Translations under genes and position numbers: made by a program
The notes under the pieces: generated by a model
Seen by the model: only the letters and a program-made list of their open reading frames with translations
The model's database searches: none
What the model was told of the DNA's origin: nothing
In this document: in pieces, positions 1 through 25,490 of the stretch
Layout of the letters: each line of letters opens with the position of its first letter
Position numbering within the stretch: the stretch's first letter is position 1
Virus genome (UHGV): UHGV-1755679
Length of the DNA stretch: 25,490 nt
Strand: one strand, 5' to 3'
DNA from: a virus

Positions 1-10616: not shown

Positions 10617-11396
10617 CTATTTTAATTCTATGTAATTTTTAAATTCTCCCTCATATTTATACATGATGCTATCAAATCCTTCCATTACATCAACGAATTG
10701 TTGTGAACATTCCGGCTTCCAAGGCGTACACTTACGAACCATATCCATTTTTTTCTTATCCTTCGTTGTATCGACTAAGGATAGGTACCCTATAAAATTC
10801 ATCATCTGAACAGGATCTTGATTTGTGAATATATATTTGACGTTTTGCTTAGTAGGCGAAAAAGAATCAAAAGCAGGGAACATATATTCACCAGAAAAAG
10901 AGAGTGCAGCATCAATGACGTCTGTTGCAGGAGTGCAGTTGCTCAGAATTGGCACTAAGCTAAAATTAGCACCTGAGCACACTGCATATATATCATCCCC
11001 TTTTTTTAGTTTTAACAGAGAGTCTTGCTTTGAATCCAATATTTTCAATTTGATATAATTTAGTGGCGTTGCATTTTCCCCTGGAGTAAATAACTCTACA
11101 ATTGGTTTATTATTCACCATTCTTATGGATTTTATTTCACCATACACAATTGGAATTGTGTTCCATTTTTCCTGAGCAGCAAATTCATTATCTTTAAAAT
11201 CATTAACCAACTCAGATGGCAAATGATAACCAAATTGATTGTTCATTGCTTTCGAAGCAAATCCAGACAAATAGAATGCCCTTACTAAATCATAATCTTT
11301 CTTTGAGGTAGAAAGCCAATCTGGCAATTTATTATCAGCTATCGCGCTTCCAGCAAAAATAGCACAACAAAATGTTATTACATTAAATAATTTCAT
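10617..11396 (-). CDS. simC: Superimmunity protein Sim precursor with N-terminal signal peptide
   Basis: ORF track start at 11429 is GTG; the in-frame ATG at 11394-11396 gives MKLFNVITFCCAIFAGSAIA-DNKLPDW, a classical signal peptide with AxA cleavage site. Position next to the immI region matches the P1 sim locus. Confidence 0.65.
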   Translation of the reverse strand: MKLFNVITFCCAIFAGSAIADNKLPDWLSTSKKDYDLVRAFYLSGFASKAMNNQFGYHLPSELVNDFKDNEFAAQEKWNTIPIVYGEIKSIRMVNNKPIVELFTPGENATPLNYIKLKILDSKQDSLLKLKKGDDIYAVCSGANFSLVPILSNCTPATDVIDAALSFSGEYMFPAFDSFSPTKQNVKYIFTNQDPVQMMNFIGYLSLVDTTKDKKKMDMVRKCTPWKPECSQQFVDVMEGFDSIMYKYEGEFKNYIELK

Positions 11397-11403
11397 TTTC
11401 CAT

Positions 11404-11721
11404 TCACTCATTAATCGGTTTAAACTCACTAATTAATTCACCAAGACTATTTGGGTATGCTTTATAAATAACATACTCCGAAGAGCCATCTGAATATTGG
11501 TAAACCCCATAACAGACCAGTTTATTTATTCCTTTCTGAATAGTTTTTTGATTATAAGAATCAACCACTGTTATTCCATATGACGATAATATTTCGTTAT
11601 ATTCTTCAATAAGAGCTTTTCTTGTTTCCACTGAATTACAATCTACCTTCGAAAAGTCAACTTCATCAGCAAAAACATTAAATGTTAAAAAGGAAAGCAC
11701 TAAAAACAAACGAATCAGCAT
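11404..11721 (-). CDS. Small secreted protein of the sim operon (simB position)
   Basis: The internal ATG at 11719-11721 has SD AGGAGTGG and yields MLIRLFLVLSFLTFNVFA-DEV..., a signal peptide; the longer track ORF from 11739 lacks an SD. Confidence 0.45.
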   Translation of the reverse strand: MLIRLFLVLSFLTFNVFADEVDFSKVDCNSVETRKALIEEYNEILSSYGITVVDSYNQKTIQKGINKLVCYGVYQYSDGSSEYVIYKAYPNSLGELISEFKPINE

Positions 11722-11742
11722 AAATCCACTCCTACGCATGGA

Positions 11743-11874
11743 TTAATAGTCATTGATCGCAAAGGCGTAAACTTGCCAAAGGTATTTCGTATAATCGGTA
11801 CAAATCTCCTTTACGCTTGATGCTGCATTAACAGTCCCAGCCATAAATAATAACGATAGTAATAGTTTTCTCAT
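11743..11874 (-). CDS. 43-aa secreted peptide (simA position), not in the ORF track
   Basis: ATG at 11872-11874 preceded by SD AGGTGAGG; translation MRKLLLSLLFMAGTVNAASSVKEICTDYTKYLWQVYAFAINDY (signal-peptide-like N-terminus); stop TAA at 11743-11745. Confidence 0.4.
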   Translation of the reverse strand: MRKLLLSLLFMAGTVNAASSVKEICTDYTKYLWQVYAFAINDY

Positions 11875-11970
11875 TATAACCTCACCTGCCTTATAACCCA
11901 TTTAGGGTACATATTTTCGCCTTTAAAAAAAAGAGGTTATTAGATCCAACTGTGTATTTATTAAGCAGAT

Positions 11971-11987
11971 AATGCTCTAATAAATTT
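11971..11987 (+). promoter_or_regulatory. C1 repressor operator (Op51-like) controlling the c4-icd-ant immI operon
   Basis: AATGCTCTAATAAATTT matches the asymmetric 17-bp P1 C1 operator consensus ATTGCTCTAATAAATTT at 16 of 17 positions; a paralogous copy with similar flanking sequence lies upstream of kilA. Confidence 0.7.
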
Positions 11988-12159
11988 GTATTTTTAAGTC
12001 ACGAATGCTATCTTTTCGCATCATATTGACCTTTTAATCGTTCAGGCTTATAGTTCCGCCGTCGTAGCAAATTCTGCGACCGGGTTTAGCAGCCTGAATG
12101 ATTGTGCGGACAGCCGCAGATATCCGATATTGCGGTATTTTTGTGTCCGTAAAACCGCG

Positions 12160-12240
12160 TTACGCCCAAATTATGGTGGGGCGTGATGGGGAGGCTTCGG
12201 CCTGCTGGTTTCACAATCGCCAGTCTGCTAACCCCGTCAC
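12160..12240 (+). ncRNA. c4: c4 antisense repressor RNA region (approximate boundaries)
   Basis: Non-coding leader between the C1 operator and icd; contains CACAATC and CTGCTAAC segments complementary to GATTGTG / GTTTAGCAG elements found both upstream (12087-12109) and immediately in front of the icd RBS (12253-12293), plus a GGCTTCGGCC tetraloop hairpin. Boundaries not determinable by eye. Confidence 0.4.
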
Positions 12241-12301
12241 GTCCTGCCACCTGTTTAGCAGCGGGTAGCAGGTTGTTAAACCTGATTGTGAGGCCGTAAC
12301 T

Positions 12302-12523
12302 ATGGTTAATGCCAATCCTTGCGCACGCCCAGAATTCATCTGGCGTTTCTATTCCTGTAAAAAACACCACTATCACTTCGTTATCGCAGCAACTGAAGAC
12401 GAAGCACGCTCTCAATTGCCTGATGGCCCCTGCATTTTTACTGCCCGTTTTTCAACTAACTCGCGCAATTCACTTAGTTACTGGAGCCTCCCCTTCTCTG
12501 CCGACGTTCAGGGGGGTTTATGA
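12302..12523 (+). CDS. icd: Icd (interference with cell division), 73 aa, overlapping the start of ant
   Basis: ATG at 12302 with SD GAGG 8 nt upstream; the SD lies inside the GATTGTGAGG c4-target element; the stop overlaps the ant start codon. Confidence 0.6.
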   Translation: MVNANPCARPEFIWRFYSCKKHHYHFVIAATEDEARSQLPDGPCIFTARFSTNSRNSLSYWSLPFSADVQGGL

Positions 12524-13563
12524 AAAAACCTCTCGTCACCCGTAATGACATAGCCGAAGCGATCGCCCTGCATACTGCCTGTATACCGACACGGGAGATC
12601 CCCGGCGCAATTGCCAACTATTTCATGATAACCAGGCGTTTTTATACCCGAACAGATAAGGCTGTGATCAACAGGCTACTGATAGCCGAGATCAGGGATT
12701 ATTTGATTGAACAAGGACGTCTACGTTACGCAACGGTGGCAGCAGAAATGAGAAAGGAGGCACATAGAATGACCAGTAATAATTTGAATGTTAAAAAACC
12801 AGCACCTGTTGCTTCAGCAACGCCAGCACCAGCCGTGAATGTCATCCCCACCACCGGAGACACAATCGACAGCCTGACACTGTTAAAGATGGTCAATGAA
12901 GCGCGTAAGTTATGTGGGGAACCAGAGGTTCGGAACAACAAATTCATCGAAAAAATACTCGACGAATTAGAAGGTGAGGACGGTTACACAAAAAGTGCAA
13001 CCGTGCCGCCAGGTGGCGGTACGCCTATGGTTGTCATAACCATGACCTACAAACAAGCCCTGCGAGTCGCCGCGCGCGAATCGAAAGCGGTCCGCCGTTC
13101 GCTGATCGACAAACTGGAAGAATTGCAGCAGGCAAACTCCCCTACCCCATCGATCCCCCAAACATTACCAGAAGCCCTACGCCTGGCTGCCGAGTTGGCA
13201 GAACAGAAATTGCAGCTGGAACAACAGCTGGTGGCCGCAGCCCCTAAAGTCGATTTTGCCGACCGGGTATCAGTGGCTAATGGAATCCTGATCGGGAACT
13301 TTGCAAAGGTCGTTGGACTTAAGCAAAACGCCCTTTTCTCATGGTTGCGCCAGAACGGCATTCTCATGGCTTTTGGTGCGCGCAAAAACGTACCGCGCCA
13401 GCAGTACATTAACGCCGGGTATTTCACGGTGAAAGAAGTGGTGCTGGATGATGAAAATGGCTACCAGATACGGCTGACGCCCCAATTAACGGGTAAAGGC
13501 CAGCAGTGGTTAACTCGCAAGCTACTTGATGCTGGTTTGTTAAAACCAGTAGCAATAGGTTAA
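12520..13563 (+). CDS. ant: Antirepressor Ant (Ant1 347 aa; Ant2 would arise from an internal in-frame start) with C-terminal KilA-C/AntB-type domain
   Basis: ATG at 12520 with SD GGGGGG; the C-terminal about 140 aa (PQTLPEALRLAAELAEQK...GKGQQWLTRKLLDAGLL) is clearly paralogous to the KilA C-terminus downstream; position in immI. Confidence 0.8.
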   Translation: MKKPLVTRNDIAEAIALHTACIPTREIPGAIANYFMITRRFYTRTDKAVINRLLIAEIRDYLIEQGRLRYATVAAEMRKEAHRMTSNNLNVKKPAPVASATPAPAVNVIPTTGDTIDSLTLLKMVNEARKLCGEPEVRNNKFIEKILDELEGEDGYTKSATVPPGGGTPMVVITMTYKQALRVAARESKAVRRSLIDKLEELQQANSPTPSIPQTLPEALRLAAELAEQKLQLEQQLVAAAPKVDFADRVSVANGILIGNFAKVVGLKQNALFSWLRQNGILMAFGARKNVPRQQYINAGYFTVKEVVLDDENGYQIRLTPQLTGKGQQWLTRKLLDAGLLKPVAIG

Positions 13564-13640
13564 CAAAAGAAAAAACCTGCCAGCAAACTGGCAGGTTTCT
13601 GAGCAGATCGACCAACCCGATCTGGATCGAGTCAGAAAAA

Positions 13641-13657
13641 TTTGCTCTAATAAATTT
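13641..13657 (+). promoter_or_regulatory. C1 repressor operator (Op53-like) upstream of kilA-repL
   Basis: TTTGCTCTAATAAATTT matches the C1 operator consensus at 16 of 17 positions; located about 70 bp upstream of the kilA start. Confidence 0.7.
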
Positions 13658-13726
13658 CGTTTTCTAAGTGCAAAGAATCACCATTTCGAGCTGGTGATTG
13701 AAGGTTGATGCAAATTTGGAGAAAAA

Positions 13727-14527
13727 ATGCAACAAACATTCAATGCGGATATGAATATATCAAACCTTCATCAAAATGTCGATCCTTCAACCACTCTGCC
13801 TGTTATTTGTGGTGTTGAAATTACGACCGACCGCGCTGGCCGTTACAACCTTAATGCTCTACACAGAGCGAGCGGACTCGGTGCCCATAAAGCGCCAGCT
13901 CAATGGCTAAGAACGCTGTCAGCCAAACAGCTCATCGAAGAGCTTGAAAAAGAAACTATGCAGAATTGCATAGTTTCGTTCGAAGGCCGTGGCGGCGGCA
14001 CTTTTGCCCATGAATTGCTCGCTGTGGAGTACGCAGGCTGGATTTCTCCCGCGTTTCGGCTGAAGGTAAACCAGACATTTATCGACTATCGAGCCGGAAG
14101 ATTACAACCTGCTATTCCGCAGAGTCTCCCTGAAGCTCTCCGTTTGGCTGCCGACCTGGCAGAGCAAAAGCAACGGCTGGAGCAAAAAATGCTTATGGAT
14201 GCACCTAAAGTCGAATTCGCCGAACGCGTTGCTACCGCCAGCGGGGTTCTAATCGGCAACTATGCCAAAGTGCTCGGTCTGGGCCAAAACTATCTCTTCA
14301 CCTGGTTGCGTGATAACGGAATTCTGATCGCAACCGGTGAACGCAGGAACGTCCCCAAACAAGAATACATATCCCGTGGGTATTTCACCCTTAAAGAAAC
14401 CGTGATCGATACAAGCAATGGAAGCAGGATTTCTTTCACGACTCGTATAACCGGCAAAGGTCAGCAGTGGCTGATGAAGCGATTGCTTGATGCTGGTGTG
14501 CTGGTACCTGTCGCGGCAACGCGCTAA
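13727..14527 (+). CDS. kilA: KilA (266 aa), KilA-N plus KilA-C domains
   Basis: ATG at 13727 with SD GGAG; C-terminal half paralogous to Ant; followed by repL as in P1. Confidence 0.8.
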   Translation: MQQTFNADMNISNLHQNVDPSTTLPVICGVEITTDRAGRYNLNALHRASGLGAHKAPAQWLRTLSAKQLIEELEKETMQNCIVSFEGRGGGTFAHELLAVEYAGWISPAFRLKVNQTFIDYRAGRLQPAIPQSLPEALRLAADLAEQKQRLEQKMLMDAPKVEFAERVATASGVLIGNYAKVLGLGQNYLFTWLRDNGILIATGERRNVPKQEYISRGYFTLKETVIDTSNGSRISFTTRITGKGQQWLMKRLLDAGVLVPVAATR

Positions 14528-14556
14528 CAGACGTAGTAAGAACCACCAGCATTGTA

Positions 14557-15402
14557 ATGCTGGCTAAAGTCACTTTCCTGAGCTGTATAACGATGAGCGA
14601 TTTTACTTTTTCTGGCTATGAATTGGCCTGCTTTGTAACACACTCCGGTCTATCCCGTAGCGCCGGGCATATCCTGTCGCAATGTGCAAATCTAGCGGCA
14701 ACAACCAGTGAATACTTCATTCACAAGCCTCACCGCCTGATCGCGGCAGAAACTGGTTATAGCCAATCAACCGTCGTTCGTGCATTCCGTGAAGCTGTAA
14801 ACAAAGGAATTCTGTCTGTAGAGATTGTTATCGGCGATCACCATGAACGTCGCGCTAACCTGTACCGGTTTACACCATCCTTTTTGGCCTTCGCACAACA
14901 AGCCAAAAATGCGCTGATTGAAAGCAAATTAAAGATCTCTTCAGCGGCAACCAAGGTTAAAGCTGTTCTCGCTAAGACATTGGCTTTATTTAATTTTTTA
15001 TCCACACCCCCATGTCAAAATGATACCCCCTCCCCCTGTCAGGATGACGTGGCAATAAAGAATAAGAAGTCACAAGTTAAAAAAACAAAAAGATCAGTTT
15101 CCGGCGGTGCCGGAACGAGCAGACTCAAAAAATTGACTTCATGGATCGCTGAGGCAAAAGCAAAGGCTGACAATCTGCGGTTATCCAAAAAACGCGCTCA
15201 AAAACATGAGTTCAAGCAGAAAGTAGAGGCGGCAGCGCGGAAATATGCTTACCTGAAGAACAAGCGTTCTCCTGATATTGGCGGGGTATCAAACTTCGAT
15301 AATTTGCCGCATTGCATGACGGTAAACGAAGCTCTTAATGCGATTTTAGCCAAAAATAAAGATAACGAAAAATGGGGTATACCGGCAGGATTCAGGGGGT
15401 GA
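14557..15402 (+). CDS. repL: RepL lytic replication initiator (281 aa); the lytic origin is expected inside this gene
   Basis: ATG at 14557; 281-aa product immediately downstream of kilA under the Op53-controlled promoter, matching the P1 kilA-repL arrangement. No clear SD, so the start is uncertain (alternative ATG at 14593). Confidence 0.7.
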   Translation: MLAKVTFLSCITMSDFTFSGYELACFVTHSGLSRSAGHILSQCANLAATTSEYFIHKPHRLIAAETGYSQSTVVRAFREAVNKGILSVEIVIGDHHERRANLYRFTPSFLAFAQQAKNALIESKLKISSAATKVKAVLAKTLALFNFLSTPPCQNDTPSPCQDDVAIKNKKSQVKKTKRSVSGGAGTSRLKKLTSWIAEAKAKADNLRLSKKRAQKHEFKQKVEAAARKYAYLKNKRSPDIGGVSNFDNLPHCMTVNEALNAILAKNKDNEKWGIPAGFRG

Positions 15403-15452
15403 TAGATTGCTCTAATCTGGAGTCACCTGGCGTTTTCAGTTTGAGGTCGGAG

Positions 15453-15698
15453 ATGCAATCTGATTTTTTACAGTTAGCGATCGCTTTTGCAGGATATGTT
15501 TGTATTGGCTTCTGTGTATACATGATCAGCCGAAAAATGCTTGTCGATATCGACCGCAAAGAACGAGCAGAGGAGATCTTAGTATGGATTTTCTTTGGCG
15601 CGGTCTGGCCATTAGGGATCATGTTTGCTGCAACATTTCTTCTGATGTGGATATTCACCCTTCCAGGTGATTTCTATAGAAAAAAAGCCAGACATTGA
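15453..15698 (+). CDS. Small membrane protein with two predicted TM helices (rlfA position)
   Basis: The track ORF from 15372 starts inside repL; the internal ATG at 15453 with SD GAGG gives an 81-aa product with two hydrophobic segments (LQLAIAFAGYVCIGFCVYMI; ILVWIFFGAVWPLGIMFAATFLLMWIF). Confidence 0.4.
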   Translation: MQSDFLQLAIAFAGYVCIGFCVYMISRKMLVDIDRKERAEEILVWIFFGAVWPLGIMFAATFLLMWIFTLPGDFYRKKARH

Positions 15699-15789
15699 TA
15701 CAATCGTTGCGGGTGCTTGAGGCTATCTGCTTCAGGCATTACCCGAAAAGCAGATAGAAGAAAGCCCCAGATAACATTACGCGTCCTGC

Positions 15790-15860
15790 AAGACGCTTAA
15801 CATTAATCTGAGGCCATATCTATGCTTAGCATACGTAGATTAGCCTCTTACCGACCAAAA
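15790..15860 (-). ncRNA. Possible Sok-like antisense RNA opposite the mok start / hok leader (boundaries approximate)
   Basis: Inferred only from the canonical organisation of hok/sok loci; no promoter or terminator could be assigned by eye. Confidence 0.2.
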
Positions 15861-16028
15861 GGTCAAGGAGAAGCAGGCTATGAAGCAGCAAAAAGCGATG
15901 TTAATCGCTCTGATCGTCATCTGTTTAACCGTCATTGTGACGGCACTGGTAACGAGGAAAGACCTCTGCGAGGTACGAATCCGAACCGGCCAGACGGAGG
16001 TCACTGTCTTCACAGCCTACGAATCTGA
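15822..16028 (+). CDS. mok-like overlapping reading frame (68 aa) that would couple translation to hok
   Basis: ATG at 15822 with SD GAGG; overlaps almost the entire hok frame in a different reading frame, as mok does in hok/sok loci. Confidence 0.45.
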   Translation: MLSIRRLASYRPKGQGEAGYEAAKSDVNRSDRHLFNRHCDGTGNEERPLRGTNPNRPDGGHCLHSLRI

Positions 16029-16035
16029 AAGGTAA
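15880..16035 (+). CDS. hok: Hok/Gef-family type I toxin (51 aa membrane peptide)
   Basis: ATG at 15880 with SD AGGAG; translation MKQQKAMLIALIVICLTVIVTALVTRKDLCEVRIRTGQTEVTVFTAYESER is near-identical in pattern to HokC/Gef-family peptides (single TM helix, conserved RKDLCEV...RTGQTEV...FTAYES). Not in the ORF track because of its size and frame. Confidence 0.85.
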   Translation: MKQQKAMLIALIVICLTVIVTALVTRKDLCEVRIRTGQTEVTVFTAYESER

Positions 16036-16104
16036 GAGACCTGGCGGGGAGAGATCCTCGCCACTCTTCGTGTGTCAGGTATCCTCAATGCACCCTTTCC
16101 TCTC

Positions 16105-16131
16105 CAAATAAAAAAGCTCCCGAAGGAGCTT
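16105..16131 (-). terminator. Intrinsic terminator at the end of the leftward late operon (possibly also bounding the hok transcript)
   Basis: Stem AGCTCC / GGAGCT with CGAA loop followed on the minus strand by TTTTTTATTT; lies 20 bp downstream of the 169-aa ORF stop. Confidence 0.55.
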
Positions 16132-16151
16132 TAAAATACAAGGGATGACTC

Positions 16152-16661
16152 TTAATCCCACTCAATCCAGTTGTAGACGATACGAAGTGACGGGCGCACA
16201 GCGGCAGTCACATCTTCGGTACTAAAGTCGATTGCATCACTGTAGATTTTGCAGTCCAACATTTCAATTGTTGTAGCAGCTTTTGTCACAGCGTTAACCC
16301 CGGAAGATTTGGATTCAGGGGTAGCAGCCATCGTGATATCAACATAGTCCTTCGCCGCAATGCGATCCTTGATGAACTGAAGAATATCGCCTTCGATAGT
16401 CTCCACGCACTGGACCTGGATTTCCCCAGAGTTTCGAATTGGTCCGTGCTGGTTGAACTTCACACCATTCGGACCATAGTCCTCCACATCCTCGCGGGTC
16501 ATTTCAGGAATTTGCGACGTGCGAACCAGTACGCTGATATCTTCATGGCCTGCAAAAGTGAGCTGGAATTCAGAAGATACCAGTCGTTCGCCTTTGGCCG
16601 CGTTGGCAGTATAGCGGCCCTTAATAAATTTACGGTTTCCCTTAGTGTTATTGTGCCCCAT
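16152..16661 (-). CDS. Tail tube / baseplate-tube-like structural protein (169 aa)
   Basis: ATG at 16659-16661 with SD AAAGGA; size and composition resemble contractile-tail tube family proteins; part of the minus-strand late block. P1 equivalent (bplB or pmgF) not resolved. Confidence 0.45.
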   Translation of the reverse strand: MGHNNTKGNRKFIKGRYTANAAKGERLVSSEFQLTFAGHEDISVLVRTSQIPEMTREDVEDYGPNGVKFNQHGPIRNSGEIQVQCVETIEGDILQFIKDRIAAKDYVDITMAATPESKSSGVNAVTKAATTIEMLDCKIYSDAIDFSTEDVTAAVRPSLRIVYNWIEWD

Positions 16662-16672
16662 ATAAAATCCTT

Positions 16673-17254
16673 TTACTGGAACGCCCGAACAATATCGGAG
16701 CTGTTATATATCGAAGAACCGGTCAACTGGAGGTTGACGGTGTTTTTCAGGAAATGCCCATTGCTGTCCCTGGGCGCATCGAGATCGAAACTTATGTCCT
16801 GGATAGCGACATCAATGATGTTGATCCGGCGACCAATGTTTAGCGTCACGCGCTCCGGGATTCGACCACCAATACTGGCATCTTTAAGTTCCGGGCTAAT
16901 CATCGCTGACAATGCGGCGATAGCTCCTGAAACCTCCGTGAATGGGTCAAACAAAGCGATGAAAGTTACTGGCAGCGTGAAAGTCGGCGGTGTTCCCCCT
17001 TCCCAAACCATTAAGCTGTTCCAACGGGCAACCGACGTTGTTTCAGTACCAACCTGCGCAAAACCACTGAAGGCACCAGCAACAGATCCCATGGACATAC
17101 CGGTAAACGGCGCTTCCCAATTCTGGGCCATGTTCATTGCCGCCCCCTGGCTGATATATCCGGTAACCTGGTACTGAGAGTTCGTTAAAGTAACTTTCAG
17201 AAATGGCGATACACCGTCAGCCTGGCTGTAAACCCCATAAGGAATAGGTGCCAT
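16673..17254 (-). CDS. Structural/morphogenetic protein (193 aa), pmgG position
   Basis: ATG at 17252-17254; co-oriented with flanking structural genes; no motif recognised. Confidence 0.4.
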   Translation of the reverse strand: MAPIPYGVYSQADGVSPFLKVTLTNSQYQVTGYISQGAAMNMAQNWEAPFTGMSMGSVAGAFSGFAQVGTETTSVARWNSLMVWEGGTPPTFTLPVTFIALFDPFTEVSGAIAALSAMISPELKDASIGGRIPERVTLNIGRRINIIDVAIQDISFDLDAPRDSNGHFLKNTVNLQLTGSSIYNSSDIVRAFQ

Positions 17255-17289
17255 TCAAGTTAAAGGCCGGAGTTCTCCGGCCTCCTCCT

Positions 17290-18105
17290 TTAGCCAAGGC
17301 GCTTACGGCGCAGTTTCATTGACTTTTTGCGGGCAAGTTTTGCCGCGCCGGTCTGGGCTTTTCGACGCGCTTTTTTCAGCGCCGATTTTTGAGCCGCAGT
17401 CAGACGTTTTTTACGCAGGCGTTTACGGATGAGTTTGATCTCACCGTTACGAACAACCTTCTTAAATGCTTCAGTCAGCATTTCATCAGAAGTGCCAGCA
17501 ACAACAAACGCCGCTTCTAGTTCGTCGCGGTCGTCGCTATCTAAACCAGCGATAGAGGCACCAACATCAGCAGCTGCGTCGTCGTCTTCATCGTCAGCCA
17601 GTGCTTCGATCAGGTCATCATCTACACCGCATGCTGCGAGGAAGTCAGCAACATTTGCCCATGCTTCGTTATAGGCATCGTCCTGTTCTTCTGTAACTTC
17701 GGAGTCGTCGTCATCAGAGATACCAGCGATAGCCTGAACGAAACCATCAAGGGAGTCGAAAGTCAGATCACCGCTATCAGCCCAGGCGAAAACGGCGTCG
17801 GCCGCATCACTCAACGCATTTTGCATAGCACTTCGATTTGCAGCTTCCAGAATCATCTGGTGCGCCTGTTCGACGGTCCATTCTTTACCGTCTTTCCCTT
17901 CCAGGATTTGCTCAGGAGCCTGGGCAGATGGAACGTTATCGTTAGTCTGTGCCGCCGGTTCCGGATTATTATTAATAACCGGATCTGTTGGCGGTTCAGC
18001 GCTTGCTCGGGCAGACTCCATCAGCTGCACAGGATCAGAGTTCAAAGCGAAACGAGACAGTCCATTCCCCAAAAATGCCCCGGATTGAAAAAAGTTTTTG
18101 CTCAT
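17290..18105 (-). CDS. Virion-associated protein (271 aa) with an acidic central region and a strongly basic C-terminal tail, gene 21 position
   Basis: ATG at 18103-18105 with SD AAGGGA; composition: D/E-rich stretches (DDDDSEVTEEQDD, ADDEDDDAAAD) followed by a Lys/Arg-rich C-terminus (KRLRKKRLTAAQKSALKKARRKAQTGAAKLARKKSMKLRRKRLG). Confidence 0.4.
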   Translation of the reverse strand: MSKNFFQSGAFLGNGLSRFALNSDPVQLMESARASAEPPTDPVINNNPEPAAQTNDNVPSAQAPEQILEGKDGKEWTVEQAHQMILEAANRSAMQNALSDAADAVFAWADSGDLTFDSLDGFVQAIAGISDDDDSEVTEEQDDAYNEAWANVADFLAACGVDDDLIEALADDEDDDAAADVGASIAGLDSDDRDELEAAFVVAGTSDEMLTEAFKKVVRNGEIKLIRKRLRKKRLTAAQKSALKKARRKAQTGAAKLARKKSMKLRRKRLG

Positions 18106-18114
18106 TGTATTCCC

Positions 18115-19704
18115 TTACTTAATAAGCAGCGGTACGCCCTGGATACGACGGGCTACGCCAGTCGGGCAGCAGGCCCAGACTACTTCCCATTTATCGAATT
18201 CCGCCTGCGTAACTTTCAGCACATACGGTTCTGTACCGTCAGCATCAGGATCACGAGGAGCCACCAGAGCGCCGGAGGCGACAAAGCGATCTAAAAGTTT
18301 GGTCATCCCTTTAGTCAGGCCAGCCGCAGTAATACCGTCCGGGCTATGCTTCATCTGTCGGGCTAACTGGACAAAGAAACGGCTGATTGCATTCATCAGG
18401 GATGGGACGTGCTGGAAGTGCAGATAGTTATCCTGCGTGCAGCAAGTTAAAGCATCGTCGATGATCATCTGGCCAGAGGTGCCAACAGATACTTTATTGA
18501 GACGGCCCTTGACCATTGCTTCTTCGTCCGGGGTATCTTCCGGATACAGCGGTTGAATTGACGCACGAGCAATGACGGCACGTTCTTCACCAGCCGGTGA
18601 GTAATGCCAACCGCCGACATCAGAGTTTTTCTTGACGCCACGAGCTTTCGCCGCATACGCCACGCCAGACAGACCAAAGACCACACGGGATTGGGTCCAT
18701 TTGTCTTTGCAGGAGAACGGGTAGTGATAGACAGCACAGCTTACATAATCGGTACCAAGTAAACCGGTATCTTCAACAGCAGAGATCGCTTCCGTGTACG
18801 TCAATGTCGGTTTGACATCAAAGAAGCCATCAATCAGGCGATCTGCACAGATTTTACCTAATGCGGTGATAGCCGCATTGTCATAGCAGCCCAAGCCAAG
18901 AACAGCGGTGTACATGTACGGCGCATTATTCAGCACTTTAACCGCACGCAGGTACGCAGCGGTTGAGATTTTCGACTGATCGCCGTTGGTACCGCCAGTG
19001 AACGCCAACGATTTTTTGTTTGTTACTTTCGCTGTCGAAATCAGCTCTTCATTAACAACCGCGCGCAGATATTTAGAACGGGCTTCCAGAGCCGTAGGCA
19101 GATAACACAAGCGGCCCATGTCATCTTTCGCTTCTTCCGCCAAAGACACAGTGTGTGTCTCCAGGGTCGTTACCACGCCGAGCGAAGTCGTCTGGGTCAG
19201 TTTTAAGAGGAAGCGTTCATTACCCGCGCTGTCCGCTGTTGCCGTTTCGATGGTTAACTCACGGGTAGGTGAAATACACGGATCACCATCATCAACGTAG
19301 ATAGCAAAGGCTTCGCCACTATCAAGTTCAATTTCAGAACCGTATGGCAACGCACTGTAAGCCGGTTCGCCTGATTCATCGAACATAATAATCGGGAACT
19401 TCGCATCATCCGGAACAGCGCGAACAACATAACCAGACGTTTGCTGAATAGCTTCGTATACATGGCGAATTGGTTCGAACTGTGAGCCGGAAGACGGCTT
19501 CAGCGGTTCGCCGAGAACATCTTCGTAATTGGACTCAGTAACCGCAAGAACAGTAAACGGCTTGCCACGCGCAAATACGCCAATACCAGCCCATAAGCTG
19601 CTATTTAATGCAACACCGGTAGATAACGTCGCATCGGCATTGATCGGGCTAACCGCGACGCCGGATGCATTACCTAATGACTGTTGAATTGAATATTGAG
19701 ACAT
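18115..19704 (-). CDS. Contractile tail sheath protein (529 aa)
   Basis: ATG at 19702-19704 with SD AGGGAAAG; size about 57 kDa and position adjacent to the major head gene match P1 gene 22 (sheath) as I recall it. Confidence 0.65.
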   Translation of the reverse strand: MSQYSIQQSLGNASGVAVSPINADATLSTGVALNSSLWAGIGVFARGKPFTVLAVTESNYEDVLGEPLKPSSGSQFEPIRHVYEAIQQTSGYVVRAVPDDAKFPIIMFDESGEPAYSALPYGSEIELDSGEAFAIYVDDGDPCISPTRELTIETATADSAGNERFLLKLTQTTSLGVVTTLETHTVSLAEEAKDDMGRLCYLPTALEARSKYLRAVVNEELISTAKVTNKKSLAFTGGTNGDQSKISTAAYLRAVKVLNNAPYMYTAVLGLGCYDNAAITALGKICADRLIDGFFDVKPTLTYTEAISAVEDTGLLGTDYVSCAVYHYPFSCKDKWTQSRVVFGLSGVAYAAKARGVKKNSDVGGWHYSPAGEERAVIARASIQPLYPEDTPDEEAMVKGRLNKVSVGTSGQMIIDDALTCCTQDNYLHFQHVPSLMNAISRFFVQLARQMKHSPDGITAAGLTKGMTKLLDRFVASGALVAPRDPDADGTEPYVLKVTQAEFDKWEVVWACCPTGVARRIQGVPLLIK

Positions 19705-19764
19705 AACTTTCCCTGTTATGCGCCCCGCACGGGGGCGCTATGTTAAACGGAGAACTTCCCCTGA

Positions 19765-21471
19765 TTACTCAGAGTCACCGGCATCAATCGTGTCTCCGCT
19801 AATGAAGTTAAGCCCGCCTTTTTTGGCCATTGTCAGCGTTACACGAGTGAAGTAATCAGCGCCGTTGCGTGGGTGCATATCGTTGATAGCCGAACCCCAC
19901 AGCGTGGTACGGTTGACCAGCGCCGGAGTGGTCGGATGCTGGAACGGGATGGCCGGGACAGCATCACCAGTCACGAAGCCTGCTTTACCCGGATTTTCAT
20001 CACGGACGTAGCACAGCACATCCATCGAGCTGAACTGAATGTTCTCTGTCGTTAAGTTCTTACAAATACCAGCAGGTACTTCGTACACTTTCACGTTACC
20101 GAACAGGGTACCGATGTAGTGAACATACGGAGTCTGGATATAGTCTTCGGCTGGCTGGAAGAAATCCTTCGGCAACTGTTTGAAGAAAGATGCTGCATCA
20201 GCACCAGCAAACATCCCCATCGCACCAGAAGATTTAACGCGCTCAATAATGTCGCGATATACAGTCTGGAATTTGCCACGAATGATGGTTGCCCATACAT
20301 CAAAGGACTGGTTAACCGGCAGAGCGATGTCAAAGGTGTCGGTCGCAAGAGTACGCCAGATCATGATGCGAAGACGCAGCATATCCTGTTCATGAGACAG
20401 GTATTCCTTCAGGGTGCGGAACTGTAGGGAACCCAGGTCCAGACCAAATTCACGCTGTGCTTCATACGCCGCCTGTACCGTGTGCTCAGCCGCGATAACG
20501 AACTGGCTTGGGAACAGGGTGTATTTCTTCATTTCGTGGTTGATCAGCGGGATCAGCTCAGGAGCGGCTTCAATATTGATTTCCGTCTCAATTGCGATCT
20601 CAGTGCCTTTATCCGGCGCTTTGGAGAACGACAGGGCAATCTGACCAATGTTGTAGTTCAGAGAGCAGGTAACAGTGATTTGCTCACCAGCAGCATTAGT
20701 AAACGAGTGAAGTAGGCTGCCGGAACCGTTATCAACAACAGACTTAATACGGTTAACGTAGATATTAGTGCGACCTTTTCGGATTGGTACATTCTGGCCT
20801 TCGAAGTCTTCCATCTTGAAGGTTGCGGTTTTGCTGGTGCCATCGGAGCTTGCCACCAGCACATAGCGGCGGCGTAACTGGCTGTACACACCGACGGATT
20901 GCATGTCCAGAACATCACCAGCAGCATAAGAACCAAAAGAGGAACCTGCCACGTTAAAGACTTCATAGATGTCGGACTGGTCACGCGTAACCGGAATGAA
21001 GGTACACGCATCAGCGGTAGCTGCCCCCAACTGAACAGGCAGGATCATCGCGAGGAATAAAGGCAGACGCATAACACCGTCAGAAACGCTCATCATCTCT
21101 GCTGCGACGGATTCCAGCATCGCTTTATTAGTGGCATCCATGCTATTGCGGGTGGACTCAATCAGGCAGTTTTCCAGCGTCTGGTGGCAGGAGGCCAGAA
21201 TTTCCGGACGCGGCATAGATTTATGTGCTGCGGCGTAGTCAGCCAGTGCACTTGCCCACGCTGTAGCGATTTGAGCGGTGGCATTATCAGAGATACCCGC
21301 AAAAACCGGGTCTTTACGTGCAGCTTCAAGGATAGATGCGGCACGCGCGGCATCATCTTTAATGAATTGGTTATCAGTACCGAACTGCGCAGTGCTTGCC
21401 CAGCCAAGCACAGCTTTAGAGCGTTTTGCGATATCTGCAATACGATTCTGGTATTCGCGTAAGTTACTCAA
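19765..21471 (-). CDS. Major head (capsid) protein precursor, gene 23 position
   Basis: Frame is open from 21492 (TTG, no SD) per the ORF track; the TTG at 21469-21471 is preceded by SD AAGGAAGAG with 6-nt spacing and is the likelier start (about 568 aa). Lies immediately before parS as P1 gene 23 does. Start codon uncertain. Confidence 0.6.
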   Translation of the reverse strand: MSNLREYQNRIADIAKRSKAVLGWASTAQFGTDNQFIKDDAARAASILEAARKDPVFAGISDNATAQIATAWASALADYAAAHKSMPRPEILASCHQTLENCLIESTRNSMDATNKAMLESVAAEMMSVSDGVMRLPLFLAMILPVQLGAATADACTFIPVTRDQSDIYEVFNVAGSSFGSYAAGDVLDMQSVGVYSQLRRRYVLVASSDGTSKTATFKMEDFEGQNVPIRKGRTNIYVNRIKSVVDNGSGSLLHSFTNAAGEQITVTCSLNYNIGQIALSFSKAPDKGTEIAIETEINIEAAPELIPLINHEMKKYTLFPSQFVIAAEHTVQAAYEAQREFGLDLGSLQFRTLKEYLSHEQDMLRLRIMIWRTLATDTFDIALPVNQSFDVWATIIRGKFQTVYRDIIERVKSSGAMGMFAGADAASFFKQLPKDFFQPAEDYIQTPYVHYIGTLFGNVKVYEVPAGICKNLTTENIQFSSMDVLCYVRDENPGKAGFVTGDAVPAIPFQHPTTPALVNRTTLWGSAINDMHPRNGADYFTRVTLTMAKKGGLNFISGDTIDAGDSE

Positions 21472-21607
21472 TTTACTCTTCCTTAAACACAAGGCACTTG
21501 TGTGAATCCCTTTTCGGAAGAGATTTTATTGAAAGTCACTTGTTGACTTTCTCGTGACAAGCAATTTTTTTATTTTTTTCGGGAGTAGGGGAGGAAGGTA
21601 AAATCCA

Positions 21608-21693
21608 AGGTGAAATCGTGGCGATTTCACCTTGAAATTTTAGATGGATTTACTTTAAAAACAGTTGGTTAATAGTGAAATTTGAATGGCGAA
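21608..21693. promoter_or_regulatory. parS: parS partition (centromere) site
   Basis: The sequence GGTGAAATCGTGGCGATTTCACC ... TAGTGAAATTTGAATGGCGA contains the heptamer box A (ATTTCAC) and hexamer box B (TCGCCA) motifs in the arrangement of P1 parS, with an AT-rich IHF-type region between the arms; located immediately downstream of parB. Confidence 0.85.
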
Positions 21694-21696
21694 AGT

Positions 21697-22698
21697 TTAA
21701 GGCTTCGGCTTTTTATCGAGGCTCTTTCTAAGGATATGCCCAATCATCCTGTCGAGTTCTTCCTGTAGCTCTTTTGAAAGTCGATTAAACTCATAAGAAA
21801 ATGCACGGCCTTTCACGCGCTTCCTTGCAAAGCGATCCTTGTCCTCAAATTTCCATAATTCAGTAACTACGGACTTATCTTTAGAACCTTTATCCGTGAG
21901 TAGTGAGGCTTCCTTTGTTATCAAGCGCAGGATTTTATTTTTAACTTCATCTTCGGCCATTTCTTCAATGGATAAGATGTCGTTTATTTCCGGGGATATG
22001 TTTTGAATAAGCTGATCAAACTCTAAATTCTTGTTCCCCATTTCGTCGCCAACAGCACAAAGCGTTTTGTAGTCCGAAAAGGTTAATTCCGACTGAACAG
22101 GGAAAAGGGCGACTAATTCTTCCGGAGCACTCGCTGCCTGGAGAGCACGCGTGACCTTCGCCTGAGACAGCCCTTCTTTGGCTGCAATATCCTTCTGACT
22201 CATCCCATCATTTTTCATTCGCATCAAACGCAGACCTATTTCTCGAATGCTGTGCTGCAATGCTGTCTGAACGTCTTTCGCTAAATTTTGCGCTTCCTGA
22301 ACGCTGATCTCCTGGTCCGTGACTAAAACCCGCAACCCTACGTTCTCTAAGATGGCAGAAGCTCGACGCCGGGAACCATCCAAAATTTCAATTTTCCCTG
22401 TAGCCCGTCTAACACCTATTGCAGGGTAAAATTGCTGATGCTTAATAGTGCTTCGGATACTTTTTAATGATTTTGGCGTAAGAGATGCCTGGTCACGCCC
22501 GTTGTTATGCTGATCAACAAAGGTATCGCTTTCTACCTGGTTCGGAGGTATTACCTCTTCAATAAATGTGGCCTGGCGACCAGTTGATAACTTGAATACC
22601 TGCTCGACTCGATCGCCAGAGGCTGAAGAACTATCAAATCCGCTTAATATTGAAGGATTAAGGGTTCGCCCAATTGTTGGTCTGTTTTTCTTTGACAT
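21697..22698 (-). CDS. parB: Partition protein ParB (333 aa), centromere-binding
   Basis: ATG at 22696-22698; the translation (MSKKNRPTIGRTLNPSILSGFDSS ... LDKKPKP) matches P1 ParB as I recall it, with the same length. Confidence 0.95.
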   Translation of the reverse strand: MSKKNRPTIGRTLNPSILSGFDSSSASGDRVEQVFKLSTGRQATFIEEVIPPNQVESDTFVDQHNNGRDQASLTPKSLKSIRSTIKHQQFYPAIGVRRATGKIEILDGSRRRASAILENVGLRVLVTDQEISVQEAQNLAKDVQTALQHSIREIGLRLMRMKNDGMSQKDIAAKEGLSQAKVTRALQAASAPEELVALFPVQSELTFSDYKTLCAVGDEMGNKNLEFDQLIQNISPEINDILSIEEMAEDEVKNKILRLITKEASLLTDKGSKDKSVVTELWKFEDKDRFARKRVKGRAFSYEFNRLSKELQEELDRMIGHILRKSLDKKPKP

Positions 22699-22714
22699 GG
22701 GGGTTTCTTACTCC

Positions 22715-23911
22715 TCAGTTAGATCTGATAAATTCAATACGGTCAAAAACTGCTTTAGCAAAATCTTCCGCGGCAATTCGCGCGTTCTTCAATGCATCAG
22801 CACTACCAACATACGTTGCCGGGTTAGCTGAAATAACAGTGTCAAAAGACTCGCCGCAGCGTTCAAAACCGTCAAGGCGAGGGAGGACGACATCAAGCAT
22901 ATCCCCACCGAACACTTCTTTAGCCAGGCTATGGCAATACTTATGATCTGCCTTGTTACTCAACTTGGACATAAAACCAATGTTAGTCGCAAGCTGGCAC
23001 TCGCAGCCTTCATCCGAAATGAGTTTTACCAACTCAGGAAGGCGGGCAACGTATTTAAGCGATGAGTGGAAATCGACAGTTGCTGGCGGCAGAGGTGTAA
23101 ACAGTATATTGGCCGAGGCCAAAGCATTTTTCAGGAAGGCGTCAAGGTGAGGACCACTATCAACGAGGATAAAGTCATAATCGCTCTTCAGCTTATCAAT
23201 CACATTTTCTTTCAGGACAGCATGGATGTTCTGACCCGGTAGATGCTCATTGCACAGCTCTCTCCAATCGGATGCAATAAAGGCATCGTCAATCGACGCA
23301 GGCATAACGTCAACCCCAGGTACAACAGAAGGAACAATAAACTCCTCTAACAGCTCTTCACGGCTTACATTCTGCAACATAGCCTGTGCAGATGTTGCGT
23401 TTACGATACCAATAGAGTGTTTATGGCTTAAAAACATCGTTGCTGAAGATTGCGGATCAAGGTCAATAACCAGAATCCTTAAATCTTCCATCAGAAGATG
23501 AGGGTGGGCACGCATTGCATGCGCCAGAGAAACCGTCGATACAGTTTTTGACACACCGCCTTTAAGATTGGAGATGAAAATCACATACGCTTCGCTGTAG
23601 CGATCCCGGTATTTTGGCACTCCGCGATGTTCATATATGTCAATGATGTTCTGAATTGACATCGCATATTTCATTGAAGAGCCAGCAGGGCGTTTATCGA
23701 AAACATAACCCTTTTCTTCCATTTCACTTACGGCATAGTCAACGTTCGCTCGAGTCAGTAGAGGCAATTTTGCCAGTGCCGCTTTCGCATAGACCTGGTA
23801 AAACTCGTTCGCGTGTAGCTCATCCTTTTGCAACTGTACTTGTTCAGTCAGAACATTGAGCATTCTGTTTGCTCTTTGAGCAACCTTGTGAAGCTGGCTG
23901 GAATCACTCAT
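22715..23911 (-). CDS. parA: Partition ATPase ParA (398 aa), Walker-type deviant ATPase
   Basis: ATG at 23909-23911; the translation (MSDSSQLHKVAQRANRMLNVL ... with Walker A KGGVSKT) matches P1 ParA as I recall it. Confidence 0.95.
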   Translation of the reverse strand: MSDSSQLHKVAQRANRMLNVLTEQVQLQKDELHANEFYQVYAKAALAKLPLLTRANVDYAVSEMEEKGYVFDKRPAGSSMKYAMSIQNIIDIYEHRGVPKYRDRYSEAYVIFISNLKGGVSKTVSTVSLAHAMRAHPHLLMEDLRILVIDLDPQSSATMFLSHKHSIGIVNATSAQAMLQNVSREELLEEFIVPSVVPGVDVMPASIDDAFIASDWRELCNEHLPGQNIHAVLKENVIDKLKSDYDFILVDSGPHLDAFLKNALASANILFTPLPPATVDFHSSLKYVARLPELVKLISDEGCECQLATNIGFMSKLSNKADHKYCHSLAKEVFGGDMLDVVLPRLDGFERCGESFDTVISANPATYVGSADALKNARIAAEDFAKAVFDRIEFIRSN

Positions 23912-24040
23912 CGAAAGTCATCCTTTATGCTGTATTTTTGAATTTAATTAAAAATGCTGCATAAAATAATAATGTATGCGTAGATGCTTGTACATAGCAT
24001 TCTCTGCATGTTTGGTTCATTTTGCACGATTGAGAGTTAC
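23912..24040 (-). promoter_or_regulatory. par operon promoter/operator region (AT-rich, with imperfect inverted repeats)
   Basis: AT-rich 130-bp stretch directly upstream of parA containing repeated TGCTGCAT / ATGCAGCA-type elements; assignment by position. Confidence 0.35.
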
Positions 24041-24051
24041 AAGAAAGGCAC

Positions 24052-24072
24052 AAAAAAGCCCCGTTCAGGGGC
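24052..24072 (-). terminator. Intrinsic terminator of the T5orf172-domain gene
   Basis: Stem GCCCC / GGGGC (5-nt loop) followed on the minus strand by TTTTTT, starting 8 nt after the ORF stop codon. Confidence 0.6.
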
Positions 24073-24079
24073 ATCAGTG

Positions 24080-24889
24080 TTATTTGCTAAGAGCAGCGAA
24101 TAATCGTTCGAAATCGATAGTATCTATAGCACGCGTAAGCGCCGGAAGTTCAGCCTCAAAGTACCCGTGTCGATCGTAAAAGAAGGGACCGAAGAGCGAG
24201 GCATGTTGGATTCTACTTCGCCCCAGCCCGGACACACAGTTAAGCCCATTACCGGCTAAAAGGCTAAAAAACTTCTCTGGATTATCGTGGTAAAGCTGGG
24301 AATCAATGGTGGCGGTTAACTCTTCCATAGGGAAGCACACCCGCCCTGTATCCCAGGGATATTTAGTCCGAAGCATAAACATTGCTTTCAGCAATTCACA
24401 TTGAGCGCGGATCGCGTCCGGTTCATAGCCAGATATGGAGACATAAGCCACGTCCCTCATTCCTGCGTCATCTTTGAAAGTCACGATAGAAGTAACATCC
24501 AGCTCTTTTTCGAAAGAGCAAGCAGCATCTACTGGACGCTGAAGTAAATCATTCGACTTAATGCGCTCGAGAATCCCTCCCCACATATCATTTAGATATT
24601 CGATATGAGCCAAAACCTTATCAAGACACTCTCGTGTAAACCATTCAGTATGCCCGCCACCGACGCTTTTCTCCCACGGCGCATTCCAGGGGAAAAAGGT
24701 TGCGTGTAAAGCCCGCTCAAGATTAACCATTGCCAAACGTGTACCACGATAGACCCGTGAAAGCGCAAAATCGGGACTCACTTGTAGCCCTTTAAACCGT
24801 GCCAATGGACCACATGAAATGCCGATTTTAAAAGTATCTCCGTTCTCTGGCACCAGAACGTAGAGGTAGTGTTGTTTCTCTTCTTGCAT
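24080..24889 (-). CDS. Protein (269 aa) with N-terminal T5orf172/MUG113 (GIY-YIG-like) domain; function unknown
   Basis: ATG at 24887-24889; the N-terminal about 90 aa show the domain signature YLYVLVPENGDTFKIGIS ... LERALHATF ... GGGHTEWF; the C-terminal about 150 aa carry no motif I recognise. Own terminator downstream; sits between the iteron array and the par promoter. Confidence 0.6.
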   Translation of the reverse strand: MQEEKQHYLYVLVPENGDTFKIGISCGPLARFKGLQVSPDFALSRVYRGTRLAMVNLERALHATFFPWNAPWEKSVGGGHTEWFTRECLDKVLAHIEYLNDMWGGILERIKSNDLLQRPVDAACSFEKELDVTSIVTFKDDAGMRDVAYVSISGYEPDAIRAQCELLKAMFMLRTKYPWDTGRVCFPMEELTATIDSQLYHDNPEKFFSLLAGNGLNCVSGLGRSRIQHASLFGPFFYDRHGYFEAELPALTRAIDTIDFERLFAALSK

Positions 24890-24920
24890 ATCAATACCAC
24901 TGCTTGATGAGAACCGCGCA

Positions 24921-25180
24921 AATGTTGACTATGCGCGAAGGTTAATGTGAATAGTTGACTATGCGCGATGTGACTACAGTCAAAAGTTGACTGTAGTCGA
25001 TTTAACTCCACCAAAGATCGACTATGTAAGATATTGTCGGGAGAAACGTTGACTATACGCGATGAAATGACCCTAAAAGCCATCTCAATAGCGACTTGCA
25101 GAATATTGACGCCAGCAAAAATCCACCAGCGTCAACGAATGTCGCCTATAGTCAACTTCTCGCTATCGCATATAGTCAAT
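24921..25180. repeat. Iteron array: at least 5 direct 15-bp repeats (consensus GTTGACTATGCGCGA) phased at about 31 bp, plus 2-3 inverted copies
   Basis: Direct copies at 24923-24937, 24954-24968, 24986-25000, 25018-25032 (diverged) and 25048-25062; inverted copies at about 24971-24984, 25143-25157 and 25166-25180. Located just downstream of the Rep-like ORF, like incA/incC control iterons. Confidence 0.75.
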
Positions 25181-25181
25181 A

Positions 25182-25417
25182 TTATGGATTGCGCTTATGG
25201 ATCTGGAAGCCGATTTTTCTGCCGTTTTTTATCTCTGAAAATTTAAGATATTCAATAGCTTCCAAATCTTTCATGGCTTTTCTGATAACGCTATTTTGCA
25301 CGCTAACGGATGATTTGAGATTAAGCCTTGCTCTAAGGCGCTCAATGCTGACAGGTGCCGGGTTGGCGGGTAGAGCCTCAAAGAATGTATACAGCACCTT
25401 GGCCGTCTCTTTGCGCC
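25182..25417 (-). CDS. Rep_3-family (iteron-binding) replication initiator, C-terminal fragment; 5' end truncated by the contig/adapter boundary
   Basis: The reading frame is open from the adapter junction to the stop at 25182; the C-terminal motif ...SIERLRARLNL ... IRKAMKDLEAIEYLKFSEIKNGRKIGFQIH resembles the conserved C-terminal winged-helix region of Rep_3 initiators (kkGrkI..F.I pattern); followed by the iteron array. Confidence 0.5.
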
Positions 25418-25490
25418 CTGTCTCTTATACACATCTCCGAGCCCACGAGACGGACTCCTATCTCGTATGCCGTCTTCTGCTTGAAAAAAA
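25418..25490. other. Illumina Nextera adapter (reverse complement of the same P7/index/mosaic-end adapter) followed by a poly-A run; not biological sequence
   Basis: CTGTCTCTTATACACATCTCCGAGCCCACGAGAC + GGACTCCT + ATCTCGTATGCCGTCTTCTGCTTG, then AAAAAAA. Confidence 0.95.

What the first reader, a model, noticed from the sequence alone, without database searches (positions are those of the whole stretch)
11960..12530. immI antisense-RNA control region: c4-like RNA with duplicated target elements flanking it
Between the C1 operator (11971-11987) and icd there is a structured non-coding leader. The short elements GTTTAGCAG and GATTGTG occur twice in direct orientation (12087-12109 and 12253-12293, the latter overlapping the icd SD), and their complements CACAATC and CTGCTAAC lie between them (about 12205-12232) next to a GGCTTCGGCC tetraloop hairpin. 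This is the arrangement expected for the P1 c4 RNA, which is cut from the same transcript and pairs with two sites to block icd/ant translation. Exact RNA ends cannot be read off by eye.
Basis: partly seen in the sequence, partly recalled or inferred. Interest (0 to 1): 0.4.

Follow-up and report, generated by a model that had tools for sequence, protein, structure and literature searches.

The report
P7-type c4 antisense RNA immunity switch
This is the already well-studied c4 antisense-RNA switch that keeps the anti-repressor of a P1-family plasmid prophage silent; here its RNA and target sites are base-for-base those of phage P7, so it is ordinary.

Summary
Rfam places a C4 antisense RNA at 12169-12254 (69.6 bits, cut-off 45). 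It places the upstream a1/b1 target motif at 12048-12100 (55.5 bits, cut-off 46.7). The window is a P1-like plasmid prophage. Positions 11973-12333 are identical to annotated phage P7. That stretch holds part of the C1 operator, the promoters, a1/b1, c4, a2/b2 and the start of icd. All six specificity sites are P7-type (a = UUAGCAG, b = GAUUGUG) rather than P1-type (UUGACAG, GUUAGUG). The DNA to the left, including the sim operon, is P1-type. Transferring the P7 annotation puts the mature 77-nt c4 RNA at 12175-12251. It folds as expected (-44.9 kcal/mol, z = -5.7), with b' in a hairpin loop and a' in the unpaired junction. Site b2 overlaps the icd Shine-Dalgarno sequence, and the icd stop overlaps the ant1 start (ATGA). 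In 113 related loci with all six sites, 111 keep perfect three-way complementarity across 11 a/b combinations, with compensatory changes. This supports the pairing model. Nothing here is novel for the window. The only mildly new by-product is the combinatorial repertoire of specificities.

The parts
11971..11987 (+). C1 repressor operator Op(c4), formerly Op51: AATGCTCTAATAAATTT
   Evidence: One mismatch to the C1 operator consensus. Two such sites in the window against 0.07 expected. Same position as the annotated protein_bind features of P1 and P7.
11985..12014 (+). Promoter P2c4 (formerly P51a), overlapping the operator. Placed by homology only.
   Evidence: Coordinates transferred from the P1 annotation (L002 1546-1575) through alignment A1. 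The generic sigma-70 scan did not find it.
12026..12054 (+). Promoter P1c4 (formerly P51b): TTGACC, 17 nt, TATAGT
   Evidence: 10 of 12 consensus matches, and the only promoter-like site in 11880-12620. Coincides with the annotated P1c4 promoter of P1.
12048..12100 (+). c4-a1b1 leader motif: two hairpins, with a1 exposed in the second loop
   Evidence: Rfam RF03163, 55.5 bits against a gathering score of 46.7, E = 1e-11, full length.
12086..12092 (+). a1 target site UUAGCAG (P7-type)
   Evidence: Transferred from the P1 misc_binding annotation. Complementary to a'. The a1:a' helix is 100% paired in 38 distinct sequences, with 2 of 7 pairs changed on both sides.
12100..12106 (+). b1 target site GAUUGUG (P7-type)
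   Evidence: From the P1 annotation. The b1:b' helix is 100% paired, with 6 of 7 pairs showing compensatory changes.
12175..12251 (+). Mature c4 antisense RNA, 77 nt: GGUGGGG...GCCACC
   Evidence: Rfam RF01695, 69.6 bits against a cut-off of 45, over 12169-12254. Ends transferred from the misc_RNA annotations of P7 and P1. MFE -44.9 kcal/mol, z = -5.7.
12193..12202 (+). GGCUUCGGCC hairpin with a UUCG tetraloop, inside c4
   Evidence: Predicted in the MFE and centroid folds. Invariant in all 38 distinct relatives.
12211..12218 (+). b' recognition element UCACAAUC, in the 9-nt loop of the second c4 hairpin
   Evidence: Unpaired in the fold. Complementary to b1 (7 bp) and b2 (8 bp). Cognate duplexes score -8.7 and -15.1 kcal/mol, against -3.2 and -8.5 with P1 targets.
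12225..12231 (+). a' recognition element CUGCUAA, in the unpaired junction of c4
   Evidence: Unpaired in the fold. Complementary to a1 and a2. Cognate duplexes score -13.4 and -9.0 kcal/mol, against -6.5 and -3.5 with P1 targets.
12255..12261 (+). a2 target site UUAGCAG
   Evidence: From the P1 annotation. The a':a2 helix is 100% paired, with 2 of 7 pairs compensatory.
12284..12293 (+). b2 target site GAUUGUGA (12284-12291), overlapping the icd Shine-Dalgarno GAGG (12290-12293)
   Evidence: From the P1 annotation and the sequence itself. The b':b2 helix is 99.7% paired, with 6 of 8 pairs compensatory.
12302..12523 (+). icd, 73 aa, cell-division inhibitor. Its translation is the direct target of c4.
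   Evidence: ORF. Two amino-acid differences each from P1 Icd and P7 Icd. Annotated as icd in P1 and P7.
12520..13563 (+). ant1, 347 aa. The in-frame ant2 start is at 12769. The ant1 start overlaps the icd stop (ATGA at 12520-12523).
   Evidence: ORF. Pfam ANT/KilAC domain, 106 bits. 324 identical positions over a 349-column alignment with P1 Ant1. The ant2 ATG is preceded by AAGGAGG.

Best explanation
The region is the control region of the immI operon (c4-icd-ant1/2) of a P1-family plasmid prophage, and it carries a c4 antisense RNA of P7 specificity.

Proposed mechanism:
1. Transcription starts at two promoters downstream of, or overlapping, the C1 operator at 11971-11987.
2. The 77-nt c4 RNA (12175-12251) is cut out of the leader of this same transcript.
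3. Its two unpaired elements, b' in a hairpin loop and a' in the junction, pair with a2/b2 just upstream of icd. Site b2 covers the icd Shine-Dalgarno sequence, so icd is not translated.
4. ant1 is translationally coupled to icd through the ATGA overlap. According to published work on P1/P7, untranslated icd also allows premature transcription termination. The Ant anti-repressor is therefore not made, and the C1 repressor stays active.
5. The upstream a1/b1 sites are a second cognate binding site on the same transcript.

Because the recognition bases are P7-type, this element should be immI-homoimmune with P7 and heteroimmune with P1.

Shown here: family membership, sequence identity to P7, the fold, the complementarity, covariation of all four helices, the overlap with the Shine-Dalgarno sequence, and the icd/ant1 overlap.

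Inferred from published P1/P7 work: processing of c4 (5' end by RNase P), action in trans, the block to translation, the polarity on ant, and the immunity phenotype.
For: - Rfam C4 scores 69.6 bits (cut-off 45) and c4-a1b1 scores 55.5 bits (cut-off 46.7).
- The 601-nt region is 99.3% identical to P7 over 95% of its length and 95.8% identical to P1. It is 100% identical to many E. coli and E. albertii plasmids.
- The three-way alignment shows the window equals P7 at every base that differs between P1 and P7 within a1, b1, b', a', a2 and b2.
- The annotations of P1 and P7 give the operator, promoters, c4 misc_RNA, target sites, icd and ant1/2 at collinear positions.
- The c4 fold leaves b' and a' unpaired, at -44.9 kcal/mol and z = -5.7.
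- Cognate loop-target duplexes are 5-7 kcal/mol more stable than those with P1-type targets.
- Of 113 related loci carrying all six sites, 111 keep perfect complementarity, across 11 a/b combinations.
- On 38 distinct sequences the four target helices are 99.7-100% paired. Six of 7-8 b pairs and 2 of 7 a pairs carry double-sided changes. Slid controls pair in only 29-54% of cells.
- Context is as expected: the sim operon upstream, then ant1/2, a second C1 operator, kilA and repL downstream.
- The literature describes c4 as a trans-acting antisense RNA that represses Ant synthesis and underlies P1/P7 heteroimmunity (PMC8198154, PMC8546580, PMC12197685). It also lists c4 as an RNase P substrate (PMC2190699).
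Against: I found nothing substantive against this reading.

- There are no expression, processing or immunity data for this particular element.
- The RNA ends are transferred from annotation, not measured.
- Covariation cannot separate pairing in trans from pairing in cis within the same transcript.
- The sequences surveyed are closely related, so shuffle-based statistics overstate independence. The number of distinct compensated types (7 b-types, 2 a-types) is the sounder argument.
- The P51a promoter was not picked up by the generic promoter scan.
Confidence: 0.95

Rival explanations
1. The complementary elements act only in cis, as alternative leader structures in an attenuator-like switch within the primary transcript. 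On this view there is no diffusible antisense RNA.
For: c4 and all four target sites lie on one transcript and one strand. Covariation is equally compatible with intramolecular pairing.
Against: - In the MFE fold of the whole leader, c4 forms its own closed domain and the a/b sites are not paired to it.
- The sequence is identical to P7 c4, which the literature describes as a processed, trans-acting 77-nt RNA that determines heteroimmunity between co-resident phages (PMC8546580, PMC12197685; Citron and Schuster 1990 and 1992 as cited there).
- Contigs with two c4-icd loci always carry different specificities. That only matters if the RNAs diffuse.
Confidence: 0.03
2. The c4 locus encodes a small protein repressor. 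This was the historical view. ORFs at 12098-12268 (56 aa) and 12183-12299 (38 aa) overlap it.
For: Mechanical ORFs exist. An old P1 GenBank record (X15639) still annotates 'c4: CDS' (H21).
Against: - The sequence fits an RNA covariance model.
- Variation among relatives is concentrated in the complementary elements and is compensatory at the RNA level, with up to 6 of 7 adjacent bases replaced. That pattern reflects base pairing rather than constraint on a protein sequence.
- The current P1 and P7 records annotate a misc_RNA.
Confidence: 0.01
3. The short repeats and their complements are a chance arrangement in an AT/GC-mixed intergenic region.
For: GATTGTG alone is no rarer than chance: 5 matches found against 3.7 expected.
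Against: - The 9-mer occurs twice against 0.23 expected.
- There are two independent Rfam hits, with E-values of about 1e-11.
- The region is identical to a characterised locus.
- The sites covary in many relatives.
Confidence: 0.005

Closest known systems
Phage P7 immI control region (c4 RNA, AF503408 51057-51133, with Op(c4), a1/b1, a2/b2 and icd)
   Same: Identical sequence from window 11973 to 12333. This covers the right part of the operator, both promoters, a1/b1, c4, a2/b2 and the start of icd. The order and spacing are the same, as are the 77-nt RNA and the downstream icd-ant1/2-Op(rep)-kilA layout.
   Different: To the left of 11973 the window carries the P1-type sim operon, where P7 has upf50.0/upf50.5. 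There are four nucleotide differences in icd, giving two amino-acid changes. Ant1 is 347 aa as in P1, not 348 aa, and is slightly closer to P1 Ant1 (324/349) than to P7 Ant1 (317/350).
Phage P1 immI control region (c4 RNA, AF234172 48343-48419)
   Same: Same architecture, the same c4 scaffold, and the same operator, promoters and sim operon upstream. Overall identity is 95.8-97%.
   Different: The recognition bases differ at each of the six sites: a is UUGACAG in P1 against UUAGCAG here, and b is GUUAGUG against GAUUGUG. The calculated heterologous duplexes are 5-7 kcal/mol weaker. This is the published basis of P1/P7 heteroimmunity.
c4 variants of other P1-supercluster plasmid prophages (D6, SJ46, vB_EcoM-673R5 and IMG/VR contigs)
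   Same: Same c4 scaffold, and the same positions for a1/b1/b'/a'/a2/b2 upstream of icd.
   Different: They carry other b specificities (b' cores GTAAGT, ATTCGT, ATGTAC, ACAAGT, TTGAAC), combined with either of the two a specificities.
Other phage antisense or processed immunity RNAs: satellite phage P4 CI RNA and Salmonella phage P22 sar RNA (from my own knowledge, not tested here)
   Same: Each is a small RNA that maintains immunity or controls an anti-repressor by base pairing. Like c4, P4 CI RNA is processed from the leader of the operon it controls and pairs with repeated target sites on that transcript.
   Different: They are unrelated in sequence and structure. No Rfam hit to either family was found in the window. 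P22 sar is transcribed from the opposite strand of ant. P4 CI acts through transcription termination rather than by occluding a Shine-Dalgarno sequence.

Membership tests
C4 antisense RNA (Rfam RF01695; P1/P7 c4) | Sequence and secondary structure fit the covariance model at or above the gathering score | tested here: met
   69.6 bits against 45, E = 6.8e-12, model positions 1-87 of 87, window 12169-12254, + strand.
C4 antisense RNA (Rfam RF01695; P1/P7 c4) | A long closing stem encloses two hairpins. One recognition element (b') sits in a hairpin loop and the other (a') in the unpaired junction. | tested here: met
   The MFE and centroid folds of 12175-12251 agree, at -44.9 kcal/mol and z = -5.7. 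UUUCACAAU forms a 9-nt loop and UCUGCUA is unpaired.
C4 antisense RNA (Rfam RF01695; P1/P7 c4) | a' and b' are complementary to a2/b2 immediately upstream of icd, and b2 overlaps the ribosome binding site | tested here: met
   a2 is at 12255-12261, b2 at 12284-12291, the Shine-Dalgarno GAGG at 12290-12293 and the ATG at 12302. The helices are 99.7-100% paired with compensatory changes.
C4 antisense RNA (Rfam RF01695; P1/P7 c4) | A second, upstream pair of cognate sites (a1/b1) within the structured c4-a1b1 motif (RF03163) | tested here: met
   55.5 bits against 46.7, window 12048-12100. a1 is at 12086-12092 and b1 at 12100-12106. Both covary with c4.
C4 antisense RNA (Rfam RF01695; P1/P7 c4) | Encoded on the same strand and transcript as its targets, in a C1-controlled c4-icd-ant1/2 operon | tested here: met
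   The operator is at 11971-11987 and the promoter at 12026-12054. icd, ant1 and ant2 are collinear with the P1 and P7 annotations. That a single transcript spans them is inferred from P1, not measured here.
C4 antisense RNA (Rfam RF01695; P1/P7 c4) | Processed to a 77-nt RNA, with the 5' end made by RNase P | not testable with these tools
   The ends 12175 and 12251 come from annotation only. The 3' GCCACC and the acceptor-like stem are present. The literature lists c4 as an RNase P substrate (PMC2190699, citing Hartmann et al. 1995).
C4 antisense RNA (Rfam RF01695; P1/P7 c4) | Represses icd/ant expression in trans and sets immI immunity specificity | not testable with these tools
   Known for P1 and P7 (PMC8198154, PMC8546580, PMC12197685). 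Inferred here from sequence identity with P7.
P7-type (as opposed to P1-type) immI specificity | Recognition bases at a1, b1, b', a', a2 and b2 equal those of P7 | tested here: met
   Alignment A1: the window equals P7, and differs from P1, at all specificity positions. It groups with the 31 loci of type a' CT / b' ACAATC.

The most novel reading that the evidence does not exclude
The window's own locus is not novel. The most novel reading left open comes from the survey made to test it. Across P1-family elements, c4 specificity looks like a modular two-site code. At least 2 a-types and 7 b-types are freely combined, giving 11 or more combinations in 113 loci. There would then be many more immI immunity groups than the classical P1/P7 pair. 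The 'spare' upstream a1/b1 sites covary as strictly as the functional a2/b2 sites, so a1/b1 appear to be under selection for c4 binding, for example for self-titration or processing control. Elements that carry two c4-icd loci always use different codes. I could not establish whether this repertoire has already been described. Gilcrease and Casjens 2018 (Virology 515:203) may cover part of it, but it is not held in the library.
Probability: 0.25. Interest if true: 0.35.

Novelty: already known. Interest (0 to 1): 0.1.

Why it matters
For this window it matters only as annotation. It identifies the element as a P1-backbone plasmid prophage with P7-type immI immunity. That predicts which relatives it can coexist with, and which it would fail to keep in check through Ant control.

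More broadly, c4 is a textbook case of an antisense RNA processed from its own target transcript. The covariation survey made here independently confirms the pairing model, and it shows how immunity specificity diversifies by concerted change at three sites.

Tried and rejected
- **Chance repeats:** rejected.
- **A small c4 protein:** rejected. The ORFs overlap the RNA, but the variation is compensatory at the RNA level.
- **A novel specificity type:** rejected. The window is identical to P7.
- **A second c4 copy in the window:** none reached the Rfam gathering score.
- **Terminator-like site in icd (12329-12343):** the generic scan found it, but at the frequency expected by chance. I did not interpret it.
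- **Primary literature:** I tried to read Lobocka 2004 (PMC523184), Hartmann 1995 (PMC41593) and Gilcrease and Casjens 2018 (PMC5800970 and by DOI). None is held. Statements about RNase P processing, Rho-dependent polarity and the constitutive or C1-controlled nature of the two promoters therefore rest on secondary citations and on my own knowledge.
Full report
**1. What is in the sequence**

- GTTTAGCAG occurs twice in the whole window, at 12084-12092 and 12253-12261. Chance expectation is 0.23.
- GATTGTG lies 8 nt after the first copy (12100-12106) and 22 nt after the second (12284-12290). There its last G begins the GAGG Shine-Dalgarno sequence (12290-12293) of the ORF that starts at 12302.
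- Between the two pairs lie the GGCTTCGGCC hairpin (12193-12202), CACAATC (12212-12218) and CTGCTAAC (12225-12232).
- The 7-mer alone is not rarer than chance. The arrangement is what carries the signal.
Everything else is accurate.
- The proposed C1 operator at 11971-11987 (AATGCTCTAATAAATTT) is one of only two near-consensus sites in 25.5 kb, against 0.07 expected. The other, at 13641-13657, precedes kilA.

**2. What it is**

A gathering-threshold Rfam scan of the whole window gives three hits.
- C4 antisense RNA (RF01695): 12169-12254, + strand, 69.6 bits against a cut-off of 45.
- c4-a1b1, 'a1, b1 targets of C4 antisense RNA' (RF03163): 12048-12100, + strand, 55.5 bits against 46.7.
- An unrelated sok RNA at 15711-15885.

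BLAST shows the window is a P1-like (Punavirus) plasmid prophage.
- The 601-nt region is 100% identical to plasmids of E. coli O55:H7 RM12579 and several E. albertii strains.
- It is 99.3% identical to phage P7 over its right-hand 95%, and 95.8% identical to P1 over its full length.
- The first 25 kb of the window are 98-99.9% identical to about 95-kb E. coli plasmids, and collinear with P1.

The curated P1 and P7 records list the following features, in this order:
- the C1 operator;
- promoters P2c4/P1c4 (formerly P51a/P51b);
- a1 and b1;
- the 77-nt c4 misc_RNA;
- a2 and b2;
- icd, ant1 and ant2;
- a second operator, then kilA.

The three-way alignment transfers all of these onto the window without ambiguity. 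The gap-free BLAST segment 11973-12915, matching P7 1501-2443, confirms the mapping.
- c4 RNA: 12175-12251.
- a1: 12086-12092. b1: 12100-12106.
- b': 12211-18. a': 12225-31.
- a2: 12255-61. b2: 12284-91.
- icd: 12302-12523.
- ant1: 12520-13563. ant2 starts at 12769, behind AAGGAGG.

**3. P1-type, P7-type or new?**

At every position where P1 and P7 differ within the six recognition sites, the window equals P7. The a sites read UUAGCAG against UUGACAG in P1. The b sites read GAUUGUG against GUUAGUG.

The window is identical to P7 from 11973 to 12333. To the left of 11973 it follows P1 instead. It has the sim operon (simC 10617-11429, simB 11404-11739, simA 11743-11901, all on the minus strand), where P7 has two unrelated membrane-protein genes.

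The element is therefore a P1/P7 mosaic with P7-type immI. Such mosaics are common among these plasmids (PMC6906374).

**4. Structure and pairing**

The 77-nt RNA folds into a 17-bp closing stem that encloses two hairpins. One is the UUCG-capped hairpin. The other has a 9-nt loop, UUUCACAAU, which presents b'. The a' element (UCUGCUA) lies in the unpaired junction.
- The MFE and centroid structures agree: -44.9 kcal/mol, z = -5.7, and 0 of 200 shuffles fold as well.
- In the fold of the whole leader, c4 remains a separate closed domain.
- Calculated loop-target duplexes favour cognate sites. For b':b2 the energy is -15.1 kcal/mol, against -8.5 with the P1 target. For a':a2 it is -9.0 against -3.5. 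The upstream sites behave the same way.

**5. Comparative test of the mechanism**

I scanned IMG/VR for the constant c4 scaffold, leaving the recognition bases free. I added P1, P7, D6, SJ46 and 673R5.
- 113 loci have all six sites.
- a1 and a2 match a' in 113 of 113. b1 and b2 each match b' in 112 of 113. All four match together in 111 of 113.
- This holds across 2 a-types and 6 b-types in 11 combinations. A seventh b-type occurs in a more divergent locus, L107.
- The P7 type is the commonest, with 31 loci.

I also counted pairs on an alignment of 38 distinct sequences.
- b1:b' is 100% paired, with compensatory double changes in 6 of 7 pairs.
- b':b2 is 99.7% paired, with double changes in 6 of 8 pairs.
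- a1:a' and a':a2 are 100% paired, with double changes in 2 of 7 pairs each.
- When the partners are slid by 1-3 columns, pairing falls to 29-54%.

The sequences are related, so the shuffle statistics overstate independence. Even so, seven different b sequences, each matched by reverse complement at three sites, cannot come from inheritance or direct-repeat homogenisation alone. This result supports base pairing between c4 and both target pairs. It does not by itself tell pairing in cis from pairing in trans.

**6. Mechanism**

Shown here:
- the operator and promoters are in place;
- c4 lies in the leader, with exposed recognition elements;
- b2 overlaps the icd Shine-Dalgarno sequence;
- the icd stop and the ant1 start overlap (ATGA, 12520-12523);
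- Ant1 carries the KilAC anti-repressor domain.

Taken from the literature on P1 and P7:
- c4 is a processed 77-base RNA that acts in trans;
- it represses Ant synthesis and is needed for full repression alongside C1;
- it accounts for P1/P7 heteroimmunity.

These points come from PMC8198154, PMC8546580 and PMC12197685, which cite Citron and Schuster 1990 and 1992 and Heinrich et al. 1994 and 1995. The c4 precursor is an RNase P substrate (PMC2190699, citing Hartmann et al. 1995).

From my own knowledge, not verified here: blocking icd translation causes Rho-dependent termination before ant (Biere, Citron and Schuster 1992), and P51b is constitutive whereas P51a is controlled by C1.

**7. Rivals**

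- A cis-only leader switch is disfavoured. c4 forms an independent domain, published work reports trans activity, and contigs with two c4-icd loci always carry different specificities.
- A c4 protein is the historical annotation, still present in X15639. The RNA-level compensation argues against it.
- Chance is excluded.

**8. Verdict**

This is an already known system, identical to the P7 allele, so interest is low. The one by-product worth recording is the combinatorial a x b specificity repertoire and the strict covariation of the a1/b1 sites. I could not check whether this has been published, because Gilcrease and Casjens 2018 is not held.

Noticed in passing
window 15711-16035 (+): A complete hok/sok type I toxin-antitoxin module lies just downstream of repL (14557-15402). 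The sok RNA scores 114.9 bits in Rfam, and a 51-aa Hok ORF at 15880-16035 scores 78.7 bits for Pfam HOK_GEF. Only six phage records cover at least 80% of 15350-16150. All six are P1-like elements, and the reference P1 (AF234172/AF234173/NC_005856) and P7 records are not among them.
   Followed up: partly
window 13641-13657 (+): A second C1 operator (TTTGCTCTAATAAATTT) lies upstream of kilA (13727-14527). It corresponds to Op53/OrepL of P1.
   Followed up: yes
window 10617-11973: There is a mosaic junction. The sim superimmunity operon and the DNA up to the left part of the operator are P1-type and absent from P7. From 11973 onward the sequence is P7-type.
   Followed up: yes
loci L006-L125 (IMG/VR) and L001-L005: c4 recognition sites come in 2 a-types and 7 b-types (b' cores ACAATC, ACTAAC, GTAAGT, ATTCGT, ATGTAC, ACAAGT, TTGAAC), in at least 11 combinations. 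The site order is a1-b1...b'-a'-a2...b2, so exchanging only one type needs two separate recombination patches or parallel mutation. How the reassortment arises is unexplained.
   Followed up: partly
L020/L055, L017/L079, L058/L066 (pairs on the same IMG/VR contig): Three contigs carry two c4-icd loci each. In every case the two loci have different specificity types, consistent with orthogonal control. A second c4/icd region has also been reported in D6-like plasmids (PMC6799933).
   Followed up: partly
L046:4690-4926 (-) and L005:731-967 (+): These are the two exceptions to perfect complementarity. L046 has b' ATTCGT with a matching b1 but a P1-type b2 (GTTAGT). It lies near a contig end, so it may be a recombinant or an assembly chimera, and it predicts c4-insensitive icd/ant. 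Phage vB_EcoM-673R5 (L005) has a GG insertion inside b1 while its b2 is intact.
   Followed up: no
window 12130-12185 (query positions 191-246): The conserved core of c4 has 83-84% matches in Stx-converting and other lambdoid phages, under genes annotated as antirepressor or Rha (H27-H37). This fits the broad distribution of the Rfam C4 family outside P1-like phages.
   Followed up: no
window 12098-12268 and 12183-12299 (+): Mechanical ORFs of 56 and 38 aa overlap c4. The old P1 record X15639 still annotates 'c4: CDS', left over from when c4 was thought to be a protein repressor.
   Followed up: yes

What the first reader, a model, noticed from the sequence alone, without database searches (positions are those of the whole stretch)
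15700..16140. hok/mok-type type I toxin module between repL and the late structural genes
A 51-aa Hok/Gef-family peptide (MKQQKAMLIALIVICLTVIVTALVTRKDLCEVRIRTGQTEVTVFTAYESER) with a good SD, plus an overlapping 68-aa mok-like frame starting upstream, reproduces the organisation of hok/sok post-segregational killing loci. I do not recall a hok locus in the reference P1 map, whose known addiction module is phd-doc, so this looks like an extra or substituted stabilisation module. A Sok-like antisense RNA is expected on the minus strand over the mok start but could not be delimited by eye.
Basis: partly seen in the sequence, partly recalled or inferred. Interest (0 to 1): 0.5.

Follow-up and report, generated by a model that had tools for sequence, protein, structure and literature searches.

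The report
Intact hok/mok/sok toxin–antitoxin locus
This is a complete, textbook hok/mok/sok RNA-regulated toxin–antitoxin module carried by a P1-like phage-plasmid in place of three genes of the laboratory P1 strain; the reading is correct, but the module is common and already annotated in hundreds of such plasmids.

Summary
Window 15880..16035 (+) encodes a 51-aa Hok/Gef toxin (Pfam PF01848, 78.7 bits). An upstream ATG at 15822 opens a 68-aa mok-type leader ORF.

All RNA elements of the plasmid R1 hok/sok paradigm are present, and most are supported by comparison with 20 other loci:
- an extended −10 hok promoter
- tac (15711–15722) paired with fbi (16083–16095)
- ucb sequestering the mok Shine-Dalgarno sequence (SD)
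- the tac/ucb plus SD/dcb "open" alternative
- a ~70-nt Sok antisense RNA (about 15830→15757, minus strand) with a conserved promoter and a hairpin/U-tail terminator

Relative to reference P1, a 693-bp cassette (15417–16109: an 81-aa membrane ORF plus hok/sok) replaces the 1,826-bp rlfA-rlfB-pmgF segment. The closest complete plasmid, pSA186_4, still carries phd-doc, so hok is an extra module and not a substitute for phd-doc.

It is not novel. The cassette occurs in at least 255 PLSDB plasmids, against about 100 with the P1 arrangement, and in 230 complete E. coli genomes. PGAP annotates the gene as hokD, and Venturini et al. 2019 recorded the substitution.

The most likely function is post-segregational killing, which is inferred and not shown.

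Side finding: about 40% of copies of this allele are split by an IS186-family element at one 3'-UTR hairpin. The window's copy is intact.

The parts
15417..16109 (+). 693-bp cassette (81-aa ORF plus hok/mok/sok) that replaces the 1,826-bp rlfA-rlfB-pmgF segment of reference P1
   Evidence: blastn against NC_005856: homology ends at window 15416 and resumes at 16110. Junction sequences are shown.
15453..15698 (+). 81-aa small ORF with two hydrophobic segments and unknown function. It is part of the cassette but not of the hok homology block.
   Evidence: Annotated as a 246-bp hypothetical CDS in pSA186_4. Matches phrog_3772 at 181 bits, function unknown. No significant Pfam or NCBIfam hit. The hydrophobic segments are read from the sequence.
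15677..15704 (+). Predicted hok promoter: -35 TAGAAA, 16-nt spacer, TG-extended -10 TACAAT
   Evidence: Consensus scan, 9 of 12 matches with TG. It lies 6 nt upstream of the conserved GGGUGC 5' end.
15711..16100 (+). hok mRNA body, from the tac 5' end to just past fbi. The transcript probably runs on to the hairpin at 16113-16132.
   Evidence: Homology block with 933W hokW/sokW covers 15699-16095. MFE -165.7 kcal/mol, z = -8.0. 84.7% of cells paired across 21 loci, against 36-44% in slid controls.
15711..15722 (+). tac (translational activator element), GGGUGCUUGAGG
   Evidence: Pairs with fbi in the full-length MFE. U4:A changes to C4:G in 7 loci, with U:G in 2.
15729..15744 (+). Partner of tac in the nascent-transcript (metastable) 5' hairpin
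   Evidence: MFE of the first 50 nt and of the trimmed RNA. The concept is from PMC9841398.
15762..15772 (+). ucb (anti-SD of mok), AAGCCCCAGAU. It pairs with the mok SD region in the closed form and with tac in the open form.
   Evidence: Helices. tac/ucb is pairable in 99.3% of cells across 21 loci.
15757..15830 (-). Predicted Sok antisense RNA (~70-74 nt): a 5' tail over the mok SD and AUG, a long hairpin, and a UUUCUUCU tail. Ends are approximate.
   Evidence: Positional homology to the annotated sokW of 933W. Fold -30.6 kcal/mol, z = -4.7. Six stem pairs carry compensatory changes.
15837..15866 (-). Predicted Sok promoter: -35 TTGACC (15866..15861), 18-nt spacer, -10 TAATCT (15842..15837)
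   Evidence: TTG...TAATCT is conserved across the 21-locus alignment read on the minus strand. The generic scanner did not flag it.
15810..15813 (+). mok Shine-Dalgarno GAGG, 8 nt upstream of the mok ATG
   Evidence: Read from the sequence. Paired to ucb in the closed fold and to dcb in the open fold.
15822..16028 (+). mok leader ORF, 68 aa, +1 frame relative to hok, ending 7 nt before the end of hok
   Evidence: The upstream ATG is conserved in 21/21 loci and its ORF always reaches the hok start, whatever the frame.
15843..15847 (+). dcb core GCCUC (within AGCCUCUUACC), overlapping the Sok promoter. It pairs with the mok SD in the open form.
   Evidence: Pairable in 100% of cells across 21 loci.
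15880..16035 (+). hok toxin gene, 51 aa, with SD AAGGAG at 15865-15870
   Evidence: Pfam PF01848, 78.7 bits. PHROG 251. Annotated hokD in pSA186_4, which is identical over this region.
16018..16021 (+). UACG at the Tyr47 codon: candidate TadA A-to-I editing site (Tyr to Cys)
   Evidence: TACGAA is invariant in 21/21 loci. Position 46 is an editing-coded Cys in HokC/D/E (PMC12214031). Editing here is inferred.
16042..16063 (+). G+C-rich 3'-UTR hairpin, the probable stop for 3' trimming. It contains the IS186-family insertion hotspot at 16047-16057.
   Evidence: 9-bp stem. 85.6% paired with 4 covarying pairs. IS junctions.
16083..16095 (+). fbi (fold-back inhibitory element), CCUCAAUGCACCC
   Evidence: Pairs with tac and covaries with it.
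16113..16132 (.). P1-backbone hairpin terminator downstream of bplB. It probably also ends the hok transcript, although only 3 U follow it on the + strand. It marks the right edge of the cassette.
   Evidence: Terminator scan on the minus strand. Identical in reference P1.

Best explanation
This is an intact hok/mok/sok type I toxin-antitoxin locus of the hokD/hokW (prophage-type) lineage, carried as accessory cargo of a P1-like phage-plasmid. I expect it to work as the plasmid R1 paradigm does.

1. A weak extended -10 promoter makes a stable ~390-425-nt hok mRNA.
2. While nascent, the 5' tac element is held in a local hairpin.
3. When the transcript is complete, tac pairs with the 3' fbi box. 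The mok SD is sequestered by ucb, and the hok start is buried in long-range helices. The RNA can then neither be translated nor bind Sok.
4. Slow 3' trimming back to the G+C hairpin at 16042-16063 removes fbi.
5. tac can then switch to ucb, which exposes the mok SD and AUG. Ribosomes translating mok run into the hok start and allow Hok synthesis.
6. In plasmid-bearing cells the abundant but unstable ~70-nt Sok RNA pairs across the mok SD and AUG and causes duplex cleavage.
7. In cells that lose the plasmid, Sok decays first and the stable mRNA pool yields Hok, a small inner-membrane toxin that kills the cell (post-segregational killing).

This would add a second, mechanistically independent addiction system to phd-doc on a low-copy plasmid prophage.

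Shown here: the ORFs, the family membership, the promoter-like and terminator-like elements, both alternative RNA pairings with their conservation or covariation, and the genomic context.

Inferred from the R1 literature: RNA half-lives, 3' processing, RNase III cleavage, toxicity and the stabilisation phenotype.
For: - Toxin: Pfam HOK_GEF 78.7 bits; PHROG 251.
- Leader RNA: Rfam RF01794, 114.9 bits.
- Homology: 86.5% DNA identity across exactly one mRNA length to 933W hokW/mokW/sokW.
- Closed fold: the full-length MFE closes tac with fbi, z = -8.0.
- tac/fbi across the family: each of 31 sequences (the window, 933W and 29 other loci) has a box complementary to its own 5' end 340-385 nt downstream.
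- Comparative support for the closed fold: 84.7% of cells paired against 36-44% in slid controls; 40 pairs with compensatory changes against 10-25.
- Comparative support for the open fold: 86.4% paired against 33-51%; tac/ucb 99.3%; SD/dcb 100%.
- Energetics: the closed form is favoured by 14.1 kcal/mol in the full-length RNA, and the open form lies within 1.8 kcal/mol once fbi is removed. This matches the model described in PMC9841398.
- Sok: hairpin z = -4.7; conserved promoter.
- mok: the start is conserved, and its ORF always reaches hok.
- Context: phd-doc is retained in the identical-cassette plasmid. The locus is uninterrupted here, unlike the IS-split copies.
Against: - No expression, toxicity or stability data exist for this allele.
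- Its lineage is the chromosomal/prophage hokD/hokW group. Intact chromosomal hokA, hokB and hokC loci were reported not to mediate post-segregational killing or rifampicin activation (cited in 10.1101/2025.08.07.668861).
- tac/ucb and SD/dcb are invariant. They are conserved, but covariation does not prove them.
- Plain MFE of the trimmed RNA prefers the 5' local hairpin to tac/ucb by 1.8 kcal/mol.
- The Sok promoter hexamers are weak by consensus, and the generic scanner missed them.
- 87% of complete E. coli genomes carry hokD-type modules at 80-91% identity. Their Sok RNAs might cross-neutralise this one.
- About 40% of copies in plasmids are IS-split, so the intact module is evidently dispensable.
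- NCBIfam's Hok subfamily model scores below its cutoff (49.5 against 73).
Confidence: 0.8

Rival explanations
1. The locus is intact and regulated as above, but its selected role is defence against other phages (abortive infection or exclusion). An infecting phage that shuts off host transcription stops Sok synthesis, and Hok kills the cell before the invader completes its cycle. This protects the P1-like prophage's clonal hosts.
For: hok genes are about four-fold enriched in prophages, and a role of Hok in phage defence has been reported (10.1101/2025.08.07.668861). The nearest relatives of this allele sit in integrated lambdoid and Stx prophages, where plasmid-loss killing has no meaning. 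From my own knowledge, untested here: R1 hok/sok partially excludes T4 (Pecota and Wood 1996).
Against: The same preprint found no enrichment of hok near defence systems. The element here is a low-copy plasmid, where post-segregational killing is directly useful. The two roles are not mutually exclusive.
Confidence: 0.2
2. The locus is structurally intact but functionally silent. It would be a selfish or hitch-hiking passenger acquired by recombination in a variable region, giving neither killing nor stabilisation in its usual hosts. Possible reasons are cross-neutralisation by chromosomal Sok homologues or an intrinsically weak toxin until RNA editing occurs.
For: Intact chromosomal hokA/B/C loci did not mediate post-segregational killing. 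hokD-type modules are present in 4,739 of 5,426 E. coli genomes. IS-split copies (163 + 35 against 225 intact) and a hok-deleted variant persist in many plasmids. rlfA-rlfB-pmgF is a recognised hypervariable region (PMC9603915). Hok here has Tyr at the position where a second periplasmic Cys is needed for full toxicity in HokB.
Against: All regulatory elements are retained, and the cassette is 99-100% identical across hundreds of plasmids. 42 of 45 diverse Hok coding sequences tested were toxic, including HokD. The Sok 5' tail and mok-start region are the most diverged part of the leader (column identity 0.64-0.69), which would limit cross-talk.
Confidence: 0.2
3. The ORFs are chance open frames in non-coding spacer DNA, and there is no toxin-antitoxin module.
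For: None beyond the small size of the ORFs.
Against: Profile hits far above threshold, structure z-scores and covariation across 21 loci from six or more genera.
Confidence: 0.01

Closest known systems
hokW/mokW/sokW of Stx phage 933W and related lambdoid prophage loci (Rac hok; PGAP 'hokD')
   Same: 86.5-91% DNA identity over the whole ~397-nt module. Same order of promoter, tac, ucb, sok, mok start, dcb, hok, GC hairpin and fbi. The Hok proteins are nearly identical. The annotated sokW maps onto the Sok predicted here.
   Different: Here the carrier is a P1-like plasmid prophage, not an integrated lambdoid prophage. A 1-nt indel in the dcb/Sok-promoter hairpin puts mok in the +1 frame (68 aa), whereas mokW is an in-frame N-terminal extension of Hok (70 aa). 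The Sok 5' tail and mok start region differ at several positions.
hok/mok/sok (parB) of plasmid R1, the experimentally defined paradigm
   Same: All named regulatory elements can be identified with the pairings described for R1: tac/fbi, ucb/mok-SD, tac/ucb, SD/dcb, the metastable 5' hairpin, the out-of-frame mok leader, and Sok antisense to the mok SD and AUG with its promoter overlapping dcb. Both sit on a low-copy plasmid.
   Different: The lineage is different and the sequence much more distant: R1-type loci were not retrieved by megablast. Processing, RNA half-lives and the killing phenotype are demonstrated for R1 and only inferred here.
E. coli K-12 hokD (relF) and the IS-inactivated chromosomal hokA/hokC/hokE
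   Same: PGAP names this gene hokD. The IS186-family insertions just 3' of hok in many plasmid copies mirror the insertion-element inactivation reported for K-12 hokA/C/E (PMC12214031).
   Different: K-12-type hokD matches only window 15866-16095 and lacks the leader, mok and sok parts (the rows that cover query 450-679). The window's locus is complete and carries no IS.
phd-doc of P1, the known P1 addiction module
   Same: Both are toxin-antitoxin modules on the same kind of plasmid prophage, expected to penalise plasmid loss. Both are present in the closest complete relative.
   Different: phd-doc is a type II system: a protein antitoxin and the Doc toxin, which acts on translation. It sits at a distant locus and is unrelated in sequence and mechanism. 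hok/sok is a type I system: an antisense RNA antitoxin and a membrane toxin.

Membership tests
Hok/Gef toxin family (Pfam PF01848) | Profile match above the curated gathering score over the full domain | tested here: met
   78.7 bits against a cutoff of 22, E 2.4e-22, model positions 1-42 of 42. PHROG 251, 110.7 bits.
Hok/Gef toxin family (Pfam PF01848) | ~50-aa peptide with an N-terminal transmembrane helix, a conserved membrane Cys and a periplasmic Cys | tested here: met
   51 aa. Hydrophobic stretch at residues 7-24. Cys15 and Cys30 (the DLCEV motif) are conserved in nearly all of the 21 aligned homologues.
NCBIfam Hok subfamily NF007279 / HokA equivalog NF007290 | Score at or above the curated cutoff | tested here: not met
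   49.5 bits against 73, and 38.1 against 89. PGAP nevertheless names the identical protein HokD, presumably by another rule.
hok/sok-type type I toxin-antitoxin locus (R1 paradigm) | Leader ORF (mok) starting upstream, whose translation reaches the hok start | tested here: met
   ATG at 15822 with SD GAGG; 68-aa ORF overlapping hok. A homologous ATG is present in 21/21 loci, and its ORF always reaches hok, in frame 0, +1 or +2.
hok/sok-type type I toxin-antitoxin locus (R1 paradigm) | cis-encoded antisense RNA (Sok) covering the mok translation initiation region, with its own promoter and terminator | tested here: inconclusive
   Predicted only. The promoter TTGACC-18-TAATCT is conserved. The hairpin plus U-rich tail folds with z = -4.7. 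The position matches the annotated sokW. No transcript data exist, and the generic promoter scan did not flag it.
hok/sok-type type I toxin-antitoxin locus (R1 paradigm) | 5'-3' end pairing (tac/fbi) that locks the full-length mRNA | tested here: met
   12 bp in the MFE. Present in all 31 sequences examined. 88% paired with U:A, U:G and C:G covariation.
hok/sok-type type I toxin-antitoxin locus (R1 paradigm) | mok SD sequestered by ucb in the closed form; alternative tac/ucb and SD/dcb stems in the trimmed form | tested here: met
   Closed form. Open form is the MFE of the 5' 160 nt and lies within 1.8 kcal/mol of the MFE of the trimmed RNA. 99-100% pairable across 21 loci but invariant, so this is conservation, not covariation.
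hok/sok-type type I toxin-antitoxin locus (R1 paradigm) | Metastable 5' hairpin in the nascent transcript | tested here: met
   The MFE of the first 50 nt pairs tac with 15729-15744. This is a thermodynamic prediction only.
hok/sok-type type I toxin-antitoxin locus (R1 paradigm) | Match to the Rfam hok/sok leader model RF01794 | tested here: met
   114.9 bits against 59, full model 1-157, on the + strand.
hok/sok-type type I toxin-antitoxin locus (R1 paradigm) | Stable mRNA with slow 3' processing, unstable Sok and RNase III cleavage of the duplex | not testable with these tools
   Needs northern blots, RNA-seq and half-life measurements.
hok/sok-type type I toxin-antitoxin locus (R1 paradigm) | Post-segregational killing or plasmid stabilisation phenotype | not testable with these tools
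   Needs plasmid-loss and rifampicin assays. Related chromosomal loci were reported negative.
Reference bacteriophage P1 gene set (NC_005856) | The same segment present between repL and bplB | tested here: not met
   P1 has rlfA-rlfB-pmgF there. Homology breaks at window 15416 and 16110. The only match in NC_005856 is the two flanking pieces. Absence of any distant Hok gene elsewhere in P1 was not tested.

The most novel reading that the evidence does not exclude
The G+C hairpin in the hok 3' UTR (16042-16063) is a recurrent IS186-family insertion hotspot. It has been hit independently in both orientations and in about 40% of P1-like plasmid copies. These insertions may be selected knock-outs, or heritable switches, of an addiction module that is costly to the phage-plasmid or its host. 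That would be the same process that silenced hokA/C/E on the K-12 chromosome. A more speculative addition: because the cassette abuts the C1-controlled kilA-repL operon and truncates the Orlf operator, read-through on induction might couple Hok expression to the lytic switch.
Probability: 0.15. Interest if true: 0.4.

Novelty: already known. Interest (0 to 1): 0.15.

Why it matters
The finding itself matters little. It shows that the laboratory P1 reference is not representative of natural P1-like phage-plasmids at the repL-bplB interval. Most natural elements carry a second addiction module, RNA-regulated and membrane-targeting, besides phd-doc. That bears on why these elements, which often carry resistance genes, persist in E. 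coli populations. The intact copy delimited here, with all RNA elements mapped, is a convenient template for testing whether prophage-type hokD/hokW loci can mediate post-segregational killing. That question is open, because related chromosomal loci tested negative.

Tried and rejected
1. I first labelled AGCCUCUUACC (15843-15853) as ucb and GGUAAGAG (16031-16038) as dcb, from memory. PMC9841398 showed this was wrong. ucb is the upstream anti-SD (15762-15772), and AGCCUC is dcb. The 15845-15852:16031-16038 helix is predicted and 87% pairable, but it is mostly invariant and is not one of the named R1 elements. I leave it unnamed.

2. Plain MFE folding of the 3'-trimmed RNA (ends at 16066, 16070 and 16076) did not give tac/ucb. 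Only a constrained comparison showed the open form to be nearly isoenergetic. I do not claim that thermodynamics alone demonstrates the switch.

3. My first mok scan excluded in-frame ORFs and wrongly suggested that mok is absent from most homologues. One search corrected this.

4. The literature searches for hok in P1-like elements found no paper that names a hok/sok locus in P1-like plasmids. Venturini 2019 says only 'antibacterial toxin'.

5. The P1 genome paper (PMC523184) is not held, so I could not confirm from the literature that hok is absent from all of P1.

6. Pfam and NCBIfam gave nothing significant for the 68-aa Mok frame or the 81-aa ORF.

7. pSA186_4 is not the source of the window. 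It is identical only over 14400-17300 and 98-99.5% identical elsewhere.

8. Protein database searches, structure prediction and fold searches were not used. The family assignment was already unambiguous.
Full report
**Observation**

The quoted 51-aa ORF is at 15880..16035 on the + strand, preceded by AAGGAG at 15865-15870. The overlapping 68-aa frame is at 15822..16028.

- The ORF matches Pfam HOK_GEF end to end: 78.7 bits, cutoff 22, E 2.4e-22.
- It matches PHROG 251 'MokW-like host killing' at 110.7 bits.
- NCBIfam's narrower Hok models score below their cutoffs, 49.5 against 73.
- Rfam RF01794 ('sok') matches 15711..15885 at 114.9 bits, gathering score 59.

The Rfam match is on the + strand. 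It begins with GGGUGCUUGAGG (the hok mRNA 5' end) and ends on the hok AUG. As applied here, the model therefore describes the sense-strand hok leader and not the antisense RNA. The real Sok is its complement.

**Relation to reference P1**

Homology to NC_005856 runs to window 15416 and resumes at 16110. Between these points P1 has 1,826 bp carrying rlfA, rlfB and pmgF. The window has 693 bp carrying an 81-aa ORF (15453..15698; phrog_3772, function unknown) and the hok module.

- The left breakpoint falls after the first 11 nt of P1's C1 operator Orlf/Op55: ATTGCTCTAAT|CTGGAG against ATTGCTCTAATTATAAC.
- The right breakpoint is exactly at the shared hairpin terminator AAAAAAGCTCCCGAAGGAGC.

The hok homology block proper is 15699-16095. 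It is 86.5% identical to hokW/mokW/sokW of Stx phage 933W and up to 91% identical to a Rac-prophage hok. That is one full mRNA length.

**Extra module, not a substitute for phd-doc**

The stretch 14400-17300 is 100% identical to plasmid pSA186_4 (NZ_CP022733.1). That plasmid encodes both hokD and the Phd/Doc pair at 56,801-57,402. The rest of the window is only 98-99.5% identical to that plasmid, so it is a close relative and not the source. The cassette replaces rlfA-rlfB-pmgF, not phd-doc.

**Anatomy, + strand**

A promoter-like site lies at 15677-15704 (TAGAAA, 16-nt spacer, TACAAT with an upstream TG), 6 nt before the conserved GGGUGC start at 15711.

The full-length RNA folds at -165.7 kcal/mol, z = -8.0. 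Its first 12 nt (tac, 15711-15722) pair with CCUCAAUGCACCC (fbi, 16083-16095). In that closed fold:
- the mok SD (GAGG, 15810-15813) is paired with an upstream box (ucb, 15762-15772);
- the mok AUG is paired with 16077-16082;
- the hok start region is paired with 16004-16018.

I had the ucb and dcb names wrong from memory. PMC9841398 corrected them: closed form = tac/fbi plus SD/ucb; trimmed form = tac/ucb plus SD/dcb; dcb overlaps the Sok promoter; and a metastable 5' hairpin forms in the nascent RNA. All of these can be found here.

- The first 50 nt fold into a tac hairpin with 15729-15744.
- The first 160 nt fold into tac/ucb plus SD (15810-15814)/dcb (15843-15847).
- In the full-length RNA the closed form beats the open form by 14.1 kcal/mol (-154.7 against -140.6).
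- After removal of fbi (RNA ending at 16066) the open form is only 1.8 kcal/mol above the optimum (-130.7 against -132.5).

The energetics are consistent with the switch. They do not prove it: the plain MFE of the trimmed RNA keeps the 5' hairpin.

**Anatomy, minus strand**

By position, 933W's annotated sokW maps to about 15830..15761. The reverse complement of 15756-15831 folds into a long hairpin followed by UUUCUUCU (-30.6 kcal/mol, z = -4.7). Its 5' tail is complementary to the mok SD and AUG.

Upstream on the minus strand lie TTGACC (15866..15861), an 18-nt spacer and TAATCT (15842..15837). TTG...TAATCT is conserved across the family. The generic scanner did not report it. Sok is therefore a well-supported prediction and not an observation.

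**Comparative test**

A genome scan with the Hok peptide returned 47 loci. In each of 31 sequences examined (the window, 933W and 29 of these loci), the 5' 14 nt find a complementary box 340-385 nt downstream. I aligned 21 distinct loci from Escherichia, Kluyvera, Citrobacter, Photorhabdus, Pantoea, Erwinia, Kalamiella, phage 933W and the window (alignment A1).

On the closed structure:
- 84.7% of cells are paired, against 36-44% when the partners are slid.
- 40 pairs show compensatory changes, against 10-25.
- The covariation score is 0.173, against 0.05-0.085.
- tac position 4 pairs as U:A in 12 loci, C:G in 7 and U:G in 2.

On the open structure:
- 86.4% of cells are paired, against 33-51%.
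- The tac/ucb stem is 99.3% pairable and SD/dcb 100%, but both are invariant.
- The only variable base in the ucb-pairing part of tac (positions 1-8), position 4, is bulged in tac/ucb. This reconciles both pairings.
- The Sok/target hairpin has six covarying pairs.

**mok**

A homologous upstream ATG exists in all 21 loci, and its ORF always reaches the hok start, but the frame varies. It is in frame in 14 loci (an extended Hok, as annotated for mokW), +1 in 3 (the window, 68 aa) and +2 in 4 (a 19-codon ORF stopping over the hok AUG). The conserved feature is ribosome delivery to the hok start, not a Mok protein. This agrees with the absence of any family hit for the 68-aa frame.

**How common it is**

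- PLSDB plasmids: the 693-bp cassette is covered at 80% or more in 255 plasmids, with 606 showing any match. The P1-type rlfA-rlfB-pmgF segment is in 99-101.
- Complete E. coli genomes: 230 of 5,426 hold the cassette. 4,739 hold a hokD-type module at 80-91% identity, with a median of 2 places per genome.
- Phage records: several, including three labelled P1, carry it. One annotates 'MokW'.
- PGAP calls the gene hokD.
- Venturini et al. [quoted passage not shown]
- PMC9603915 lists rlfA-rlfB-pmgF as a hypervariable region.
- A 2025-26 preprint catalogues Hok in thousands of plasmids and prophages and reports enrichment in prophages and large plasmids. It does not mention phage-plasmids.

The module is therefore already known and annotated.

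**Function**

The best-supported mechanism is the R1 one, summarised, giving post-segregational killing on a low-copy plasmid prophage that already has phd-doc. This is inference. The same preprint recalls that intact chromosomal hokA/B/C loci failed to mediate post-segregational killing, and this allele belongs to the prophage/chromosomal lineage. Phage exclusion and functional silence remain live rivals.

**Side observations**

- In NZ_CP062902.1 a 1,338-bp IS4-family (IS186/IS421-type) element sits at window 16047-16057, inside the 3'-UTR G+C hairpin. That is 12-22 nt after the hok stop and before fbi.
- Venturini et al. report IS186B at the same site, with direct repeat GGATCTCTCC.
- In PLSDB the intact 3' UTR occurs in 225 plasmids and the hok::IS junction in 163. 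The opposite-orientation junction occurs in up to 35, six of them shown at 100% coverage. This is a recurrent hotspot that affects about 40% of copies.
- It parallels the insertion-element inactivation reported for K-12 hokA/C/E. The window's copy is uninterrupted.
- Another variant (NZ_CP076303.1) keeps the cassette up to 15845 but replaces hok with a 198-aa minus-strand gene.
- The Tyr47 codon sits in CUACGAA, and TACGAA is invariant in 21/21 loci. This corresponds to the position where HokC/D/E acquire a Cys by TadA A-to-I editing.

**Verdict**

Both the observation and the interpretation are correct. The module is canonical, intact and ordinary. Novelty: already known. Interest is low.

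Noticed in passing
window 16042-16063 (hotspot 16047-16057); L004 1959-3296: The G+C hairpin in the hok 3' UTR is a recurrent insertion site for a 1,338-bp IS186/IS421-family element. In PLSDB, 225 plasmids have the intact site, 163 have the IS in one orientation and up to 35 in the other. The insertion separates fbi from the rest of the mRNA, as reported for K-12 hokA/C/E. The window's copy is intact.
   Followed up: yes
window 15417-16109 versus L002 1518-3343: The reference-P1 arrangement (rlfA-rlfB-pmgF) is the minority allele among sequenced P1-like plasmids: about 100 against at least 255 with the hok cassette. Further alleles exist at the same site, carrying ParA/DUF3892 or Lom-like outer-membrane protein genes.
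   Followed up: partly
L007 (NZ_CP076303.1) 1501-2700; window 15417-15845: A variant cassette keeps the 81-aa ORF, the hok promoter, the leader and the sok body up to window 15845. It replaces the hok ORF and the Sok -35 with a 198-aa minus-strand gene (phrog_7522, unknown function). It is a hok-deleted remnant found in many plasmids and in phage vB_EcoM-673R5.
   Followed up: partly
window 15406-15422: The left junction of the cassette lies inside P1's C1 operator Orlf/Op55. The window keeps ATTGCTCTAAT and then diverges (CTGGAG against TATAAC in P1). Whether C1 still binds, and whether the 81-aa ORF and hok are reached by read-through from the C1-controlled kilA-repL operon, is unknown. Only a weak terminator-like hairpin (15655-15670) intervenes.
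   Followed up: no
window 16018-16023: The Tyr47 codon of hok lies in CUACGAA. By my recollection this matches the tRNA-Arg(ACG) anticodon-loop motif that TadA uses. TACGAA is invariant in all 21 aligned loci, including the synonymous third position. Position 46 is an editing-coded Cys in HokC/D/E (PMC12214031). This is a likely Tyr-to-Cys recoding site.
   Followed up: partly
window 15822 and alignment A1 column 117: The mok start is conserved in 21/21 loci, but its frame relative to hok is 0, +1 or +2, set by 1-nt indels in the dcb/Sok-promoter hairpin. Only translation into the hok start is conserved. In 933W 'MokW' is an in-frame extended Hok. In the window it is out of frame.
   Followed up: yes
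window 15711-15885 (+): Rfam RF01794, named 'sok antitoxin', matches the sense strand. Its consensus starts with the tac sequence and ends on the hok AUG. As applied here it models the hok mRNA leader and reports the wrong strand for Sok.
   Followed up: partly
window 15811-15840: The Sok 5' tail and mok-start region is the least conserved part of the leader (column identity 0.64-0.69), while the adjacent tac, ucb and dcb bins have column identities of 0.90-0.94. Because 87% of E. coli genomes carry hokD-type loci, this divergence could be what limits Sok cross-talk.
   Followed up: no
window 15453-15698: An 81-aa ORF with two hydrophobic segments (phrog_3772, unknown function) travels with hok in the cassette. 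Some plasmids and phage RCS47 share only the part from window 15583 onward.
   Followed up: partly
window 12048-12100 and 12169-12254: Rfam finds the P1 immI elements: the C4 antisense RNA (69.6 bits) and its a1/b1 target (55.5 bits). These are expected for a P1-like element.
   Followed up: no
window 67-1103: This stretch matches several paralogous segments (84-98% identity) within a cluster of tail-fibre and 'phage tail protein' genes of pSA186_4, next to a recombinase gene. It looks like a multi-cassette invertible tail-fibre region rather than P1's simple C-segment.
   Followed up: no

What the first reader, a model, noticed from the sequence alone, without database searches (positions are those of the whole stretch)
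24045..24925. Extra gene between the iteron array and parAB: T5orf172 (GIY-YIG-like) domain protein with its own terminator
In canonical P1, as I recall the map, the incA iterons run directly into the parA promoter. Here an 810-bp ORF (24080-24889, minus strand) sits in that gap with its own intrinsic terminator (24052-24072). Its N-terminus carries the T5orf172/MUG113 signature (YLYVLVPENGDTFKIGIS ... LERALH ... GGGHTEWF), a GIY-YIG-superfamily fold found in phage and defence-island proteins; the C-terminal 150 aa are unrecognisable to me. The start codon is only about 35 bp from the nearest iteron, so its promoter probably overlaps Rep-binding repeats, which would tie its expression to initiator occupancy or copy number. 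This is the best candidate in the window for an undescribed cargo function (nuclease-like defence or anti-defence, or a maintenance accessory) lodged in the replicon/partition junction.
Basis: partly seen in the sequence, partly recalled or inferred. Interest (0 to 1): 0.7.

Follow-up and report, generated by a model that had tools for sequence, protein, structure and literature searches.

The report
Nuclease gene in P1-plasmid replicon cassette
The extra gene is real and encodes a probable DNA-cutting enzyme, but it is a common, already annotated part of the alternative "p0111" replication module carried by many P1-like phage-plasmids, and what it does has never been tested.

Summary
An 810-bp ORF (24080-24889, minus strand) lies 36 nt from the nearest iteron and has its own terminator. 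It passes Pfam's T5orf172 threshold.

The framing is wrong. The iterons are not P1 incA. From 24011 onward the window has no similarity to P1. A 2.26-kb cassette (terminator, this ORF, iterons, p0111-type repA, origin iterons) replaces P1's 1.5-kb IncY replicon.

The ORF always travels with this repA. It occurs in about 400 PLSDB plasmids, 12 phage records and 412 of 5,426 complete E. coli genomes. PGAP names it "GIY-YIG nuclease family protein", and the JL22 paper calls it unknown gene gp57.

The family residues are retained, including E58, which aligns with Odn's experimentally required E180. The C-terminal 165 aa have no homologue among 1.84 billion representative proteins. Low-confidence fold hits point weakly to winged-helix domains of Rep initiators.

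The gene is constrained (omega 0.2-0.3), about ten times less than its neighbours, and roughly 10 of 72 loci carry inactivated alleles.

Best guess: a homing-type or rival-replicon-directed endonuclease riding the cassette. This is inferred, not shown. No support was found for a known defence system. Interest is modest.

The parts
24080..24889 (-). ORF of 269 aa: T5orf172 (GIY-YIG superfamily) protein, annotated elsewhere as 'GIY-YIG nuclease family protein'; phrog_2876
   Evidence: 99-100% identical copies
24575..24889 (-). N-terminal nuclease domain (residues 1-105). Family-conserved Y10, K21-x-G23, R31, E58 (= Odn E180), H62 and E82 are all retained. It is 64% identical to the only distant homologue, P0004
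24083..24574 (-). C-terminal domain (residues 106-269), private to this lineage and 33% identical to P0004. It may be winged-helix-like (weak fold hits to Rep initiator WH1 domains)
24049..24072 (-). Intrinsic terminator: 5-bp GC stem, 5-nt loop, T6 run. It shields the par promoter from upstream transcription
24010..24011 (.). Left boundary of the replicon cassette. The window is 100% identical to IncY P1 up to 24010 and has no similarity from 24011. The boundary is 70 bp from the ORF stop and 16 bp upstream of the Ppar -35 hexamer
23966..23994 (-). par operon promoter Ppar (TGTACA, 17 nt, TATTAT), on the P1-homologous side of the boundary
   Evidence: P1 annotation
24920..25179 (.). Iteron array downstream of repA (consensus ~TTGACTATGCGCGA). 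In gene sense there are two direct copies followed by five inverted copies, spaced about 31 bp. These are not P1 incA iterons
   Evidence: the same layout occurs in L003 and L004
25182..25418 (-). 3' end of the p0111-type (RepFIB-like, Rep_3 family) repA, cut off by the contig end. The full gene is 294 aa in RCS47
22715..23911 (-). parA, P1-type, immediately downstream of the cassette

Best explanation
The ORF encodes a sequence-directed DNA endonuclease. It has an N-terminal T5orf172/GIY-YIG catalytic domain and a fast-evolving, lineage-private C-terminal domain that supplies target recognition. It is a constant passenger of the 2.26-kb p0111-type replicon cassette that replaces the IncY replicon in about 40% of P1-like phage-plasmids.

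The most likely role is selfish or competitive, like the free-standing T5orf172 homing endonucleases of phage ICP1. When a P1-like genome lacking the cassette shares a cell, the enzyme would cut it in or next to the segment the cassette replaces. Repair from the cassette-bearing genome, through the near-identical flanks (par promoter/parA on one side, the GATC/DnaA-box half of oriR on the other), would copy the whole cassette, nuclease included. Failing repair, the rival is simply destroyed.

Expression is probably low and tied to repA transcription through the iteron array.

Shown: gene, domain family, conserved family residues, cassette boundaries, linkage to repA, purifying but relaxed selection, recurrent inactivation.
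Inferred: nuclease activity, DNA binding by the C-domain, target, homing or exclusion, co-transcription.
For: - Family: T5orf172 above Pfam's gathering score; phrog_681 'endonuclease' at 7e-9.
- Key residues: Y10, K21, G23, R31, E58, H62 and E82 are invariant across the window protein, its 44% homologue, P0006 and Odn. E58 aligns with Odn E180, whose mutation abolishes cleavage (PMC8263062).
- Position: the ORF stop is 70 bp from a clean exchange boundary, with 100% identity to IncY P1 up to 24010 and none beyond. The other boundary lies inside oriR, 25 bp past the last incC iteron. [quoted passage not shown]
- Population pattern of a selfish or accessory nuclease: omega 0.18-0.31, against 0.02-0.09 for parA, rep, parB and gp23. 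There are three independent nonsense alleles, one frameshift and insertions, in about 10 of 72 loci, with none in the neighbours.
- Long-term divergence agrees: 44% amino-acid identity in L003, against 84% for Rep and 89% for ParA, with the C-domain fastest at 33%.
- A related rep with the same iteron type exists without the gene (L004), so replication does not need it.
- Weak SD, no consensus promoter and no terminator after repA.
Against: - The gene is never seen moving on its own. It is always linked to p0111 repA (399 vs 402 records), so the presence/absence polymorphism typical of homing endonuclease genes exists only at the level of the whole cassette.
- Plain modular replicon exchange by homologous recombination would give the same boundaries without any nuclease.
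- No DNA-binding domain is demonstrable. The C-domain has no sequence homologue, and both AF2 models are low confidence (pLDDT 62 and 44).
- It lacks the CapR/DUF723/DUF4397 zinc-finger DNA-binding domains found in 87% of the T5orf172 homing endonucleases surveyed in PMC10448857 (no such Pfam match).
- No target site is known.
- Most alleles are intact and under purifying selection. That fits a host- or plasmid-beneficial function as well as a selfish one.
Confidence: 0.35

Rival explanations
1. Odn-like origin-directed nuclease. The C-terminal domain is a Rep-type winged helix that recognises iterons of a competing replicon (for example the IncY incA/incC iterons of P1, or another plasmid or satellite). 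The T5orf172 domain cuts there. This would be an incompatibility weapon rather than a classical homing enzyme. It is a special case of the best explanation, with a defined target class.
For: - The architecture parallels ICP1 Odn and the coliphage Odn-like proteins, which pair T5orf172 with a Rep DNA-binding domain (PMC8263062, PMC10448857).
- The segment replaced in P1 is essentially the iteron-repA-iteron block.
Against: - The C-domain-only model is worse.
- There is no sequence or profile similarity to p0111 RepA, P1 RepA or relatives (BLASTP; hhalign probability 0.1%).
- Exhaustive HMMER finds no Rep protein.
- Winged-helix-like folds are very common.
Confidence: 0.13
2. Catalytically competent or domesticated DNA-binding accessory of the replicon/partition junction, analogous to CapR, a T5orf172-derived repressor. 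It would bind near the iterons or Ppar to tune repA/par expression, copy number or handcuffing.
For: - It is strictly linked to this repA and conserved in position between the downstream iterons and parA, even in the 44%-identical L003 element.
- There is a precedent for T5orf172-family proteins acting as repressors (CapR; PMC10448857 and bioRxiv 10.1101/2020.11.28.402263).
- It is probably co-transcribed with repA.
Against: - The family-conserved residues are all retained. That is not expected for a pure regulator, though it does not exclude one.
- Inactivated alleles are frequent in apparently stable plasmids, including the reference phage SJ46 and a pO111_2-sized contig.
- A related rep and iteron set works without it (L004).
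- It evolves about ten times faster than the proteins it would regulate.
Confidence: 0.12
3. Single-gene anti-phage or anti-plasmid defence (or counter-defence) nuclease carried as cargo, protecting the lysogen from unrelated invaders.
For: - It is a nuclease-family protein on a phage-plasmid.
- It evolves fast and its C-domain is lineage-private.
- It is frequently lost.
- P1-like elements carry defence genes in variable regions (PMC9603915).
Against: - No PADLOC model matches and no NCBIfam model matches.
- It does not sit in one of the variable cargo regions as an independently mobile gene. It is invariably tied to one replicon type.
- There are no partner genes.
- The family is confined to one plasmid lineage rather than spread over defence islands.
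Confidence: 0.12
4. Hitchhiking remnant. The gene came with the p0111 replicon from its previous host element and has no current role in P1-like plasmids.
For: - Recurrent nonsense, frameshift and IS alleles.
- Weak translation signals.
- A related replicon works without it.
Against: - Omega of 0.2-0.3 with 37 synonymous against 40 non-synonymous variants shows continuing purifying selection.
- The frame and all motif residues have been kept over the divergence to L003 at 44% identity.
- About 86% of loci are intact.
Confidence: 0.08

Closest known systems
Free-standing T5orf172 homing endonuclease genes of Vibrio phage ICP1 and relatives (Barth, Dunham & Seed 2023, PMC10448857)
   Same: Same Pfam domain (PF10544). 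Two-part build, with a nuclease at one end and a variable targeting region at the other. Located at the edge of a recombination tract next to essential genes. Frequent frameshift or nonsense alleles. The weak tblastn matches of the N-domain are mainly to Vibrio phage 'endonuclease' genes.
   Different: The nuclease domain is N-terminal here. There is no CapR/DUF723/DUF4397 zinc-finger DNA-binding domain. The gene sits in a plasmid-maintenance module of a temperate phage-plasmid rather than a lytic phage. It is never found apart from one repA type. Homing is unproven.
Odn (ICP1 gp88), the origin-directed nuclease (Barth et al. 2021, PMC8263062)
   Same: T5orf172 nuclease whose required Glu (E180) aligns with E58 here. 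Functionally connected to an iteron-type replicon. Weak fold hints that the second domain resembles a Rep DNA-binding domain.
   Different: Odn's DNA-binding domain is N-terminal, of the RepA_N type, and 42% identical to its target's RepA. Here there is no detectable sequence similarity to any Rep. The gene lies beside its own plasmid's iterons rather than in a predator genome.
CapR of PLE satellites (domesticated T5orf172-family repressor)
   Same: It shows that this family can be recruited as a sequence-specific DNA-binding regulator. This is relevant to the regulator rival.
   Different: CapR homology lies in the zinc-finger DNA-binding domain, which is absent here. Here the nuclease motif residues are intact.
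T4 Seg proteins / I-TevI (GIY-YIG free-standing and intron homing endonucleases) and SLX1
   Different: No sequence-level match to these proteins. The T5orf172 subfamily has a different motif spelling (LYV...KIG). The C-terminal domain is unrelated.
The p0111 / RepFIB-like replicon of P1-like phage-plasmids (RCS47, SJ46, JL22, pO111_2)
   Same: The window is this replicon type at 99-100% identity. The ORF is JL22 'gp57' and the PGAP 'GIY-YIG nuclease family protein'.
   Different: Nothing. This is the same, already catalogued module. Only the gene's function is unstudied.

Membership tests
T5orf172 domain family (Pfam PF10544, GIY-YIG clan) | Profile HMM match above the curated gathering score | tested here: met
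   26.9 bits vs cut-off 20, E 6.9e-6, residues 8-85 covering profile positions 2-87 of 101. The related MUG113 is below its cut-off.
T5orf172 domain family (Pfam PF10544, GIY-YIG clan) | Conserved motif Tyr, Arg and Glu residues retained | tested here: met
   Y10, K21-x-G23, R31, E58, H62 and E82 are invariant in the alignment with P0004, P0006 and Odn. E58 aligns with Odn E180, which is experimentally required (PMC8263062).
T5orf172 domain family (Pfam PF10544, GIY-YIG clan) | GIY-YIG (URI) fold | tested here: met
T5orf172 domain family (Pfam PF10544, GIY-YIG clan) | Endonuclease activity | not testable with these tools
   Needs purified protein and cleavage assays.
Free-standing homing endonuclease gene | Presence/absence polymorphism at one locus among otherwise near-identical genomes | tested here: inconclusive
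   The flank is 100% identical to gene-less P1 up to 24010. However, the polymorphism involves the whole 2.26-kb replicon cassette, never the gene alone.
Free-standing homing endonuclease gene | Sits at the boundary of an exchanged tract, next to essential genes | tested here: met
   The stop codon is 70 bp from the left cassette boundary, between repA and parA.
Free-standing homing endonuclease gene | Recurrent degeneration (frameshift, nonsense, insertion alleles) | tested here: met
   W68*, S112*, Q228*, a 1-bp deletion, a 1.76-kb insert and an IS1 insertion. About 10 of 72 loci are affected, with none in rep, parA, parB or gp23.
Free-standing homing endonuclease gene | A recognisable DNA-binding domain joined to the nuclease | tested here: inconclusive
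   No Pfam or HMMER homologue of the C-domain. Only weak winged-helix fold hits on a low-confidence model.
Free-standing homing endonuclease gene | Cleaves the gene-less allele and is copied into it | not testable with these tools
   Needs in vitro cleavage and co-infection or co-residence crosses.
Odn-like origin-directed nuclease | DNA-binding domain with detectable sequence homology to a replication initiator | tested here: not met
   BLASTP vs P1 RepA, p0111 RepA, L003 and L004 Rep gave only chance hits. hhalign probability 0.1%. No Rep protein among 1.84e9 representatives.
Odn-like origin-directed nuclease | Structural resemblance of the second domain to an initiator DNA-binding domain | tested here: inconclusive
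Known anti-phage defence systems (PADLOC-DB 2.0) | Match to any defence protein model | tested here: not met
   0 families at E <= 1.
   Window 24011-25418 has no blastn hit in P1. The iteron consensus TTGACTATGCGCGA is unrelated to P1's annotated 19-bp iterons. RepA is only about 41% identical.

The most novel reading that the evidence does not exclude
The p0111 cassette would be a self-propagating 'replicon-homing' unit. Its T5orf172 protein would be a convergently evolved origin-directed nuclease whose private winged-helix C-domain recognises the iterons of the rival IncY (P1) replicon. By cutting them it would destroy the rival or convert it to p0111. This would explain both the sharp cassette boundaries just outside the IncY iteron blocks and the roughly 56:44 IncY/p0111 split among P1-like phage-plasmids.
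Probability: 0.12. Interest if true: 0.75.

Novelty: new member of a known kind. Interest (0 to 1): 0.33.

Why it matters
P1-like phage-plasmids are frequent carriers of ESBL and mcr genes, and they come in two replicon types, IncY and p0111. If the nuclease that always accompanies the p0111 replicon cuts rival replicons or drives copying of its own cassette, it would be the first case of plasmid replicon replacement or incompatibility mediated by a homing-type nuclease. It would also extend the Odn principle (a nuclease aimed at a competitor's origin) from phage-satellite conflicts to plasmid competition. If it does not, this is simply one more lineage-specific T5orf172 gene of unknown role in a well-catalogued module.

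Tried and rejected
- Defence system: PADLOC gave no hit and NCBIfam gave no hit. Rejected as a known system.
- Insertion into the P1 incA-parA gap: rejected. The whole replicon differs, with boundaries at window 24010 and inside oriR.
- Chimeric origin of the C-domain from Rep, ParA or ParB: BLASTP gave only chance matches and hhalign gave probability 0.1%.
- A deeper alignment to improve the structure model: a k-mer search with the single sequence and then with the profile; scans of genome, viral and metagenome contigs; and an exhaustive HMMER search with the C-domain profile. All returned only the same family at 96% identity or more, its fragments, and one 44% relative.
- AF2 therefore stayed at pLDDT 62 for the full-length protein and 44 for the C-domain alone. 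Fold matches for the C-domain are leads only.
- The afdb50 fold library was unavailable.
- PDB sequence search: no hit.
- Rfam on 23800-25490: no RNA family.
- Own promoter overlapping the iterons: no consensus match on the coding strand between the last iteron and the ATG. This cannot be excluded.
- Elevated divergence of the ORF relative to its flanks comes from non-synonymous changes. dS is similar to that of parA and rep, so there is no evidence of a separate history for the ORF within the cassette.

Full report
**1. The observation**

The ORF at 24080-24889 on the minus strand (269 aa, ATG start) is present as described. Eight nucleotides after its stop codon lies GCCCCTGAACGGGGC followed by TTTTTT, which the terminator scan reports at 24072-24058. 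The region folds at -11.9 kcal/mol, z = -2.95 against shuffles.

Upstream lies an array of repeats with the consensus ~TTGACTATGCGCGA. Five copies with at most two mismatches all fall in 24925-25179, and two degenerate copies sit between them. The nearest copy starts 36 nt from the ATG.

Pfam places residues 8-85 in T5orf172 (PF10544) at 26.9 bits, above the gathering score of 20. MUG113 and Tox-URI2 are sub-threshold. PHROGs gives the protein its own family of unknown function (phrog_2876). Residues 4-100 also match phrog_681 'endonuclease' at 7e-9. All factual parts of the finding are therefore confirmed.

**2. What the surroundings really are**

The repeats are not P1 incA iterons. Megablast of 23900-25250 finds 99-100% identical sequence in 12 phage records (SJ46, RCS47, JL22, phi456, Ro157c2YLVW and others) and in 389 plasmids over at least 80% of the query. 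The annotation there is 'GIY-YIG nuclease family protein | RepB/RepFIB initiator | ParA'. Canonical P1 matches only the first 111 nt.

- Left boundary: the window is 100% identical to P1 through the par promoter and the first 400 nt of parA, up to 24010. From 24011 to 25418 it has no detectable similarity to P1.
- Size of the swap: comparing RCS47 with P1, a 2.26-kb segment replaces a 1.5-kb P1 segment. The RCS47 segment holds the terminator, this ORF, the downstream iterons, a 294-aa repA and the origin iterons. The P1 segment holds the spacer, incA, repA and the incC iterons.
- Right boundary: it lies inside oriR, 25 bp beyond the last incC iteron. The GATC/DnaA-box half of the origin is therefore shared.

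This is the known p0111 replicon type of P1-like phage-plasmids. [quoted passage not shown] The gene is present in 412 of 5,426 complete E. coli genomes, with 414 of 421 places on plasmids. It is essentially always linked to this repA: 399 plasmid records hold the rep junction and 402 hold the ORF.

**3. How narrow the family is**

- Among 5.8 billion clustered proteins, the only full-length relative below 96% identity is P0004, at 44%. Searching with the profile adds only an N-domain match.
- Scans of genome, viral and metagenome contigs returned 73 loci, all at 96% identity or more.
- P0004 lies on a 95.7-kb Logan contig that is a divergent P1-like element with the same order: rep, iterons, ORF, parA, parB, gp23.
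- In that element Rep is 84%, ParA 89% and gp23 80% identical, but this protein only 44%. The N-domain is 64% identical and the C-domain 33%.
- An exhaustive HMMER search with the C-domain profile against 1.84 billion representatives found five proteins. All belong to this same family: four are fragments or rearranged versions of the E. coli gene, and the fifth is P0004. The C-terminal about 165 residues are a lineage-private domain.
- A plasmid with a related rep (76% nt) and the same iteron type lacks the gene altogether (CP042620.1). Replication from this kind of origin therefore does not require it.

**4. Is it a working nuclease gene?**

The N-domain was aligned with P0004, P0006 and ICP1 Odn. 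Y10, K21, G23, S25, R31, E58, H62 and E82 are invariant. E58 pairs with Odn E180, the residue whose mutation abolishes cleavage in vitro and in vivo (PMC8263062).

Across about 70 loci the gene has 37 synonymous and 40 non-synonymous variants, a per-site ratio of 0.31. Pairwise omega is 0.18-0.29. The neighbours are much more constrained: parA 0.02, rep 0.03, parB 0.09 and gp23 0.09.

About 10 of 72 loci carry inactivating changes, and none occur in the four neighbouring genes:
- W68*
- S112* in five loci, including a 97,897-bp contig
- Q228* in two loci, including the SJ46 reference
- a 1-bp deletion
- a 1.76-kb insertion

Separately, an IS1 insertion is seen in one complete E. coli genome.

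The gene is thus maintained by selection but is much less constrained than its neighbours and is often lost. That is the pattern described for phage homing endonuclease genes (PMC10448857). It would also suit a dispensable accessory gene.

**5. The C-terminal domain**

There is no Pfam, NCBIfam, PADLOC or PDB sequence match. There is no similarity to p0111 RepA, P1 RepA, ParA or ParB by BLASTP or by profile-profile comparison (probability 0.1%).

On the low-confidence full-length model, residues 157-231 have a helix-strand-helix-helix-strand-strand order compatible with a winged helix. The best non-GIY-YIG structural neighbours are repeatedly iteron-binding initiators:
- Foldseek PDB: rank 1 is 6h24 at E 0.28.
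- BFVD: a 'COG5527 initiation of plasmid replication' protein at probability 0.90.

None of these is statistically significant. A model of the C-domain alone was worse (pLDDT 44). This is recorded as a lead, not a result.

**6. Expression**

The consensus scan finds no sigma-70-like site on the coding strand between the last iteron and the ATG, and no terminator between the repA stop (25182) and the ORF. The Shine-Dalgarno region is weak (AGTGGT, conserved in L003).

Read-through from the autoregulated repA promoter across the iteron array is therefore the simplest reading (inference). The terminator then insulates Ppar, which begins 16 bp past the cassette boundary.

**7. Most likely mechanism and rivals**

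Three observations frame the mechanism: the family, the intact motif residues, and the position 70 bp from a clean exchange boundary. There are also published precedents. T5orf172 genes in ICP1 act as homing endonuclease genes at boundaries of genetic exchange. Odn and the coliphage Odn-like proteins act as origin-directed nucleases.

The best-supported reading is a sequence-directed endonuclease with a selfish or competitive role tied to the p0111 cassette. It would cut cassette-less P1-like genomes in or near the replaced segment. The rival would then be lost, or repaired from the cassette-bearing genome through the near-identical flanks (confidence 0.35).

The Odn-like variant, in which the C-domain is a Rep-type winged helix aimed at rival iterons, is the most novel reading the data allow (about 0.12-0.13).

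Rivals:
- a domesticated regulator of the replicon/partition junction (0.12)
- a cargo defence nuclease (0.12; no PADLOC support, and the gene is never independent of the replicon)
- a functionless hitchhiker (0.08; contradicted by omega below 1)

Against the homing idea, the gene is never seen apart from the cassette, and ordinary modular recombination explains the boundaries equally well.

**8. Novelty and verdict**

The gene, its position and its family assignment are already in public annotation and in two papers. What is missing is any functional study.

It is a new member of a known kind: a T5orf172 endonuclease with a private second domain. Its location, inside the maintenance module of a clinically relevant phage-plasmid group, makes a simple and testable hypothesis possible. 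Interest is 0.33.

Noticed in passing
window 25419-25490: The window ends in an Illumina Nextera read-through adapter (CTGTCTCTTATACACATCTCCGAGCCCACGAGAC, index GGACTCCT, ATCTCGTATGCCGTCTTCTGCTTG, poly-A). Homology to RCS47 stops at 25418 and repA is cut there. This is an assembly artefact, not biology.
   Followed up: yes
L023 (SJ46, 103,445 bp) and L066; L027, L028, L030, L031, L032; L043; L073: The reference phage SJ46 carries Q228* in this gene. Five loci carry S112*, among them a 97,897-bp contig that I recall (untested) matches the size of pO111_2. One locus has W68* and one has a 1-bp deletion. Truncated products are in the protein database as separate clusters (P0002, P0003).
   Followed up: partly
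L046 6294-8058; NZ_CP100998.1 (H244): In L046, ORF nucleotides 295-523 are replaced by a roughly 1.76-kb insert that was not identified. In H244 an IS1 family transposase interrupts the gene.
   Followed up: no
L004 (CP042620.1, 93,655-bp E. coli plasmid) 4800-5950: A rep gene 76% identical in nucleotides, with the same iteron type, sits next to a phage tail gene. It has no T5orf172 gene and no adjacent parA. This appears to be a different phage-plasmid backbone using a related replicon.
   Followed up: partly
L003 (Logan ERR2144811_21, 95.7 kb): A divergent P1-like element of unknown host (gp23 80%, ParB 67%, PpfA 49% identical) has no close relative in PLSDB. The gene caller extended its T5orf172 ORF by 41 codons through the iterons. 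A hairpin follows its stop codon but without a T-run.
   Followed up: partly
window 24925-25179 versus P1 oriR (L002 6615-6728): The right-hand cassette boundary falls inside oriR. p0111-type elements therefore combine foreign iterons and repA with the P1 GATC-rich/DnaA-box half of the origin, making a hybrid origin.
   Followed up: partly
window 21697-22698 and 19765-21492 compared with L022, L026, L049, L064: Among p0111-type loci, parB, parS and gp23 occur as alleles 88-95% identical to the window, while rep, the ORF and parA stay at 97% or more. This is mosaic recombination of the par/capsid flank that does not follow replicon type.
   Followed up: partly
window 25090-25128 (minus strand: GTTGACGCTGGTGGATTTTTGCTGGCGTCAA): An imperfect inverted repeat lies between the two iteron groups. 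Its first half is conserved in L003. Its role is unknown; it may be a host-factor or RepA-related site.
   Followed up: no

Follow-up and report, generated by a model that had tools for sequence, protein, structure and literature searches.

P1-like phage-plasmids carry either an IncY or a p0111 replicon (PMC9603915). In a survey of Salmonella elements, 132 were of the p0111 type and 94 of the IncY type, and 17 changes of the replicon type were inferred (PMC11165635). The type reference is given there as 'p0111 repB (AP010962.1)' of E. coli O111:H- 11128. In the phage-plasmid JL22, repA (p0111) and an unknown gene, gp57, stand in for repA (IncY) (PMC9603915), and the RepA protein of SJ46 was reported to be 42% identical to P1 RepA (PMC5241659). 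For P1 itself, we read 14 iterons from NC_005856: five iterons at intervals of 21-22 bp form the origin, and nine make up the incA locus, three of them forward and six inverted, spaced by 30-31 bp apart from two gaps of 40-41 bp. The P1 iteron is the 19-bp sequence GATGTGTGCTGGAGGGAAA.

The DNA studied here is a viral contig of 25,490 nucleotides, which we call the window. Close to its right end, it carries an array of short repeats beside an open reading frame that is cut by the end of the contig. Array and ORF are the putative copy-control repeats and the initiator-gene tail of the catalogued p0111 replicon, which is already known and very common. The region is very probably the rep-distal part of the maintenance replicon of a p0111-type P1-like phage-plasmid, with an array that most likely corresponds to incA.

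The truncated rep gene and the adjacent repeats

The features between the contig end and the cassette border are given here in the order in which the rep strand is read:

25419..25490, plus strand: Nextera transposase/P7 adapter with index GGACTCCT and poly-A tail, non-biological sequence
25182..25418, minus strand: 3' end of rep, the last 78 codons and the stop codon (25182-25184) of a 294-aa p0111-type Rep_3 initiator, with the WH2 DNA-binding domain by homology
25166..25180, minus strand: iteron ATTGACTATATGCGA in rep orientation, begins 1 nt past the rep stop codon
25142..25156, minus strand: iteron GTTGACTATAGGCGA in rep orientation, 24 bp from the iteron at 25166..25180
25105..25136, no strand: inverted half-iteron pair ATTGACGC ... 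GCGTCAAC
25122-25136, minus strand: degenerate third forward iteron GTTGACGCTGGTGGA within the half-iteron pair, conserved in the D6-type relative
25048..25062, plus strand: iteron GTTGACTATACGCGA, inverted relative to rep
25017..25031, plus strand: decayed iteron slot ATCGACTATGTAAGA with 5 mismatches, in phase (31 bp) and aligned with a good iteron in the D6-type relative
24986..25000, plus strand: iteron variant GTTGACTGTAGTCGA, right arm of the palindrome at 24972-24998
24972-24998: perfect 12-bp palindrome GACTACAGTCAA-aag-TTGACTGTAGTC, the third plus-strand iteron being one arm
24954..24968, plus strand: iteron GTTGACTATGCGCGA, identical to its neighbour at 24924-24938
24924..24938, plus strand: outermost iteron GTTGACTATGCGCGA; the T5orf172 start codon is 35 bp away
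24080..24889, minus strand: 269-aa ORF of the T5orf172/GIY-YIG family (PF10544, 26.9 bits, cut-off 20; phrog_2876)
24052..24072, minus strand: terminator-like hairpin GCCCC-tgaac-GGGGC followed by TTTTTT, just past the T5orf172 stop codon, read from the sequence

The sequence from 25419 onwards (CTGTCTCTTATACACATCTCCGAGCCCACGAGAC-GGACTCCT-ATCTCGTATGCCGTCTTCTGCTTG and poly-A) is what we take to be an Illumina Nextera/P7 adapter, and the rep ORF runs into it. The contig therefore carries only 237 of the 885 nt of rep (27%) and none of the origin. The earlier note had explained the lack of the rep N-terminus and of the origin iterons by the adapter at the contig end, and this explanation holds, as complete relatives possess both.

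The 78 residues of the Rep fragment, which end in ...EIKNGRKIGFQIHKRNP, recur unchanged at the C-terminus of the full-length Rep proteins encoded by NZ_CP019188 and pO111_2. The fragment matches the Pfam family Rep3_C (WH2, PF21205) with 30.0 bits, and the full-length protein of a relative does so with 27.3 bits (gathering cut-off 21.1). With Rep3_N (WH1, PF01051), a domain that lies outside the window, the full-length protein reaches 22.0 bits against a cut-off of 22.4 and a value of 25.7 for P1 RepA; it aligns with P1 RepA across the WH1 region at 42% identity. The complete 294-aa Rep of NZ_CP019188 is 42% identical to P1 RepA over 272 aa (E = 9e-71), which reproduces the value published for SJ46 (PMC5241659). 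None of Rep, its 78-aa fragment and the T5orf172 ORF had a match in NCBIfam, and PDB searches with the full Rep sequence and a profile of six sequences returned chance-level matches, with RepE, pi and RepA not among them. The AF2 model of the 78-aa fragment, computed without an alignment, is of low confidence (pLDDT 59); its order of three helices followed by two beta strands is compatible with a winged helix. In the annotations of the relatives, the same protein appears as 'RepB family', 'RepFIB replication protein A', 'replication helicase' or 'hypothetical protein'. The label 'helicase' is misleading for the p0111 Rep.

As claimed earlier, the repeats lie directly downstream of an ORF of the Rep_3 type: the array begins 1 nt after the rep stop codon, and directly repeated sites beside the rep gene are a mark of Rep_3 initiators. 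Direct reading and a motif scan delimit the phased array of the 15-bp repeat GTTGACTATRCGCGA to 24924-25180, in a non-coding stretch of 260 bp between the rep stop codon and the 269-aa ORF. If up to three mismatches are allowed, GTTGACTATRCGCGA has seven matches in the window as compared to 1.11 +/- 1.04 expected, none of 100 shuffles gave seven matches, and six of the seven are located within the array. On the plus strand, the iterons start at 24924, 24954, 24986 and 25048; together with the decayed slot at 25017, they follow each other in steps of 30, 32, 31 and 31 bp. The minus strand, i. e. the rep strand, bears the good iterons at 25142-25156 and 25166-25180 and the degenerate copy at 25122-25136. 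The description of at least five direct and two or three inverted repeats at a phasing of 30-32 bp was thus accurate, provided that the slot at 25017 is counted.

The number of iterons in the control array varies in nature, as indicated by CP099125 and the records H167 and H169. In CP099125, exactly one repeat unit of 30 bp is missing with respect to window positions 24939-24969 (5050-5080 in the excerpt of the complete relative L001), and the matches of the other two records are likewise 30 bp shorter. The gap in CP099125 spans the identical copies at 24924-24938 and 24954-24968, and judged by the alignment, either of them may be the one that was lost. Such a loss is the outcome expected of recombination between tandem iterons. 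One more iteron-like sequence, GTTGACTATAAGCGA, is found inside the rep coding region, where it encodes the peptide YVDYKRI (L001 5560-5574, about 25449-25463 if the window continued); it is kept in the D6-type relative.

The p0111 replicon and its relation to P1, D6 and RepFIB

The assignment to p0111 is based on the comparison with complete plasmids. The 529 bp from 24890 to 25418 are 100% identical to 11 complete plasmids among the matches listed, and 396 of the 398 matching PLSDB records reach at least 95% identity. These records come from Escherichia, Salmonella, Shigella and Klebsiella, and most are non-mobilizable plasmids of about 90-100 kb. Twelve phage records match at 98.9-99.2%, with SJ46, RCS47, JL22 and phi456 at 99.1-99.2%. 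Among 5426 complete E. coli genomes, 415 have a match and 408 (about 8%) one of at least 95% identity; 414 of the 422 places of these matches are on plasmids. The larger segment 24015-25418 is 99.1% identical over 1404 nt to pO111_2 (NC_013370) of E. coli O111:H- 11128, well within the level of about 95% or more that is used for typing p0111; the type reference AP010962 is presumably the GenBank twin of this record. NC_013366 was rejected as a candidate for pO111_2, since this record is pO111_3, an unrelated IncF virulence plasmid. MOB-suite types these plasmids as 'IncHI1B', whereas papers based on PlasmidFinder call them p0111, and the naming is thus inconsistent.

In pO111_2, SJ46, RCS47, JL22 and phi456, the genes follow the same order, i. 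e. rep, iteron array, T5orf172 gene, parA and parB. Nothing substantive distinguishes the window from these systems, except that its copy is cut at the contig end. Typing tools usually ask for at least 60% of rep, and with 237 of 885 nt, the contig falls short of this coverage owing to truncation by the adapter and not to divergence; automated replicon typing of the contig may therefore fail. The replicon identifies the contig as a fragment of a p0111-type P1-like phage-plasmid. As p0111 is a standard typing target found in hundreds of sequenced phage-plasmids, there is little discovery value in the replicon as such. In the open-access literature that was searched, iterons are not mentioned for p0111, and an explicit map of the origin and control arrays is a modest addition that may serve as a base for work on incompatibility and copy number in these carriers of antibiotic-resistance genes.

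It might be argued that the region is an assembly artefact or a chimera, given that adapter sequence is present at both ends of the contig. However, independently finished plasmids match the sequence collinearly and at 100% identity as far as 25418, and the match ends exactly there, immediately before the adapter. We regard an artefact as extremely unlikely.

Left of the cassette, the window is of the P1 type:

24013..24014: left edge of the swapped cassette; identity to P1 stops at 24013, which corresponds to P1 61315, just upstream of Ppar
22715..23911, minus strand: parA of the P1 type, from the ORF and the comparison with P1
21697..22698, minus strand: parB of the P1 type, from the ORF and the comparison with P1

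On the minus strand, the 3' end of rep is followed by the array, the 269-aa ORF, parA, parB and the P1 major head gene 23. The parAB genes are 99.6% identical to those of P1, and the stretch from 17697 to 24013, which covers P1 parS, is 99.1% identical. The proposal of a P1-like architecture with rep, downstream iterons and parAB-parS has thus been confirmed. In the complete relatives, the identity to P1 resumes at P1 62816, between the incC iterons and the part of oriR that contains the GATC sites and the DnaA box. A cassette of about 2.26 kb has taken the place of 1.5 kb of P1; besides rep, it comprises the iterons of the origin and of the downstream array, the T5orf172 gene and the terminator-like hairpin. 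The DnaA/GATC part of the origin, which is shared with P1 oriR at 96% identity, is located outside the exchanged cassette.

The P1 and RCS47 parAB genes are each 99.5-99.6% identical to those of the window (21697-23911, nucleotide level), and the match to P7 stops at 21641, before parB. PMC5241659, in contrast, relays a statement in which ParA and ParB of RCS47 are P7-like and distant from P1.

The near-identity of parAB and the flanking structural genes (99-99.6%) might suggest that the region is simply the canonical repA/incA locus of P1 IncY, and the earlier note had named identity to P1 repA/incA as the finding that would make the replicon canonical. Yet the homology to P1 stops at 24013, the Rep protein is only 42% identical to RepA rather than nearly identical, and P1 records are absent from the megablast matches of 24890-25418. 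Moreover, the 19-bp iteron GATGTGTGCTGGAGGGAAA has no match in the window at up to three mismatches, in agreement with the earlier note, according to which the repeat differs from the RepA iteron of P1. What the region does have in common with IncY is the architecture: the window shows the tail of rep, the array and parAB, and relatives that are identical to it wherever the two overlap possess the full layout. That the region is the canonical P1 replicon can for all practical purposes be dismissed. Because both the iterons and Rep differ from those of P1, the P1 backbone here bears an alternative replicon. The idea of an alternative replicon type was correct in that this replicon is distinct from that of P1, but it is not novel, as it has already been catalogued as p0111.

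The complete relative L001, which equals the window over the shared 5.5 kb except for one indel and two mismatches, reveals the entire replicon. On the rep strand, a DnaA box (TTATCCACA) and five GATC sites are followed by five iterons, rep and the downstream array. The five origin iterons (GTTGACTRYRCGCGA / GTTGACTRYRCGCGAT) are all in rep orientation at intervals of 21-22 bp (21, 21, 21 and 22); P1 likewise has five origin iterons at 21-22 bp. The downstream array consists of two good forward iterons and a degenerate one, and then of five inverted slots at 30-32 bp. P1 and p0111 are alike in the succession of origin iterons, rep, a mixed-orientation array at about 31 bp, and parAB-parS. They differ in the iteron itself, which has 15-16 bp (GTTGACTATRCGCGA(T)) in p0111 as compared to the 19 bp of GATGTGTGCTGGAGGGAAA in P1, and in the size of the array, with about six good and two or three decayed copies in p0111 and nine copies in P1 incA. 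In addition, p0111 has the T5orf172 gene and the terminator-like hairpin between the array and Ppar, both of which P1 lacks. Judged by their sequences, the two replicons appear as architectural homologues with different specificity.

Among the records that were examined, the nearest distinct relative is the D6-type replicon of phage D6 and of D6-like phage-plasmids such as pNCYU-26-73-5, CP042620 (Rep 85% identical at the amino acid level, rep region 75-77% at the nucleotide level). CP042620 is a D6-like phage-plasmid that is 93.6% identical to phage D6, and its locus corresponds to positions 84462-93631, with rep at 4063-4947 of this excerpt (L008). The D6-type replicon shares its iteron core and origin layout with p0111; its WH2 domain is almost identical, and its downstream array also consists of forward and then inverted iterons, with four inverted slots as compared to five in p0111 and with diverged spacers. 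In the alignment of the downstream regions of p0111 and the D6 type, 72% of the iteron columns but only 44% of the spacer columns are identical (Fisher p = 5e-6). The iteron cores have thus been selectively conserved between the two. The context differs: the D6-type replicon is accompanied by D6 tail and morphogenesis genes, and no parAB is found alongside. The high identity of Rep and the shared iteron core in such a different gene context suggest a transfer of the replicon module between the D6 and P1 subgroups.

The RepFIB/IncFIB initiators of pO157 and Klebsiella IncFIB(K) plasmids belong to the same Rep_3 subfamily. They are 45-49% identical to the p0111 Rep, i. e. slightly closer than P1 RepA with its 42%, and this agrees with the presence of a common core, TGACTRYAG, in the iterons of RepFIB and p0111, a core that is absent from the P1 iteron. 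In RepFIB, iterons flank rep on both sides (TTACTGACTACAGCTTATAT in pO157, L011 1730-2001). The differences concern the iteron outside the core, the longer C-terminus of Rep and the carriers, which are conjugative F-type plasmids and not phage-plasmids.

Possible functions of the downstream array

Since the complete relatives share the P1-like layout, we infer that the array most likely acts like P1 incA, i. e. it would titrate Rep and pair with the origin. By this analogy, which draws on the annotation of NC_005856 and on the general picture of iteron plasmids, the five origin iterons would be bound by Rep monomers, and these, together with DnaA, would open the adjacent GATC-rich region. The array behind rep would sequester Rep monomers in the way of incA, and the pairing of its iterons with those of the origin ('handcuffing') would hold the prophage at about one copy. 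A search of the accessible literature yielded no binding, copy-number or incompatibility experiment on the p0111 replicon or its array. Because the iterons and Rep differ from those of P1, the incompatibility specificity of p0111 should be separate from that of IncY, and elements of the two types should be compatible; IncY and p0111 have been called 'theoretically compatible' (PMC11165635).

If the window is considered in isolation, the array could be taken for the replication origin itself, located downstream of rep, instead of a copy-control locus: a cluster of initiator-type iterons adjoins rep, and no other array is visible. In the relatives, however, a separate, uniformly oriented set of five iterons at 21-22 bp precedes rep, and it is this set that is directly joined to the DnaA box and the five GATC sites, in the part that is 96% identical to P1 oriR. 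The downstream array, in contrast, has the mixed orientation and the spacing of about 31 bp that characterize P1 incA, and it is not flanked by a DnaA box or a GATC cluster. It is therefore very unlikely that the array serves as the origin.

The incA-like role has also to be weighed against the idea that the repeats are mainly a Rep-controlled operator or promoter, either for the T5orf172 gene or for a transcript that runs antisense into rep, with copy control being secondary. The outermost iteron is only 35 bp away from the T5orf172 start codon, every iteron contains TTGACT, a near-consensus -35 hexamer, and the plasmids with the T5orf172 segment are nearly the same as those with rep (401 and 398 records, respectively). 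But the lone promoter match in the array, TAGTCA-16-TATAGT, is on the plus strand between the two rep-proximal iterons and points towards the 3' end of rep, and the array contains no promoter match on the minus strand, from which T5orf172 is read; the total of two matches compares to 3.4 expected in shuffles. Moreover, the TTGACT of the five proximal copies points away from the T5orf172 gene. Finally, the array persists where the gene does not: the D6-type replicon keeps it with neither an annotated gene nor an ORF of at least 90 aa beside it, and in pO111_2 and CP099125 T5orf172 is split while the array is intact or nearly so. A primary role as an operator thus seems quite unlikely, and the incA-like function is the preferred one.

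In the complete replicon, a scan for sigma-70 promoters and terminators gave no more matches than shuffles, and no convincing rep promoter was detected in the origin iterons. By eye, each TTGACT meets the GACTRT of the next iteron 17 nt further on (8 of 12 consensus positions), but this is speculation only. It is also tempting to speculate that the palindromic half-iteron pairs at 24972-24998 and 25105-25136 might be operators for Rep dimers that add a further layer of control.

The T5orf172 gene and the contig ends

The T5orf172 ORF, which is situated between the array and parA, belongs to the p0111 cassette; P1 has nothing equivalent. The relatives annotate it as 'GIY-YIG nuclease family protein', and in JL22 it is the gene gp57 (PMC9603915). 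In pO111_2 and CP099125, the gene is split into two ORFs. The product could be a homing-type nuclease that drives the replacement of IncY by p0111 upon an encounter of two P1-like elements. The co-occurrence of the gene with rep in 401 and 398 records, the sharp edges of the cassette at P1 61315 and 62816, the split or truncated copies in some carriers and the 17 changes of the replicon type (PMC11165635) are all compatible with such an activity, which, if real, would explain the repeated replicon-type switches across the phage-plasmid tree. We nevertheless consider it improbable that either this proposal or the one of dimer operators in the palindromic half-iterons applies.

At the left end of the contig, the reverse complement of the adapter occupies positions 1-66. 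The presence of the same adapter in inverted orientation at both ends implies an assembly from untrimmed reads, and both ends are artefactual break points. The adjacent segment 67-1014 lacks a megablast match in most P1-like phage records (17 of the 20 listed), the matches of which start at 1015 (in one case at 648). It is internally repetitive, with units of about 60 nt that recur roughly 300 nt apart, and probably represents a variable tail-fibre end.
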